A DNA stretch of 63,955 bases, counting the filler, from Nanobdellota archaeon (GTDB lineage Archaea; Nanobdellota; Nanobdellia; B33-G15): the NCBI GenBank assembly GCA_003660925.1. It is 4 parts of 4 records of this genome, joined end to end, with 100 filler letters (N's around TTAATTAATTAA, not from the genome) between each part and the next. Parts side by side here need not be neighbours in the genome. Positions count along the whole stretch, not along the records: positions 40,867 to 59,214 come from QMVD01000009.1; 3 more parts are not named here. The stretch is one strand, 5' to 3'. Within the stretch, counting starts at the first letter, position 1, and every line of letters begins with the position of its first letter. Below the pieces are notes generated by a model. The model saw only the letters and a list, made by a program, of their open reading frames with translations, did no database searches and was not told where the DNA came from. The position numbers and the translations under genes were made by a program. This document shows, piece by piece, positions 1 to 63,955 of the stretch.

Positions 1-215
1 AAGACCACATCGTAGAAGACAGCACCATCCCCAGGGAGGATTATGCCATCGCTCACTTCATCCACACTTAATAGCTTGAGGAAGTAACCGTGCTTGCTCG
101 AGAGGTGTCCCTCATATTCCTTCCTTATAGCCTCCTCCACTGCCTCCCTCACGTCCTCCCCGAACAATTCTGGAGGCACTCTCACCCTGTCCCTGAGTTT
201 TAAGATCCTATACAT
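1..215 (-). CDS. rpoE1: DNA-directed RNA polymerase subunit E' (Rpo7), 5' part; runs off the window
   Basis: Not in ORF track. Manual translation from ATG at 215 gives MYRILKLRDRVRVPPELFGEDVREAVEEAIRKEYEG...GIILPGDGAVFYDVV, the typical Rpo7 N-terminus (VRVPP, PGDG). It follows ppa in the usual archaeal order. Confidence 0.93.
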   Translation of the reverse strand, partial: MYRILKLRDRVRVPPELFGEDVREAVEEAIRKEYEGHLSSKHGYFLKLLSVDEVSDGIILPGDGAVFYDVV

Positions 216-738
216 GGCGGGTCTCCTCGTACCTCTTCATACATTCCCTTATCAGCTTCAGAGCGCTCTCCCTGTCCTCCCAGCCCAGGACCTCGGAGAA
301 CTTCCCCTTCTCCAATTCCTTGTACCTTTGGAAGAAGTGGGATATCTCCCTAAGTACGTGTTTGGGCACGTCCTCCAGATCCTTTATCTCCTCAAACCTC
401 GGTTCCTTCACAGGGACCGCCAGGACCTTCTCGTCCACCCCCTTCTCGTCCCTCATCTTGAAGAGAGCGACCGGCCTCACCTTGATCACGCACCCTGGAA
501 AAGTCGGGTCGTGGACCAAGACCATCACGTCCAGCGGGTCCTCGTCTTGGCTCCAAGTCCTCGGGATGAAGCCGTAATCCGTGGGATAAAAAAATGGGCT
601 GTAGAGCACCCTATCCAGCTCTATCAGTCCTGTCTCGTGATCCATCTCGTACTTGTTGTGGGACCCTTTGGGTATTTCTATGACCGCGTAAAACACTTCG
701 GGCATCTCCTTCGGTTGTTCTAAGTCGAGTAGGTTCAT
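208..738 (-). CDS. ppa: Inorganic pyrophosphatase (family I)
   Basis: IEIPKGSHNKYE, LDRVL, YPTDYGFIPRT and DEDPLD motifs. Confidence 0.97.
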   Translation of the reverse strand: MNLLDLEQPKEMPEVFYAVIEIPKGSHNKYEMDHETGLIELDRVLYSPFFYPTDYGFIPRTWSQDEDPLDVMVLVHDPTFPGCVIKVRPVALFKMRDEKGVDEKVLAVPVKEPRFEEIKDLEDVPKHVLREISHFFQRYKELEKGKFSEVLGWEDRESALKLIRECMKRYEETRHV

Positions 739-1082
739 AACAGCATCACCTTCTTTGACTGCCTTAACGTTATCACATGTTGGCCTCGTTTTAAAACTTT
801 TTTCATGAGTTCCTTGTCCAAAGTGGCTAAAATGGCCCCTTCTTCCTCCAAGTAGTTGAGTATTTGTTCATCCGTTCCTCTCCCTTTTCCCCTCACCACT
901 TTCACCCCTTTCAGCTTCATGAGCTGTAAAGCCCCTTTTTTCTTCAACCTCTCAAGTTCCCTGACGCAGCTCTCTAAAGTGACTAGTTCCGCCTTCGGGA
1001 CTAAAAACTTTAGCTCCTCATATACGTCCACCTTCTCCTGAAATGGGATCAGCATGAAGTTAGTGTCCAATAACACCTTCAT
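735..1082 (-). CDS. PIN-domain protein (Fcf1/Utp24-like)
   Basis: N-terminal VLLDTNF, ELERL, TDEQIL and ATLDKEL PIN motifs, in conserved context upstream of ppa/rpoE. Confidence 0.9.
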   Translation of the reverse strand: MKVLLDTNFMLIPFQEKVDVYEELKFLVPKAELVTLESCVRELERLKKKGALQLMKLKGVKVVRGKGRGTDEQILNYLEEEGAILATLDKELMKKVLKRGQHVITLRQSKKVMLL

Positions 1083-1104
1083 GTTAATAAATGGTAAGGA
1101 GGTT

Positions 1105-1629
1105 TTATAAGGTCTTCATCATAAGCACGTACTTCTCCTTCAAGTATTCACCCGTGTCCACGTCCACGTTCACGTACCCTCTTTCTTCGAAGAACTTCAC
1201 CAACTTCTCCCTCGTCTCCAGGACTATCACCTTCTTTCCCCTCTCAGAAGCAAAACTTTCCACCTCATCTAAAAGCAGGGAACCATAACCTTTTCCCCTG
1301 AACCCCTTCTTCACATGTATCTCATCTAGTTCTAATATGTCTCCCCAGTCCAGCAAGAAGGCGAAGCCCACCATCTTTTCCCCTTGGGAGAGATAGATCA
1401 CGCGGGCCTTTTTGTTCAGCTCTTTTCTCAAGAATTTCCTCAAATTCTCGGGGGAAAGGAAGTAATAATCCTCTCCGTAAACCTTTTTATCCAACCTCTT
1501 GTAGTGCTTCCCCATCTCCTTGTAATTCTCATCGTAGATCTCGTAGATCTCCCTAACCCTCTTGGGTAGACCCTTACCTCTTCTTAAGTAATGGACCCTT
1601 ACCTTACGTTCGCCTTCCTCGTCCTCCAC
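1105..1629 (-). CDS. GNAT family N-acetyltransferase
   Basis: Acetyl-CoA motif A IHVKKGFRGKGYGSLLL and C-terminal FFEERGY. Start uncertain. Confidence 0.85.
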   Translation of the reverse strand: MEDEEGERKVRVHYLRRGKGLPKRVREIYEIYDENYKEMGKHYKRLDKKVYGEDYYFLSPENLRKFLRKELNKKARVIYLSQGEKMVGFAFLLDWGDILELDEIHVKKGFRGKGYGSLLLDEVESFASERGKKVIVLETREKLVKFFEERGYVNVDVDTGEYLKEKYVLMMKTL

Positions 1630-1725
1630 GAGGTTTCCCCTCTATAAGGTAAGGCAGGGAAAAGGGTTTTTAAACCTTTCTAGAGGTGGGAAAGGTATTA
1701 AAGGAAGAAGCTTCAGCATATCCTT

Positions 1726-1798
1726 GGGCCCGTGGTCTAGTGGCTATGACGTCGCCCTGACGTGGCGAAGGTCGCCGGTTCGAATCCGGCCGGGCCCA
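1726..1798 (+). tRNA. tRNA-Val(GAC)
   Basis: Acceptor stem GGGCCCG/CGGGCCC, anticodon arm TCGCC-CTGACGT-GGCGA, T arm GCCGG-TTCGAAT-CCGGC. CCA not encoded. Confidence 0.97.
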
Positions 1799-1799
1799 T

Positions 1800-2090
1800 A
1801 TGATAAAACCAGAGAAGGTTGGAAAGAGGGTCAGGGAGGAACTCACGGAGTTCCAAGAGGAGTTCAGGAAATATCTCGCCAATTTCATAACAGGTGCTCT
1901 GGCCTTCGTCGCTGCTTTGTTGTGGAGGGACGCCATAAGCTCTTTCCTTTTAAGATATAAGGAATACATAGAGAACAGCCTCCCATTCAAGGAACTATGG
2001 GTGACCCAATTCTTCGTCGCCTTAATAGTCTCTTTCATAGCGGTCTTCGGCATAGTCCTCATGAGCAGGCTCATGAAGACGAAGAAATAG
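1800..2090 (+). CDS. Small two-TM membrane protein (DUF5654-like)
   Basis: ITGALAFVAALLWRDAI followed by a second hydrophobic helix, a pattern recalled for DUF5654. Confidence 0.7.
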   Translation: MIKPEKVGKRVREELTEFQEEFRKYLANFITGALAFVAALLWRDAISSFLLRYKEYIENSLPFKELWVTQFFVALIVSFIAVFGIVLMSRLMKTKK

Positions 2091-2131
2091 TTTTTGCCAA
2101 TTTTAATAAAAGAGAGAGGGGTAGAGAAATC

Positions 2132-2572
2132 ATGGAGCCCTGGAAGCTCCCTCCGAGGATAAAGGTGCTAGAGGCCCTTGGGGCGATAGCGGATGGAAGG
2201 GTGAAGCTTGAGGATGGGAAGGCAAAGGTCACGGGATCTGATGGGAAGAGGGAGTACGAGGTGAAATTTGACCTGAAAGAGAGGAAGATAGACTCCAATG
2301 ATAACGGGTCCGTGTTTAAGGGATACTTAGGATACCCGTCCATCGCTGTCCTGATGCTCAAAAGAGTTCTCCCTTTTGACGAGAAGATCTCCGAGGCATT
2401 GAAGGGGATAAGGTGGAGGGAACTAAATGAGAAATACAAGTCCTATTTCAAGACAGAGTTCGTGGTTAAGCGAATCGCGGAGAGGAGAGGAGTGAAACAG
2501 GAAAAGATAGACGAGTTCGTGGAGAGGGTCCTGGAGGAGATCAAGAAATGGGGTTTCAAGAAGTATACTTGA
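2132..2572 (+). CDS. Conserved hypothetical protein
   Basis: ATG at 2132 lies about 25 nt after a TTTAAT box. Sequence MEPWKLPPRIKVLEALGAIADGRV...SNDNGS...GYLGYPSIA has normal codon usage. Function unknown. Confidence 0.75.
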   Translation: MEPWKLPPRIKVLEALGAIADGRVKLEDGKAKVTGSDGKREYEVKFDLKERKIDSNDNGSVFKGYLGYPSIAVLMLKRVLPFDEKISEALKGIRWRELNEKYKSYFKTEFVVKRIAERRGVKQEKIDEFVERVLEEIKKWGFKKYT

Positions 2573-4218
2573 GGCTCTGTAGGAAAATAAAGATAAAGGC
2601 GAAGGCTAGTGAGGAACTCTCCTATTACGTAGACGTACTGGAGTGGGACATAGAACCAGAATCCATAGCTGGATTTGCCCGACTGACCTTCTTCCTTTCC
2701 TTCCTCCTCTTCTCCCCTTTGTTAATATATCCTTCCCTCACTAGCCTGTTACTTTGGGTTCTCTCGCCGTTCGCATTGGCACAATTGGTCGGCGATTACC
2801 CCAAGATCTTGGGGAGAAGGAAGTTAATGAGGGCCATGGACGCGGCCCCTTTTAACCTCGCCCTGCTCTGTTCGAGCTTAAAGGAAAATCCGAACCTGGA
2901 AAGGGCGATAGAATTCGTCTCAGAGTTCGGAGAGGGAGAGATCGCTGAGGACATGAAGAGGTTGTTGGTGAAGGTGCTCTCGGGAAAAGAGGTGGACGCC
3001 AGAAGAAGTCTTGAGGAATTAGGAAAGAAATGGGGGAGGTATTTTCCTTGGTTTCGAGAAGCAATAAGGGACATCCTCATGAGTTTAGACGAAAAGGATA
3101 GAGAGAGGAAGAGGATGTTGGATAACGCCCTCTCTAGGCTTCAAAGAGGCATAAGGATCTCTTATCAAGAATTCATTCAAGAGATGAGGATCCCCACGAT
3201 GCTCATCTTCTCAGTGGGAGCTGTCCTGCCCTTGATAATTATCTCCATGCTCCCCATCATCTCCATCTTCTCCCAAGTCTCCCCTTTCCTCCTAATCTTC
3301 CTCTCCTTGGCGACTTCTCTGGGCATGGTCCTTTACTCTAACTATGTATCACTGAAAAGGCCTCCCCTCATGTTCTCCGAGCCCGAGTTCGAGGAGGAGA
3401 GGCCCTTTCTCCTATGTCTCTCCATCTCCCTCTTCTTCCTGACACCCTTCTTCCTTTACTCGTTGAGATTATTTGGGATCTACATTTCGATTTCTGAGAA
3501 GCTCGTCCCTATCTCCCTGGTCCTTGGGACAGGTTCCTTCCCTGTCTCCTACTTCTTCTTCTCCTATGCGAACTTCAGGAGGAGAAGGAGAAAAGTAAAG
3601 GAGTTAGAAGAAGGAGCGATCTCGTTCATGGAGAAGCTCGTGGTGAGGTTAAGGGAGGGGAGGAGTCAAGAGGAGGTCATAAGTGAGGCGAGGGAGAAGG
3701 GAGAGTTCGGAAAGCTCTTAAGGGAGTTAAAGGGACGCATGAAGGTCTTCGGTCTTAAGGAGGCCCTAGATGTGGACGTTAATTCCAAGCTCGTGAAGGT
3801 CTTGTTTCACGCCTTAAAGCGTTCCCAAGAACAGAGTATAAAATTGGCCTCTGAAAGCGCGGGATTCCTGTTAGAGCAACTCAGGGACTTGAGGCTCATG
3901 AGGAGGCAGATGGAAGTCGAGTTGAAGAAGTATGTGGACATGCTGCTCTACACCTCCATGTTCATTCTCCCTGTTATAGCTGGAGTGGGGGTGAGGACCC
4001 AAGGGGCGATCATGGAGAGGATAAGAGACATACCCCTATTTCAGGTGACCCCACTTGACATGCTCACTCTGAAGTGTATAGTGGGTCTCTACGTAGTGAC
4101 TTCCTCCCTAGCTATGCTCTATCACGCCAAGACCATCTCGGGGAGAAAGGAGATATGGGCCAACTCTCACAGGTACATCCTCCCTCCTTTGGTCATATGT
4201 TCCCTCTCATTCCTATGA
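2548..4218 (+). CDS. Type II secretion F / TadC / ArlJ-like membrane platform protein
   Basis: Two repeats of TM pair + helical cytoplasmic domain (NPNLERAIEFVSEFGEGEIAEDMKRLL) + TM cluster. Followed by pilin-like genes. Confidence 0.7.
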   Translation: MGFQEVYLRLCRKIKIKAKASEELSYYVDVLEWDIEPESIAGFARLTFFLSFLLFSPLLIYPSLTSLLLWVLSPFALAQLVGDYPKILGRRKLMRAMDAAPFNLALLCSSLKENPNLERAIEFVSEFGEGEIAEDMKRLLVKVLSGKEVDARRSLEELGKKWGRYFPWFREAIRDILMSLDEKDRERKRMLDNALSRLQRGIRISYQEFIQEMRIPTMLIFSVGAVLPLIIISMLPIISIFSQVSPFLLIFLSLATSLGMVLYSNYVSLKRPPLMFSEPEFEEERPFLLCLSISLFFLTPFFLYSLRLFGIYISISEKLVPISLVLGTGSFPVSYFFFSYANFRRRRRKVKELEEGAISFMEKLVVRLREGRSQEEVISEAREKGEFGKLLRELKGRMKVFGLKEALDVDVNSKLVKVLFHALKRSQEQSIKLASESAGFLLEQLRDLRLMRRQMEVELKKYVDMLLYTSMFILPVIAGVGVRTQGAIMERIRDIPLFQVTPLDMLTLKCIVGLYVVTSSLAMLYHAKTISGRKEIWANSHRYILPPLVICSLSFL

Positions 4219-4253
4219 AAAAGCATAAATAAGTTGAGGGTCTCTTACAAAGC

Positions 4254-4418
4254 ATGAATCGAAAGGGCATTGAGGGGCTCCCCTTCAAGTACGTGGTGGT
4301 AATCCTCACTGCTGCTTTAGTGATCTCCATAGTGCTCGAGATGCTCGGGATCCTGAAGACAGGGATCCTCCACTCGGTGAAGGTGTTGAACGAAACATTA
4401 AATGAGAGCCTCATATGA
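4254..4418 (+). CDS. Small class III signal peptide (type IV pilin-like) protein, 54 aa
   Basis: Not in ORF track. MNRKG|IEGLPFKYVVVILTAALVISIVL...: basic leader, RKG cleavage site, hydrophobic helix. Its stop overlaps the next start (ATGA). Confidence 0.75.
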   Translation: MNRKGIEGLPFKYVVVILTAALVISIVLEMLGILKTGILHSVKVLNETLNESLI

Positions 4419-4804
4419 TCGAGGTCCCTTTTCAGCTCATCATCTCCATCCTCATCATAGCCTTCATCCTCTCTATTTCTTCCCTGGAAATCTCGCTCTT
4501 GCTGGACTTCAAACACAAGAAGGAGTTGGAAGATTCTGTCCAAAAGATAGGAAGAGAGATAGAAATGTTGGTCGGCCTCGGCGAGTACGGATCGAGCTCC
4601 AGGGTGAATATCTCTTTTTCCAAGGGCGTTATCGAAGTGGACGAAGAAAGAGATGAGATCGTAGTGCGTCTTGGAAACTGGAAGAAGGTATATGCTTTAG
4701 ATGTAGACGTGCTCTACAGTTTGGAGATAGACGCTGGAAGACACGAGATAGAGTTGCATTATGGCCCAGGAGAGTGGAAGGAGAACACCATCATCTTTTC
4801 TTAG
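4415..4804 (+). CDS. Pilin-like / N-terminally anchored secreted protein
   Basis: MIEVPFQLIISILIIAFILSIS resembles the mature N-terminus of the upstream pilin. It is followed by an amphipathic helix and a beta-rich domain (GEYGSSSRVNISF). Confidence 0.6.
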   Translation: MIEVPFQLIISILIIAFILSISSLEISLLLDFKHKKELEDSVQKIGREIEMLVGLGEYGSSSRVNISFSKGVIEVDEERDEIVVRLGNWKKVYALDVDVLYSLEIDAGRHEIELHYGPGEWKENTIIFS

Positions 4805-6665
4805 AACGCTCGAATCCCAAGAGGGAAATCGTTAGGCCTGTTAAGAAGCCCGCTAGGATGTACACATAATTGCTGACCCCTCCCTTCGCTTCTACCTCTG
4901 TTCTCTCCCTTATCAGAACTCCTGGCTCTTCCTGAACCTCTTCTTTTCCCACGATAGCATTTACGAGGTCCTTAGATATCTTAGCGAACTCTTTGGCATA
5001 ACTCAAGAAGACTAAGCTCTGATATGGATCATCGTATGCCTTAGCATATTCATAGTAAGAGATGGCCAAAACAGGGAGAAGACCTTCTGACTTCGCGTCC
5101 TCTATAGCCCCTTCCACATCCACTTTTTTCTCCTCAACTTTAGAAGATAGAGCGGACTGGGAAATGCCCCTTATCTCCATGGCCAGGTTCGCTTCCGCTA
5201 AGGCCTTCAGGGACTCAAAGATGGAAAAAACGTACTTTCCGTCTTCATAGGCGGATTCCGCTTTGTCTAACTCGCTCTGGGCGCTCTCCAACAAACTCCC
5301 CGAGGCTACGGTCCCCGCATAAGCTATCCATATTCTCGCTTCCTCCAACCTTCGCTGGGCGAGTTGTGAAAGTTGTTTCACATCGAACGTGGCGTTGAAT
5401 TCTCCACTAAATCTGTCCAGGACTGAGGCCCATTGTTGGGAGGTGAGGAGTCTCACCTCAGCGAAGGCGTCATAATACAGGGCGGTGTCGTAATCACCCG
5501 TGTAATACTCCTTGTAGGCCTCATCTAGTAAGTCGTCCGTCTCCCTGAGCCTGTCCACAGCCACTGCCAGTAACTCCACATCATAGATGTGGTCCACTTG
5601 CTTGCTCTCCAAGATCTCTTGTTCTACAACTTCCTTATAATTAGCTGTATCATCCACGTCCTTCTTCACGTCATCTCTCGAGGCGTAACCACCAGTGTAG
5701 TAGAGAGTGAGTTTGTAAGCGTAGTTGGAGTTGATGAGGGACCTCACAGCATAACTTGCAGCGGAGTAATATTGGCCTATGGAATAAAGTTCTTCCGCTT
5801 GATCCATGAGTTCAGAAGCTTGATCGATCAAGTTCTTCACGCTCTGATAGTTCGTATAGCTTAACCCTCCTCTCCCAAGCTGCTCTGTAGAGTTAGCCAA
5901 CATCTTCCTCGCTTCGTCCATGATCATCTTGGACATCCCTTTCATGAGGCCTATGTACTCGGAGGTCACTATATGGGCTGGCTTCCTCTCTCGAACTATC
6001 TCATAGCCCGTCATTTCCTTGAAAGCGTCTTCAATCTCTGAGACCTCTATGACTTTGAGGCCCCAGTTCTCTAAGGCGTATTGTGATACGTTCACGGGGA
6101 TTATCCGGGTCTCCGTCTGGGTTATTGGTCCTATCCTAGTCGTGTGTGTCTCTTCAACGTAACTTATGCTCTGGCCTTTAGGAATTAGTACGTAATCCGC
6201 ACCGGCTTTATAAGCCGCTTCCGCTTTAGCTAAGATCCCTCCAACCGGACCTATAGAGCCGTCCGGGTTTATGGTCCCCGTGATCATCACATTGGAATAA
6301 ACAGTAAGGTTCAACAAGGCGGCCATGGTGGTGACGGCCATTGCTGCCCCAGCGGAGGGTCCGCCGACGATGGGATAATCAGATTTTATGATGTAAAAGA
6401 AGTCGAAATTCGAGCAGTCCATCCTCAATACCTCACAAGCCACCTCTTGGGCCAACCTAGCGCTCGCTTGAGTATCTATCTCCGTGAGTGGGAGGGTCAT
6501 GATGAAAACGTTTCCCGTTCCATTCTTCACCTCTACCCAAAGGTCTGCCACCACCCCTACTTCTCCACTTTCCGTTTGCATTACTCCTAAGATTTTGGTA
6601 TGAGCAGTGGCACCGTGAGAAATGCCTAAGAGGAACAGGAAAAGGAAAAGCGCCGTCTTCTTCAT
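4791..6665 (-). CDS. Secreted, membrane-anchored S16 (Lon-like) serine protease
   Basis: Signal peptide MKKTALFLFLFLLG, Ser-Lys dyad motifs GGPSAG and TGTINPDGSIGPVGGILAK, long helical region, C-terminal TM plus basic tail. ATG 6665 overlaps the endA stop. Confidence 0.88.
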   Translation of the reverse strand: MKKTALFLFLFLLGISHGATAHTKILGVMQTESGEVGVVADLWVEVKNGTGNVFIMTLPLTEIDTQASARLAQEVACEVLRMDCSNFDFFYIIKSDYPIVGGPSAGAAMAVTTMAALLNLTVYSNVMITGTINPDGSIGPVGGILAKAEAAYKAGADYVLIPKGQSISYVEETHTTRIGPITQTETRIIPVNVSQYALENWGLKVIEVSEIEDAFKEMTGYEIVRERKPAHIVTSEYIGLMKGMSKMIMDEARKMLANSTEQLGRGGLSYTNYQSVKNLIDQASELMDQAEELYSIGQYYSAASYAVRSLINSNYAYKLTLYYTGGYASRDDVKKDVDDTANYKEVVEQEILESKQVDHIYDVELLAVAVDRLRETDDLLDEAYKEYYTGDYDTALYYDAFAEVRLLTSQQWASVLDRFSGEFNATFDVKQLSQLAQRRLEEARIWIAYAGTVASGSLLESAQSELDKAESAYEDGKYVFSIFESLKALAEANLAMEIRGISQSALSSKVEEKKVDVEGAIEDAKSEGLLPVLAISYYEYAKAYDDPYQSLVFLSYAKEFAKISKDLVNAIVGKEEVQEEPGVLIRERTEVEAKGGVSNYVYILAGFLTGLTISLLGFERSKKR

Positions 6666-7174
6666 GGCCTCTTCCACCTCACCTCATAGTAAGTCACGTC
6701 TCCCTCATCGTCCACTACGCCTATGAGCAAACTCTTCCTCACGGAATGAGCCACTCTGTTCATGGCAGCGAACCTCTTCCAATCGAAGATGTCGTTCTCG
6801 TTGACCGCAAAGAGGACCCACTTCGCGTGATCCTTGCCTGGGACGTCGCCCCTATCGTAAACTCTGAAGTCCGCTCCATACTTCAAGGCGGTCTTCGTTA
6901 TGTACCCCCTCTTCCTTATGTCCCTGTAAACGCAGAACCTTACCCAAAATCTTGGCTCCAGTTCTGCAGCCAGTTTCAGGAGGGTGTCGTAGTCCAACTC
7001 TTCTTCTCCCTTGAACACCTTCAGTTTCTTCCTTTCCACTAAGTAAAGGGCTTCGACTAAGGAGAGGGTCAACTTATTCTCTTCTAGTGTCCCATATTTT
7101 CCCTTGTTATACAGCTTACTCGCCTCTTTCTCGTCCCTGATCACCACTTTGTTCCCCACTAGATAGCCGAGCAT
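6662..7174 (-). CDS. endA: tRNA-splicing endonuclease, single-unit catalytic subunit
   Basis: LSLVEALYL, KYGADFRVY, DHAKW and VAHSVRK, giving the catalytic Tyr/His/Lys. Confidence 0.96.
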   Translation of the reverse strand: MLGYLVGNKVVIRDEKEASKLYNKGKYGTLEENKLTLSLVEALYLVERKKLKVFKGEEELDYDTLLKLAAELEPRFWVRFCVYRDIRKRGYITKTALKYGADFRVYDRGDVPGKDHAKWVLFAVNENDIFDWKRFAAMNRVAHSVRKSLLIGVVDDEGDVTYYEVRWKRP

Positions 7175-7206
7175 GGGAATGAAGAGAGCCCTCTTTCTTA
7201 AAAAGC

Positions 7207-8283
7207 TTACTTAGCGTAGGGATAGGTGACTTTTTTCCTCAGTAGGAGGAAGGCAATGGAACTAAGTACTAAAAGGGAGAAGACGAAGTAAATCCACCCG
7301 AGTTTTGGGGATAAGAGAAAGGCTGGGGAAAGGAAAGGTGTTTTGATGGTGAGGTTCAACATTCCTTCTCTCACCCTAACGCCATTTGAGGAGATCTGAT
7401 AGGAAAAGTAAAAGTTGCCGGTTTCGTTCGGATATATGTCCAAACTCACTTCAGCTTCTCCAGGAGGGACCTCCACTATCTTGAAGCTTTCAAAGGTTCC
7501 GGAGAAGTTAAGTTGTTCCAGTGAGAAAGTGTAGGTCTTGTTGAAGTTAGACTTGTTTCTCACCTTCACTTTCCATGGGATGCGGGAATTTGGAGTCCCA
7601 AAGAGGGTCTCCAAAAACTCGAACTCGCTCTCCTCGCTCTCTTCTCTCTCCACGATCACCTGGGAATGAACCTCCTCGCACCTCCAGAGAGAAAGGGAAC
7701 AAACTTTGAGGTTATAATCGTAACTTCCTCCCTTCAGGTCATCGGGATCGAAGCTGAGGTTAAGTTCTACGATTTCTCTTTTTGGAACCTCCACGTAGCT
7801 GTAATTGAACTCGGAAAGGTATTTTGGAGGAAGTATTTCAAAAACGTCGTCGTAGTTCCCTATGTTGGCCACTTTCAATGTCAAGGTGCCTCTCTCCTTC
7901 ACTATGAGCACGTCCGGTTCTAAGTCCACCAAGAACCCCTTGTCTGGGGAGGAGACCGTGAAATACTCTGCTTTAGTTATACCATGATCCTTCCCTCTCA
8001 CCTCAACCTTAAAGTCATAGAAACCTTCCTCTGAGGGGACCTTGAAGTAAAGGGGTAGTTCATTTCTTCCCTTCTTCAATTCTCTAGTGCTCAAGATGAA
8101 CTGTTCCCCGTTCACGTAATATTGGATAAAGGCTGGCATGTCGGATGGGGAAGTTATGACCACGTCCGCCCTCCCCACTTCTCCCGGCATGTAGATGACC
8201 TTATCGAAGGATATCTCTAAAGAAAGGTAGGAGAAAGCGGGGGCTAAAAGGAGAAACATGAGAATTGGTGATAGTTTACGCAT
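7207..8283 (-). CDS. Secreted beta-sandwich surface protein with C-terminal TM anchor
   Basis: Signal peptide, Ig-like repeats (VANIGNYDD, VRNKSN), N-x-S/T sequons, C-terminal TM plus RKK. Confidence 0.7.
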   Translation of the reverse strand: MRKLSPILMFLLLAPAFSYLSLEISFDKVIYMPGEVGRADVVITSPSDMPAFIQYYVNGEQFILSTRELKKGRNELPLYFKVPSEEGFYDFKVEVRGKDHGITKAEYFTVSSPDKGFLVDLEPDVLIVKERGTLTLKVANIGNYDDVFEILPPKYLSEFNYSYVEVPKREIVELNLSFDPDDLKGGSYDYNLKVCSLSLWRCEEVHSQVIVEREESEESEFEFLETLFGTPNSRIPWKVKVRNKSNFNKTYTFSLEQLNFSGTFESFKIVEVPPGEAEVSLDIYPNETGNFYFSYQISSNGVRVREGMLNLTIKTPFLSPAFLLSPKLGWIYFVFSLLVLSSIAFLLLRKKVTYPYAK

Positions 8284-8322
8284 ACTTACTTACTGGTAGT
8301 AAAGACTTTTAAAAGTTTCTAG

Positions 8323-8450
8323 TGGGGCCGGGGAGATTTGAACTCCCGCGAGCGGGTCGCCTCGCTCCAGCGGGTTTCCTCATCCTGACGTCAGATGACC
8401 CTCTTACCGTCACTGGAGCCCGCCAGGCTACCTGGCTACCTCACGGCCCC
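8323..8450 (-). tRNA. tRNA-Trp(CCA) with 55-nt intron at 37/38 (intron 8358-8412)
   Basis: Minus strand reads GGGGCCG...GCGGG-CTCCAG-[intron]-A-CCCGC...GGGAG-TTCAAAT-CTCCC-CGGCCCC-A. Confidence 0.93.
8358..8412 (-). ncRNA. Intron-encoded box C/D-like guide RNA in pre-tRNA-Trp
   Basis: Intron contains CTGA (D'), GGATGA (C') in a hairpin, and the antisense elements GGGTC and CTGGAGC, which are complementary to its own anticodon arm. Known from euryarchaeal and Nanoarchaeum tRNA-Trp introns. Confidence 0.65.
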
Positions 8451-8512
8451 CTAAAGCAAGGTTGAAGTGATGCATTAAAAAACTTTTCAAATGATGAAAG
8501 AGAGTAAATGAC

Positions 8513-9265
8513 ATGGGATTTGAGGAGGTGGTGGAGAAGTTTGAAAAGCTGAAGGAAAAATTGAGGAGAGAGCCTCCTGTCATCTTCGATGACGCGAGAG
8601 AACTCGTGTTCATCGGAGACGTCCATGGAGATATGGGGACGGTGAGATATGTGAAGGAGAATTTCTTAGGAAAACGGAAGATAGTTTTCCTGGGGGACTT
8701 CGTGGATAGGGGAGAAAGGGGGACGGAGGTCGCCTGCGAAGTGGCAGACTTGAAGTTGAGAGGAGAAGATGTGATCATCCTCTCAGGAAATCACGACATC
8801 TGTCTCGAGGTCTACCCGAGGGACTGGAGGCTCCACTTAGAGAGGGAATTCGGTCCTGGATGGAAGCAAGTTGAGCTAGCTTATGTTTCTGCCATGAGAG
8901 AAGCACCCGTAGCCTACGTGAATGAGGGATACAAGCTAGTTGCTCTGCATGGTTTCATACCGAAGGAGAGGTGGGACATAAAGAAGTGGGAGAAAGGAGA
9001 TGAAGAAATCGTTTGGAACGACCCAGAGGTCACGGGAGGTCTGCCGGGCAGAAATCCGCGAGGGGTGGGTTGGATCATCTCGAAAGAAGAAGCGCTGGAA
9101 TTCTTGAGGAAGAATTCCCTTTCAATCATCGTGAGGAGTCATCAACCTCATTTCAACGAGATCTTCGAGATAAATGGCTTCAAGATAGTGAACATAGGCT
9201 CCTCGAGTTACTATGGGAGGAGGGGTTGTTATCTCCTCCCAGAGGGAGAGATAGTAACCTTTTAA
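8513..9265 (+). CDS. PPP-like metallophosphoesterase (Ser/Thr phosphatase family)
   Basis: GDVHG, GDFVDRG, GNHD, HG, WNDP and RSHQ motifs. Confidence 0.88.
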   Translation: MGFEEVVEKFEKLKEKLRREPPVIFDDARELVFIGDVHGDMGTVRYVKENFLGKRKIVFLGDFVDRGERGTEVACEVADLKLRGEDVIILSGNHDICLEVYPRDWRLHLEREFGPGWKQVELAYVSAMREAPVAYVNEGYKLVALHGFIPKERWDIKKWEKGDEEIVWNDPEVTGGLPGRNPRGVGWIISKEEALEFLRKNSLSIIVRSHQPHFNEIFEINGFKIVNIGSSSYYGRRGCYLLPEGEIVTF

Positions 9266-9489
9266 TCGCTGGCTATTAGCGTTGATGTGGCCCTAACGTT
9301 CTTTATTTTCCTGAGCTTCGTCACGAAGGCGTCCAGTTCCTGGAGGCTCTTGGTCTGTACCTTGATGATGAGATCGTACTCTCCGTAGATTTCATGAACC
9401 TCTTTTGCCTGAGGAAGGTTCATGAGTTTCTTCTTGACGTCTCCCTCCTTACCTGGTTCCACGATCACCAAGACGAACGCGGTTATCAT
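9262..9489 (-). CDS. Lrp/AsnC ligand-binding (stand-alone RAM) domain protein
   Basis: MITAFVLVIVEPG...VHEIYGEYDLIIKV...TSTLI, with no HTH. Start placed at ATG 9489. Confidence 0.88.
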   Translation of the reverse strand: MITAFVLVIVEPGKEGDVKKKLMNLPQAKEVHEIYGEYDLIIKVQTKSLQELDAFVTKLRKIKNVRATSTLIASD

Positions 9490-9529
9490 TTGCATAAGAA
9501 ACTTCTTCCCATTTATCAATTTTTTGAGA

Positions 9530-9635
9530 AGGGCCGGCCGGGACTCTCACTCACTTTCTCCCGAGAAAGTGGGGTTTGAACCCGGGACCTACGGCTTAGA
9601 AGGCCGTCGCTCTGTCCAGGCTAAGCTACCGGCCC
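9530..9635 (-). tRNA. tRNA-Arg(TCT) with 31-nt non-canonical intron at 59/60 (intron 9544-9574)
   Basis: Acceptor stem GGGCCGG/CCGGCCC, anticodon arm ACGGC-CTTCTAA-GCCGT, T arm CCGGG-TTCAAA[intron]T-CCCGG. The junctions form a bulge-helix-bulge. Confidence 0.92.
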
Positions 9636-9724
9636 AGATGCTCATCCTCAAGCTTGCTTTATAAGCTTTTCAAGTCGAATCCAAAAATTAATAAAGGGCT
9701 CTCCCTTGAATTTCTCCATGAACG

Positions 9725-12484
9725 GTGATTCTTTTCTCGGAGAAGGACATCCGTAAAATAGAGGTTAAGTGGCAGAAGAGATGGAGAGAAGCCGGGATAT
9801 TTGAGGCGGAGCCGAAAAAGGGGAAGAAGTACTTCGTCACCTTCCCATATCCCTACATAAACGCAGCTCCCCACGTGGGACACGCTTATTCTGCTACCAG
9901 AGCAGACATGATGGCGCGTTTCATGCGCTTGTTGGGCTACAACGTGTTGTTTCCCTTTGGCCTCCATGCCACTGGGGAGCCCATAATGGGAGCAGCCAAG
10001 AGGATAGCTATGGGTGACCAAAAACAGATAGAAGCCTTCGTGATGAGTGGGATCCCAAGGGAGAAAGTGAAGGAGTTTGACGACCCCGTGAAGATAGTCA
10101 AGTTCTTTGCTAAGACTTGGGTGAGGGACTTTCAGAATTATGGGTTGTCGGTGGACTGGAGGAGGACTTTTTACACCACTAAGCTGAATCCCGAATATAA
10201 CAAGTTCGTAACATGGCAGTACAAGAAGTTGAAGAAGATGGGGTTAGTGGTGAAGGGAAAACATCCCGTGATCTGGTGTCCCTCCTGCGAGTCCCCAACC
10301 GGTTCCCACGACAGAAAGGAAGGAGAGAACGCGACGGTGGTGGAATACATCTTGTTAAAATTCAAGTTCGGAGATGCCTTCCTACCAGCCGCTACTCTGA
10401 GGCCGGAAACCATCTTTGGAGTGACTAACATGTGGCTGAATCCAGAAGGGGACTACGTGAGGGCTAAAGTAGACGATGAAGTGTGGATAGTGAGCAAGGA
10501 GAGCGTGAAGAAGTTGAGGGATCAGGAGCACGAGGTGGAAGTCTTGGAAGAGTTCAAGGGAAAGGAGATCATAGGGAAAAGTTGCGTGGAGCCTTTGAGT
10601 GGGAGGGAGATTCCCATACTTCCTGCCTCCTTCGTGGACGTGAGGAACGCGACTGGTGTGGTCATGAGCGTACCAGCTCACGCACCCTATGATTACATGG
10701 CCCTAAAAGATTTGGGCAAACTAAACGAACTCAAGCCCATAACTATAATAAAAAGCGAGATAGGGGAGAACCCCGCGGAGAAGATATGCGAACAGATGGG
10801 TATAACTTCGCAGGAAGACGAGAAGTTGGAACAGGCTACCAAGATCATATACAGGAGGGAGTTCCACAAAGGGATTTTGAATGAGAAGTGTGGGGAGTAT
10901 AGCGGAAAGAGGGTAAGGGACATCAAGCAGAAGTTAGTGGAGGACTTCTCTAAAAAGGGGATGGCTTCCATCATGTATGAGGCCTCGGAACCCGTCATAT
11001 GTAGGTGTCTGACTAGGTGTCACGTGAAGATCATCAAGGATCAGTGGTTCTTGAAGTATAGCGATGAGGAATGGAAGAAAAGGGCGTTGGAGTGTTTGAA
11101 AAAAATGAAAGTTTATCCGGATGAGGCGAGGAATTGGTTGGAGAACGCTATCATCAACATGAAGGACAAAGCGTGTGCGAGGAAGTCTGGGTTGGGAACA
11201 CCTCTCCCTTGGGATCCCGAGTGGATAATAGAGCCACTGAGCGATTCCACCATATACATGAGTTATTACATCATCGCTAAGTACGTGAGAGAGGGAGAAG
11301 TAAAGGCGAAGAACATGAAGGACGAATTCTTCGATTACGTGTTGTTGGGAGAAGGAAACCCAGAAGAGGTGGGAAAGAAGTGTGGATTGGATCCTAAGCT
11401 GTTGAGAGAGATCAGGGAGGAATTCGAGTACTTCTATCCTGTTGATCTGAGGAACTCTGGAAAGGACTTACTACCACACCACCTTCCCTTCTTCATCTTC
11501 CATCACGTGGTGTTCTTCCCAGAGAAATACTGGCCAAGGGCCATTGGCGCGAATGGGTGGGTGACGGTAGATGGGGAGAAGATGAGCAAAAGCAAGGGGA
11601 ATTTCATAACATTGAGACAGGCGGTGGAGGAATATGGAGCAGACGCCTCCAGATTGGCCTTCTTGGACTCTAATGAGGGACTGGCGGACGCTGATTTCAG
11701 GAGGAGTGCTGCCCGGAATTTTAAGGAATTGCTCTTGAAAATACTGATGACCTTAGAGAGGTTCAAGGATGAAAAGGGAGGGGAAGACTTCATGGATGAT
11801 TGGTTAAGGTCAAGGATCCAGTTCAGGATCATGAAGACGAGAGAACACCTGGAGAAGATGGAAAACAGAAGCGCCTTATTGCACTCCCTCCACGGCCTGT
11901 GGCAGGACATAACTAAGTACATTCAAAGGAAAGGGAAGGTGAACGGGAAGACCATAAGATATGCCTTTGACGTGTTCGCCAGGATAAACGTGCCTTTTGC
12001 CCCCCACACCTGCGAGGAGATCTGGGAGAGGCTGGGGAAGAAGGGATTCGTCCACCAAGCCAAGTGGCCTGAGGTGAGGAAAGAGTGGATGAATGAGAAG
12101 TTGGAGTATGGTCAGGAAATCGTTGATAAGTTGGTCTCTGATGTGAACGAAATCCTAAACATCTTGAAGAAGAAACCCAGTAAGATTACTTTTTTCGTGG
12201 CCTCGACTTGGAAGAGGGAAGTCTTAAAGGAACCTAAGAAGCTAAAGGAGGCCATAAAGGAACATGGGAACGTCGCGATAAAGTTAGCGAACATCTTGAA
12301 GGATCCCTCCAAGAGGCCAAAGTTCATCCTGGATGAGAGCGAGGAATTCGAACTTTTAGAAAGCATGAAGGATTACTTCAAGAAGGTCTTCAACTGCGAG
12401 ATCGAGATCAAAAGGGAGAATGAATCCGAAGAAGAAAAGGCGAAGCAGGCTTTACCCGGTAAACCAGCCATCTTAGTCAACTAA
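9725..12484 (+). CDS. leuS: Leucine--tRNA ligase (archaeal/eukaryotic type)
   Basis: TFPYPYIN..HVGH, ATLRPET, GTG-like VVMSVPAHAPYD editing domain, KMSKS, C-terminal KALPGKPAI-like motif. Confidence 0.98.
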   Translation: MILFSEKDIRKIEVKWQKRWREAGIFEAEPKKGKKYFVTFPYPYINAAPHVGHAYSATRADMMARFMRLLGYNVLFPFGLHATGEPIMGAAKRIAMGDQKQIEAFVMSGIPREKVKEFDDPVKIVKFFAKTWVRDFQNYGLSVDWRRTFYTTKLNPEYNKFVTWQYKKLKKMGLVVKGKHPVIWCPSCESPTGSHDRKEGENATVVEYILLKFKFGDAFLPAATLRPETIFGVTNMWLNPEGDYVRAKVDDEVWIVSKESVKKLRDQEHEVEVLEEFKGKEIIGKSCVEPLSGREIPILPASFVDVRNATGVVMSVPAHAPYDYMALKDLGKLNELKPITIIKSEIGENPAEKICEQMGITSQEDEKLEQATKIIYRREFHKGILNEKCGEYSGKRVRDIKQKLVEDFSKKGMASIMYEASEPVICRCLTRCHVKIIKDQWFLKYSDEEWKKRALECLKKMKVYPDEARNWLENAIINMKDKACARKSGLGTPLPWDPEWIIEPLSDSTIYMSYYIIAKYVREGEVKAKNMKDEFFDYVLLGEGNPEEVGKKCGLDPKLLREIREEFEYFYPVDLRNSGKDLLPHHLPFFIFHHVVFFPEKYWPRAIGANGWVTVDGEKMSKSKGNFITLRQAVEEYGADASRLAFLDSNEGLADADFRRSAARNFKELLLKILMTLERFKDEKGGEDFMDDWLRSRIQFRIMKTREHLEKMENRSALLHSLHGLWQDITKYIQRKGKVNGKTIRYAFDVFARINVPFAPHTCEEIWERLGKKGFVHQAKWPEVRKEWMNEKLEYGQEIVDKLVSDVNEILNILKKKPSKITFFVASTWKREVLKEPKKLKEAIKEHGNVAIKLANILKDPSKRPKFILDESEEFELLESMKDYFKKVFNCEIEIKRENESEEEKAKQALPGKPAILVN

Positions 12485-13820
12485 CTACATCGTCCATGAG
12501 CTTGAGTAAAGACTCGAATACGTCGCGGTGCTCGGAGATGTTGAGGGGGTTCTCTTCATTGAAGTCATTAACTATATCATATAGCTCGTAATGATCTTTG
12601 AAACGAATCAGTTTGTAACCGTTGTCGATCACGCACAACTCCCCGTCTTCGATGTCTTGGAAGGAAACGACCCACTTTCTCCTCCCGGGATCGAACAAGT
12701 TCCTCCCATCGAAGTTGCCCTCTATCTCTATGCCTAACAGATCTAGGAGGGTGGGGACCATATCGACCAGCATAACTGGTTTCCTGAAGATTCCTCTTAC
12801 TTTGGAAGGCAACCTTATCATCAATGGCACATGAATGTTGGAGTTATAGATATCTCTGTGCCTGAACGTACCATGTTCCCCGAAGCTCTCTCCGTGGTCC
12901 GAAAGGATCACTACGATAGTATTCTCAAGGCACCCTTTCGATTTGAGCAAGGACAACAGCTTTCCAAGTTCCTCATCCGCCCACCTTATCTTATTAGAAT
13001 AAGCGTATCGTAAGAAGAGGCGATCATCTTCCGATGACTCATTTATTTCGGAGAGAGATCCGTTGCGGATGAGATGATATGCTTTCATAATTTGATCCTC
13101 TTGTAGTTCTGAAAAGCTATTCAAGGAACTCCTGTTCAACTGAGAGAGGATATGGTGTCTGTCGAACAACTCCCTTAAAAACAGGCTTATGTTAGAGGAG
13201 GATGGGGGAGGGAAAAACAGCTTGGATTCATCGGGTAATAAGTAGGGGAAGTGGGGAGCATATGTGTGGAAAAAGGCGAAGAATTTACCATTACAATCGA
13301 GTGTGGTGTTGATCACGGCCAGGTCAAACGGTTTGAAAAGAATGGAGTCATAGTTGTAGTAGATCTCGTCGAACCCCTTCAAGATCCCCCTTTCCTCCGA
13401 TACGAAGGCGTTGCCTGTATAAGCGTAGGTCTTGTAACCTTCTCGGGAGAGAATTTCTGTGATGGTCAGGTTAGTCAAAGTGCTATTTCTGTGAACCGTT
13501 AGATGATGATTGGGGTACAAAGAAGAGAAGATGGAAGCATGACTCGGAAGCGTCCAAAAACTCTGTGAGAAGGCTCTTTCAAATAAGATGGCTTCCCTTG
13601 AGAAGGAGTCCAAGTTAGGAGAGGTATTTAGAAAATAGCCATAGACTCCTAAGTAGTCCGCCCTCACAGTATCTAGGGATATCAAGATGAGATTACAACC
13701 CTTACAAGAAAGGCCCTGTGGCTCAGGAGTACTAGAGAACAAAAACATTGGGAATGCATAAGTGATGAGGAAAAATGCGGTAGATATTGCTAACAGGGAA
13801 GCTCTCATCGATGAACCCAT
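12477..13820 (-). CDS. Membrane-anchored sulfatase / alkaline-phosphatase-superfamily protein
   Basis: N-terminal TM, ILISLDTVRAD, WTLPSHAS (Thr at the nucleophile position), PHFPY, SDHGE, HVPL. Confidence 0.88.
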   Translation of the reverse strand: MGSSMRASLLAISTAFFLITYAFPMFLFSSTPEPQGLSCKGCNLILISLDTVRADYLGVYGYFLNTSPNLDSFSREAILFERAFSQSFWTLPSHASIFSSLYPNHHLTVHRNSTLTNLTITEILSREGYKTYAYTGNAFVSEERGILKGFDEIYYNYDSILFKPFDLAVINTTLDCNGKFFAFFHTYAPHFPYLLPDESKLFFPPPSSSNISLFLRELFDRHHILSQLNRSSLNSFSELQEDQIMKAYHLIRNGSLSEINESSEDDRLFLRYAYSNKIRWADEELGKLLSLLKSKGCLENTIVVILSDHGESFGEHGTFRHRDIYNSNIHVPLMIRLPSKVRGIFRKPVMLVDMVPTLLDLLGIEIEGNFDGRNLFDPGRRKWVVSFQDIEDGELCVIDNGYKLIRFKDHYELYDIVNDFNEENPLNISEHRDVFESLLKLMDDVVS

Positions 13821-13855
13821 AACCGTCCTCGTTTATAAGTTTACTCACACTAACT

Positions 13856-14047
13856 TTAGAACTCCCCCTTCTTCTTCAAGAAGGTGATGTAACCTGCTAT
13901 CTTATTCCTTATGACTTTAGAGGGGATGTCTATCAGTTGGTCCAAGATTTTCTTGTTTTCCTCGAATTTGTCCGTGAATTTGCTTCCGTGCTCTAACAAG
14001 ATCTTCCTCGTCATGCTCTTTATGAATTTCGTCCTTATCCTGCTCAT
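13856..14047 (-). CDS. rps17e: 30S ribosomal protein eS17
   Basis: MSRIRTKFIK...FEENKK...RNKIAGYIT. Confidence 0.96.
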   Translation of the reverse strand: MSRIRTKFIKSMTRKILLEHGSKFTDKFEENKKILDQLIDIPSKVIRNKIAGYITFLKKKGEF

Positions 14048-15504
14048 TTGACCACCACCGGCTTCCTCAACACCACCTGTTTCACTGCTCTTTTAAGCTT
14101 TGCGTCGTTCCTGGCGTATATGGTGAAAAGAGGTTCCTCCTTCCTCACCTTTTCCCCCACCTTCTTGTGAAGGTATATCCCTGCTCCTTCGTCGAAGGGG
14201 GCCCCAGCCACTCTAGCGAGCTCGTTCAGGGCGTGATTGCTTATGTACACCACTCTCCCGTTCTTCGGGCTCGTGTAAGTGAATTCGTGCTCATAAGGCT
14301 GTAGGTCTTCGGAGATGATCCTAGGGTCTCCTCCTTGAGCCTCAATGATCTCCTTCATCTTCCTCAGAGCTTCTCCCTTCTCCAGCATCTCTTTCAGATC
14401 AGCTTTTATGTTCAACAATTTCAACAGGTTCTCTGCGAGTTTCAAGGCCTTATTCCTCAAATCTTCGGGGCCACTCCCCTCCAAGACCATCAAGGCGTCC
14501 TTGGCTGAGAGGAGGGGACCAACGCCGTTCCCGATGGGTTGGTACCCAGAGGTGTAAACCACGCTCACCTCCATCTTCAAGCGCCTGGCGATCCCAAGGA
14601 ACATCCTCTTCAACCTGGTAGCCTCTAATCTGTTCCTCACTTTAGCTTCGGGTCCTATGGGGAAGTCCAAAACTAAATGTGTAGCTCCGACCGACAACTT
14701 CTTCGCCATGATGCTGGCTATCATCTGGGAGACCGGATCTATGTTCAGGACCTTCTCCACGTTTATGAGTTTGTCATCCACTGGTGCCAAGTTTAGCGAA
14801 CCCCCCCACACTATGCACCCACCAACTTTGTTCACGATCTCCTTGATCTCGTCGAGCGAGAAAGAGACATTAGCTAGAACTTCCATGGCATCAGCAGTCC
14901 CAGAGGCAGAGGTTATTGCCCTGCTCGAGGTCTTGGGCATCACGTATCCCAAGGATGTTATCAGGGGGACTATGATCATGGTCACCTTGTTCCCAGGGAT
15001 TCCTCCCAAACTGTGCTTGTCCAGGATGGGGTAATGACTTAACTCCAACCTCTGACCGACGTCCACCATGGCTTCTACCAGATAGGCAATCTCGTCCAAG
15101 CTCATTCCTCTTATGTATTGGGAGACCACGAAGGCCGAGATGTCCATATCACTCAATTCATCCTCGTTTATTGCCCTGACGATCTCCTCTATTTCCTTGC
15201 GCTTGAGCCTCTTGCCATCCAACTTCTTCCTTATGTAATCCGCTGCTAAAGGCTTCTCCAGGACTTCTATGTCCACCTCTTCCCAGTCCTTTATATCATA
15301 TCTCTCCCAAATGTCCCTGAAAAGGCCTACAATGTTCCTTGGGAAGCGTTCTGCGATGTTAACTATCGCAGTTATTTCCTTGTCCTTCCACAAGATCTTC
15401 ACCCTGTCTTTTGGCCTAACCCCCAGCTTCCAGGCAGTGCTGTCGTCTAAGACCACTACGTCTGGCCCCCCTGTCTTGAAATCTAATCTCTTGACCTTGA
15501 GCAT
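14044..15504 (-). CDS. AMP phosphorylase (thymidine phosphorylase family)
   Basis: N-terminal extra domain, DKHSLGGIPGNK, KTSSRAITSASGTAD, WGGSLNLAPVDD, AGAPFDEGAG. Adjacent to R15P isomerase. Confidence 0.93.
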   Translation of the reverse strand: MLKVKRLDFKTGGPDVVVLDDSTAWKLGVRPKDRVKILWKDKEITAIVNIAERFPRNIVGLFRDIWERYDIKDWEEVDIEVLEKPLAADYIRKKLDGKRLKRKEIEEIVRAINEDELSDMDISAFVVSQYIRGMSLDEIAYLVEAMVDVGQRLELSHYPILDKHSLGGIPGNKVTMIIVPLITSLGYVMPKTSSRAITSASGTADAMEVLANVSFSLDEIKEIVNKVGGCIVWGGSLNLAPVDDKLINVEKVLNIDPVSQMIASIMAKKLSVGATHLVLDFPIGPEAKVRNRLEATRLKRMFLGIARRLKMEVSVVYTSGYQPIGNGVGPLLSAKDALMVLEGSGPEDLRNKALKLAENLLKLLNIKADLKEMLEKGEALRKMKEIIEAQGGDPRIISEDLQPYEHEFTYTSPKNGRVVYISNHALNELARVAGAPFDEGAGIYLHKKVGEKVRKEEPLFTIYARNDAKLKRAVKQVVLRKPVVVK

Positions 15505-15536
15505 AGAAGGAGGAAGTAAGAACGTCTATTTAAGCT

Positions 15537-16370
15537 TTAATGAAGGATCCACGGGTAATGTTTCTCTATCAGGTCGTAGATCATTTCTGGTGCATAGACT
15601 CCGAACTCTGTCATGAACCCTGTTATGAGCTCCTCGGGAGTTATATCGAATGCCGGGTTTATCACGTCGAGTCCTTTAGGTCTGGTCTTCCAGACCTCGT
15701 CAGGGGATCTCACTTCTATCCTTCCTTTCGCGTATATGGTCTGGGGGTCAAATTTTAACAAGGTGGTGGCCACGTAGAAGGGAACGTTCTCCCTCTTCGC
15801 CAGTACCGCGAGGGGGTAGGTGCCTACCTTGTTGACCACGGAGATCTCTGAGGTTATGGCATCGCACCCAACTATGACGTAGTCCACCCTATCCATCAAG
15901 ATGCCTGCGGCGCTGTCCGTTATGAAGTGGGTCTTTATCTTGTGCTTCAAGAGCTCCTTGGCAGTCTCCCTACCCTGGTAGAGGGGTCTCGTTTCTGTGA
16001 CGAACACTTCCACTCCTCTTATCTTCTTCAGCACAGAAATGACAGAGGAGGAGTGGCAATGAGTCATCACCTTACAATTTCCTTTTAATCTGTTAGCACA
16101 AAGGGATATGTCTGCCATGGCTTTCTTCAACAGGTTCTTGGCAGAGTTTATTGCCTCGCGGAAGTCTTCCTCCCTCAAGACGTAGTTCACTAGGTTCCTC
16201 ATTAAAGGTTCGGTGGGTCTTGTAGAGAACAGTCTCCTCCTCGCGACCTCTAAGTCTTTCCTCGGATTTTTTGAGCGTCTCAACACTTGTTCCAAATATC
16301 TCAAGGAAGCGAGGGCGACATTAGTCGCCCCTTGAATGCGAAGAGATCTCAGGTCCTCCAAGATGCCCAT
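15537..16370 (-). CDS. Ribose-1,5-bisphosphate isomerase (eIF2B family)
   Basis: IQGA, TRPTEP, THCHS, ETRP, GCDAI, NKVGT and NPAFDITP motifs. Next to AMP phosphorylase. Confidence 0.9.
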   Translation of the reverse strand: MGILEDLRSLRIQGATNVALASLRYLEQVLRRSKNPRKDLEVARRRLFSTRPTEPLMRNLVNYVLREEDFREAINSAKNLLKKAMADISLCANRLKGNCKVMTHCHSSSVISVLKKIRGVEVFVTETRPLYQGRETAKELLKHKIKTHFITDSAAGILMDRVDYVIVGCDAITSEISVVNKVGTYPLAVLAKRENVPFYVATTLLKFDPQTIYAKGRIEVRSPDEVWKTRPKGLDVINPAFDITPEELITGFMTEFGVYAPEMIYDLIEKHYPWILH

Positions 16371-16394
16371 GAGTTAAGACTAACTTTGAGATAT

Positions 16395-16664
16395 TTAAAG
16401 GGTTCTCCTCAAATCCGTGACGTCAAAGCTCTCCACACCTTCTAACCCTTTCACCTTCTCCTCGATCTCTCCCAAGTATCCTTCCTCGTCTGGGATCAAG
16501 AAGTAGACCACTAAAGCCTTTAAACCAAAGGCGATGGGTTGAACTTCGCTCCCAGCGAATTTTCCCTTTTCTTCCACGACTTTCCTAACCCTCTTCTCTA
16601 ACTCCTTTAGATCCACCTCTAAGGAAGAAGGCATCACCCTCGCTGTTACCATTACTTCCCCCAT
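16395..16664 (-). CDS. ef1b: Translation elongation factor 1-beta
   Basis: MGEVMVTARVMP...PIAFGLKAL. Start at ATG 16664. Confidence 0.95.
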   Translation of the reverse strand: MGEVMVTARVMPSSLEVDLKELEKRVRKVVEEKGKFAGSEVQPIAFGLKALVVYFLIPDEEGYLGEIEEKVKGLEGVESFDVTDLRRTL

Positions 16665-16665
16665 T

Positions 16666-16827
16666 TCAAGGCCCCTCAAAACCACATTTTGGACACTTGT
16701 ACTTGGCCGCTATCTTCCTGCACCTCCCGCACCTGACGATCTCATGCTCCCCACACTTAGGACAGGGAAACACTACGGAGTTCTCTATGGTGGATATTTC
16801 CCTCCCGCAGGAGATGCACTTCCTCAT
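16666..16827 (-). CDS. Zinc-ribbon protein (DUF1610 / HVO_2753-like), 53 aa
   Basis: Not in ORF track. MRKCISCGREI...FPCPKCGEHEIVRCGRCRK...YKCPKCGFEGP has four CxxC motifs and sits in the conserved position upstream of EF-1beta. Confidence 0.93.
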   Translation of the reverse strand: MRKCISCGREISTIENSVVFPCPKCGEHEIVRCGRCRKIAAKYKCPKCGFEGP

Positions 16828-16871
16828 TGGCTTGCTCAAGATATATAAATTTTTAAACTTTAGGTAAGGCC

Positions 16872-17225
16872 ATGTTCAAGCAGGTCATAGTGGTGAGGGG
16901 AGACTTAAAAATGAGCAAGGGAAAGATGGCGGCGCAGGTTGCTCATGGGAGTTTAAGCGCCTCCATAAAGGTGATGAACTTGAAACCCTCCTGGTTCAGG
17001 ATATGGAACCAAGAGGGACAGAAGAAAGTGGTCCTAGTGGCAAAGGACCTGAAGGAGCTCGAAAAGTTGGAGAAGAAGGCCAGGGAGAAGAAGCTATATG
17101 TGGAGTTCGTGGTGGATAGGGGGTTGACTGAGGTTGAACCTGGGACGGTGACTTGTTTGGTCATAGGACCAGGGCCAGAGGAGTTAATAGATAAGGTGAC
17201 CGGAAGCCTTCCCTTGTTGAAATGA
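16872..17225 (+). CDS. pth2: Peptidyl-tRNA hydrolase 2
   Basis: KQVIVVRGDLKMSKGKMAAQVAH, GQKKVVL, DRGLTEV, IGPG...IDKVTGSLPLL. Confidence 0.97.
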   Translation: MFKQVIVVRGDLKMSKGKMAAQVAHGSLSASIKVMNLKPSWFRIWNQEGQKKVVLVAKDLKELEKLEKKAREKKLYVEFVVDRGLTEVEPGTVTCLVIGPGPEELIDKVTGSLPLLK

Positions 17226-18145
17226 TGAAGATAGACAATATTTATGTGGGAAAGGGAGAAGTAGTTAGAGGGGCGCTCAAGGTCGGGGAGCTCCCAGACA
17301 CTTCCCCCATCTTGCTCCCATTGACCATCATCTCTGGGGTCGAGAAGGGCCCAACCCTCTTGATCTGTTCTGCTGTCCACGGTAACGAAGTCAATGGGGT
17401 GGAGTTGAACTTCAGGCTCTCCAATTCCGTGGACCCAAGCGAGTTGAGGGGGAAACTCATCATCCTGAGCATAGCGAACCCTCCAGCCTACAACGCGAAG
17501 CAGAGGAACAACCCCATGGACGAGAAGGATTTGAACAGGTGTTTCCCAGGGAGCGCGAATGGCTCCATAAGCGACAAGATAGCCTATGCCATATTCCACA
17601 GCCTGGTAAAGAGGGCGGATTACCTCATAGATTTACACTCAGGATCCGAGCATTTCAGGATGGTTCCTTTAGTCAAGATCTTCGAGCGCTCTTACGAAAA
17701 CGTGAAGTTTTTCGGGATAAGGTTCGTGGAGACGAGGAAGGGAATAAGAGGAAGTCTGGCGAAGGAAGCTCACAAGATAGGGGTGGAAAGTTACACGTTA
17801 GAGATAGGGGAAGGCGGGAGGTTGGAAGAGGAGTTCGTGTCCTTGGGGTTAAAAGGCATACTCAACTTCATGAGGGGCATAAAAATGTTGGAAGGGAAGG
17901 CCTCTAAGGAAAGAGTACTCTACGTCAAGAAGAGGGTCCAGGTGAACGCCCCGAAGGGAGGAATTTTAGCTCCCAAGATAGAGATTGGAACTAGAGTGAA
18001 GAAAGGGATGAGATTAGGGGAAGTTCACGACGTGTTCACGGGAGAGAGGTATGTGGTGAGAGCCCCGGAGGATGGGTGGGTCTTCGGGGTAAAGAAGAAT
18101 CCTCAGGTTTACACAGGTGAAAAGTGCTTTCTCATCTACAAGTGA
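17222..18145 (+). CDS. Succinylglutamate desuccinylase/aspartoacylase-family (M14-like) peptidase
   Basis: VHGNE, DLNRCFPG, DLHSG, TLEIGE motifs and a C-terminal barrel-sandwich-like domain. Confidence 0.9.
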   Translation: MMKIDNIYVGKGEVVRGALKVGELPDTSPILLPLTIISGVEKGPTLLICSAVHGNEVNGVELNFRLSNSVDPSELRGKLIILSIANPPAYNAKQRNNPMDEKDLNRCFPGSANGSISDKIAYAIFHSLVKRADYLIDLHSGSEHFRMVPLVKIFERSYENVKFFGIRFVETRKGIRGSLAKEAHKIGVESYTLEIGEGGRLEEEFVSLGLKGILNFMRGIKMLEGKASKERVLYVKKRVQVNAPKGGILAPKIEIGTRVKKGMRLGEVHDVFTGERYVVRAPEDGWVFGVKKNPQVYTGEKCFLIYK

Positions 18146-19080
18146 TTTTTGAGATATTTGAGCACATCTGCCACGAACTCCGTGAGGATGTTCTCCCCAG
18201 AGTAGAAGCGCTTCGCCTCATCGTAGAGATAGTCAGCTATTCGTTTGAACAGGTTTACCCCAGTAACTTTGGTTATCATGAAACCTGGGTTCATGTTACA
18301 TTCCAACACCTTTGGGCCGTCCTTCCCAGCCATTATGTCTACCCCACATATACCTGCCCCTATGACCTTGGCCGCCTTGACCGCGATATTCTTCATCTCC
18401 CTGTCGGGCTCGTAAGGGACGTATCTCCCTCCAGCGTGTATGTTGCTCCTTATGTCTTTCTCGCTCGCCACCCTCATGGCAGCGGCATGCACCTTATCGC
18501 CTATGACGAAGAGCCTGACATCCCCTTTCGCTTCTATGAACTCCTCCAACAAGATCTTCTCCCCTTTGGAGATAGAGAAGGCGTCTATCATGGTGTTCGC
18601 GGACTTGGCGTCCTTAGCGAAGATCACCCCTTTCCCTCCGCTCCTCCCCTCCGCCTTCACTATCAAGGGTTCCCCCACCTCGGAGGAGAGGTTTTTGGCG
18701 ATTTGCTTGGAGACCGTGGCTATGGTCTTAGGGACTGGGATCCCGTGAGAAGCCAGGACCATGAGGTTGTACACCTTGTCCCTCGCTATCAAGTAGGATT
18801 CTGGTTTGTTAGGGAAGTATACCTTTCCTTCCAACAATTTCAGGATGAGATAGCCATAGTGTGCGTAACTAGGTCCTATCCTCGGGAGGATCACATCAAA
18901 ATCCTCTAGTTCTTTATCCCTGTACATCACCCTGGTGCTTCCATCCCCTATGTTTATAGTCACTTTCTCTATGGGTACCATGAGGACGGAGGAGAACCTC
19001 TTTTTAAGCTCCTCGAGCAATTGAACGTAGAGCTCCTTCGATTGCTTTATGCTCTCGTAGGAAAGGACGCATATCTTCAT
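18136..19080 (-). CDS. rimK: RimK-family ATP-grasp ligase
   Basis: DVILPRIG, ARDK, PVPKT, SGGKGV, EEFI, DVRLFVIG, RSNIHAGG, GVDI, ECNMNPG. Confidence 0.9.
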   Translation of the reverse strand: MKICVLSYESIKQSKELYVQLLEELKKRFSSVLMVPIEKVTINIGDGSTRVMYRDKELEDFDVILPRIGPSYAHYGYLILKLLEGKVYFPNKPESYLIARDKVYNLMVLASHGIPVPKTIATVSKQIAKNLSSEVGEPLIVKAEGRSGGKGVIFAKDAKSANTMIDAFSISKGEKILLEEFIEAKGDVRLFVIGDKVHAAAMRVASEKDIRSNIHAGGRYVPYEPDREMKNIAVKAAKVIGAGICGVDIMAGKDGPKVLECNMNPGFMITKVTGVNLFKRIADYLYDEAKRFYSGENILTEFVADVLKYLKNHL

Positions 19081-19110
19081 GAGAAAAATCTCTAGATGAC
19101 CGCATTTAAA

Positions 19111-19434
19111 TCAATCGATTTTGACTGAGAACCCCTTCAAGTCCCTCCTCCCTACTATCATCTTGTACTTCATCCTGCTCCTATCCGCCACGCTGACTTC
19201 GGTCTCTATGAGCTTTCCCGCCAGCTCGAACTTGAGTTTCACGAGCTTCCTCCTTTCCCTCCCCAAGCTCGACCTGAACCCTTTTTCTCCCACCTCCCTC
19301 AACTCTAACTCTTCGGCCAGTTCCTTATCTATCGAACTCCTATAAGCTCCGGTATCTATCTTCGCGATGATCTCTATCACCTTTTTCCCGTAAAGCCTTA
19401 CCTTCTCGAATGGCTTTATGATCACCCGAACCAC
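19111..19434 (-). CDS. RimK-associated retropepsin-like aspartic protease (RimB-like)
   Basis: AKIDTGAYRSSID, ADRSRMKYKMIVGRRDL. Directly upstream of rimK. Confidence 0.88.
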   Translation of the reverse strand: MVRVIIKPFEKVRLYGKKVIEIIAKIDTGAYRSSIDKELAEELELREVGEKGFRSSLGRERRKLVKLKFELAGKLIETEVSVADRSRMKYKMIVGRRDLKGFSVKID

Positions 19435-19895
19435 CCCACTAGGGAAAAGAGAGCTCCAGGTTTATATTTTACCACTTCCTCCACCAGTTCATTCCTCACA
19501 TAGGACTCTTTGTACTTCAATCCCAACAGGTCTGCGAAGAACTTCAACTCCTCGTACCTAAAGTTGTAGAGAGGTTTGTCCTTCAGGATCACCTTCGGGA
19601 ACTTGCCCTCGAAGAGGCTTAACAGGATATCGTTGGCTATCTTCTCCAAATAATCCGCCTTCACCTTCCTCCCCCTGGAGAAGCGGAATGGTTTTCCTTC
19701 CATGAGTTTCCTCAACACGACCTCTGGTAAGGTCTTTCCTTTCGGTAGGGATAGGGCCTCTCCTTTCTTGAAAAATCTCCTCAAATTACTTCCAAACCTC
19801 TTCCTCACCATCCTGAGGAAATGCTTCTCGCAAAGCCACTTACCTAGGTAAGGGAGAAATATCGCCCCCTTTCTCCCACAGATGTGACACCGCAT
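19422..19895 (-). CDS. Short TtuA/Ncs6-like protein: N-terminal Zn finger, no PP-loop
   Basis: MRCHICGRKG...LCEKHFLRMV matches the TtuA/NcsA N-terminal Zn finger. KPLY..ELKFFA and PGALFSL resemble the C-terminal part. No SGGKDS. Confidence 0.6.
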   Translation of the reverse strand: MRCHICGRKGAIFLPYLGKWLCEKHFLRMVRKRFGSNLRRFFKKGEALSLPKGKTLPEVVLRKLMEGKPFRFSRGRKVKADYLEKIANDILLSLFEGKFPKVILKDKPLYNFRYEELKFFADLLGLKYKESYVRNELVEEVVKYKPGALFSLVGWFG

Positions 19896-19932
19896 GGAAA
19901 AGGTTAAATCGAGCCCGAAGTTAAAGTTTTCC

Positions 19933-20774
19933 ATGCTTGAGATAGATGGCTCTCGCCTAGAAGGGGGAGGACAAATAGTCAGGAATGCAGTTGCCCTCAG
20001 CGTGGTGACAGGGAAGCCTGTGAGGGTCTATAACATAAGGGCGAACAGGCCAAATCCGGGATTGAAGAATCAACACATGCATTCTATAATGGCGTTGAGG
20101 GAATTATGTGATGCAGAGGTGGATGGTCTGTTCTTGGGGAGCAGGGAGATAAAGTTCGTGCCAGGAGAGCCCAGAAAAAAAAGGATAAAGGTGGAGATAC
20201 CCACGGCTGGTTCCATCACCTTAGCCATGCAGAGCCTCTGGCTCCCCTGTTCCCTCAAAGGGTGTGAGGTAGAGTTCGTGGGGGGAGCGACGGACACCAA
20301 ATGGAGCATGCCTATGGATTACGTGAGGTTCGTCTTCCTCCCTCAAGTCAAGAAGTTGGGTTTTGAGGCTGAGGTGGAGATCCATAGGAGGGGCTATTAC
20401 CCAAGGGGAGGGGCCCACGTCACCTTTAAGATAGGGAAGTGGAAGCCAGAACCCTATGAGTTTGAGAGAGGAGGGAAAAAAGGGATTTTTGGCGTATCCT
20501 GTTCCTCCATAGAGGGGGTGGCTGAAAGGCAGAAAAAGGCCGCGTTAAGATGTCTAGGAGAGGGGGAGATAGAGGCGGTATATGAGGACGCCCCTTCCCC
20601 TGGCTCGAGCATAGTCATCTGGGCGGATTATGAAAAGACCCTGATAGGAGCTGATGCCCTGGGAGAGAAGGGAAAACCAAGCGAGGTAGTGGGAAGGGAA
20701 GCGTGTGAGAGGTTGCTCTTAGAAATGGAAAGGGGATGGAGCGTGGACGAACACATGGGAGACAATCTAGTTCC
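19933..20774 (+). CDS. rtcA: RNA 3'-terminal phosphate cyclase, truncated by contig end
   Basis: IDGSRLEGGGQIVR, IRANRPNPGLKNQH, GGATD, RRGYYPRGG, DEHMGDNL. Confidence 0.96.
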
Positions 20775-20874
20775 NNNNNNNNNNNNNNNNNNNNNNNNNN
20801 NNNNNNNNNNNNNNNNNNTTAATTAATTAANNNNNNNNNNNNNNNNNNNNNNNNNNNNNNNNNNNNNNNNNNNN
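20775..20874. other. Artificial contig linker (N44-TTAATTAATTAA-N44)
   Basis: N runs flanking a six-frame stop linker, with the same form at all three joins. Confidence 0.98.
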
Positions 20875-21851
20875 ATGAAATATGCCACTGTCTTTATGCC
20901 CAACTCCTTACAAAGCTTGAATGTTCTCTCTATGGTTTCGTTGCTTTCCCCTTTCCCTATGACCTTATTCCTCACCCTCTCACTTCCTGATTCGACCCCG
21001 AACTTTATGTTGAGACAACCAGCCTCCTTCATCGCCCTCAGCAACTCATAATTCACTTTGTCTGCCCTCGTCTCGCATCCCCACTTCAACCCTATTTTTC
21101 TCTTCTTCATCTCCTCACACAACCTCCTCGTCCTTCTCTCGTCTAGGGTGAACATGTCGTCTTGAATCTCCACATACTCGTATCCCAATCCCTCGATCTC
21201 TTCCATCTCCTTAATGACCCTCTCTATCGAATGCGTCCTGTAAGGCCTCCTAACAGGGAGGGCGCAGAAGATGCAGTTGTAGGGACATCCTCTACTCGTT
21301 ATCATAGTGGTCACTTTACCATGAAAGAGGGGAGTGTGGTATCTTGTTTTGCTTGCTTCCTCCCTCAGAGGAGGAGGGATGGAATCCAAATCCCTCACGA
21401 TGTACACTCCATTCCGTTTCACGCCTTTTCCTTCCCTGTAGATTAGTCCTGGGATGTCCAAATCGAAGTCCGTCACGATCTCGTGGATGACCTCTTCCCC
21501 TTCCCCCGCGAAGCCGAACGTGGACCCGAGGGATAATATGGAATGGGGGTGATAGGTGACGTGAGGCCCACCGACTATCGTTTTTATCCCCTCATCGAGG
21601 CCTCTTATGATCTCGTACGCGAAGGGGAGGTTGAAGGAGTTCACGTATATCCCCACCCATTCGGGCGACTTTTCATTTATCCTCCTTACAGCTCGTTCGT
21701 TGGACAAACCTAGGACTGGTAAATCTAAAAGCTCGAACTCCACTCCCTTCTCCTTCAAGGATGAGGCGAGGTAGCGTAGCCCCAACTGAGGATATAACTG
21801 AACGGGAACGTGTGCTTTCTTTCCCATCCCAAGGTAGTTCGGATTAACCAA
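20875..21851 (-). CDS. B12-binding-domain radical SAM protein, 3'-truncated
   Basis: PQLGLRYLAS, VGGPHVT, GEGE, TSRGCPYNCIFC, DDMFT, GVESGS. Confidence 0.92.
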
Positions 21852-22935
21852 GATTACCTGTGTAATCTTGGATCGCCTCCTTCATCTTCTTCACGTCTTC
21901 CTCGTTCACGCCCTCATGGATTGGGAGATAGCAGACACTCTCGCTTAGTTTCCTCGCGGTGTCTGAATATCCCTTGAGCCATGTCTTCTGGACATCAATG
22001 CCGTAAGAGAGCATGTGCTTCCTGAAGGGCTCCTTGTCCCCTGAGAAAAAACATAGGTTATGGAAATTGGGCTTCCCAATGTACTTTGGGAAGAACTCTT
22101 CGAGACCTTTCATTATTTTCCTCGCTTTTCTCCTCCTCGCCTCGATCTTCCCCTCTAATCGTTCGAGTTGAAGGACCCCCGCATTCCCCTGGAGGTCGTG
22201 CATGAGCATGGGCTTTATCCCCCGGTCCTCGAATAAGAGGGAGAGGATGTCCCCAAATCTCAGGAACGGACCTACGAATGTCGAAAACACAGTTCTTTTA
22301 GACATCACGTGGAACGCGTTGTTCTTCAGGTATTTGAAAAAGGTGTTGAAGAGAGAAGGCTTGGGGTATCTCCTCAATTCCTTTCGTATTTTCTTCCCCA
22401 CACTCTCATCCTCTACCAGCACAGCCCCCCCTCCCGCGGTGTTTATCATCTTTCCCATCCCAAAACTCAAGATGGCTGCATCCCCAAATGTACCGGTTTT
22501 CTTCCCATGTATCGAAGAACCCAGGGCGTGAGCGCAGTCTTCTACGAGTAGGAAGCCCTTTTCTTCGGCAATCTTCTTTATCTTCTTCATGTAACAGGGG
22601 TTTCCCTCGGTGTGGAGGACTATCAAGGCCTTACCTTCCTCTCTTTCGATGTCCTTTGGAACTACGTTCATCGTCCTCTCATCCACTTCTATGAAAACTG
22701 GTGTGGCCACCTCCTCCACTACTTTCACAACTGAAGATGCGTTAAAGGAAGAAAGCAACACCTTGTCCCTCTTCCTTATGCCATACGCCTTCAATATGAG
22801 CTTCAAGCCGACCCTCCCGCTGGGAGTAAGTAAGGCTTTCCTGTCAAAGTACTCGGACAACGCCTCCTCAAATTTTGATATGCCACCCTTGGAAAGGTCA
22901 AAATTCATTCTTGGAACGAACACTCTGGGAAGCAT
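21844..22935 (-). CDS. DegT/DnrJ/EryC1/StrS PLP-dependent aminotransferase
   Basis: SGRVGL, EDCAHALG, SFGMGK (PLP Lys), GGGA, LPIH. Confidence 0.88.
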   Translation of the reverse strand: MLPRVFVPRMNFDLSKGGISKFEEALSEYFDRKALLTPSGRVGLKLILKAYGIRKRDKVLLSSFNASSVVKVVEEVATPVFIEVDERTMNVVPKDIEREEGKALIVLHTEGNPCYMKKIKKIAEEKGFLLVEDCAHALGSSIHGKKTGTFGDAAILSFGMGKMINTAGGGAVLVEDESVGKKIRKELRRYPKPSLFNTFFKYLKNNAFHVMSKRTVFSTFVGPFLRFGDILSLLFEDRGIKPMLMHDLQGNAGVLQLERLEGKIEARRRKARKIMKGLEEFFPKYIGKPNFHNLCFFSGDKEPFRKHMLSYGIDVQKTWLKGYSDTARKLSESVCYLPIHEGVNEEDVKKMKEAIQDYTGNLG

Positions 22936-24794
22936 ATCTCATAGACGGTAAATCTGCCCTTGTTATAAAGCTTTTTGAAATACCTCTCGTCATTTAGCCT
23001 GTCGAAGACTTCCGTCTGATTTCCCACGTAATAATCGAAGAAATCCTCGCTCAGTGAAGAGTCCATCACGAAGAAGTCATAACCTTCCAGTTCTCTCATG
23101 CTCTTGGGGGCCCACCCACCGAACTTCCTACCTTCCAAGAAATAACCCATCAAGAGGGAATCCCCCATCAGATACAGTCCCCCTGTGGTGTTCTCCTCCA
23201 AGAACTTCTCTAAGTCGTAAAGGTCACCCAACACCAATTGTCTCTTATCTTCCTCACTCATCAGCGGGTTCTTGATGACCTCCAAGAAGACTTCCTTTCC
23301 CAGTGAGTAGTAAAGATGCTCCGGCAAGAGCAACATGATTATCACCCAGGTCAAAATGATGTCCCTCCTTGCCAACTCGTCGAGAAATGTCCCGGAGAGG
23401 ACTGATAGGAGCGGGGCTATTAGGAAGAGATAACGAGAGATTTTGGCGTGTACGAAAAACCAATAGGAAAAGACTACCAATGCGGGGAGCAGCAGGAAGA
23501 AGGCTTTCTTCCTGCTTTCTCTCCTGACGAGGAGTACGGGGAGCGCTAAGAGGGAGAAGAGGATCAACATCTCCCTGTGCATGAGCGCGTTCGAAAGAAT
23601 CTGGGACAATTCTATAGGCCTGTAGAATTGTGTGTCTATGTACACCACTTGCTCAAATAAGTAACCATGGAATCTCAGGTTCAGCGCGTAGAACGAGAAA
23701 CACACCAATAATGAACATAACAAAGCGATGAGAGGACCTTCTGTCGATCCAATCTTTTTATCCAATATCATCAGAAAGGCTAAGAATAAGAGCACCGGGA
23801 GGGCTATGAGCAAGGCGTGTTTGCACCACAAGCCCGCTCCTAGCATGAGGCCGGATAGCTCCGCGTCCATCCCCTTCTTCTTAAGCGCGTACCTGGAAAG
23901 GAAGAACACGGACATGGAGAAGAAGAAAGCTGAGGGAACTTCTAAAGCTTCCAATCCATCTTGGGAGATCGTGGGAGGCTCTCCGAGGGCAAACCAGCTG
24001 AACAAACAGAGGGAGAGCATAGAGAAGAGGCCCACTTTCTTGTTGAATAGATCCCTCCCGAATAAGTAGGTAGAAGAGGCGAGCATCCACATGAAGATCA
24101 CGTCTATCAATTTTGCCAAGTGTTCATGCACCCCACCAAAGCACATGTAAGTATAGAGGTAGGAGAGAGGTATTAAGAGGGGGTAGTCATTTATGGACAT
24201 TAACTTTCGAGAGAGGTACATGAACTTAGCTTCCATTCCGTACCTTCCCAAGGTATCTGCTGCTATGAAAGGGAAGTATAAGGTCCTGAAAGAGAGGATG
24301 AGGATGACCAAGAAAGCCAAAGAAAGGAAGCACATCTCGTGAAGGGTTAAATTAGGGAGGGAGAACTTTGGTGTCTTCACTTCAAATAAGAGGTGTTGAG
24401 AGAGGAAGATCAGGATGCAGATGACCAAGACGGGTATGAGGTAAAGGAGATCTAACATTCCCATTAGGAACATGAGCAGGGTCAGGACGCAGAGGCTGAG
24501 GGAGACCGTCAACAGCACGAAGATCAGACCATCCTTAGTCAGCCTAGAAGCGACAGGGTACATGAACGTCAATCCGAAGAGAAATGTGAAGAGGCGAACT
24601 AATGGGCCAAGGAGAGGTAAAGAAAGTAGGCGAAATTCGAGGGCGCTTAACGGGGTGGTTAGTGGTTCGTTCGGTATGATAGCCTCGTCTCCCACACAGC
24701 TGAACCAGTCCCTTCTAAACAAGAGGATTAAGATGTTGAGGGAGAAGAACAAGGCCAGGAGATACAGCGCTTCTTTGCGGAACCTCCCCTTCAT
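22905..24794 (-). CDS. GT-C (ArnT/PMT-like) multi-TM glycosyltransferase
   Basis: Many TM helices, ADTLGRY and DYPLL loop, GLWCKH, RYLFLIAP, soluble C-terminal domain. Confidence 0.75.
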   Translation of the reverse strand: MKGRFRKEALYLLALFFSLNILILLFRRDWFSCVGDEAIIPNEPLTTPLSALEFRLLSLPLLGPLVRLFTFLFGLTFMYPVASRLTKDGLIFVLLTVSLSLCVLTLLMFLMGMLDLLYLIPVLVICILIFLSQHLLFEVKTPKFSLPNLTLHEMCFLSLAFLVILILSFRTLYFPFIAADTLGRYGMEAKFMYLSRKLMSINDYPLLIPLSYLYTYMCFGGVHEHLAKLIDVIFMWMLASSTYLFGRDLFNKKVGLFSMLSLCLFSWFALGEPPTISQDGLEALEVPSAFFFSMSVFFLSRYALKKKGMDAELSGLMLGAGLWCKHALLIALPVLLFLAFLMILDKKIGSTEGPLIALLCSLLVCFSFYALNLRFHGYLFEQVVYIDTQFYRPIELSQILSNALMHREMLILFSLLALPVLLVRRESRKKAFFLLLPALVVFSYWFFVHAKISRYLFLIAPLLSVLSGTFLDELARRDIILTWVIIMLLLPEHLYYSLGKEVFLEVIKNPLMSEEDKRQLVLGDLYDLEKFLEENTTGGLYLMGDSLLMGYFLEGRKFGGWAPKSMRELEGYDFFVMDSSLSEDFFDYYVGNQTEVFDRLNDERYFKKLYNKGRFTVYEICFPECSFQE

Positions 24795-26257
24795 TTCCTC
24801 TTCAAGATTATTGTGTTGCCTATCCTTTTAAACTCTTCAAAGTAGGGGGAAGTCTCGTTCAGGCAGATCTTCAAGACATCCTGACCCACCCTCTCCTCAA
24901 AATTCATCAGGAATTCGCTCTTCTCGCTCGTACATATCACGTAGTTCACTTCTCCTTCCAGCAACTTTCGTAGGGAAGGCAAATCCTCCACCTCATTTAT
25001 CTCCGGCAATCGGATCTCCTGGGCCGGGAAGAAGTAAATAGGGACATCCCTGTGAAGATAAGTATACCCTCCCGTCTCCGACCATGTCTCAAAGACCAGT
25101 AGGGATCTAAGATCTTCTTGTTTTCCAACCAACTCCATAGCTGAACACAAGTCCTTCCTCGGGGACCAGTCGAGTTTTGAGCCCAGCCAGAGGGAGACGA
25201 GAAAGACGAAGAAAATGAGCTTAAAATATTCTCTCCTCAAGGAGAACTTGCTCAACAGGAGATAGAATCCCCTTGAAAAGAAGAGCAAAAAGATAGGTAT
25301 GAGAAAAAAGATGAACCTGAACTCCTTGTGGGGCACCCAAGAGAAGAAGAGCAGTGACAGGAAAAAGATATCGCTCAATAACTTTTCCTTACGATTTCCA
25401 AGGGTGGACGCGTATGCTGAATAAGGGAAAGCCACCAAAGATAGGGGCCCCAGGTGATTCAGTAGGCTCACGAGGTAGTACTCGATGGGTTCTTCTCCGA
25501 AGAGCTTGGTTCCTTCCCCAAAGAAGTTATAGCGAATGAATTCCAGAGGAGAGTGGAGGAACCCTCCCCAAGTCACCACGTCGAGGAGCCCCTGAAACAG
25601 GAGCATTAAGAGGAGGCCAGACATCAAACCAGTCATTTTCCTCCCGAGGAAGAGGAGGAGGGGTGGCAGGACCACGAGCACTGTGAACCTCACCATAAAG
25701 GCGATCCCCAAGAAGACACCTGAAAGGAAGGGATTGGCCTTCTTCCTTAGAGCGAAGTAAATGGAAAGAAGGAGGAAAGGTGTGGCAAAAGGCGTGCTCA
25801 GGGTCCGAGAAGAAAAATAAAGGAGTTCCCACCAGAAAGTCGCCACGACACCTGAGAAGAGGGCTACTTTCTTACCATAGATCTCCAGGCCGATCTTATA
25901 CATAAGCAAGGGGACGAGGGCGGAAAACAAGGAGGCTACAAACCTGAACCAAATGGTGGAGTAACGAAAAGGGTTCAACAAATCGAGGAAGGAGAGGAGC
26001 AAAGGAAAAAAATAGGAACGCTCCCCCCAAGACCAATCGACGACGTCTTTAAATTCTCTGCTCCTGAACTCAAAGGGCCTGATACCATATCCATAGCGTA
26101 TCCTATGGGCCTGCTCGACCGTTTGGAAAATCTCGTCAGAATGCAAGAAGCCACCGGAGTAAAATAGGGAGAAAAGTCTAAAGAGAAGGGAAAGGAAAAG
26201 TATGAGAAATTCATCCCTTCTCGTAAATTTCCACGAAAAAATACTCGTCCTCACCAT
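24791..26257 (-). CDS. GT22 (PIG-B/ALG9-like) mannosyltransferase homologue
   Basis: HSDEIFQTVEQAH..YGYG..PFEF, RSY, SRTLS, RFT, FIRYN, HKEFRFI: the PIG-B/ALG9-family signatures. Confidence 0.85.
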   Translation of the reverse strand: MVRTSIFSWKFTRRDEFLILFLSLLFRLFSLFYSGGFLHSDEIFQTVEQAHRIRYGYGIRPFEFRSREFKDVVDWSWGERSYFFPLLLSFLDLLNPFRYSTIWFRFVASLFSALVPLLMYKIGLEIYGKKVALFSGVVATFWWELLYFSSRTLSTPFATPFLLLSIYFALRKKANPFLSGVFLGIAFMVRFTVLVVLPPLLLFLGRKMTGLMSGLLLMLLFQGLLDVVTWGGFLHSPLEFIRYNFFGEGTKLFGEEPIEYYLVSLLNHLGPLSLVAFPYSAYASTLGNRKEKLLSDIFFLSLLFFSWVPHKEFRFIFFLIPIFLLFFSRGFYLLLSKFSLRREYFKLIFFVFLVSLWLGSKLDWSPRKDLCSAMELVGKQEDLRSLLVFETWSETGGYTYLHRDVPIYFFPAQEIRLPEINEVEDLPSLRKLLEGEVNYVICTSEKSEFLMNFEERVGQDVLKICLNETSPYFEEFKRIGNTIILKRK

Positions 26258-27605
26258 ACCTCACACTCGGGAAGTTCCTTCTCTGCATTTTAGCCCTCAA
26301 GCTAAAGCCCTTCAAACATTCTGGTAGTAAGGGGAGGTCCCAAAACGAAATCACGCGGTCGAAAGAAAGGCAATACTTCTCTATCGATGATCCTAAGTTG
26401 AGTTCCTCCTTTAACGTGTACAGTTTCCAAATGTCTGGGGAGGAATCCAAGCCTGCGAAGAGCAGGAAGCCAGAACACTCGGACATGATGCTCCCATTAA
26501 ATGCGTCCACCATTTCCATTATCCCCTCGTCCACTTTCAAGTTCTCGTAGAAAGAATTAAGGTATTTAATATTGTTCCAAGGCCAGTCTAGAACCCCTCC
26601 TCCGGGGGAGAGGATGAGCTGTATCAGGAGGAGCACGTATATCAAGGAATTCCTCTTCTTCAAGATTGGGGAGTTGGTGGCAGCCAGGATGAGGGCATAG
26701 GTTGGTTCTAAAAAGTAGTTCGAAGCAGAGCCGGGATTGAAGAGCAACCAAAGCATGACGAGGAAAGATGTGACACCATATAAGCTAAAGATATCCCTCG
26801 GGGAGAAAACAGCGTCGGAAAAGAGTAAGAGTAAGGGAAGGATGGCAAAGATGTATCCATAGAATAAATAGTGCCTAAAAGAGTGCTGATAGGAACCCGC
26901 GTAGAGGAAAGTATTTTCTAAAAATTCTGGCCCGAAATACAACAAGCAGGGGAGGAAAAGAGAGAGGAAAACGATGGACATGGAAAGTAACTGAAGGAAG
27001 AATTGCCTGTACTTCTTGTTCAACAGAAAGTAAAGGAATATGGAAACCGGAGCGGAAACGTAGTTTTGCTTAGCGAGGAGCGAAAACACAAGGGCGAGGG
27101 AGGCCAACCACCTTCTCCTCCTTCGAAAGAGATAAATCCCAAGGATGGAAAGGAACAATCCTAACATGTCAGGCCTCGGCAAGGTGGACCAGAAGAAGGT
27201 ATAATAGAAGGAAAAAAAGGAGAAGGTCAACGTTAAGGCCAAGGAAGGGTCCCTAACCCTCTCCTTAAGCATGAAGTAAAGCAAGAGCCCGGTCCCAAGT
27301 GAGGAGAGGAAGGAGATGAGCTTCCCAGGGAGGAAGGAGGGGCCTGTAAGGTGCAGTAAAGGCGCACAGAGCAGGTAGTAAAGTGGGGGGTAAACATTGG
27401 GTTTAAGAGAAGTCCTGACATCAGTGTATATGGGCTTCCCTTGGAGGAAGTCCAAGGAGAAGCCCAAAACGAAGCCATCAGCGCTCGTTATGTCGTATGG
27501 ATATATGAGCCTCAAGTAGGAGTGGCATAAAAAACAGAGAAAAAAAATGAAGGAAAAGGCCAACGACGTCCACCTGAGGGTCAACTCAATATCACGTTTT
27601 CCCAT
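26211..27605 (-). CDS. GT-C (ArnT/PMT-like) multi-TM glycosyltransferase
   Basis: YPPLYY loop, RPDMLG, AKQNY, NYFLE motifs and many TMs. Confidence 0.78.
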   Translation of the reverse strand: MGKRDIELTLRWTSLAFSFIFFLCFLCHSYLRLIYPYDITSADGFVLGFSLDFLQGKPIYTDVRTSLKPNVYPPLYYLLCAPLLHLTGPSFLPGKLISFLSSLGTGLLLYFMLKERVRDPSLALTLTFSFFSFYYTFFWSTLPRPDMLGLFLSILGIYLFRRRRRWLASLALVFSLLAKQNYVSAPVSIFLYFLLNKKYRQFFLQLLSMSIVFLSLFLPCLLYFGPEFLENTFLYAGSYQHSFRHYLFYGYIFAILPLLLLFSDAVFSPRDIFSLYGVTSFLVMLWLLFNPGSASNYFLEPTYALILAATNSPILKKRNSLIYVLLLIQLILSPGGGVLDWPWNNIKYLNSFYENLKVDEGIMEMVDAFNGSIMSECSGFLLFAGLDSSPDIWKLYTLKEELNLGSSIEKYCLSFDRVISFWDLPLLPECLKGFSLRAKMQRRNFPSVRYGEDEYFFVEIYEKG

Positions 27606-30211
27606 AAGGTCGCCTCCGCATCACAACTCCCGTGGATACCCGACTGCAACCTCAGTCTGTGTTTTCCCTTCGGGACTGATGCGTTCCATTCCACACAGCT
27701 CTCCGATGGGATGTAAATTTCATATTTTCCCGAGTCGATGTAGACATAACCCTTCGTGCCGTCCCCACCGGCGAAGTCGGCACATGCTAGGAGATGCAAG
27801 GTCTTATTAGAAGTCAGGTAAACCATCACTTCAGCCCAGCTGTTTTGATCGCATTCACATGGATCCGTGATGAGCCCCCTTTCGTCCACGACAGCCACAC
27901 AGCTTTCCTCTCCGAGGAGCTCCCAATTCTTCGGCCTCACCTCAGATGTCGAGGACCAGAGCACCCATCCAAAACCAGGAGAATCTTTGGGTACCTCATA
28001 CTGCCAGTCTAGTCGCACGGAAAGATTGAGGACGTTCAGGTAGGAAATCATCAAGAGCGAGAGGAACAAAAAGGACAATAACTTATGTCTGTTGTGCTGA
28101 AGGAAGTGGAAGGAGAAGAATGAGAGGACACAAATAGCTGGGAAATAAAGTCTCACATATCTCGGAGTAGAGCCCCCGTGCCAACCGCAGGGGAGAATGG
28201 AGATGAGCATGTTTATGAGGAAAGTGAGGACGAGGAAGTTGAACCACCTCCTCTTCCTCAGGAAGAGAGCCCAGATTGAAAATATGAGGAAAGGAGAGTT
28301 ATAAACGAAACCTTTCTCAGAAAATAAAGCGCCGAATGGACCATAGGAATTGAGGAAGATCCCACCCCTATTCTCATAGATGGAAGCGTACGTCTTATTA
28401 ATGGAGTCCATGTATTCTATGCTGAGACCTGTAAGATTTTTGAACGATGCATAGGGAACGTACTTCCACTTCGTCTCAAAATCTCCTTTAATGAAATAGG
28501 TCTGAATGAAAGGGAAGTCTACAGGGTAAGTTAACCATCTGACGACTAATGAGAGGAGGAGGACGAGGGTTATTATCTTTAAAGTCTTCCCGTCAAACCT
28601 CAAGAAGAGTAGAGGGAGAAAAACCCTCACCAGGTAAAGAGGGCTAGCCAAGCAGAGGAAGAAGAGAGGCAGGGCATACAACACGTTACCAAGCACGTAG
28701 AGAAGATACGTGGAGATCATCAACAAGAACTCGAGGATTTGGGAGAAGAAAAACCTCGTGTAGATCACGAAACCAGTAGCAAATCCAAAGGACAGAGAGG
28801 AAAAGAAAGCGAACTTCTCCTTCATACCCAGCTTTCTTTGGAGCAAGTAAAAAAAGCAGAGGGAAAGGGAGAAGAAGAAGTAATTCGATAACAACAGCGA
28901 TTTGTAAGCGAGCACATCATCGTTCAAGGAGAAGCCAAGGGAGGCGAATGGTAACTCAAATATGAAATAGTAGAGCCTCTCGAGGGGGTAGTACTTACCA
29001 TCCTTCTTCCCCACATCCGCGCTTTCGTTCAAACGTAAGGCTGCAGAAAAGTTCTCATCCAAATAGAAGGTGTGGTTGAAGTACAGGTTCTTCAATTGAT
29101 AGAAGGCTAACTCACTCCTTTCTTCTGGGAAGATGAACCCGTCCAGTAAGAGAGGATTCACGAAATCGGTCTCGTGATACTTGGTTGGGAGAAAGAAAAG
29201 TGTTGACATAGAAAGAAAGAAGAGTAAGATGAGGTAGTGTCGATCTTTCATTAGAGATAAGATTTTCGTGAAGTTTATTAACTTTAAGTGAACAACCTCG
29301 AAACATCCAGCCATGATGCCGAGGAAAGCGAAGAAACTCCTAAGAGAAGAAAGGGCGTAATCAGTAAGGAAAAACTTGAGATTAGAGAGGAAAAATTTGG
29401 CATTCGTCAGGAAGAGTGATGGGAAAAAAAGTATTGCGGGCAAAGGGTCGTGGAAGAACATAGAAAGTAGCAGGAGGAAGGGGAGGAGAGCTTGAGAGAG
29501 GAAACCAAAGCCCCTGTAAGAGTCTCCAAGACCTCTCCTTGGGTGTTTGAGGTAAAGAAAAAGATGATACTTCCCGTTCAAATATTGTTTTTTCAAGAAT
29601 TCCTTCAGCGAATAATCGTGTTCGTCCCAGAGCTTTATTTGAGGGTCTAGCAACAACTTATAACCCCTCTGGACGAGCCTGTAGCATAAATCGCTGTCCT
29701 CTCCTCTCGCCTTGAATCTCTCATCAAATCCTCCTACCTCTTCGAGGGCTATCTTGTAAAAAGCAGAGTTATTCGTAGAAAGGACATTGACATATTTCCT
29801 CTTTTCACCGAGCCTGAAACTCCTGTCCCTGTGGACGAATCCCGAGATGAGTCCCTCCTTTCCCCTCTTAAACGAGCCCCCCGCCCCGACGGAATCGCTC
29901 TTTTTCAAGCTCCTAAGCAATTCCTTCAGCCAGTTTCTATCCGCAGTATAACCTACGTCCACGAATACGACGATTCTTCCCTTTGCCTTTCGGATCCCAA
30001 AATTTCTAGCTTTAGCTATCCCCTCTTCTTTTAAGTGGTAAAGCCTTAATCTTTCGTCTTTGATGCTCCTCAGTTTATGCCTCGTGCCATCATCTGAGGA
30101 GTCGACGACGATAACTTCAAAATCCTGGAAATCTTGATTTAGGATCGACTTGACTGTCTTCACTACTTTCTCGCCTTCATTCTTTGAGAGAATTATCACG
30201 CTCACTTCCAT
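27581..30211 (-). CDS. GT2 glycosyltransferase fused to a GT-C-like membrane domain and a Cys-containing C-terminal domain
   Basis: N-terminal VSVII, VVDSSDDGT, ARNFG, GGFDE, GEDSDL (GT2), then about 550 aa of multi-TM region ending GGSTPRY. One uninterrupted ORF. Confidence 0.82.
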   Translation of the reverse strand: MEVSVIILSKNEGEKVVKTVKSILNQDFQDFEVIVVDSSDDGTRHKLRSIKDERLRLYHLKEEGIAKARNFGIRKAKGRIVVFVDVGYTADRNWLKELLRSLKKSDSVGAGGSFKRGKEGLISGFVHRDRSFRLGEKRKYVNVLSTNNSAFYKIALEEVGGFDERFKARGEDSDLCYRLVQRGYKLLLDPQIKLWDEHDYSLKEFLKKQYLNGKYHLFLYLKHPRRGLGDSYRGFGFLSQALLPFLLLLSMFFHDPLPAILFFPSLFLTNAKFFLSNLKFFLTDYALSSLRSFFAFLGIMAGCFEVVHLKLINFTKILSLMKDRHYLILLFFLSMSTLFFLPTKYHETDFVNPLLLDGFIFPEERSELAFYQLKNLYFNHTFYLDENFSAALRLNESADVGKKDGKYYPLERLYYFIFELPFASLGFSLNDDVLAYKSLLLSNYFFFSLSLCFFYLLQRKLGMKEKFAFFSSLSFGFATGFVIYTRFFFSQILEFLLMISTYLLYVLGNVLYALPLFFLCLASPLYLVRVFLPLLFLRFDGKTLKIITLVLLLSLVVRWLTYPVDFPFIQTYFIKGDFETKWKYVPYASFKNLTGLSIEYMDSINKTYASIYENRGGIFLNSYGPFGALFSEKGFVYNSPFLIFSIWALFLRKRRWFNFLVLTFLINMLISILPCGWHGGSTPRYVRLYFPAICVLSFFSFHFLQHNRHKLLSFLFLSLLMISYLNVLNLSVRLDWQYEVPKDSPGFGWVLWSSTSEVRPKNWELLGEESCVAVVDERGLITDPCECDQNSWAEVMVYLTSNKTLHLLACADFAGGDGTKGYVYIDSGKYEIYIPSESCVEWNASVPKGKHRLRLQSGIHGSCDAEATLWENVILS

Positions 30212-32106
30212 AGGGCGAGCACCCCCAAGAAAAACAAGGAAGCCCCTGTGATGAGCTCCACGGCGGTTAGGAACATCCCTTTTTGATAGACTAATTCTAG
30301 CTCGTGTTCTCCGGCCTCCACGTTCACCGCCATGAAATGGAATTCTGGTTCTCTTCTAAGATAAACTTCCTCTCCATCCAGAAAAGCGTGCCACCTGGGA
30401 GAATATCTGAAGGATATCACTACTTCGCCTGCCCTAGAAGTGTTCAATAACCACTTCATCCTGTGGTCTGAAAGTTCTATTAGTTCTGCCTTTGCTCCTT
30501 GGATAAAACTTCTAGGAGCATCTGAAAATTCGTATAAGGAGAGGCCGTCTGGGAAGGATAAGATCTGTCTGAAAGAAGAACTGTTCGAAAGGGCTTCTCT
30601 CCACTCGTCAGAATAAATAACCACATAGCGGATGTTATGAGAAGTGAATATCTTTTCCAAGTTCTCGAAGAAATCTTCTTCAAAAATGTGCCAATAGGAA
30701 ACAGACGGCATTCCCGTCTCTATAGGGGTTATGAATAACATACCTCCACCATAATCTTCTCCCAAACTTGCCTCCCAAAACACTCTAGATCGGTTGTCTC
30801 TATGTTGAACCAACCACTCGATGATCTTTTGAACACTGTACTTGGGTTTATATCTAAAAATGCCGGTGGTGAGGTCCAAGCCCTGCCAGGAGTAGAAAGT
30901 GTCACCAAACCTCTCCACAAAGATGAAGTCTGTTGTATCCGCCCAGAACCTGAGAATGAAGAGTAATGGAAGGGAAAGGGAATAGAGAAGGACGAACAGC
31001 ACAAAACTTCTCACTTTTTTGTTGGAAAGAGACTTAGAGATGAAAAGAGAAGAGGGGAGGATGAGAAAGGTCCTGACACAAAAGAAGAATCTTCCCCTTC
31101 CCACAGCATTTAGGGGGAAAAACACATCAAGTTGTTGAACTAAGCATATTGCTACTGCAAGTTCTGATATTAGGATGGAGGCCTGAACTATCTTCTTAAT
31201 CGGTCGCTTCTTCACGTAGAAGGGGGAAAGGAAACCAAAAAGTAAGATGGGGATGGAATCAAAGAATATGTCTCTCAAAAAGGCCACCTCAAGTGTCAAC
31301 AATGGTTTCTGAAGCTTGTTCAAAAGTGAAAGAAGAAAAGGAGAACATCGAGAGTCTAACATAAAGTGAATAACGCTTGGTAGGTAAATGGCACTTGGCA
31401 ATAGGGAAAGGAGGAGCCATCTTCGCTGAGAGGCTCGTAATAAAAGAGCGTTGAGTATAATGGTGGAAATAAACACCGTCAAGTGGCTCAGCAATGTTAA
31501 AGCACACAAGAGGGCCATCTTAGCATGTTCTCCTTTGAGAGCGTAAAGGACGGAGAGTAAAGAGAATCCTAGGGCGAGGTAAGGGCCAGTATCTCCGTGA
31601 AAGAAGTATATGTGATTGAATGCGAGAAAGAGGAGCGAGGGAAGAAAAGTGTGTTTTATTTTCAGGTACCTCGCAAGCACATAAAGGGAGATTGAGGGAA
31701 ACAAAAAGCAAAGGAAGTGTACTATCCTAAAGGAAAACTCAATTCCAAAAAAAGGCCTCAAGAAGTGAGGAAGCAAGAGAAGAAGAGGGGGGTAGAAGGA
31801 TTCCACCACTTCTTCATAGCCCGCATTGAAATCTTGGTTGTAATAACCCTTAGTTAACGCCAAAGACTTGTGAAGAAAGTAGGCGAAATCTGTTACAAGA
31901 GGGATCTTATCCGAGAACATCCCAGAATTCAAAAAGGTGAGGAAAAGAAAAACCATTATAAGTATGGCTATGTCCTCGTCATTTGCCTTTACAAATCCTT
32001 TTCTTTCCAAAATTACTAGAAAAGTGGAAAGGAGTAGTAGAATGATGTTAAATGGCCTAGAGAGTAAAACTGTGAGGAAGAGTGTAGTGAGGATCAGAAG
32101 CATCAT
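30202..32106 (-). CDS. YfhO-like GT-C membrane protein
   Basis: FYPPL loop, many TMs, C-terminal YSPRWHAFLDG...AGEHELELVY + TM typical of the YfhO C-terminus. Start placed at the ATGA overlap (32106). Confidence 0.75.
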   Translation of the reverse strand: MMLLILTTLFLTVLLSRPFNIILLLLSTFLVILERKGFVKANDEDIAILIMVFLFLTFLNSGMFSDKIPLVTDFAYFLHKSLALTKGYYNQDFNAGYEEVVESFYPPLLLLLPHFLRPFFGIEFSFRIVHFLCFLFPSISLYVLARYLKIKHTFLPSLLFLAFNHIYFFHGDTGPYLALGFSLLSVLYALKGEHAKMALLCALTLLSHLTVFISTIILNALLLRASQRRWLLLSLLPSAIYLPSVIHFMLDSRCSPFLLSLLNKLQKPLLTLEVAFLRDIFFDSIPILLFGFLSPFYVKKRPIKKIVQASILISELAVAICLVQQLDVFFPLNAVGRGRFFFCVRTFLILPSSLFISKSLSNKKVRSFVLFVLLYSLSLPLLFILRFWADTTDFIFVERFGDTFYSWQGLDLTTGIFRYKPKYSVQKIIEWLVQHRDNRSRVFWEASLGEDYGGGMLFITPIETGMPSVSYWHIFEEDFFENLEKIFTSHNIRYVVIYSDEWREALSNSSSFRQILSFPDGLSLYEFSDAPRSFIQGAKAELIELSDHRMKWLLNTSRAGEVVISFRYSPRWHAFLDGEEVYLRREPEFHFMAVNVEAGEHELELVYQKGMFLTAVELITGASLFFLGVLALWK

Positions 32107-32657
32107 AATCTGACGACCTCCCTTAAGTATACGTGTCCTTTCCCTTTGCAATTTGATTCAAAGACGAAGCCTTCTGCTCTTGAAGAGTAGAAAAAAGAAG
32201 AGCATGTTTTGGGCTCGATGAGGAAATCTGACACCTCTTCACCATCCTCGAGAATAGAACGGATGGTGAGAGATATGTATTCCTCACCATCATTACACGC
32301 TTTCAGCCAGAATCTACCTTCGACCTTCATCGTGACATTAACCTCACAGAGATTCACGCCTTTTGGGGTAGCACCAAGTAGATTGGTAAATCGCTGTCCG
32401 TATATGTAAGTAAACGGAAGGGAAATTAGTAAGATAAGGATAAAGGCATTCTTTTTTCCTAAAAAGAGCGGAAGGATGGAAAGGGTAAATAGGAGTTGAA
32501 TCTCCCAAAGAGGCATGTAGTGGTAAATAAGTTTGTCAAGAGAGGTCAAAACAGCCAAAGGGTCAACCGGGTTGCCGTCAAAGGGAAAGGCGCTTTGGGA
32601 GAAAAGGACATAGTAAAGAGCAAAGTAAGTAAATATTGAGGCTATTATCCTCCACAT
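32103..32657 (-). CDS. Hypothetical membrane protein with Cys-containing C-terminal domain
   Basis: Three hydrophobic segments, then a beta-rich region with 4 Cys. First gene of the minus-strand operon. Confidence 0.65.
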   Translation of the reverse strand: MWRIIASIFTYFALYYVLFSQSAFPFDGNPVDPLAVLTSLDKLIYHYMPLWEIQLLFTLSILPLFLGKKNAFILILLISLPFTYIYGQRFTNLLGATPKGVNLCEVNVTMKVEGRFWLKACNDGEEYISLTIRSILEDGEEVSDFLIEPKTCSSFFYSSRAEGFVFESNCKGKGHVYLREVVRL

Positions 32658-32715
32658 ACTAACAGCTCCTCATTCTTTCATTAAATTATTTAAGGTTCGT
32701 GAGGGGAAGGACCTT

Positions 32716-34131
32716 ATGAAGGTCTTTTGCATTAACCCTCCGTCGAGGAATCCGAGGTATGTAAGAGAAGGTAGGTGCATGCAAAGAGAAGCCTCTTGGA
32801 GTAACTTGTGGATGCCCCTAACCCTCGCTTACTTAACGTCCATCCTTAGGAGGGAAGGACATGAGGTCGTCCTAAAGGACGCTACAGCAGAAGGAATGAG
32901 CTTCAAAGAACTGAGGAAGGAAGTAGAAGAATTCAAGCCTGAAGTGACGATAATCAACACAGCTGTCCCTACAGCCCTGAAAGAGGACTTAAGGACAGCC
33001 GAGCTCGTAAAGGAAGTGGACGAAGAGATAAAAACGCTCATGATAGGCATACCATGTGCTCTGCCACTCCTGAGTGAGCAGTTAATAGAGGAAACTGCAG
33101 TGGATTTCTGCGTCTACGGCGAGCCGGAAGTAGTCGTGCCTAAATTGTTGAGAAAGCTCGGAAAACCTTGGAAGGTCCCTGGTCTCCTGCTAAAAGGGGG
33201 TAGGAGGACGAAGAGACCTTATCTTTTTAACTTGAATGATTTACCCTTTCCAGCATTTCAAGATCTGCCTTTGGAGGCATATAGGCTCCCTTTCTGCAGA
33301 GAGAAAGTAGCCATGGTCGAGACGAGTAGAGGTTGTCCCCACGACTGCGTGTTCTGCGTGACGAGGATTTACTACGGAGACAAAGTGAGGTTGAGGGACC
33401 CTGAAAAGATATGGAGAGAGATGGTATGGACCTATGAGAACTTCGGGATTTCACAATTCTTCTTCTGGGCGGATAGTTTCACGCTGAACAGGAGGCACGT
33501 CATGGAATTATGTGAGATCATAAAGAGGAATAAGGGCAAGATAAAAGATTTGGGGTGGATAGCTAACTCGAGGGTAGACAGCGTGGATGAGAAGACGATA
33601 AGAGCAATGAAGGAAGCTGGGTGCTGGTTGCTTGGCTTTGGAGTGGAATCATTGGTTCAACCCGTATTGAACAAGTCAAGGAAAGGGATAAGAATCGAAC
33701 AGGTCAGGAAGGCCGTGGAGATGTGCAGGAAATACGGAATTCAGAGCGTTGCCCACATCATTTTCGGCCTGCCAGGAGAAAGTGAGGAAACGATAAAAGA
33801 GACCATCAGGAAGCTTAAGGAGATAGACCCTGACTACGCGAATTTTTACATCCTCGTCCCCTACCCCGGGACAGAAGTATTTAATGACTACCTTAGTAAG
33901 GGATACATCTCCAGCCAGGATTGGAGCAAGTATGAGGCTTTGAATGCTAATATTTCCCTGCCGGGCCTTCCTCCTGAGAAATTAGAGGAACTAAGAAAGA
34001 AGGCATTCCTTTCTTTCTATCTTTCTCCGAGAAAACTATTGAAGAATTTTTGGAGGAGGCGAAGGCCTAAGAGGTTGGTGTATTTCCTACTAGACGGCTT
34101 CAAATTCCTCAAAGGATGGGTCCTGACTTAA
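32716..34131 (+). CDS. B12-binding-domain radical SAM protein
   Basis: INPP, MPLTLAYL, GEPE, TSRGCPHDCVFC, ADSFT, GVES, GLPGES, PYPGT. Confidence 0.93.
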   Translation: MKVFCINPPSRNPRYVREGRCMQREASWSNLWMPLTLAYLTSILRREGHEVVLKDATAEGMSFKELRKEVEEFKPEVTIINTAVPTALKEDLRTAELVKEVDEEIKTLMIGIPCALPLLSEQLIEETAVDFCVYGEPEVVVPKLLRKLGKPWKVPGLLLKGGRRTKRPYLFNLNDLPFPAFQDLPLEAYRLPFCREKVAMVETSRGCPHDCVFCVTRIYYGDKVRLRDPEKIWREMVWTYENFGISQFFFWADSFTLNRRHVMELCEIIKRNKGKIKDLGWIANSRVDSVDEKTIRAMKEAGCWLLGFGVESLVQPVLNKSRKGIRIEQVRKAVEMCRKYGIQSVAHIIFGLPGESEETIKETIRKLKEIDPDYANFYILVPYPGTEVFNDYLSKGYISSQDWSKYEALNANISLPGLPPEKLEELRKKAFLSFYLSPRKLLKNFWRRRRPKRLVYFLLDGFKFLKGWVLT

Positions 34132-35053
34132 GCGACTTCAATAAAAGCTCTAATATGAATTTAAGATCCAAAGAGAATAAGAGGTTATAGGTATTGTAAC
34201 ATAGACCAACGCAACTACATCCCTTTGGGTTTTGGAGCTCCTCATACCTCTCATAATGTTCGATCTTGAGGTCTTCCCTAAAGAGACACGGAGAGACGCT
34301 TCCGTCCGGGAAGATGAACAAGAAATTCCTTCCAGCGAAACACTTTCCTTTAATTTTCAACCTCTCAAAGAATCTCCTTGTGGTCTTCACAAACCTTCTA
34401 TATTTCCCGAAGATCAAGGGCAACACTCTCCGATAGCTCTCATCTTCCTCAACATTATATCCTGTGTACATAGGTAAGAAATTCACCCTTGCCCCAAACT
34501 CCTTCGCAAGTTCTAATACATGGGTGACCTCTTCTTCCTTGGAGTTCCACCTGGAAAGCACGAAATCCACGTCAAACCTCATCCCTTTTTCCTTCAACAT
34601 TCTCATCCCCTCAACTATCTTTTCGTAGGTCCCTTTTCCCCTGAGAAAGTCGTTCACTTTCCTCCTTCCATCCAAGGAGAGGATTAAAGTATCCAATCTC
34701 ATTAACTTATCCATGTTTTCCCCTAGTAAAGTTCCGTTAGTCACTAAAGTCGTGTGAAACCCCAGCCCTTTGGCATAATCTATGAGCTCGCCGATGTCTT
34801 CCCTAAGCAAGGGTTCCCCTCCAGTGAAGTTCCACACGACTGTGCCCTTCGACCTAAAAAATCTCATCATCTCCTTGATCTCTTCGGTCCCCATCTCCTT
34901 TGCTTCCCTCTTCCAAAGTTCGCAATACTTACATCTCAAGTTACACCTAAAAGTGGGAGCATGCCAGACCGAGAAGGGGAAGTCCTTTTTGAGGATAAGA
35001 GCAGAAGTCATGCTTTTCAAAAAAGCACTTATTTTCATGAACCTCACATGCAT
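34109..35053 (-). CDS. Radical SAM protein with SPASM/twitch-type C-terminus
   Basis: CNLRCKYC, TGGEPLL, TNG, SLDG, CFAG...PDGSVSPC...CSCVGLC. Exact start uncertain. Confidence 0.9.
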   Translation of the reverse strand: MHVRFMKISAFLKSMTSALILKKDFPFSVWHAPTFRCNLRCKYCELWKREAKEMGTEEIKEMMRFFRSKGTVVWNFTGGEPLLREDIGELIDYAKGLGFHTTLVTNGTLLGENMDKLMRLDTLILSLDGRRKVNDFLRGKGTYEKIVEGMRMLKEKGMRFDVDFVLSRWNSKEEEVTHVLELAKEFGARVNFLPMYTGYNVEEDESYRRVLPLIFGKYRRFVKTTRRFFERLKIKGKCFAGRNFLFIFPDGSVSPCLFREDLKIEHYERYEELQNPKGCSCVGLCYNTYNLLFSLDLKFILELLLKSLKSGPIL

Positions 35054-35862
35054 AACTCAAGCCAAAAACGTCTCGCACCATACTTCAGAAAGTATTGATT
35101 CGCAGGTATTTCGCTTTCAAATATCCTCCCCTCAACTACATAACCCTCTAATGGAAACGTTGTTGTTCTGTTCTCAAAGAAGGAAAAGAGCGTCACCTTC
35201 TGAATATCCCTTGGTAGCTCCACCCTAACCTTGAACTGTGAACACACAGGAACGCCAATCTCCACGCAAGATGGTGTCAAGTTCTCGTACAAAAGTGTAA
35301 AATTGGTCGAGAGTCTCAACTTCCTTAGATTTCTAAAGTCCTCCGATCGCTTCCACATGGCAAGAAGTTCGTCTAACCCCGGATTCAAAGATGTCTCTAG
35401 TGATCCCAACCTTAGAGTTTGGTTGTTGATCCAGATGAAGAACTCTTTTCTAGAGATTGTCTTGATTTCCTCCATAGTTGTATTCATCTCTATTTGTAAG
35501 AGAGTTCTAACGATATCGGAAGTGCTTTCAAATTCTCCAGGACACAAACCGAGCGAACTACTACACCTAATATTTGGCTCTATGAAGAGAGAAAGGGCAT
35601 AAACTCTAGCGGCAGAGTCTTCAGCTAATGAGTCAGAACTCACAAACACTCGATCGTCTTCAAGAGAAACGTTCACCTCGTTCCTTATGTAAAGAACACC
35701 ATTAATGCACCCGCTTATGGTCTCTACCAAGCTTTCATTCATTAATTCGTCAAAAAAAGAGGGTCGCTCCTGGACCTTTGGGAGCCAGCCAAGTCTGTTC
35801 ATGAAGTTGACTAAAAGAAGTAATTCTACAAAAACTGTGGAGAGAAGGAGGAGTCTTCGCAT
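35044..35862 (-). CDS. Hypothetical N-terminally anchored protein
   Basis: Hydrophobic N-terminus, several Cys and N-x-S/T sequons. No recognised family. Confidence 0.6.
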   Translation of the reverse strand: MRRLLLLSTVFVELLLLVNFMNRLGWLPKVQERPSFFDELMNESLVETISGCINGVLYIRNEVNVSLEDDRVFVSSDSLAEDSAARVYALSLFIEPNIRCSSSLGLCPGEFESTSDIVRTLLQIEMNTTMEEIKTISRKEFFIWINNQTLRLGSLETSLNPGLDELLAMWKRSEDFRNLRKLRLSTNFTLLYENLTPSCVEIGVPVCSQFKVRVELPRDIQKVTLFSFFENRTTTFPLEGYVVEGRIFESEIPANQYFLKYGARRFWLELCM

Positions 35863-35914
35863 GAAAAAAATAAGAGTTGATTATTTAAAATATTATTGTG
35901 ATATGTTCTCCTAA

Positions 35915-37132
35915 ATGCTCATGAGGAAGTTGTACTATTTGTCAAGAGTTCTCAGACAACAATGGTACTCAAAAAGAAAGTTAGAAAAGTTGCAAAACAA
36001 GGCGCTCAGGGCAATCGTGGAACACGCGTACAGAACTGTCCCGTTCTACAGGAGAGTATTCAGCAAGCTTAAATTGAGGCCGAGTGATGTGCGAAGGAAA
36101 GAGGACTTAAAGAAATTGCCTGTGATCAACAAGGAAACCGTACTCAAGTACTACAAAGACTTCATGTCAAGGGCTTTTGGGAATACAAAAGAGATTTATC
36201 AAAGAACCAGTTCAGGCTCGAGCGGGACGCCTCTGAAGGTGCCTTTTGATTCCAGGGCGATTGACTACATGGAGGCTGTTTACGCAAGGGACCACTTCGC
36301 GGTAGGATACAGGCCGTGGTGGGAGCTTGCCTATTATTGGTATGAGCCATTCAAACCTAAACTCTACGAGAAGTTTGGGCTCATGAGGAAAAGATATATT
36401 CCGTGTAACCTGTCTCTAGAACAACAGCTAAAGATTTTGGAGGAAGCGAAACCAAAGGCCATTTACTACTATGCTACATCCATGTACTATCTCGCAAAAA
36501 AAGCGGAGGAACTAGGTGTTGAAATAAATCCAAAACTAATCATAACGCATGCTGAGATCTTAACTGAAAAAATGAGAAGGACAATCGAGGATGTCTTTAA
36601 AGCGCCTGTTTATGACCAATATGGCTCAACAGAGTTCATAAGAATGGCTTGGGAGTGCAAGGAAAGGATGGGATATCACATAGATGCTGATGCCGTCATC
36701 ATGGAATTCCTGAAAGATGGAGAGCCCGTTGAGGAAGAAAGGGGTTCTGTAGTGATCACGGGGTTGGTTAACTATTTTTTTCCGTTGATAAGATATGACC
36801 AGGGAGATATCGCAGTACCCTCAAACGAGAAGTGCGCTTGTGGTAGAAAGTTTCCAATGATTAAAAAAATAGAGGGAAGAAGGGAATACTTTCTTGGACG
36901 TGTATCCCCAAGAGAGTTGTTGGAAGTACTCTTCAAGCAAGACTCTGTCAAAATGTTTTACGTGGAGAAAAAAGAAGGGAAGTTGAATTTTAAAGTGGTT
37001 CCCGGAGAGGGTTTTAAAGAGAAAAAGTTGAGGAAAGTTTTGAAATCGCTCTTTAAAAAAAGAATCAGTATAGAAATAGTCAGTGATGTTAAAAAAAGCC
37101 CTAGAGGAAAATACAGGGTTTATGACTTCTGA
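35915..37132 (+). CDS. Phenylacetate-CoA ligase-like (PaaK/CapK) adenylate-forming enzyme
   Basis: HAYRTVPFY, TSSGSSGTP, YGSTE, PLIRYDQGD, CACGR, IEGR, GKYR. Confidence 0.9.
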   Translation: MLMRKLYYLSRVLRQQWYSKRKLEKLQNKALRAIVEHAYRTVPFYRRVFSKLKLRPSDVRRKEDLKKLPVINKETVLKYYKDFMSRAFGNTKEIYQRTSSGSSGTPLKVPFDSRAIDYMEAVYARDHFAVGYRPWWELAYYWYEPFKPKLYEKFGLMRKRYIPCNLSLEQQLKILEEAKPKAIYYYATSMYYLAKKAEELGVEINPKLIITHAEILTEKMRRTIEDVFKAPVYDQYGSTEFIRMAWECKERMGYHIDADAVIMEFLKDGEPVEEERGSVVITGLVNYFFPLIRYDQGDIAVPSNEKCACGRKFPMIKKIEGRREYFLGRVSPRELLEVLFKQDSVKMFYVEKKEGKLNFKVVPGEGFKEKKLRKVLKSLFKKRISIEIVSDVKKSPRGKYRVYDF

Positions 37133-37301
37133 AACTCGAAAACTAGTTTCGGAACGCTCTGTGCCTTGCTTCTCCCAAACAAGCCGTGTATCTTGTTACC
37201 AATAACTTCAAAAAATTGGAATAGCCTATCCAGCGGAGAGTCAAACATCAAGCTATCAAGAAAGGTTAAAATATATAAGCTTTATGACGTGATTTGTTCT
37301 C

Positions 37302-38798
37302 ATGAAAGTAACCTTAGTTAACACTCCAATTTTCTCGACCAAAACTCCACCATTAGCTTTGGGAATATTAACAGCAGTCTTAAAAAAAGAGGCTATAAAT
37401 GTCAAATTGCTCGATCTCAACATCAAATATTGTAAGGAAATTATGGAGTTGTTCAATAAAAGAAAGATAAGTTTAGGTAAGCTAAGAAGATTTGGCAAGG
37501 AATACGTGCTCAACAGCATCATTATGTTAATGGTGCTCGATAAAAAAGAAGAAGAATATGGAGTTTTCAAGAAGGTTTACAAAAAAATTAAGGATGACTT
37601 AGAAGGCTTATTCGGAGAAATGTGTGATGAAATACTTGCTACTTCACCCGATGTAGTTGGTTTTTCAGTCCTCGCTTTCCAATTATCATTCTCCTTGATG
37701 TTGGCAAAACTGATCAAGGAAAGACGCCCAAACTGTAAGGTCATCTTGGGAGGGGCTGATATGCTGTTTTCTGGTAACAAGATAATGGAGACGTTTGACT
37801 TCGTGGATTTTGTGAGCAAGAATGAAGGCGAAAATATGTTGCCAGCGTTCGTGAGAGCTTTGAAATATGGTAACTATGAAAAAGTGCCCGGCTTATTGTT
37901 TAGGAAGAAAGGAAGGATAATTGAAAACCCAAGGAAATTCGTCAAAGATCTGAACAAAGTCCCCTTCCCAAATTATGACGATCTGGATTTGATGCTTTAT
38001 AATGGGGGAGAGCCCATTTTCTTTATAGAGGGCAGTAGAGGGTGTCTCTACCGATGTGCCTTTTGTAGCCATCCCTTCGTGAGCCCAAAATTCAGGCACA
38101 AAAGCGCAAAAAGAGTTGTCGATGAGATGGAGTATTTACAAAGGAGGTACGGAGCAAATTACTTTTTCTTTTCAGATTCTTCCATTAATTTTGACAAGGG
38201 ATTCCTAAGAGAGTTGGCGGAAGAGCTGATTAAGAGAGACCTCAAAGTAAGGTGGTGCGCAACAGCAAAACCACTCGGAATTGATGAAGAGTTGGCTAAG
38301 TTGCTAAGAAAATCGAATTGTACGAGTCTCCAATTTGGTGTGGAAACAGGAAGTGACAGGGTCATGAAAGACATGAACAAAGGAACCACAGTCAAAATCG
38401 CAGAAAAGACGCTCAGGACGGTACACAAAGCGGGCATTGTAGTTGGTATTTACTTAATAGTTAGTTTCCCAACGGAGAGATTGATAGACCTTCTGAAAAC
38501 CTTTCTCTTCGTGCTCAGGAACAGGAAGTTCATATATCTCACTTCGGTTGCGTATTTTCAGTTAGTGATGTTCTCGCCTGTGTACAACAATCCAACTAAA
38601 TATGGGATTAAAAAGGTGGAGAGATTGTGTCCTTACCAAAGAAACGTTTTTGATGACTTTTTTTTCGTAAAGGGACATGAAGCCAGAAATGAATTAATCC
38701 CGAAAAGGGCGTTGAGAAAGCTTTTTGAGCTCTTATCAAACGTGATACTAACCAGCTGGACTAAGAAGAAAGGAGTAGACGTAAAATCGTACTACTAA
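37302..38798 (+). CDS. B12-binding-domain radical SAM protein
   Basis: PPLALGIL, VGFS, ILGG, EGE, SRGCLYRCAFC, GVETGS, FPTE. Visibly more AT-rich than the core genes. Confidence 0.92.
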   Translation: MKVTLVNTPIFSTKTPPLALGILTAVLKKEAINVKLLDLNIKYCKEIMELFNKRKISLGKLRRFGKEYVLNSIIMLMVLDKKEEEYGVFKKVYKKIKDDLEGLFGEMCDEILATSPDVVGFSVLAFQLSFSLMLAKLIKERRPNCKVILGGADMLFSGNKIMETFDFVDFVSKNEGENMLPAFVRALKYGNYEKVPGLLFRKKGRIIENPRKFVKDLNKVPFPNYDDLDLMLYNGGEPIFFIEGSRGCLYRCAFCSHPFVSPKFRHKSAKRVVDEMEYLQRRYGANYFFFSDSSINFDKGFLRELAEELIKRDLKVRWCATAKPLGIDEELAKLLRKSNCTSLQFGVETGSDRVMKDMNKGTTVKIAEKTLRTVHKAGIVVGIYLIVSFPTERLIDLLKTFLFVLRNRKFIYLTSVAYFQLVMFSPVYNNPTKYGIKKVERLCPYQRNVFDDFFFVKGHEARNELIPKRALRKLFELLSNVILTSWTKKKGVDVKSYY

Positions 38799-39631
38799 TG
38801 AAAATCTTAGTTACTGGTGGCACAGGGTTCGTGGGGAAGGAACTAGTTAAACTTTTAACTAAAAAGCATGAGGTGCGATGCCTCGTGAGGAGAAAAAGAG
38901 TAAAAAACGCAGAAAATTGGGTCGGAGATCTCACGGATAAGGAGAGTTTGAAAGGCATATGTGAAGGGATAAGGGTTGTCATACATTTGGCAACCGTGGG
39001 AGAAGTAAATGCTGTGTCCAAAAGGCATTATGAGAAATGTCTCAAAACAAATGTTCAGGGCCTGAAAAATTTGCTCAGAGAATGTGAGGGAGTTGAAAGG
39101 ATAATCATGTTGAGTAGTTTAATCGTCAAAAAACCCTACCATTCAGCCTATGGAGATACGAAGAAAATGGCTGAAGAAGTGTTAACTTCCTCCAGTCTTC
39201 CTCACACTATAATCAGAGTTCCACTGATTTGCGATTGGAAAGAGCCAAAGGGGGAATTCAAAAGAATAGTCAAAATGGTGAAAAGAGGTTACATCTTCAT
39301 GCTCGACCATGGAAGGTATTCAATAGATTTCGTGTCTAGGAACAAGGTCGTTGAGGAAATCCTAAAAGAGGTCGAGACGAGTTCGAAGTGTAAAAGAAAA
39401 GTGATTGAGATAGTGGGAAAGAGCTTAAATTTCAATGAATTTGTCGAAAGGGTAATGGAAAAGTATGAGAAGAAAAAGGTAAAGCGCATTAAACTACCAT
39501 TCGTTTTGGCGTCCCCTTTCATCTTCCTAGCCGACTTGTTTGCGAGATTCTTTGGGTTCGTCCCTCCAATTTCTTTTGGGAGAGCTAAATATCTGCATGA
39601 GCAGGACAAGAATGCGCCGGCCGGGATTTGA
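38798..39631 (+). CDS. NAD-dependent epimerase/dehydratase (extended SDR)
   Basis: ILVTGGTGFVG, HLA, NV, SS, YGDTK (YxxxK). Confidence 0.9.
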   Translation: MKILVTGGTGFVGKELVKLLTKKHEVRCLVRRKRVKNAENWVGDLTDKESLKGICEGIRVVIHLATVGEVNAVSKRHYEKCLKTNVQGLKNLLRECEGVERIIMLSSLIVKKPYHSAYGDTKKMAEEVLTSSSLPHTIIRVPLICDWKEPKGEFKRIVKMVKRGYIFMLDHGRYSIDFVSRNKVVEEILKEVETSSKCKRKVIEIVGKSLNFNEFVERVMEKYEKKKVKRIKLPFVLASPFIFLADLFARFFGFVPPISFGRAKYLHEQDKNAPAGI

Positions 39632-39685
39632 ACCCGGGTCGCCACCGTGGCAGGGTGGTGTCCTACCAGACTAGACTACCGGCGC
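39613..39685 (-). tRNA. tRNA-Gly(GCC)
   Basis: Acceptor stem GCGCCGG/CCGGCGC, anticodon arm CCACC-CTGCCAC-GGTGG, T arm CCGGG-TTCAAAT-CCCGG. Confidence 0.97.
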
Positions 39686-39710
39686 ATGAGAAGGAAGAGG
39701 AAATGTCAAC

Positions 39711-39724
39711 ATTTTAAACCTTTA
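39711..39724 (-). promoter_or_regulatory. BRE/TATA promoter of tRNA-Gly
   Basis: Minus strand AAAAGGTTTAAAAT about 26 nt upstream of the tRNA 5' end. Similar boxes lie upstream of the other tRNAs. Confidence 0.6.
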
Positions 39725-40408
39725 CTTCTCTGCTACCCAAAACGTGTAACAGAAGGGCCAGATCAACTCGTAAACGAGTTCGTGTTTAAATCTGTTCCTC
39801 GATTTGTCTAAGAGGTTCAGGGGGATCACTTTCAGCCTCTTGAACCCCGCCCGCTTGAGGAGGTTTCTCATCTCGAAAGGATTGAAGAAATGAAAGAAGA
39901 GGGGTTTATCGACTTCTATGTCCATTAATTTTCTCACCCGCATGACGCAATCGCTCCTCCACTTGAAGGGATAAAATCTGGAGTGAAATGAAGTGAAGAA
40001 CAATCCTCCCTCCACGAGGCTATCGTGAGCTACCTTCACGATTCTCTCTCTGATGACTCTCTCCTCTACATGTTCAAGTGAGTTCTCCATCAAGAGGACG
40101 TAGTCGAACGTCTCGGGGGAACTGAAGTCCCTCGCATCCATCTTCACGAACCTAACTTTCAATCCCTCAACCCTTGCTTTTCTCCTGCCCGCTTTGATCA
40201 TCTCCTCGCTGTTATCCACTACAGTCACATCAAAACCTCTTTCAGCGAGATAGAGTGCTACCCTTCCGGCTCCACCACATAAATCCAGCACCTTCCCCTT
40301 CTTTCTCATAAAACGTTTGAGGAGTTCTTTCTCCGCTGGGAGTGGACCATGGGTCAGATAATACGAAATCACCTTCTTGTCAGAGAAGAATTCCTCCACT
40401 ACCCCCAT
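39722..40408 (-). CDS. Class I SAM-dependent methyltransferase
   Basis: VLDLCGGAGR, VDNSEEMI, DAR, FDYV, LVEGG. Confidence 0.9.
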   Translation of the reverse strand: MGVVEEFFSDKKVISYYLTHGPLPAEKELLKRFMRKKGKVLDLCGGAGRVALYLAERGFDVTVVDNSEEMIKAGRRKARVEGLKVRFVKMDARDFSSPETFDYVLLMENSLEHVEERVIRERIVKVAHDSLVEGGLFFTSFHSRFYPFKWRSDCVMRVRKLMDIEVDKPLFFHFFNPFEMRNLLKRAGFKRLKVIPLNLLDKSRNRFKHELVYELIWPFCYTFWVAEK

Positions 40409-40456
40409 AAAAAGGAAGGAAGTGGATTATTTAAATGATTGGCGAAAAAATTCTCC

Positions 40457-40766
40457 ATGCGTGTGGCCCTAGCAAATTTCCCTTTCGAAAGACCGGTAGT
40501 GAGAAGATACAGATGCGAGGTATTCACAAAAGCTTACTTGTTCCCACCCATGCCCCTCCTATATCTGGCCTCTGTGGCGAGGAAGGAGCACGATGTGTTC
40601 TTCCTCGATTGTGTGGCGGAAAAAGTAGGAGAAGAAGAACTTTTTAAGGAACTTTCGGAGTTCGAACCGGATATACTCATTTTCCTGTCGGGGTTTGAGA
40701 GCTTGAAATACGAAATAGGGCTAGCAAGGAGAATAAAGAGGGAAATCGGGTGTAAGGTGGGATGTG
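40457..40766 (+). CDS. B12-binding radical SAM protein, N-terminal fragment (contig end)
   Basis: MRVALANFP...FPPMPLLYLAS...FFLDCVAE...EPDILI parallels the N-terminus of 32716-34131. Confidence 0.75.
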
Positions 40767-40866
40767 NNNNNNNNNNNNNNNNNNNNNNNNNNNNNNNNNN
40801 NNNNNNNNNNTTAATTAATTAANNNNNNNNNNNNNNNNNNNNNNNNNNNNNNNNNNNNNNNNNNNN
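40767..40866. other. Artificial contig linker
   Basis: N-TTAATTAATTAA-N. Confidence 0.98.
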
Positions 40867-41093
40867 ATCTCATACCCCGCTTCTTTCAAGGCCTTCAGGA
40901 TCGTCTCGGTCCTCGCACCCTTATTTATGTCCAGCTTTTTAGGAGTCGGTTCCAAGTGATCTATGTTACATCTCCTCCGCTTGACGTTCCCATCTATGAG
41001 GACGAAGTTCTCGTCCAAAATGTCCACGATGACGCATACCTTTCCTCTTTCCCTCCCGGCAGTTTTCATGCAGATCCTTCCGATTTCCATCAT
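40867..41093 (-). CDS. rpl14e: 50S ribosomal protein eL14, 3'-truncated
   Basis: EIGRICMKTAGRERG...VKRRRCNIDHLEPT. Confidence 0.95.
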
Positions 41094-41629
41094 TTCTTAT
41101 CCCTCCTCAACAGGGTTTTCACGATGTATTCGATGATTTTTTTATTTTCCTCCATATCCCAAATGGAGGTGTCCATGACCACGTGGTAGGGACTCAAGTC
41201 GTTGAAGTCAATCCCATATTCCTTTAAGTATCTTTTCGTGTACCTTTCCCTCCTCTTGGTGTGTTCCAACGCTTTCTTCAAGGGGACTCTTTCCCTTTCC
41301 GCGATGCGCTTCGCGGCCACTTTCAATGGGACTCTCAGAAATATCTTGAGGTCCGCCTTCTTGACCACATGACCTGCTATCCATCCCTCTATCACCACGT
41401 TCCCTTTCCTTGCCTCTCTTTTCACCCTGTTATCGACCTTCCTGTCTATCTCTGGGTGCTTCTCCACGTACTCATGCCATTTTATGAAGTCCTCAAAACC
41501 ATGTTTTTTAGCGAGCTCCCTGAAATAATTTCCAGCCGAGAAGTATCGTAACTTGAATTTCTCCGCCAAGTGCTTCGCGACGGTGGTCTTCCCTGCTCCT
41601 GCGGAACCCGATATCACTATGAGAACCAT
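41090..41629 (-). CDS. cmk: Cytidylate kinase (archaeal type)
   Basis: ISGSAGAGKTT, SAGNYFR, IDRKVD, RIAERE, YGID, in the conserved position. Confidence 0.92.
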   Translation of the reverse strand: MVLIVISGSAGAGKTTVAKHLAEKFKLRYFSAGNYFRELAKKHGFEDFIKWHEYVEKHPEIDRKVDNRVKREARKGNVVIEGWIAGHVVKKADLKIFLRVPLKVAAKRIAERERVPLKKALEHTKRRERYTKRYLKEYGIDFNDLSPYHVVMDTSIWDMEENKKIIEYIVKTLLRRDKK

Positions 41630-42039
41630 CTTTCAACCCTCCTCATCACAGAGGAGAATATCATGTAGGATATTAAATAAGTTAGCAACCACCCTACATC
41701 ATTCCCTATCACTGGGAGGCTGAAAGGCAAAACGATGAAAGCCGGGACGTTCTGATACCTGGATTTCATGAAGAGAAATAATAAGAGGAATGGAATGAAA
41801 GTGAAGAGAGAGGGGAGTAGTTCCAACTTGGATAGTTGTAGGCTCAAATCCAATTGTTTCTCACTCAGTTCCGCATAGGTTTTTGTTCCTCTTTTCACCT
41901 TCTTTAACTTCTCTCTGATCTCTTTCGCCTTTCTTTTCAACTCTTCGAGCTTCTTCCTATCAACTGTCTTAATATAAACCAATCTAGAGAATGTGGCTGC
42001 CAAGAAGGAAATCACCAAGATCTCAATCACAGGATGCAT
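41617..42039 (-). CDS. DUF106 / EMC3-TMCO1 (Oxa1 superfamily) membrane protein
   Basis: TM, coiled coil, TM, GWLLTY; directly after secY. Start placed at ATG 42039. Confidence 0.85.
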   Translation of the reverse strand: MHPVIEILVISFLAATFSRLVYIKTVDRKKLEELKRKAKEIREKLKKVKRGTKTYAELSEKQLDLSLQLSKLELLPSLFTFIPFLLLFLFMKSRYQNVPAFIVLPFSLPVIGNDVGWLLTYLISYMIFSSVMRRVERWFS

Positions 42040-42043
42040 GGCA

Positions 42044-43408
42044 TCACCTGAAGAAGCTTGCCATCCATGGTGGTAATTCCTTAGCATATTGTCTCCTGAT
42101 GATCTCATAAAAGTTATATATAATCATGACGGTCAGCAAGATCCCCGTCCCTCTCGAGAGAGCATCGAAGAGATCAGCGATTACTGCCAAGAACCCGACG
42201 GAGAAACCACCCATGACAGCTAAGGGATTTATATATCTGGATAAGATGTGCTCTAAAATTCTCCTATCACTCCTGAATCCGGGAATGGTCAGATTGTATT
42301 CCAGAATTTGGTCAGCAATGGTACTTGCATCTTGTCCCCCTATCTGGACCCAAAGGACCGAGAAGAGGACGGAACCACCCAACATGAAAAGGGCATAGAC
42401 CAAGAGGGAGAGAAAGTCATCCGTAGTTGGTGAGAAGATGAGAGAGCTTATTCTGGGAGGAGTGAGATATTTCACCAACCCACTTTCCGGGACCTCAGTC
42501 CCTCCTTGTTGAGTGAAGGTGCCAAGGATGGGGACGCCTGCATGGTAGAGCATAGATCCCCAGACTTGGAGGCTCACTAACAAAGAGGCAGTCAAGATGA
42601 CGGGGATGTTGCTGGTGTAAACAAAACTCAGGGGCCACTTGAGGCTGAAACCCCTTATTCTCCCGAAACTCAAAGGGATCTCCACCTTTATGGATTGTAA
42701 GTAGATGGAGAGGGCGAAGACAAACAAAGTCGAGAGGATAGTTATCAGGGGCAGGAAGGCTTGGGTCACGAACCCTTGAGCTATGAGGGCGAACACTTGT
42801 AACACCCTCCCCACTGGTAATCCCGTAGGGGACTCGAAAGGGGAGAAGGCATTCACGAATATCTGCCTACTCACTCCAGCAGCGATGAAGAGAGATATCC
42901 CAGAACCTATCCCCCACTTGGAGACGATTTCATCCAAGAACATCAGCAACAATCCTGCTAGGATGAGCTGAAGAGCCAAGAGGGAGCGGTAGTAAAGAGT
43001 GGGTTGAATAGGTGGAAGAGCTCCCGAAAAGGCGTATATCCCGTTCTCGAACACTATGAAGAAAATGGAGAATAACTTCTGAAGCCCCTGGTACAATGCC
43101 CTTCCCTCCCTTGTTTTTGTGTCTATGTTTATCACCTCTGCACCCACTAGTAGTTGGAGTATGATGCTTCCCGTGACTATGGGGCCTATACCCAAGGTTA
43201 TGAGCGAACCGAAATTAGCTGCCAGAAGGATAGAGAGGGTCTGGAACCTGGCCACGTAAGTAGGACTCAAACCATATAAAGGGACCATGGATAAAGCAAA
43301 GTACAATAAAAGGACGATCCCTGTCCACTTCAACCTCTCCTCGAAGTTAAGCCTTCTATCAGGAGCCCTCACCTCTGGGAGGTTCTTGAGGAACTCCTCA
43401 AATTTCAA
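42044..43408 (-). CDS. secY: Preprotein translocase SecY
   Basis: [53 protein letters not shown] start inferred. Confidence 0.97.
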
Positions 43409-43754
43409 TCCACTTCCCTCCAGCTTTTTCGATCTTTTCCTTCGCGCGTTGAGTGAAGGCACTTGCCTTCACTGTGAAAGCCCCAGAAAGTTCTCCTTTC
43501 CCCAACACCTTATAACCCTTCAATTCTACATTTCCTCTTATCTCTCCTAAGTTTATCTCCTTCAACTTCTTTTTCTCGTAGATGCTCTTGAACCCCCTCT
43601 TCCTCTCCTCTTTTATGAACTTCAACTTCTTTTGCTTCCCCCTTTTTCCCCACCCTGCTCTCCCTCTCCCTCCTCTACTGCCTGCTCCTCTTCTCCTCAC
43701 TCCTAATCTCCTCGAATATCCCCTCTTCTTCTTCGCCTTCTTCGAGAGACCCAT
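43398..43754 (-). CDS. rpl15: 50S ribosomal protein uL15
   Basis: [29 protein letters not shown]. Confidence 0.95.
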
Positions 43755-44090
43755 TCACATCATCCTCCTTATGAGGGAATCCATCTCCTCCCTTTGGCCC
43801 AACTCACCCAATGGTCTTAAGAGCTTTATGCTCCGCTTGAATCCGCCCCTCGGAGGTTTTAATCTGTACACCTTCTGCTCCCCATACTTCTGGATGAGCT
43901 CCTTCCTCAACTCCTCACTTATTTTACCATAAGTGACGTAATGCTGGACCTTCTTGAGCATTCCCATGATCTCGGGCCTTTCCTCCAAGATGACGAGGTT
44001 GAACTTCCTTTTCAGATTCAACCTCCGCAAAGTCTCTATCACATCCTTCCTCGCCCTCACATATCCTCTTATGAGGACCGCCGCTATCAT
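43755..44090 (-). CDS. rpl30: 50S ribosomal protein uL30
   Basis: MIAAVLIRG...TLRRLNL...GMLKKVQHYVTYG...RLKPPRGG. Confidence 0.95.
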   Translation of the reverse strand: MIAAVLIRGYVRARKDVIETLRRLNLKRKFNLVILEERPEIMGMLKKVQHYVTYGKISEELRKELIQKYGEQKVYRLKPPRGGFKRSIKLLRPLGELGQREEMDSLIRRMM

Positions 44091-44770
44091 ACCTCTCCCT
44101 CCACTACCCCTGCGAACTTCTTGAAGGATTCTGGGACTTTCGTCTCCTTCAACTGCTTGAGAGCGTTGAAAGTGGCATATAACAAGTTTATCCTCGTCCT
44201 CGTTTGACCGAAGGACCTCCCCCAAACGTCCTTGACCCCGGCCAATTCGAACAAGATCTTACACTCATCATGCACCGCGAGCCCCACTCCTTTTGGGGCA
44301 GGTATGAACTCCACCCTGACCGAACCGCTCCTCCCCCTTATCTTAAAAGGAATGGAGTGAGGCGTCCCACAACCACACTGCCAGGAACCGCACCCTCTCC
44401 TTATCTTTATCAGGTTGAGCTTCGCCTCCCTTATCGCTTTCTCCCTGGCTGGCATGGTCTCGCTCGAGGCACCGAAGCCTAACCCTATATAGCCGTTCCT
44501 GTTCCCAACGACTGCCATGACGGAAAACTTCGGCTTGTTTCCGTCCTCCGTCTTCCTTTGGGTCACCCTGAAAGGCTTCCTCCTTCCCCCTCCGAACTTT
44601 CCCTTCGCCTGACCTATGTTGAGGAGCTGTACCTCTAAATTAGGGATGAGCTTATCAACTATTTCAGGTTCCTTTATCCTAATTCCTCTATCCAAGATCT
44701 CATCTATGTGCTTTATCTTCCCCTCATACACCAGCTTTCCCAATTCCGTCCTCGGGATCCACTCGTTCAT
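44087..44770 (-). CDS. rps5: 30S ribosomal protein uS5
   Basis: WIPRTELG, VGNRNGYIG, RRGCGSW, PAPKG. Confidence 0.97.
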   Translation of the reverse strand: MNEWIPRTELGKLVYEGKIKHIDEILDRGIRIKEPEIVDKLIPNLEVQLLNIGQAKGKFGGGRRKPFRVTQRKTEDGNKPKFSVMAVVGNRNGYIGLGFGASSETMPAREKAIREAKLNLIKIRRGCGSWQCGCGTPHSIPFKIRGRSGSVRVEFIPAPKGVGLAVHDECKILFELAGVKDVWGRSFGQTRTRINLLYATFNALKQLKETKVPESFKKFAGVVEGEV

Positions 44771-45252
44771 TTCAACCTCCCTTTCACCTCTTCGAAGAGC
44801 TTCACGACCTCATCATTTATATGTTTCCCCTTGATCCTGTCCTCTGGAGGGAGAACCTCTTCATCGTGGGGTATCTTCATCCCTGCATCCAAAGCCCCCT
44901 TCAAAGCAGCATATATCCTGGAGCCCTTGGTGGAAGGGTAAAGTCCCATGTCGAGTATGGCTTCTTTCTTTCCAACCAGCTTCCCGAGCAGATAGCCCGT
45001 CAAGTAAGCAGCAGGTAAGTTCTTAAAACTCCCCTTCCACCCGTATTTCGCCAGCACCTTGGAGTTCACCTGCTTCAACACTTTATCCTGTCCTTCCTTG
45101 GAGACTACGTACTGACATATGATGTACTTATTGGTCTTCCTCACCACGAACCTGGGTTTCCCTGAGAGGAGGAGCTTGAGCCTCTTCCTGTAATCGGTCT
45201 TTCCCTCCCTTCTCCTCCTGTGCTTCACCACGTAAGTAGGTTTCATCTTCAT
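44767..45252 (-). CDS. rpl18: 50S ribosomal protein uL18
   Basis: RRRREGKTDYRKRL, NLPAAYLTG, GALDAG. Confidence 0.97.
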   Translation of the reverse strand: MKMKPTYVVKHRRRREGKTDYRKRLKLLLSGKPRFVVRKTNKYIICQYVVSKEGQDKVLKQVNSKVLAKYGWKGSFKNLPAAYLTGYLLGKLVGKKEAILDMGLYPSTKGSRIYAALKGALDAGMKIPHDEEVLPPEDRIKGKHINDEVVKLFEEVKGRLK

Positions 45253-45692
45253 TTGCTCACCTTCTCGAGATATAACTTTATGTGACTGACCGACCTGAAG
45301 AATCCTCCTTTCACCTTTTTGTATAACTCCTTGAACATACGCTTGTTTATCTTCCCCTTCTCCTTGAGGGCCTTGAGGAACTTCCTCTGGGCCCTCACCG
45401 CCCTCATCCACCTCTCCTTCCTGCTGAGCTTTGAGTAGTACTTCCCCTTCCTGCTCCCGGGCCCCCTCCTCCTTCCCTTCTTCTTCTGCTCCTTCAGCTT
45501 CCTCGCCCTTCCCCTGCTTATCCCCCTTGGCTTCTCTATAATGATGGCCCCCGATTTTATCAGGGCCCTCACGTCCTCCCTGGTTATGGCCTCCTTGATC
45601 TCCTTCAGCCTCTCTGGGTCGAATTTCACCCTACTCTTACCTACCCCAGCGATTTCGGCTGCCAACCTCCTCTGCAATTCCAAGCTCCTCAT
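45249..45692 (-). CDS. rpl19e: 50S ribosomal protein eL19
   Basis: QRRLAA, AITREDV, GRRRGPGSRKG, KGGFF. Confidence 0.97.
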   Translation of the reverse strand: MRSLELQRRLAAEIAGVGKSRVKFDPERLKEIKEAITREDVRALIKSGAIIIEKPRGISRGRARKLKEQKKKGRRRGPGSRKGKYYSKLSRKERWMRAVRAQRKFLKALKEKGKINKRMFKELYKKVKGGFFRSVSHIKLYLEKVSK

Positions 45693-46012
45693 GGGTTCAA
45701 CACCTTTATCTTAAGCTTTTTGGCCTCCTCCAGGATCATCAACCTCTTCCTCTTACCCACCCCGCTGGCGATCCTGGCAGCGAACCCCTTCCCCACCCTC
45801 CTCAACTCCTCCACGTTGTGGACCAAGACCTCCCTTATCCCTCCAGGTAAGAGCCCCCTCTCTCTCCTCGGGCTCCTCCTTCGGGCGGAAGGCATGGGCT
45901 TCACGTATTTTTCCTTCCTCCTCACCTTTGAATGCAAGCCCTTTGGCCTCCTCCAGGATAGGCTCAACCTCTTCCTCCTGTGCACCTCTCTCCTGTAATA
46001 TTCCTTGCTCAT
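45689..46012 (-). CDS. rpl32e: 50S ribosomal protein eL32
   Basis: WRRPKGLHSKVR, RGLLPGG, VHNVEEL, VLNP. Confidence 0.96.
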   Translation of the reverse strand: MSKEYYRREVHRRKRLSLSWRRPKGLHSKVRRKEKYVKPMPSARRRSPRRERGLLPGGIREVLVHNVEELRRVGKGFAARIASGVGKRKRLMILEEAKKLKIKVLNP

Positions 46013-46542
46013 ACCAACACCTTCTCATCCTTTTGGAATATGTAAATACCGTCCTGGAACACCCTCTTATCATACCCCGGTCTCCTGGTGGCCTGCTCTA
46101 TGTTGGCAGCAGTCTGCGCTACCTTTTCTTTATCTATCCCTTTAACGGTGATCTCATCCCCCTCTATCTCCACCTCGACCCCTTCTAAGATCTTTGCCTT
46201 CCTGGGTTTCTTTTCCCCGAACAAGTTCTCTATCAGTAACAAATTCCCCTGTTTTTTAACGCTTATGGGGAAGTGAGTGAACACGATCTTGAGCTTGTAG
46301 ACGTATCCCTTGGTGACCCCTTTCATCATGTTCCTCAAATGAGCTGCGAAGGTGTTCATCACGCGCTTCTCCTTTCTCGTATCCCTATCGGAACTGAAGA
46401 CGACCTTGTCATCCTTCACTTCCACATTTATGTGAGGGTGTAAAAAAGTCCTCCTCAACTCCCCCAATTTCCCTCTCACCACTAGGTCATGCACTTCTTT
46501 CACCACCTCCACCCCTTCAGGGATCTCCACCTCAGTATACAT
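46009..46542 (-). CDS. rpl6: 50S ribosomal protein uL6
   Basis: IPEGV, HFPISV, AANIEQ, DKRVFQDGIY. Confidence 0.97.
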   Translation of the reverse strand: MYTEVEIPEGVEVVKEVHDLVVRGKLGELRRTFLHPHINVEVKDDKVVFSSDRDTRKEKRVMNTFAAHLRNMMKGVTKGYVYKLKIVFTHFPISVKKQGNLLLIENLFGEKKPRKAKILEGVEVEIEGDEITVKGIDKEKVAQTAANIEQATRRPGYDKRVFQDGIYIFQKDEKVLV

Positions 46543-46921
46543 AGGCTATCAACACCCCTCCCATGCCTTTTTTCTTCGCCTCGTCGTTGGTCATGAGTCC
46601 TTTTGGAGTTGATATGATTAGGAAACCAAACCCTCTCGCCGGGAGGAACCTCTGTTCATACTTCTCGATCTCCTCGAGCTTGCAGGGGAACCTGGGTTTT
46701 ATGGCCTTGCACTCGTTTATCCTCCCCCAAAGCTTCACCTTTATGGCTCCTCCCCTTTTGTTCTCTATGTACTCGTAATCCTCCAAGTAACCCCTATCCT
46801 TCATCATCTTTATCACTTCCCTCACTAGCTTGGAGACGGGCCTGACTATGCATTCCTTCTTCCCTACGGCTTCCGCGTTCTTTATCGCGCTCAGAGCATC
46901 CGCCAATACATCCAACCTCAT
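46532..46921 (-). CDS. rps8: 30S ribosomal protein uS8
   Basis: LADALSAIKNAE, GRINEC, FLPARGFG, STPKG, GGVLIAYVY. Confidence 0.97.
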   Translation of the reverse strand: MRLDVLADALSAIKNAEAVGKKECIVRPVSKLVREVIKMMKDRGYLEDYEYIENKRGGAIKVKLWGRINECKAIKPRFPCKLEEIEKYEQRFLPARGFGFLIISTPKGLMTNDEAKKKGMGGVLIAYVY

Positions 46922-46924
46922 CCT

Positions 46925-47164
46925 TCACACCTCGTGACCATACTTTTTGAATCCTAATTCCCTCGCTACCTCCCTGAAGCATTGTCTGCATAAATGCAAC
47001 CCATACTTGCTTATGTGGGCACCAGCCCTCCCGCACCTTATGCACCTCTTCCTCCCCCTCCCATATTTCCTGTTCTTCGGCTTACAGAACTTGAGGAATC
47101 GCTTGAGCTTTGCTTTTTTCCTCACGAGCTGTTTCATGATCTTCTTGTAGGATTTGGCAGTCAT
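46925..47164 (-). CDS. rps14: 30S ribosomal protein uS14 (Zn type)
   Basis: CIRCG...[19 protein letters not shown]. Confidence 0.96.
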
Positions 47165-47667
47165 TCGACAACCACCCCAAATTCCTTCCTCATGAACTCC
47201 ATCGCCTCTTCAGGAGTTATCAAATGCTTCTTCCCAATCTTACTCCTCTTCACTTTTCTCCTCTTCACTCTGTACCCAGGTCTCTCCAGAGTGACACACA
47301 CGTTTAATCCCTGCATGCCTATCTTGGGATCATACTTCATCCCAGGAATGTGAATGTATTCTTCCACTCCGAAGTTCACATTCCCGAACTTGTCGAAGCA
47401 ACTCCTCTTGAGCTTATTCCCCACTGCTGCTAAGAGCTTCTTCAGCAACTCCTTAGCATCCTTCCCTCTCACGGTCACCTTCACTCCTATCTCCAACCCA
47501 GGCCTCAGATGCCATGTAGGTATCCTCCGCTTCGCCTTAGTCTTCACGACCTTTCTTCCAGTTATCCTCTCCAACAACTCCTTCATTAAGTCCACCTTCT
47601 CCCCAGGCTCCCCTGCCCCTATGTTCAAAGTGACCTTTTCTATCCTTATCTGCCTCATAGGGTTCAT
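47161..47667 (-). CDS. rpl5: 50S ribosomal protein uL5
   Basis: [34 protein letters not shown]. Confidence 0.97.
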
Positions 47668-48338
47668 TGCTCCACCTCCGGGTCGGTCGGGAAGGCGTAG
47701 TCGCTGAGGGTCTCGTATTCTGTCTCCCCCTTCAACAGCACTTTTTCTCCTCTCACCTCCACGACCTTCGCCTTCTCCCCAACGTGTCTCCCAGCGATCA
47801 AGTAAACCTCTGCTCCCTTGTCGAAGGGCAAGTATTTGACGATTTCTTGACTCGGGATTTTTATGAGCAGGGAGGCGCCTATCTTGTACTTCCTCCCCTT
47901 GGTCTTAGGTAGTAAGATGTTCCTCCCATCATGCAGGGTGAGTTGTATCTTGTCCCCCTTCACCATCTGCTTCCTCACGATCATGCCTATCTTGAGATTC
48001 GCGCTCTTCTTTATGGGCTTTGGGAACAACCTTCCCTTCTTATCGAAGAGGATCCTGTAGTGCTTCTTATCCACGGTGAGGACGTCCATGAAGCCGACCG
48101 GGAACTTTTTGTCCTTCCTCACCTTCCCATCCACCTTAACAATTCCCCTGTTCAGTAATTTCTTCACCTCCCTCGCGGTCTCCGCCACCTTCAATATGTC
48201 CCTCAGGAACACCAGAAGTGCAACGCTCCTGTCCTTTGGGTGAGGTCCAGGGCTCGGCTTCACCACGAACCTTCCCCTAACTTTCCTAGGTATCCCTAGC
48301 ACCTTGGGTGCTGCCAACTTCTTCATATGACGGCTCAT
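47664..48338 (-). CDS. rps4e: 30S ribosomal protein eS4
   Basis: [27 protein letters not shown]. Confidence 0.97.
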
Positions 48339-48694
48339 TTGCTCACCCTCTCTAAGATTGCCCTCCTTTCCTTGTCCTCGAGGTTAAGTTCGAGGATCAT
48401 GAGGTTGGATGGATGGATAGGGACAGAGACTTCCCTTCCGTCCACCTTCTTCCGCTTGATCCCCTCCAAGTAGACCCTCAGCTTTCTCAAGTCCACCCTC
48501 TCCACTTTCGCTATCTTTCCCTTATAACTTCCCCTCATGACCTTCACTTTGTCTCCCTTCCTCACTGGCAGGGACCTTTTGTGATACTTCTCCCTCAACT
48601 CCTTGGAGAGGTGGGCTGCCACCATCTTCTGCCTCCTATGCAAGGGGGCTTCCCTCAACCACTTCCTTTGTTTCCTGGGTTTTTTGCTCTTCAT
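48335..48694 (-). CDS. rpl24: 50S ribosomal protein uL24
   Basis: [30 protein letters not shown]. Confidence 0.97.
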
Positions 48695-49095
48695 ACCACC
48701 ATCCTCGCTATTTTACCTAGGGCGGGGAATCTCTCCACCACTTCCCTCGCCATGGGCCCCTTCACCACGGTCCCCTTGGGCTCGAACACGTTCTTGTCCT
48801 TTAACAAGACCGCAGCGTTATCTTCGAACTTCACCCTCATCCCATCTGCTCTCCTTATAGCCTTCCTCTGCCTTATGATGACCGCGTAAACTATCTTGTG
48901 TTTCATCTTAGGGTCTCCTTCCTTCACCGAGGCTACCACAACATCCCCTACCCCAGCAGCGGGATACCTCCTCTTCCTCCCCTTATACTTCAACACCTCT
49001 ATGATCTGGATGACCTGGGCCCCGCTATTATCGGCTACCTTCACCCTTGCCCCCCTCGGGAGGGCTCTGGGCACCTTAGATTTCAAGGCCTTCAT
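48691..49095 (-). CDS. rpl14: 50S ribosomal protein uL14
   Basis: [26 protein letters not shown]. Confidence 0.97.
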
Positions 49096-49382
49096 TCCTT
49101 CTTCACCTCAATTATCACGAACTTTTTAGTCCGACTCAAAGGCCTGCATTCGGCGATGACCACCTTATCCCCTTCCTTGGCGTTTATGCAAGGGGGATTG
49201 TGGGCCGCCACTCTCGTCCTCCTCTTCTCATATCTCTCGTACTTCCTGAGCTTGTAATACCTTTCCCATTCGACTATCGCGGTCTTCTCAGCTTTCGCGG
49301 ACACCACCACTCCCTCGAACTTCTTACCCCTAATCCTGACCTCCCCATGGAACGGGCACTTCTTATCGTTGCATTCTACCAT
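49092..49382 (-). CDS. rps17: 30S ribosomal protein uS17
   Basis: [36 protein letters not shown] 49382 is preceded by an SD-like GGTGAG. Confidence 0.95.
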
Positions 49383-49624
49383 CTTGTTCTCACCTTCTTC
49401 CTCCTTTTTAACCTTTCCCAAGGCATCCCCACTATCTCCTTCCCTTCCACGAGCTTCCCGTCCACTTCAAAGGAGCATATGCGCTTCTCGACCTTCACTT
49501 CTCCCTTCCTCGTCCTTATGATCAGCATGTTCTTAGTCTCATCCACTATCTCCCCTCTTATGCCTATCAAAGAGGGGTTCCTGCTGTCCTTTACCTCTAC
49601 CTTCTTCCCGATCAGGCCCAACAT
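49376..49624 (-). CDS. rnp1: RNase P protein subunit Rpp29
   Basis: LIGKKVEV...GIRGEIVDETKNML...PWERL, in the conserved position. Confidence 0.92.
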   Translation of the reverse strand: MLGLIGKKVEVKDSRNPSLIGIRGEIVDETKNMLIIRTRKGEVKVEKRICSFEVDGKLVEGKEIVGMPWERLKRRKKVRTRW

Positions 49625-49932
49625 CAAATCACCTCAATGTTTTCCGGCGGGAAGCCCTCCTCGATCAGGATTTGCTTCACCTTCTCCCTGTGATCCCCCT
49701 GTAACTCGATTGTGTCGTTCTTCACCGTCCCTCCACAGGCGAACTTCTGTTTCATGCGCTTCGCCAACGCCTTCATGTCCACCGCTTTTGGGTCGATGCC
49801 CTCTATGATGGTCATGAGCCTCCCGTACCTCTTCTTCGCGACCCTCACCTTGATTTGAAGCTGCTCCTTGGTTATTGCCCCGCATATGCAGAGTTCCTTG
49901 GGCATCCCGCACACTGGGCACACGTCGCTCAT
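49624..49932 (-). CDS. Translation initiation factor aIF1 (SUI1)
   Basis: CPVCGMPKELCIC, KFACGGT, IELQGDH. Confidence 0.96.
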   Translation of the reverse strand: MSDVCPVCGMPKELCICGAITKEQLQIKVRVAKKRYGRLMTIIEGIDPKAVDMKALAKRMKQKFACGGTVKNDTIELQGDHREKVKQILIEEGFPPENIEVI

Positions 49933-50129
49933 TTTTTCCCTTTTTCCCTCCTGTTGATTTCGGTGAGTATGCGAGCGATGGTCTTTCTTAGGTGTCTCAC
50001 CTTCCCGGGGTTATCCGGGCTCGCCCCGCTCGCCTTCTTACTCTCAACTACCATTAACTCCCTCCTGATCTCCTCGAGCTTCTTAAGAAGCTCCTCCTTC
50101 CTCATCTTCTTGATCTCCCACTTCTTCAA
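49929..50129 (-). CDS. rpl29: 50S ribosomal protein uL29
   Basis: NPGKVRHLRKTIARILT. Confidence 0.95.
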   Translation of the reverse strand: MKKWEIKKMRKEELLKKLEEIRRELMVVESKKASGASPDNPGKVRHLRKTIARILTEINRREKGKK

Positions 50130-50733
50130 CTCCTATCCCCTCCTTTATCTCCACCCTATCGGGCATCACCACCCCGGGCGGGAGGATGCGAACGGTGACC
50201 CCGACCACCCCTATCTTCAGCTTTTCCGCCTTAAATCCCTCCCTCACCTCGTTCTTCGCCACTTCTCCGCACTTAGGGAGATAACCGGAATAGAACCTCC
50301 AGCTCTTGGCCCTGGCGCTGGGGACCTTCCCGGAGATGATTATCTCGGCGCCTATGGCCCCAGCCTCCATGATCCTCTGGAGGTTTCGATGACCTATGGC
50401 CTTGAACTTCGTCACTCCATAATTCGCGAGCTGCTTCGCGATTCGGTTGGCCATGATGACTGGGTCCAACTCGGGGACCTCCACCTCCTTAACTTCTATG
50501 TGGGGTGACTCCAACTTGAATTCCTCCTCGAGTATTTGGGATATCCTGGCTATGTTCTCTCCTCCCCTGCCCACCACCATCCCGGGCTTGAAGGAATATA
50601 TGGTTACCTTGGTTCCCAAGGGAGTCTTCTCGAGCTCGCAGTGAGAGTAACCCATATCTATTAACTCCTTCTTCAACCACTCCTTGACCTTGTGTTCCTT
50701 CACCTTGTCCTCTATGAACTTCCTCTCAATCAC
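50083..50733 (-). CDS. rps3: 30S ribosomal protein uS3
   Basis: IERKFI, TPLGT, PGMVVGRGG, GAIGAEIIISGK. GTG start at 50733. Confidence 0.96.
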   Translation of the reverse strand: MIERKFIEDKVKEHKVKEWLKKELIDMGYSHCELEKTPLGTKVTIYSFKPGMVVGRGGENIARISQILEEEFKLESPHIEVKEVEVPELDPVIMANRIAKQLANYGVTKFKAIGHRNLQRIMEAGAIGAEIIISGKVPSARAKSWRFYSGYLPKCGEVAKNEVREGFKAEKLKIGVVGVTVRILPPGVVMPDRVEIKEGIGVEEVGDQEDEEGGAS

Positions 50734-51121
50734 GTTCCTCCACCTCCACCAACACATGGGTCCTCTTCCCGAGCCCCCTCCTAGCTCTCCTATGCTTAGA
50801 AATGGCCATCCCCACCTCTATCCTCTTTATGAAGAGCTTCTCCGGGTTCATCCCTTTCTGGATGGCGTTGTTCAAGGCATCCTTCAACAACTTCAGCATG
50901 TAACTGCTCGCCTTTTTCGGATATCTCCCGGGCCCCATCCCCTTCCTGTGAGGGGTATCCCTGTTATACCTCTTGAATGGGACAGCCTGCTTTCCCTCGA
51001 TCACTCTCTCGAGGAAGGCCATGGCTTTTTTTAACTCCTTCCCCCTTAAACACCTGGCTATTTCCACCACGTGTTTCGTGGAGATTGGGGCATCGCTCAA
51101 CCTGGCCATCATGGGCATCAC
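50726..51121 (-). CDS. rpl22: 50S ribosomal protein uL22
   Basis: [22 protein letters not shown]. Confidence 0.96.
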
Positions 51122-51510
51122 TTTATGGGCACGAACTTACTGCTCCTGCTTGCTCCCACTCCTGGCGCGCCGTGTTGCACCCTCTTCCTGGTAGGGCTGA
51201 ACTCCCCAAGATAATGCCCTATCATCTCTGGCTTCACCTCGAAGACCACGAAGTCCTTGCCGTTGTGCACCGCGAATTTCAGTCCCACGAAGCTTGGGAG
51301 GATTATCATGTCTCTCTCGTGGGTCCTTATGGGCTTGTCGTACTTCCCCTGCAAAGCGAGCTCCACCTTCCTCAACAACTTCTTCTGCTCCGGCGTGAAA
51401 CCCCTGAGTAAACTCCTCCTCTGCCTAGCTGGGAGCAATTGGGCGAACTCTTTTATGCTCATTTGCTTGAGCTCCTCAAGTGTCTTTCCCCTGTAGGTGA
51501 ACTCCTTCAT
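51118..51510 (-). CDS. rps19: 30S ribosomal protein uS19
   Basis: [29 protein letters not shown]. Confidence 0.97.
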
Positions 51511-52226
51511 TTCTTACCACCCTTTTTCCTCCCGGTCCTCCTGGCTCCTATGCTCCCCACCCTAGCGCCCCTCGGAGCCCTCTTGGAGGTGGTTTTCTTG
51601 CGCTTGTGCCTCCTCTTTCCCCCTCCCATGGGGTGATCAACGGGGTTCATGGCCCTGGCTGCCACCCTCGGCCAGACCTTGGCTTTGGCCTTAAGGATGT
51701 GGTAGACCTTCCCAGCCTTCAAGAGGGGTTTCTCCTTCCTCCCTGCCCCGGCCACAACCCCTATCATCGCCCTGCACCTAGGATTCAAGACCTTGAGTTG
51801 CCTGCTCGGGAGTTTCACTATGACCCTACCTTCCTCCTTGGCCATGACCTTGGCGCTCAGTCCCGCGGCCCTCACTATCTTCCCTCCATCCCCTGGAACC
51901 AATTCTATGTTGAAGACGTCCATTCCCTCGGGGATCTCCCCCAAGGGTAAGACGTTCCCTGCCCTCAAGTGGGCACCGCTCCCTATCTCCACTTGGCTTC
52001 CCACCATGATCCCCTCAGGGGCAGGAAGCGCGTAGAAGTCGTCGTCACACCTTATGACCATCAAAGGGGCGGTCCTCGCCGGATCGTGCAAGATCTCCAC
52101 GACCTCTCCTACCATCAACTCCTCCCTTATAGGAGGGAATTTAGCCCTAGCGAGGTACTTATGAGAGGGTGCCCTATACTTGGGCTTTCCCTTTCCCCTC
52201 CTTTGCATTTTCGTCCTTCTAGGCAT
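51507..52226 (-). CDS. rpl2: 50S ribosomal protein uL2
   Basis: [31 protein letters not shown]. Confidence 0.97.
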
Positions 52227-52227
52227 T

Positions 52228-52473
52228 TTAAATCATCCCCATTTGAGTAGCCACGTCCATAGCTTTATAATCTTTCTCCAACCTGACGTAGGCTTTCTTC
52301 CCCCTCTTCCCGAAGCAAGTCCTCACCTTCTTCACCTTCACGTTGAACAATCTTTCTACCTCTTTCTTGATGTCCTCCTTCCTCGCCTTCTCGTCTACTA
52401 TGAAGGTGAGGGTGTTCTCCTTTTCTATCAACCTCACCGCCTTCTCCGTCATCAAGAGGTGTTTTATTATCAT
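52228..52473 (-). CDS. rpl23: 50S ribosomal protein uL23
   Basis: TEKA..IEKENTLTFIVD, KKAYVRL. Confidence 0.96.
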   Translation of the reverse strand: MIIKHLLMTEKAVRLIEKENTLTFIVDEKARKEDIKKEVERLFNVKVKKVRTCFGKRGKKAYVRLEKDYKAMDVATQMGMI

Positions 52474-53264
52474 AAGAACAACCCCTTTTCCAGCTCTTTT
52501 ATCGCGCTTTCTGTCCACAAGGTCAATCTACCTGGTTGGGTTCCCGGGGCCAAGACCTCCGCGTTCAAGTCCTTGACCAAGACCACATCTCCCAGGTTCC
52601 TCGCGCTCTTCATCAAATCACATCTCTTGGACACCACGAATAGCGGACCCACCCTCTTCTTGTACTTCCTCCCCCTCATCTTTCCTTTTCCTGCCCTTAT
52701 TTTCCTCTCCTTTATCCTCTCCAACTCCTTTTCCATCCCGAGCTTCTTCAGCAACTTCTCGACTTCCTTGGCCTTCTTTAGCTTTTCGACCTCGTCCTTC
52801 AGCACTATGGGAACATCCCCATTGTATCTGTGTCTCTTCTGAACGAGCTCCCTCACCGCGGTCGCTGCGATGGCGCTCCTTATGGCGAGCTTCCTCTCCT
52901 TCTCGTTCACCCTCTTCTCCAACTTCCTCTCCACCTTTGGAGGATGGGCTTCCCTTCCTCCCCTGGTCTGGGGGGCGAAAGCTCCGACCCAGAGGAAATA
53001 CCTTCCCCTCCTCGCCAGGGTCTTCCTAGGGGTCCTCGACTGTCCCCTTCCATAAGTCGTCTTATAATCCCTCCTTCTCTTGGACAACCATATGACTTTC
53101 CTCTTCCCAGCCATCTCGTTGACGCCGTAGGGTTGTAACCTGTGACTCTGGATGGCCACCACCACTCTCTTGATCACGTCAGGCCTTATGGTCTCCTTGA
53201 AGTGTATGGGGAGCTCTATCTCTCCCACCTTCCTACCTGTCTTGGAATAGACTGGCGCCTTCAT
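52470..53264 (-). CDS. rpl4: 50S ribosomal protein uL4
   Basis: RPDVI, GGREAHPPK, RAGKGKMRGR, LAPG..PGRLT. Confidence 0.97.
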   Translation of the reverse strand: MKAPVYSKTGRKVGEIELPIHFKETIRPDVIKRVVVAIQSHRLQPYGVNEMAGKRKVIWLSKRRRDYKTTYGRGQSRTPRKTLARRGRYFLWVGAFAPQTRGGREAHPPKVERKLEKRVNEKERKLAIRSAIAATAVRELVQKRHRYNGDVPIVLKDEVEKLKKAKEVEKLLKKLGMEKELERIKERKIRAGKGKMRGRKYKKRVGPLFVVSKRCDLMKSARNLGDVVLVKDLNAEVLAPGTQPGRLTLWTESAIKELEKGLFL

Positions 53265-53265
53265 C

Positions 53266-54216
53266 TCAATTACCCTGCTTGGATTCCCTGGATATGTAAA
53301 CTATCTCTGGAGGGACATTCGGGAGCTTGTTGGGCCTTATGGCCTTCCTCATGATGACTAACCTCTTCCTCGAACCGGGGACCGAACCTGCTAACATGAC
53401 GTACTTCGTCCTTATCAGACCGTAATTCAGGAAACCACCCTTGGGGTTCACTTCCTCCCCCTCCCCGATCCTCAACAACCACTTGTTGAACTCTGTCCTG
53501 GTGTGGAATCCCATCTGACCTGGTAGGGGGGTGGTGTAGGACAACTTGGCAGGGTGCCAAGGGCCCAGGGAACCAGCCTTCCTTCGCTTCTTCTCTGCCT
53601 TGTGGGACAACAACTTTACACCGAACCTCTTTATTACCCCTTGGAACCCCTTCCCCTTGGTGACCGCGATCACATCCACCTGTTCTCCTGGCTTGAAGAC
53701 TTGCTCCACATCTATGGGCTTTCCAAGCATCTCTTTCAGGGGTTCCACGTCCCCCTCGTATCCTATCTCGAAGATCTCTGGGGTCTTCTTAAAAGGGGGC
53801 TGGGTGTGAACTATGAGTTTGACCTTATCAAACTCCTTAAAGTCCTCCCACTTGTGCTTGTTCTTTCCCCTCTTCACCTTCCTCTCCACCCTTTTATCCA
53901 GGTTCTCCGCCCATATCTCCCCAATGCTCTTGTATCCGTCAGGCGTCTCCTTGTAGAACCTCACCCCCGCTAAGATCAAAGGGGGAGTTTCCAATATAGT
54001 CACGGGGATCGAGATCTTCTCCCCCTTGGTCGGGGAACCCTTCCGGTTATCTATGGCGATTATGTGGGTCATCCCTGCCTTATATCCTGCGAAGCCGAGA
54101 ATCCCCTCTCCCTTCCAATTCCTCACCCTAGGATAAATCCTCTTAGCCCTCTTCCTAGGCCAATACTGCAGGCTACCTCTCCTCGGCGCTTCTCTTTTTC
54201 CTATCTGATGACCCAT
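53266..54216 (-). CDS. rpl3: 50S ribosomal protein uL3
   Basis: PRRGSL, GYKAGMTH, TKGKGFQG, GQMGFHTRTE, GSVPG. Confidence 0.98.
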   Translation of the reverse strand: MGHQIGKREAPRRGSLQYWPRKRAKRIYPRVRNWKGEGILGFAGYKAGMTHIIAIDNRKGSPTKGEKISIPVTILETPPLILAGVRFYKETPDGYKSIGEIWAENLDKRVERKVKRGKNKHKWEDFKEFDKVKLIVHTQPPFKKTPEIFEIGYEGDVEPLKEMLGKPIDVEQVFKPGEQVDVIAVTKGKGFQGVIKRFGVKLLSHKAEKKRRKAGSLGPWHPAKLSYTTPLPGQMGFHTRTEFNKWLLRIGEGEEVNPKGGFLNYGLIRTKYVMLAGSVPGSRKRLVIMRKAIRPNKLPNVPPEIVYISRESKQGN

Positions 54217-54297
54217 ATTGCTTCTTCACTTGACATTTGCTTTTAAATGTAACGGCCTATCAGAAGGGTGCAGCGATTGAAATTTTAAAGGACATCA

Positions 54298-55173
54298 TTA
54301 ATAAAGCTTATGCACGAATAGCCTCATCCTGTCGCCTTTCTTAGCCACTCCTAATATCTCCTCGAGGGTCCCCGCCACCTTTCCATCCCTCAAGATAGGC
54401 CAGTGTCCATCCCCGTAAAAAGGAACCCTGTATACCTTTATCGTGTTCTCTCGAGGCACGTAATTGAGCACCCTTAGCTCATCGACGAGCTTTCCCATCT
54501 CTGTCCACTTAGGGATGTTAGGAGTGTTCCACACCTCCGGGCCCAATGTCCTCCAACAACGCCCCAAATCGTTTGTCTTGACGTGAAACACCTCTGGAGG
54601 ACACTCCTTAGTCCTTATCTCTCCCATGACTCCTCTCTTCAACAAACCCTTACTTTCCAACACGTGAATCCTCCACCTCACGATCCTCTCCATTTTCCTG
54701 AAGATCTTCCCCTTCCCCCTCACGTCCATGTTCCTTTCATATCCTCTCAAGAACTTCCTTATTCCCTCCTTACCGACTATCTCGTAAAGGTAAGGTCTCC
54801 CTCCATCCCTCACGACCTTTCCCTTCAACAATTCCAACAGCCAGTAAGAGGTGGTGGGGTGGAAGTTACAAATCGCCGACAAGGCATTGACCGTCACGTA
54901 GGTGGGGTTCTTCCTCTTATGGGAAGCTAGGTGATAGAGAGACAACCCCACAACGTATGCCCTTAAGAGGGTCCTGTCTAAAGGATATTTGGGCTCCTTG
55001 GACACGTTCACGAACTCCGGAGATAGGGGAAAGTTCATGAGAGAGTTCCTCATTCGCTCGTAAACTTCTCTTTCTCCCTCTTCTAAGGAGAAGTGAATGA
55101 TATTTTCCAACCCAACGGTTTCCCTACCCAACAAGAAGCCCTTCACGGCTGCCTTGGGGTGCATGTAATTCAT
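54298..55173 (-). CDS. Hypothetical protein, possibly winged-helix
   Basis: Long ORF with host-like codon usage. Segments such as VTVNALSAICNFHPTTSYWLLELL...GRPYLYEI and IHVLESKGLL look wHTH-like. Start at 55173 or 55164. Confidence 0.6.
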   Translation of the reverse strand: MNYMHPKAAVKGFLLGRETVGLENIIHFSLEEGEREVYERMRNSLMNFPLSPEFVNVSKEPKYPLDRTLLRAYVVGLSLYHLASHKRKNPTYVTVNALSAICNFHPTTSYWLLELLKGKVVRDGGRPYLYEIVGKEGIRKFLRGYERNMDVRGKGKIFRKMERIVRWRIHVLESKGLLKRGVMGEIRTKECPPEVFHVKTNDLGRCWRTLGPEVWNTPNIPKWTEMGKLVDELRVLNYVPRENTIKVYRVPFYGDGHWPILRDGKVAGTLEEILGVAKKGDRMRLFVHKLY

Positions 55174-55195
55174 GTTTAACTTCGGAATGGTTAAT

Positions 55196-56065
55196 TTAAT
55201 AAACCTTCCTGACGATGTACACAAACTCATCCGGGAATTGAAATTTGTCCACAATCTCATATCTCAATTCTTTTATCATCCCCAAGATCTGTTTCTTTTC
55301 CCTGTAGAACACCTTCCTCCTCTTTATCATGGCCCTCACGCTCCCTGATAGGATCAGGTATTCAGCTGGGGCCCACTGGAGGAGCAAGTTCCCTATCCCT
55401 TTATCATACCTCTCCATGGCAGGGATGACCTTCAAGAAGAGGGCAACGTCAAAGTAGGGGAGGGAAGGCCAAACATTCACATTTCGCTTGGTGAACTTGA
55501 ACTCGATCACTTGGCTCCCGGGTTCCAACCGGTTTGAGATGAGCTTCAGATACTTATTATCTAGGATGACATACTTCCTCTTCTTCTCGATCCCAAAGTA
55601 AAGAGGCCTCTTGAGGCCCATAAATGGGATGGAGAAGGGGTTTATGCCGCATCCCACATCTAACAAGTATTTGGGCTCCCCGATGTTCTTCCACATCCTC
55701 TGATAGAAGTCTTTCTGGTTTCCCCTCCTCTCCGTGGAAACATGTTTTGATAACAGCTCCAAGTGAAGTTTCAGGCACTTTTCGGAGAAACCGTTCTCCC
55801 TGTACTCCGAGGCGATTTGAGAAAAGAGGTCCTCCATCTCCTGGACGCTCGCCCTGTCGTATTGCCTCAACAAGTGATAGATCTCCCTCTTGACCTCCTT
55901 CACCACCCTTTTCCACTCCCTTTTCCTCTGAAAATCCCCCCTGAAGAGGTCTCTCTTCAGATTATTCCTCCTCAACACTTCCTCGAACTTCTTTAAGATG
56001 TCTCCTTCTTTCGCCTCTGGATAGGTCCTTTGGACGCGCTCTATCAGCAACTTTTCAGGGTTCAT
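55196..56065 (-). CDS. FmrO/ArmA/Rmt-family 16S rRNA (guanine-N7) methyltransferase homologue
   Basis: HVSTERR (cf. HxSTxER), LLDVGCGINPF (cf. LDIACGLNPL), DVALFLKVIPAMER (cf. DLALIFKLLPLLER), EFVYIVRK (cf. ELIYLIKK), all in the family order. Confidence 0.85.
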   Translation of the reverse strand: MNPEKLLIERVQRTYPEAKEGDILKKFEEVLRRNNLKRDLFRGDFQRKREWKRVVKEVKREIYHLLRQYDRASVQEMEDLFSQIASEYRENGFSEKCLKLHLELLSKHVSTERRGNQKDFYQRMWKNIGEPKYLLDVGCGINPFSIPFMGLKRPLYFGIEKKRKYVILDNKYLKLISNRLEPGSQVIEFKFTKRNVNVWPSLPYFDVALFLKVIPAMERYDKGIGNLLLQWAPAEYLILSGSVRAMIKRRKVFYREKKQILGMIKELRYEIVDKFQFPDEFVYIVRKVY

Positions 56066-56074
56066 TTTAGAAAA

Positions 56075-57502
56075 TTAGCCCTTCACCACCCCAAGGGGCT
56101 TGAGCCTAGCAACGTATCGGGCAATTCCCAGTTCATGGGCCACTCTTGCCACCTCATCCAAGTCCTTATAAGCCCCTGGGGCCTCTTCCGCTGCCACCCT
56201 CCATGATTTTGCCCTGAGGTAAATTCCCCTTTCCCTTAACTCCCTCTTCACTTGTTCTCCCCTGTATTTCCTCGTAGCAGCCATCCTGCTCAACATCCTC
56301 CCAGCACCATGAGGTGCGCTCCCAAAGCTCAATTCCAACGCCTTCTCCCCTCCGACCATGAGCCAAGAACCAGTTCCCATATGTCCTGGGATCAGGACGG
56401 GCTGACCCACTTCCCTGTAGATCTCGGGGACGTTCGGGTGGCCAGGAGGTAAACTCCTAGTAGCCCCTTTTCTGTGCACGTAAACCTTTTTTCTCTCCCC
56501 ATTTATCTCATGTTCCTCTATCTTCGCTATGTTATGGGCCACATCGTAAATTATATCCATCCCTAAATCCTCAGGGCTCTGGTCGAAGACTTTGGAGAAA
56601 CTCTCCCTCACCCAGTGGGTTATCATTTGTCTGTTAGCCCAAGCGAAGTTGGCAGCACATGCCATTGCCTTAAAGTATTGGTCCACTTCCTTAGTCTTAG
56701 CGGGCGCGTACACGAGCTCTCTATCTGGAAGTTTCCTGACCAAGTCATGGAACCTGCTCTCCAACAACTTCAAGTAATCCGTGCAGACCTGATGACCAAA
56801 CCCCCTTGAACCTGTGTGGACCATGATCACTATTTGATCCTCTTCTACTCCGAACGCCTTCGCGACCTTTTGATCGTAAACTCTCTCCACCTTCTCGATT
56901 TCCAAGAAGTGGTTCCCAGCCCCCAAGCTCCCTAATTGAGGGGCCCCCCTCTCTTTTGCCCTCCCACCTATCACGTCCGGATCATTGGGTTCCAAGCAAC
57001 CTCCTTCCTCCAACCTCTCCAGATCTTTTTTCCATCCGTATCCATTCTCCACCGCCCACCTGGCCCCCATCTGAAGGACTTCATTCAGTTGTCCCCTACT
57101 CAACCTCACTTTTCCTCCTACTCCTACTCCAGAGGGGACGTTGACGAACAAGGTTTCTATGAGCTCGATTATATTATCTTTAACATCCCCTACCTTCAAG
57201 TTTGTCCTTATCAATCTCACCCCACAGTTTATGTCAAATCCTATGCCCCCAGGGCTCAGTCCTCCCTCCTCATAATCTAATGCTGCGACCCCTCCGATGG
57301 GGAAGCCGTAACCCTGATGCCCGTCTGGCATGACTAGTGAGTACTTATAAATGCCTGGGAGCGTGGCCACGTTCTTGGCCTGTCTTAGGGTTTCATCCTG
57401 CTGCATCTTCTCCAATAACTTCTCAGAAGCGAATATCCTGGCAGGCACCCTCATCCTTCCCTCCTTCTCGATCTCCCATACGAACTCCTCTACCCTTTTC
57501 AT
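56075..57502 (-). CDS. rtcB: RNA-splicing ligase RtcB
   Basis: MPDGHQGYGFPIG, DINCG, GNHFLE, HTGSRG, HNIAK, HRKGAT, HGAGR, EEAPGAYK. Confidence 0.98.
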   Translation of the reverse strand: MKRVEEFVWEIEKEGRMRVPARIFASEKLLEKMQQDETLRQAKNVATLPGIYKYSLVMPDGHQGYGFPIGGVAALDYEEGGLSPGGIGFDINCGVRLIRTNLKVGDVKDNIIELIETLFVNVPSGVGVGGKVRLSRGQLNEVLQMGARWAVENGYGWKKDLERLEEGGCLEPNDPDVIGGRAKERGAPQLGSLGAGNHFLEIEKVERVYDQKVAKAFGVEEDQIVIMVHTGSRGFGHQVCTDYLKLLESRFHDLVRKLPDRELVYAPAKTKEVDQYFKAMACAANFAWANRQMITHWVRESFSKVFDQSPEDLGMDIIYDVAHNIAKIEEHEINGERKKVYVHRKGATRSLPPGHPNVPEIYREVGQPVLIPGHMGTGSWLMVGGEKALELSFGSAPHGAGRMLSRMAATRKYRGEQVKRELRERGIYLRAKSWRVAAEEAPGAYKDLDEVARVAHELGIARYVARLKPLGVVKG

Positions 57503-57553
57503 GAGGTATTCAACTCTAGAAAGCCTTTTAAACCTTTGCGACTAAACTTTTTT

Positions 57554-58564
57554 GTGATAACTCTAGAGAAGTTAAAAGAAGTCCAGAGGAAGATGAAGAG
57601 AGAGAAACTGGATTACCTCTTGGCTTTTGATCCGACCTCCATAGCTTACATAAGTGGCATCCCTCTCTCCCTCTCCACTTCTCCTGTCCCTGCTCTTGCC
57701 ATCATACCGTCCAAGGGAAAGATAGAACTCAGATTGTATGAGGGGGATTGGGACAAAGCCCATATAGATGAGAGGACGACGGAACTCGCCCCTTCGAATT
57801 GGGAAGTTTCCTTGGAAGGGGAGATAGGGGTGGAAAGCTTCGTCCCAGCTTATCTCTTGGAGCACGAGTACTATAAGAAGTTGGAGATGAAGCCCGTCAA
57901 AATTCTCGCGGAGAGCATGAGGAGGAAGACGAAAGAGGAAATAGACCTCATGAGAGAGGCAGGAGAGCAAGTGGATGAGTTGATAGAATTCGCGATGGGC
58001 AACTTAGACCTCCCCGAACAGAACTTAGCTTACCTCCTCATGAGCCACTGCGAGATGGGCGGGATGAAGCACTGGCCCCCTCCAATCGTCTCGTATGATG
58101 AAAACTCCGCGAGGATGAGAAGGGGAAAATTGGACATGCATCCTGAACTTACTGAGAAAGAATTCGAAAAGCACGTGCTTTTGGACATCTACCCCTGTTA
58201 TAGAGGGTATCATGTAGATGCGTCTTTCACGTATTCGAAGATCCCTGAAGTCGTGGAGAAAGTCATCCCGAAAGTCCGGGAAACCCTTGAGGAACTCGTG
58301 GACATGGCAACGCCAGGCACACCAGTCAAAGAATTTCAGATGATCGCTGAGGAGAAGTTGGGAGAAAAGATGAGACATGGTGTGATTCATGGTATAGGTG
58401 TCCTCTTGCACGAGCCCTTGGGGGCAACCTTGGAAAAAGGGAATGTGGTGGCCATCGAGCCCGCCATTTATATAGAAAACAAGTATGGGGTTAGGTTGGA
58501 AACGACCGTGGTTGTGGATGACGTGCCCGAAGTCCTGATCCAAGCACCTTTCATTTGGACTTAG
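57554..58564 (+). CDS. M24-family (Xaa-Pro) peptidase
   Basis: Reads on the + strand (TTG 57536 or GTG 57554 to TAG 58564), although the supplied track labels it '-'. Creatinase-like N-domain, LDIYPCYRGYHVD, HGIGVLLHE, IEPAIY, GVRLE. Confidence 0.88.
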   Translation: MITLEKLKEVQRKMKREKLDYLLAFDPTSIAYISGIPLSLSTSPVPALAIIPSKGKIELRLYEGDWDKAHIDERTTELAPSNWEVSLEGEIGVESFVPAYLLEHEYYKKLEMKPVKILAESMRRKTKEEIDLMREAGEQVDELIEFAMGNLDLPEQNLAYLLMSHCEMGGMKHWPPPIVSYDENSARMRRGKLDMHPELTEKEFEKHVLLDIYPCYRGYHVDASFTYSKIPEVVEKVIPKVRETLEELVDMATPGTPVKEFQMIAEEKLGEKMRHGVIHGIGVLLHEPLGATLEKGNVVAIEPAIYIENKYGVRLETTVVVDDVPEVLIQAPFIWT

Positions 58565-58971
58565 AGATCTAGGACAACTCTCGCGAATTTCTTACCTCTT
58601 TCCTCCCAAGTCTTGAGGTTGTGGTAGGTGACCGCCTTCACTAATCCTCCCGCTTCGTGTTTTTTCGGGTCAAACCTCTCGCCGTAACACTTACAACGAA
58701 GCCTCGTATCTTCTATCTCTAACTTAAATTCCTTGAAGATCAAGTTTTCAGTCTCAAATATATACAACAGCTCGTCAAGGAAATCGTGAAGTAGGTCTTC
58801 CCTAGACTTTGCTTTCAGCTCTATTTCCTTTTCGATTTTCCCTTCCACTCTTTTTAGGTCACACATTATGCTCAGCATGGCCTTGGCGCTCTCCGAGAAG
58901 ACCTCCTCCCAAGAATTTCCCTCGGCGATGAACTCAGCATCCGCGGTGTGGGGTAGATATCTAAAAGGCAT
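58561..58971 (-). CDS. Archease
   Basis: FRYLPHTAD, FLDELLY, VKAVTYH, VLDL. Confidence 0.96.
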   Translation of the reverse strand: MPFRYLPHTADAEFIAEGNSWEEVFSESAKAMLSIMCDLKRVEGKIEKEIELKAKSREDLLHDFLDELLYIFETENLIFKEFKLEIEDTRLRCKCYGERFDPKKHEAGGLVKAVTYHNLKTWEERGKKFARVVLDL

Positions 58972-58984
58972 GGAGAAGAGTAGG

Positions 58985-59214
58985 TCAGGCGGGTTGATAA
59001 GCCTTTCTCTCTTTTTCTAAGTAACTGAGCAACCTCTTCCTCACAGCACTTGGGGAAAATCTCCTCGGCATCGTGGACTTGCAAGACTCAAAGCGTTTGA
59101 AGTCCGTGGCGCCGATTTCACTTATTTTTCGCTTAAATTCCTCCCATTCTTCCTCTGGAAGGGAAATAACCTCTTCCGAGAGCTCCCTGACGAGCCTAGA
59201 GGGAGGATCTGCCA
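58985..59214 (-). CDS. 3' end of a hypothetical protein cut by the contig end
   Basis: Open frame ADPPSRLVRELSEEV...LEKERKAYQPA* runs from the linker to TGA at 58985. Confidence 0.55.
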
Positions 59215-59314
59215 NNNNNNNNNNNNNNNNNNNNNNNNNNNNNNNNNNNNNNNNNNNNTTAATTAATTAANNNNNNNNNNNNNNNNNNNNNNNNNNNNNN
59301 NNNNNNNNNNNNNN
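59215..59314. other. Artificial contig linker
   Basis: N-TTAATTAATTAA-N. Confidence 0.98.
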
Positions 59315-60127
59315 AGGAGACGCAGATAGGTCGAGGACGATGTGGTTCACCCTTGGCCCGAACCTCTTGATCTTGGTGATCTTCTCCACCTCTATGTGTT
59401 TTCCCACTTCCCTTCCGAGCTCTTTCAACTCCTCGACGATGGAATCGTATCCCTTATCCATGTCATAGACAGTATGATAGTAAATCTTTCCTTCCTCTAA
59501 AGTCATCAAGGCGTGTTTGAAGCAATGTTTCGGGTTGGGCAACAAGCCCATGATCACTTCATCCACTTGGAACTTCTCCTTCTCTATCACCTCCCTTGCA
59601 TCCCCAAGGAAAGGTATAACCTTAGAATTTAATCCGTTCAGCTTTATGTTCTCCTTTAAATAATGAAAAGCAACGGGATTCTTCTCTATTGCGTAGACAC
59701 TCTTCACCTTCTCATTTTTTCCAGCAGGTATGGAAAAGTAGCCTATTCCTGCGAACATGTCCAAGACCACACCCCTCGTCACTTCTTTCATCCTGATCCT
59801 TTCTTTGATGTTCCCCTTACAGAACATGACCTTCGAAACATCTAATTTGAATAAGCACTCATTTTCCTTGTGTACGGTTTCCGTCCCGTCGCCGGCTATC
59901 ACCTCGATGTTCGGGACCCTGAACTCCTCCCTTATCCTTCCCTTGTTCAGACAGACCGTCTTGAACTTCGGTAGAAACTCTAACGTCTTTTCCCCGATTT
60001 CCTCCTTGTATTTCCAGAGTTCCTTCGGCAAGTTCAGGATTATCACATCACCGACCTTCTGATAACCATTCGGCAATAGTTCTTGACTTATCCCCAATTC
60101 CTCGCTTATGAATTCCTTCCACCTCAT
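59315..60127 (-). CDS. Trm5/Tyw2 family SAM-dependent tRNA modification enzyme, Taw2-like
   Basis: GDV, ETVHKEN, DVSKVMF, GNIKER, DMFAGIGYF, EKNP, VIMG (Taw2-type), HIVLD. Near-complete at the contig end. Confidence 0.85.
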
Positions 60128-60888
60128 TTCCTCAAGTCGTAGACTACCCTGAACAACCTTGGGGCGACCTCTCCACACTTCCTCTTCCCGAGCACTTCTA
60201 AGTCGAATTCCTTTTCCTCTCCCTCCTTCTCGAAGGTGTAGAGGTGAATTATCCCTCCCTTCTTGACCGCCTTTTTCGCGACCGGAAGGTATTCGAGAGA
60301 ACCCTTTGGATAGTTCATTATGATCCTGTCCATCTCGCTGATTTTTTCTCTCTCCACGACTTCCTTACAGTCCCCTTCATATATCTTCAGCTCGACGTGA
60401 TTCAACTTCGCGTTCTCCCTTAAGTATTTGACAGCCCAAGGGTTTATGTCAATGGCCGTCACATCGGCTTTTTTAGCGATGGGTATGGAAAAGGGGCCCA
60501 CACCAGCGAACATATCCAAGACCTTCTCCCCTTCCTTAACCAATCCTATCACTCTCTTCCTCTCGCTTTGCATCCTCGGGGTGAAGAAGACCTTCGAGAC
60601 GTCTAGCTTGAACAGACAATTATTCTCCTTATGAATCGTTTCGGTTCCATTCCCCCATATGACTTCTATCCTTGGAATCCTCTCTTCATTCTCTATCTTT
60701 CCGATCTTGTTACACACGGTTTTCACGCGCTTGTGGATCTTAACGATAGCCTCTGCCACGACTTCTTTTTTCTCGAAATCTTCTGGAAGTTGGACGATGG
60801 CTATGTCTCCTACCAGGTCAAATCCCCTGTGAACTAGTTCGAGCTCTTCCTCGCTCAATTTTCCTTTCAAAAGTTCTTTTAACTCCAT
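60124..60888 (-). CDS. Trm5-family tRNA (m1G37) methyltransferase-like protein
   Basis: FDLVGDIAI, ETIHKEN, KVFFTPR..ER, DMFAGVGPF, DINP, RIIMNYP (Trm5-type). Confidence 0.87.
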   Translation of the reverse strand: MELKELLKGKLSEEELELVHRGFDLVGDIAIVQLPEDFEKKEVVAEAIVKIHKRVKTVCNKIGKIENEERIPRIEVIWGNGTETIHKENNCLFKLDVSKVFFTPRMQSERKRVIGLVKEGEKVLDMFAGVGPFSIPIAKKADVTAIDINPWAVKYLRENAKLNHVELKIYEGDCKEVVEREKISEMDRIIMNYPKGSLEYLPVAKKAVKKGGIIHLYTFEKEGEEKEFDLEVLGKRKCGEVAPRLFRVVYDLRK

Positions 60889-60891
60889 GAA

Positions 60892-62115
60892 CTATTCCCA
60901 ATACTTGGACTCTAAAAGCCTTTTTCTCAGCTTCGTATCCACGATAGGCCAGATGATGTCGGATTTTATCACAGCCTCGTTGTTCACCCTCACGAAGGGC
61001 CATATCCTAGAATGAGAGAGTATCCTTGCATCCTCTCCTATCTCACTCCCGAATCCTATGATGCTGAAATCCTCTATCCTCGCATCATCCCCTATCTTTA
61101 CTTCCCCATCTATCACGCAGTTCAACGTCCTCACATATTCTCCCACTTCCACCCTCTCGAACACGATGGAACCTTCTATCATGCTTCCTTCCCCTATCTT
61201 CGAATCGTGCATGATGTGGGTATAAGGACCGATTATGGCATTCTTACCTATCTCGACGTTCTCCTCTATGATGGCAGGCCCCTTTATCCTGACGCCTTCT
61301 TCTATTCTTACATCATCCTTGATCACGATCCCATTTCCCACCAACTTCGCGTTCACCTCCGCTTCCTTACTCACATTCCCCTTCACGTAATTCATGGCTA
61401 TCTTGTTGGTCTCTATGTATGTCTTGGGTTTCCCTATATCCCCCCAATGTCCCTTAAATTCCGTTCCCATCAAGAACAAACGATCAGCGTAATGCTGCCA
61501 CAGCTCGCCAGGAATGTCTGGTCTCAGGCCCATCCTTATCCTGCTCTCTATGTATTCCGGCAAGTACTTCTCCAAGAACTCCTTGTTAATGGCGTAGACC
61601 ATGGTGCTCGCTAACCTGCTCCTCGCCTCTTCCACCTTCGGCTTCTCTTGGAACCCCACTATCCTGTCCCCTTCTAAGACAGCAATCCCATAATATTTCA
61701 CCAGACTTTTGTCCTCCAGCCAGAAGAGGGCGATGTTCGCGTGAGGCTTCTTCTCCTTATAGTTCTTGACGAACTCTTTCATGTCCAACCCATATAACCA
61801 ATTGTCACCCCCAACCACCACGTAATCATCCATCCCAGCCTGGTTCACCGCATAATGTATTGCCCTTATCGCCCCGAACTTATCGGAGTCGTAATTGGTG
61901 GGCTCGAGGACGAACTTGTACCCCTTCAAGAACTCCTTCATCTTCTTCTGCTTCTCATTCGCGGATATGATGATCTCATCCACAACACCTTTTAGCAGAT
62001 CGATGATGTAAGTTATGTTGGCCTTCCCCCCTACAGGGAGCAACGCCTTTGGCGTCCTCAAGGTGAGAGGCTCAAGCCTCGTTCCATATCCTCCCACCAA
62101 GATCAGACCCTTCAT
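60892..62115 (-). CDS. Sugar-phosphate nucleotidyltransferase with left-handed beta-helix domain
   Basis: GGYGTRLEPLT..PKALLP, GDN, YG, EKP, WGDIG, followed by hexapeptide repeats. Confidence 0.92.
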   Translation of the reverse strand: MKGLILVGGYGTRLEPLTLRTPKALLPVGGKANITYIIDLLKGVVDEIIISANEKQKKMKEFLKGYKFVLEPTNYDSDKFGAIRAIHYAVNQAGMDDYVVVGGDNWLYGLDMKEFVKNYKEKKPHANIALFWLEDKSLVKYYGIAVLEGDRIVGFQEKPKVEEARSRLASTMVYAINKEFLEKYLPEYIESRIRMGLRPDIPGELWQHYADRLFLMGTEFKGHWGDIGKPKTYIETNKIAMNYVKGNVSKEAEVNAKLVGNGIVIKDDVRIEEGVRIKGPAIIEENVEIGKNAIIGPYTHIMHDSKIGEGSMIEGSIVFERVEVGEYVRTLNCVIDGEVKIGDDARIEDFSIIGFGSEIGEDARILSHSRIWPFVRVNNEAVIKSDIIWPIVDTKLRKRLLESKYWE

Positions 62116-63365
62116 TTTAGTAGCTTCAAGAACTCCTTCTTCAATTGCTCGAATCTTTTTTTGCTCTTGGCCTCGATGGTGAGCCTTATCACAGGTTCCG
62201 TGTTACTCGGTCTTATGAGGACCCAAGCATCTTCGAATTCTACTTTTATACCATCCATCAAGTTCAATTCGTACTCCTTCTCCAATCTCTTCTTCAATTT
62301 CTCCATGGTCTTCTTCCTGTCCCTCACCTTGAACTTGAACCTCTTTTTGTAATACTTTGGGAGCTTCTTCCTGAAGGAGGAAAGGGACACGTCCAACTCA
62401 CTCGCAAGGGCGAAGCTGACCAGAACACCATCATCGAAGTAGGAATACTTGGTGATGATGAAGTGGCCAGAGCTTTCCACCCCCATATCTGCCCTCTTCT
62501 CCCTGCAGGCCCTCGTGACGTACGGATGGCCCACGGGGACTCTATAAACTTCAGCGTCCGGTAAAGCCTCCTCCAAGAGCATGGAGCAATCTATGTTTGC
62601 CACTATCCTAGGAGCATGCATCTCCCTTGCCAAGTAAACTGCCACTTCCTCTGGAGACAAGAACTTTCCCTCATCATCGAGGAAGACGACCCTGTCCCCA
62701 TCACCATCATAAGCCACTCCGAGGTCCTTCCCTTTCATGGCCCCCTTCAGCTTCCCCAACGCCTCTGGGACGGGTTCGGGATTTCTGACCTTCAGATAAG
62801 GGTCTGGCCTCTCGTGGAGGAAACCCACATGCTCGCATATCTTTCTCCACACCTTTGGCACGTACAGCGTGGTCGCACCTCCCCCGAAGTCAACGACCAC
62901 CTTCTTATCTGACTTAAAGTTCTCGAGCACGAAGTCCATGTATTCCTCACTTCTGTCTATGTTCCATACCTTTCCTCTCTTCCTGGGCTTTGCCCTCTCG
63001 AACCACTCATAGACCTCTTGAAGTTCTTCGACGGAAAAACCCGTACCATCCGGATGATAGAACTTCAGGCCATTGAAATTATAAGGAAGGTGAGAGGCTG
63101 TTATGTACAAACATTCCCTCCCTGCCTTGAAGGCGTTGAACCAAGCCAACCCAAAGTGGGAAGGAGGGGCCACCAACACATCAACACCGTTTTGAGTCAA
63201 ACCACTTATCAACGCGTTTTGCAGGGATTCCCCGCTAGGCCTCAAATCCCGAGAGACAACAACTCTTTTCCACTTCACTCCAACGGCAATCCCTATCTGT
63301 TCCATCACCTTCTCATTCAGTTCTTTTGGGTATTTCCCTCGAATGTCGTATCTTAAAAATATCAT
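62112..63365 (-). CDS. Phosphomannomutase/phosphoglucomutase
   Basis: YDIRG, TASH, NGLK, DGDGDR, ESSGH, RPSNTEP. Confidence 0.95.
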   Translation of the reverse strand: MIFLRYDIRGKYPKELNEKVMEQIGIAVGVKWKRVVVSRDLRPSGESLQNALISGLTQNGVDVLVAPPSHFGLAWFNAFKAGRECLYITASHLPYNFNGLKFYHPDGTGFSVEELQEVYEWFERAKPRKRGKVWNIDRSEEYMDFVLENFKSDKKVVVDFGGGATTLYVPKVWRKICEHVGFLHERPDPYLKVRNPEPVPEALGKLKGAMKGKDLGVAYDGDGDRVVFLDDEGKFLSPEEVAVYLAREMHAPRIVANIDCSMLLEEALPDAEVYRVPVGHPYVTRACREKRADMGVESSGHFIITKYSYFDDGVLVSFALASELDVSLSSFRKKLPKYYKKRFKFKVRDRKKTMEKLKKRLEKEYELNLMDGIKVEFEDAWVLIRPSNTEPVIRLTIEAKSKKRFEQLKKEFLKLLK

Positions 63366-63955
63366 ACTTCAATCCACCTCCCCGGGAAGACGTAACCATA
63401 GACCTTACATTCTTCAACGAACTCTGGTATAACTTCCCTCTCAAAACTCCCTCTACACCTTTCGACCACTTCTGGCTCTATGAGGAAGATGCCAGTGCTC
63501 ACTATGTTCGAAACCACCTCTTTCGGCTTCTCAACGAATTTTACCACCTTGTTCCCCTCAAGCAGAACATTACCGTACTTTTTCGCTTCAGGTAAAGACT
63601 TTAAGGCGATGGTTATCATCGCCCCACTCTTCTTGTGAAATTGATAGAACTTCTCCAAATCTATCTCGGCGTAGTTGTCCCCATATATCACCAAGCACGT
63701 CTCATCTATGAAGTACTTGGCATTGCCTATTGCTCCTCCAGTCCCTAAAGGCTTTTCTTCCTCAACGTAACTCAAACTCATCCCAAACATCCTTCCATCT
63801 CCGAATTTCTCCTTTATCCTCCTCCCCCTCTTATCAAGGGCTATGAGCACTTTTTCCACGCCATACTTCTTCAGCAAGGAGAAGTTCCACTCGAGGACAC
63901 TCTTTCCATCCACTTCTCTCAAACATCTCTCCCCTCCACTCCCGCCAGCCAACAC
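63362..63955 (-). CDS. Nucleotidyltransferase family protein, 5' part outside window
   Basis: LAGG, EEKPLGTGG, YGD, YG, FVEKP, W near the C-terminus. Confidence 0.88.
   Translation of the reverse strand: MLAGGSGGERCLREVDGKSVLEWNFSLLKKYGVEKVLIALDKRGRRIKEKFGDGRMFGMSLSYVEEEKPLGTGGAIGNAKYFIDETCLVIYGDNYAEIDLEKFYQFHKKSGAMITIALKSLPEAKKYGNVLLEGNKVVKFVEKPKEVVSNIVSTGIFLIEPEVVERCRGSFEREVIPEFVEECKVYGYVFPGRWIEV

What the first reader, a model, noticed from the sequence alone, without database searches (positions are those of the whole stretch)
55196..56065. Archaeal homologue of the aminoglycoside-resistance 16S m7G1405 methyltransferases (ArmA/RmtB/Sgm) in a core translation locus
Seen: the motifs HVSTERR, LDVGCGINPF, DVALFLKVIPAMER and EFVYIVRK occur in the FmrO-family order. 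The gene starts 9 nt after the rtcB stop, on the same strand and contig as the S10-spc superoperon. No mobile element is nearby and codon usage looks host-like. Known: this family is characterised from aminoglycoside-producing actinomycetes and from plasmids of pathogens. Inference: this is either a housekeeping decoding-site rRNA modification in an archaeon, possibly a deep-branching source of the resistance family, or a defence gene. The ER to RR change in the HxSTxER motif and the apparent loss of the second SAM-binding Asp could mean altered specificity or inactivity.
Basis: partly seen in the sequence, partly recalled or inferred. Interest (0 to 1): 0.82.

Follow-up and report, generated by a model that had tools for sequence, protein, structure and literature searches.

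The report
Divergent archaeal Arm/Rmt-fold RNA methyltransferase
This gene in a tiny archaeon is a real but distant relative of the bacterial enzymes that methylate ribosomal RNA to block aminoglycoside antibiotics; archaeal relatives are already known, but this one belongs to a separate branch whose members mostly sit beside a base-swapping enzyme, so its exact RNA target is still open.

Summary
The ORF is real and of the Arm/Rmt (FmrO) family: Pfam PF07091 over cut-off, fold Z 25 to Sgm. Archaeal members are not new: NEQ545 was reported in 2010 (PMC2896518), 120 of 201 genomes of this phylum carry one, and this scan noted them before on other DNA. What is new here: the protein is not in that main Nanoarchaeia clade (AU p 0.002). 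It sits in a distinct 'LRQY' subfamily (100/100), found in 4 of 401 class genomes and in scattered bacteria. A short archaeal-type tRNA-guanine transglycosylase (TGT) gene lies upstream of it in 6 of 7 bacterial loci and 1 of 4 archaeal loci; none was found in this genome. Catalytic Lys and most SAM residues are kept. 'ER to RR' is a one-codon deletion; the motif III Asp is Lys only here and in a 98% twin. Best reading: a native small-subunit rRNA guanine methyltransferase, with G1405 unproven; published N. equitans data suggest G1405 there is not fully methylated. 'Source of the resistance family' is unsupported. rtcB adjacency is not conserved among archaea.

The parts
55196..56065 (-). Arm/Rmt (FmrO)-family methyltransferase, 289 aa (P0001), LRQY subfamily
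   Evidence: PF07091 53.9 bits, cut-off 27; NF000466 79.8 bits, cut-off 250; fold Z 25.1 to Sgm; tree
55859..55879 (-). Subfamily signature Y63-x-x-L-R-Q-Y69; Tyr63 stands where RmtC has the essential His54, Tyr69 matches RmtC Tyr60
   Evidence: residue roles from PMC10288597
55727..55744 (-). H108-V-S110-T-E112-R113 motif with a one-codon deletion between Thr and Glu
55637..55660 (-). SAM-binding motif I, D136-V-G-C-G-I-N-P143
55586..55588 (-). Glu160, ribose-binding acidic residue (RmtC Asp160, Sgm Asp156)
   Evidence: Glu is common here in archaeal members (26 of 50)
55496..55498 (-). Lys190 in place of the motif III Asp (RmtC Asp188, Sgm Asp182)
   Evidence: Lys only in P0001 and P0002
55430..55432 (-). 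Lys212, equivalent of the catalytic RmtC Lys204
   Evidence: invariant in all 164 rows
56075..57502 (-). rtcB RNA ligase, 9 nt upstream, probably co-transcribed; adjacency not conserved among archaea
   Evidence: PF01139 574 bits
54298..55173 (-). Downstream 291-aa ORF of unknown function, also present in the same position in G001 and L085
   Evidence: no Pfam or NCBIfam match; Atlas hits all under 0.9

Best explanation
A native, chromosomal, SAM-dependent RNA guanine methyltransferase of the Arm/Rmt fold. Shown: fold, family, intact frame under purifying selection, most catalytic residues, and a G at 16S position 1405 in this genome. Inferred: like RmtC, the basic N-terminal helices dock on the small ribosomal subunit, a guanine at the top of helix 44 is flipped into the pocket between Tyr69 and Lys212, and N7 is methylated. 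G1405 is the default target, but a neighbouring base is possible. The role is most likely housekeeping tuning or stabilisation of the decoding site in a probably thermophilic DPANN archaeon (16S rRNA 62% G+C), not selected aminoglycoside resistance. It belongs to the LRQY subfamily, which has moved between archaea and bacteria, and is not an orthologue of the common Woesearchaeota/Pacearchaeota gene.
For: Only Arm/Rmt families match in NCBIfam and lead in Pfam and the PDB. Model pLDDT 93; Z 17-25 to Arm/Rmt structures against at most 14.5 for other methyltransferases. Equivalents of RmtC K47, R50, Y60, S107, R111, D160, K204, R211, K236 and R241 are K56, K59, Y69, S110, R113, E160, K212, R219, R244 and R249 (roles from PMC10288597). 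Synonymous excess: 8 against 2 in 72 codons of G001; 17 against 3 in the L085 fragment. A related strain contig spans the gene with no indel inside it. G1405 and its partner C1496 are present (L017:2930). Homologues are nearly always single-copy and present or missing family by family in 120 of 201 genomes.
Against: His54, essential in RmtC, is Tyr in all 49 other LRQY rows; the Phe-Pro that follows the conserved Ser is replaced in all 49. The motif III Asp, whose loss abolishes SAM binding in Sgm (PMC2896518), is Lys here, although active ArmA has Asn. In N. equitans, which encodes NEQ545, an RNase T1 fragment starting at U1406 was observed and G1401 was flagged as probably modified (PMC5389701), while m7G1405 blocks T1 cutting there (PMC3923132, PMC2760815): my inference is that G1405 is at least partly unmethylated in that organism. 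Most bacterial LRQY genes are coupled to a short TGT that was not found in this genome. No activity or expression data exist.
Confidence: 0.45

Rival explanations
1. The LRQY subfamily is one half of a two-enzyme module with a short TgtA-like transglycosylase that acts at the 7-position of a guanine: the TGT swaps in a 7-deazaguanine that the methyltransferase then methylates, or the Arm-fold protein presents the base, or the TGT removes the m7G. In this genome the gene is an orphan that has lost the partner, or works with the ordinary full-length TgtA.
For: Short TGT (PF01702; closest model TgtA, 219-242 bits, below its cut-off of 350) directly upstream in 5 of 7 bacterial loci with upstream DNA, two genes away in 1, elsewhere in the genome in 1, and overlapping the gene in archaeal G009. 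In one bacterial order all 5 LRQY genomes lie among the 7 short-TGT genomes of 251 (3 of them built the profile). A bacterial-type tgt also lies upstream of rmtD2 and rmtG and in L059, L061, L083.
Against: 3 of 4 archaeal carriers (G000, G015, G040; 88-97% complete) show no short TGT; 2 of the 7 short-TGT genomes show no LRQY gene; QueC was found in none of the 4 archaeal carriers. Carriers may be kin, so the counts overstate. No chemistry is shown.
Confidence: 0.25
2. Catalytically weak or dead copy kept as an RNA-binding ribosome assembly factor, or a slowly decaying gene.
For: Two private changes beside the SAM site (Lys190, one-codon deletion), the longest end branch of its archaeal group (0.93), not found in two same-family genomes of 93% and 72% completeness. 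The genome's RsmA/Dim1 homologue also looks degenerate.
Against: Synonymous excess and intact frame in related strains; motif I, Ser110, Arg113, Glu160 and Lys212 all kept.
Confidence: 0.15
3. Defence gene: the methylation shields the decoding site from aminoglycosides or from ribotoxins, with RtcB as the repair partner.
For: The 16S has the bacterial-type A1408. rtcB is adjacent here, in L033 and in three related bacterial loci, one with a 2'-phosphotransferase gene as well.
Against: rtcB is absent from the fetched flanks of the other archaeal homologues except L033; no transposase or resistance cluster nearby; score far below the NCBIfam resistance cut-off; presence in 60% of a phylum of tiny genomes fits housekeeping better.
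Confidence: 0.1

Closest known systems
NEQ545 of Nanoarchaeum equitans and its Nst1 orthologue (PMC2896518; PMC3655853)
   Same: Arm-family protein in a reduced nanoarchaeal genome, activity never shown in the passages read.
   Different: NEQ545 is described as lacking one N-terminal helix; P0001 has a long N-terminal domain and falls outside the main Nanoarchaeia clade. I did not compare the NEQ545 sequence itself.
Sgm (PDB 3LCU/3LCV), producer-type 16S m7G1405 methyltransferase
   Same: Best sequence and fold match (E 2e-10, Z 25.1); His, Ser, Thr, Glu, Arg, motif I and catalytic Lys kept.
   Different: About 20% identity; Asp182 equivalent is Lys; one-codon deletion; larger N-terminal domain in another orientation (rmsd 6.5 A over 244 residues).
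RmtC, ArmA, RmtB, RmtD, RmtF, RmtG (acquired enzymes; NCBIfam NF000466)
   Same: Same fold and most RmtC functional residues.
   Different: 79.8 bits against a cut-off of 250; His54, Gly58, Phe233-Pro234 and Met245 equivalents differ; chromosomal, host-like codons; separate clade.
Archaeosine tRNA-guanine transglycosylase TgtA (TIGR00432), for the partner gene of the subfamily
   Same: Closest model for the 315-344 aa partner.
   Different: The partner is about 200 residues shorter than the full-length TgtA of this genome (545 aa), occurs in bacteria and is below the family cut-off; it was not found in this genome.

Membership tests
Arm/Rmt (FmrO, PF07091) evolutionary family | Profile score over the Pfam cut-off and best hit among families | tested here: met
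   53.9 bits against 27, E 2e-14; next family E 0.007
Arm/Rmt (FmrO, PF07091) evolutionary family | Helical N-terminal domain plus class I Rossmann domain with two extra helices | tested here: met
   Model pLDDT 93.4; top 10 VIA rows all Arm/Rmt, Z 17-25
Arm/Rmt (FmrO, PF07091) evolutionary family | H-x-S-T-x-E-R motif, motif I Asp/Gly, catalytic Lys, C-terminal Glu | tested here: met
   All residues present; spacing shortened by one
16S m7G1405 resistance methyltransferases (NF000466 equivalog) | Score over the curated cut-off of 250 bits | tested here: not met
   79.8 bits
16S m7G1405 resistance methyltransferases (NF000466 equivalog) | His54 equivalent, essential in RmtC | tested here: not met
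   Tyr63; His in 7 of 7 clinical rows, Tyr in 49 of 49 other LRQY rows
16S m7G1405 resistance methyltransferases (NF000466 equivalog) | Motif III Asp (Asn tolerated) binding the SAM adenine | tested here: not met
   Lys190; clinical rows Asp 6, Asn 1
16S m7G1405 resistance methyltransferases (NF000466 equivalog) | Target G1405 paired with C1496 in the host 16S rRNA | tested here: met
   L017:2930 and 3' strand, numbered by motif
16S m7G1405 resistance methyltransferases (NF000466 equivalog) | N7 methylation of G1405 on 30S subunits and aminoglycoside resistance | not testable with these tools
   Needs biochemistry; published N. equitans data cast doubt for that organism
Main Nanoarchaeia (Woese/Pacearchaeota) Arm-like clade | One clade with the common archaeal gene | tested here: not met
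   AU test p 0.0023, 22 rows against 43; group named after the tree was seen
TGT-coupled LRQY module | Short TgtA-like partner gene in the same genome | tested here: inconclusive
   Only full-length TgtA found, but the genome is 88.5% complete

The most novel reading that the evidence does not exclude
The LRQY subfamily and its short archaeal-type TGT form an undescribed cross-domain pathway that edits the 7-position of a ribosomal RNA guanine by base exchange plus methylation (a 7-deazaguanine, or a removable m7G, at the decoding site). The Arm/Rmt resistance enzymes, several of which still travel with a tgt gene, would then be offshoots of such a two-gene module, and this gene its partner-less archaeal form.
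Probability: 0.2. Interest if true: 0.8.

Novelty: new variant of a known kind. Interest (0 to 1): 0.42.

Why it matters
The natural job of Arm/Rmt-family genes outside antibiotic producers and pathogens is untested, although they are in about 60% of sampled genomes of this archaeal phylum. This gene marks a third branch with changed substrate-facing residues and a transglycosylase partner. If that branch edits another base, or inserts a 7-deazaguanine into rRNA, it would add a new ribosome modification and explain why tgt lies beside rmtD and rmtG on clinical plasmids. If it simply makes m7G1405, it is an ordinary distant member and mainly a caution against calling such genes resistance genes.

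Tried and rejected
Replacement of RsmA/Dim1: in 41 genomes, 8 have both genes, 12 the Arm-like gene only, 12 RsmA only, 9 neither (my count; Fisher p 0.35); rejected. Conserved synteny with rtcB in archaea: seen only in this genome and L033 among the loci scanned; rejected as a general feature. Viral carriage: no full-length relative in viral contigs (only short motif matches); the 2 phage-collection hits are FmrO genes in records of one Acinetobacter phage, not followed up. TGT fusion: the two long homologues checked (P0032, P0117) are fused to another methyltransferase domain, not to TGT. Downstream ORF: no family found. 16S insertion as a bulge-helix-bulge intron needing RtcB: it folds as three hairpins inside an extended helix, so an expansion segment is more likely. 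The CPR methyltransferase preprint 10.64898/2026.07.13.738296 has no passage on G1405, armA, rmt or archaea.

Full report
Observation. The ORF 55196-56065 (-) encodes 289 aa with the four motifs quoted. The window joins four contigs; this gene, rtcB and the S10-spc genes all lie on contig C9. rtcB ends 9 nt before it. A 291-aa unknown ORF follows, then an 81-nt gap with a TATA-like element before rpl3, so the gene is near the ribosomal-protein cluster but not shown to be in its operon. Codon use is host-like. The genome is 672 kb and 88.5% complete. A genome of the same class, G028, has the same protein as a record titled Nanoarchaeota archaeon, so the class is taken to be Nanoarchaeia (inference).

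Family. Pfam FmrO scores 53.9 bits against a cut-off of 27. All 8 NCBIfam matches are Rmt models; the general one scores 79.8 against a cut-off of 250. The best PDB sequence hit is Sgm. The AlphaFold model (pLDDT 93.4) matches Arm/Rmt structures first by Foldseek and by VIA-align, Z 17-25 against at most 14.5 for other methyltransferases. I could not inspect pocket coordinates.

Already known. PMC2896518 (parts 2-4 of 6 read) names NEQ545 the first archaeal orthologue of the Arm family and says its function is unclear. PMC3655853 (passages) notes the gene in both nanoarchaea. A profile of 14 archaeal homologues finds a match in 120 of 201 phylum genomes, nearly always one copy, present or missing family by family, and 986 clusters at E under 1e-30 in the representative library. 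Of 66 named loci, most titles are Woesearchaeota, Pacearchaeota or Nanoarchaeota. Eight earlier notes of this scan say much the same for other genomes; they are not evidence.

What is different here. In a 65-row maximum-likelihood tree (rows subsampled by hand from about 330 proteins and 125 loci; no actinomycete producer enzyme and no sequence named NEQ545 included; unrooted) the protein lies in a 33-row clade (100/100), split into 6 archaeal-type rows (98/94) and 27 bacterial-type rows (100/98). The main Nanoarchaeia clade (16 rows, 99/96) and the clinical enzymes lie elsewhere. Forcing it into the main archaeal clade is rejected (p-AU 0.0023), and so is one archaea/bacteria split (p-AU 0.00014); both groupings were named after the tree was seen, and some rows are assigned to a domain only by their place in it. 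So the family crossed domains more than once; direction and origin cannot be told. Named bacterial members are Desulfobacterales, Thioploca, Parabeggiatoa, Aminicenantes and three Chloroflexota groups; most rows have no name. Among 401 class genomes only 4 score at subfamily level (269 bits or more, next 154); all 4 helped build the profile, and a fragment in G001 fell under the threshold.

Residues. Using RmtC roles from PMC10288597 (parts 2-3 of 6 read), the protein keeps equivalents of K47, R50, Y60, S107, R111, D160, K204, R211, K236 and R241. The subfamily differs at His54 (Tyr in 49 of 49 other rows; His in 7 of 7 clinical), Gly58 (Arg in 49 of 49) and Phe233-Pro234 (Phe in 0 of 49; in 50 of 50 main-clade rows). 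Private to this protein and its 98% twin: Lys at the motif III Asp, and, shared with only 1 of 43 bacterial rows, a one-residue shorter spacer. Sgm D182A loses SAM binding, but ArmA has Asn there. The frame is intact in a strain contig with 116 substitutions over 54200-56827 and one intergenic indel, and two fragments show synonymous excess, 8:2 and 17:3.

Neighbourhood. LRQY genes were fetched from 9 genomes of the phylum and order of G228. Two lack upstream DNA. Of the other 7, a short TgtA-like gene lies directly upstream in 5, two AAA-ATPase genes away in 1, and elsewhere in the genome in 1. Archaeal G009 has the same pair and no other TGT. In 251 genomes of one order, 5 have the LRQY gene and 7 the short TGT; the 5 lie among the 7. 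Three of them built the TGT profile and kin are not independent, so the small p-values overstate. Against a fixed module: G000, G015 and G040 show no short TGT, which is found in 1 of 401 class genomes; this genome has only a full-length 545-aa TgtA; QueC was found in 1 of 5 carriers, none archaeal. A bacterial-type tgt precedes rmtD2 and rmtG (also stated for rmtG in PMC3904158, passages). I had seen the pair before three earlier notes on it came up; the preQ0 lead is theirs. rtcB is adjacent in this genome, in L033 and in three related bacterial loci.

Target. The 16S gene has G1405 and C1496, and A1408-A1409 as in N. equitans (numbering by motif, recalled). PMC5389701 (passages, two sections and supplement legends read, figures not seen) reports an RNase T1 fragment 1406-1410 in N. 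equitans and suggests that G1401 is modified. PMC3923132 and PMC2760815 (passages) show that m7G1405 prevents that cut. My inference: an organism with an Arm-family gene can have G1405 at least partly unmethylated. The authors did not draw this link in what I read, and NEQ545 is described as truncated, so the point may not carry over to this subfamily.

Mechanism and verdict. Most likely (0.45) a native enzyme that docks on the small subunit and methylates a flipped guanine at the top of helix 44 as a housekeeping mark; fold, residues and selection are shown, substrate and chemistry are inferred. Rivals: orphan of a TGT-coupled guanine-7 editing module (0.25), weak or dead copy (0.15), defence (0.10). 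It works like an Arm/Rmt enzyme and is a member of the evolutionary family, but it fails three tested features of the resistance equivalog and should not be filed as a resistance gene. Ten literature searches found no description of this subfamily or of a function for the TGT pairing; the library lacks most subscription papers, and supplementary alignments and trees of PMC2896518 and PMC10288597 were not seen. New variant of a known kind; interest 0.42.

Noticed in passing
L017:2830-2890 (G000:C15, 16S rRNA gene): About 61 extra nucleotides just before the GGUGAAUACG motif, folding as three hairpins inside an extended helix (z -5.3); looks like an rRNA expansion segment.
   Followed up: partly
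L017:3010-3020: The 16S reads GUCGUCACAAGG where the usual sequence (recalled) has GUCGUAACAAGG: a change at about position 1499, next to the decoding site.
   Followed up: no
G000:C21:5357-6112: The best RsmA/Dim1 homologue scores only 40 bits and seems to lack the glycine-rich and catalytic motifs; possibly an inactive form.
   Followed up: partly
window 54298-55173: Unknown 291-aa gene kept between the methyltransferase and rpl3 in this genus; no family found; less conserved than its neighbours (34 synonymous, 21 non-synonymous changes against G001).
   Followed up: partly
window 56075-60888: rtcB, an M24 peptidase on the other strand and archease lie together; on the next contig two Trm5/Taw2-family genes are in tandem.
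   Followed up: no
L144:1585-6122 (G315): Operon-like run short TGT, LRQY methyltransferase, rtcB, 2'-phosphotransferase (Tpt1): an RNA repair cluster in a bacterium.
   Followed up: partly
L075:2318-3130, L083:2354-3205: Arm-family genes in two bacteria with 1.1-1.3 Mb genomes fall nearest to ArmA in the quick tree (support 84; unresolved); L083 has tgt upstream.
   Followed up: no
L097, L098, L081: Second, highly diverged Arm-family paralogues in some Woesearchaeota-like genomes have lost the H-x-S-T-x-E-R motif and group with the bacterial enzymes.
   Followed up: no
L092:2278-2931 (G013): A short 217-aa member whose motif reads Q-R-P-T in place of H-x-S-T.
   Followed up: no
P0032, P0117: FmrO domain fused to a second class I methyltransferase domain.
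   Followed up: no
L020, L027, L042, L056: Records titled Methanosarcinales or Acidobacteriota carry main-clade Nanoarchaeia proteins; the two checked are 1.0-1.2 Mb genomes, so the labels are probably wrong.
   Followed up: partly
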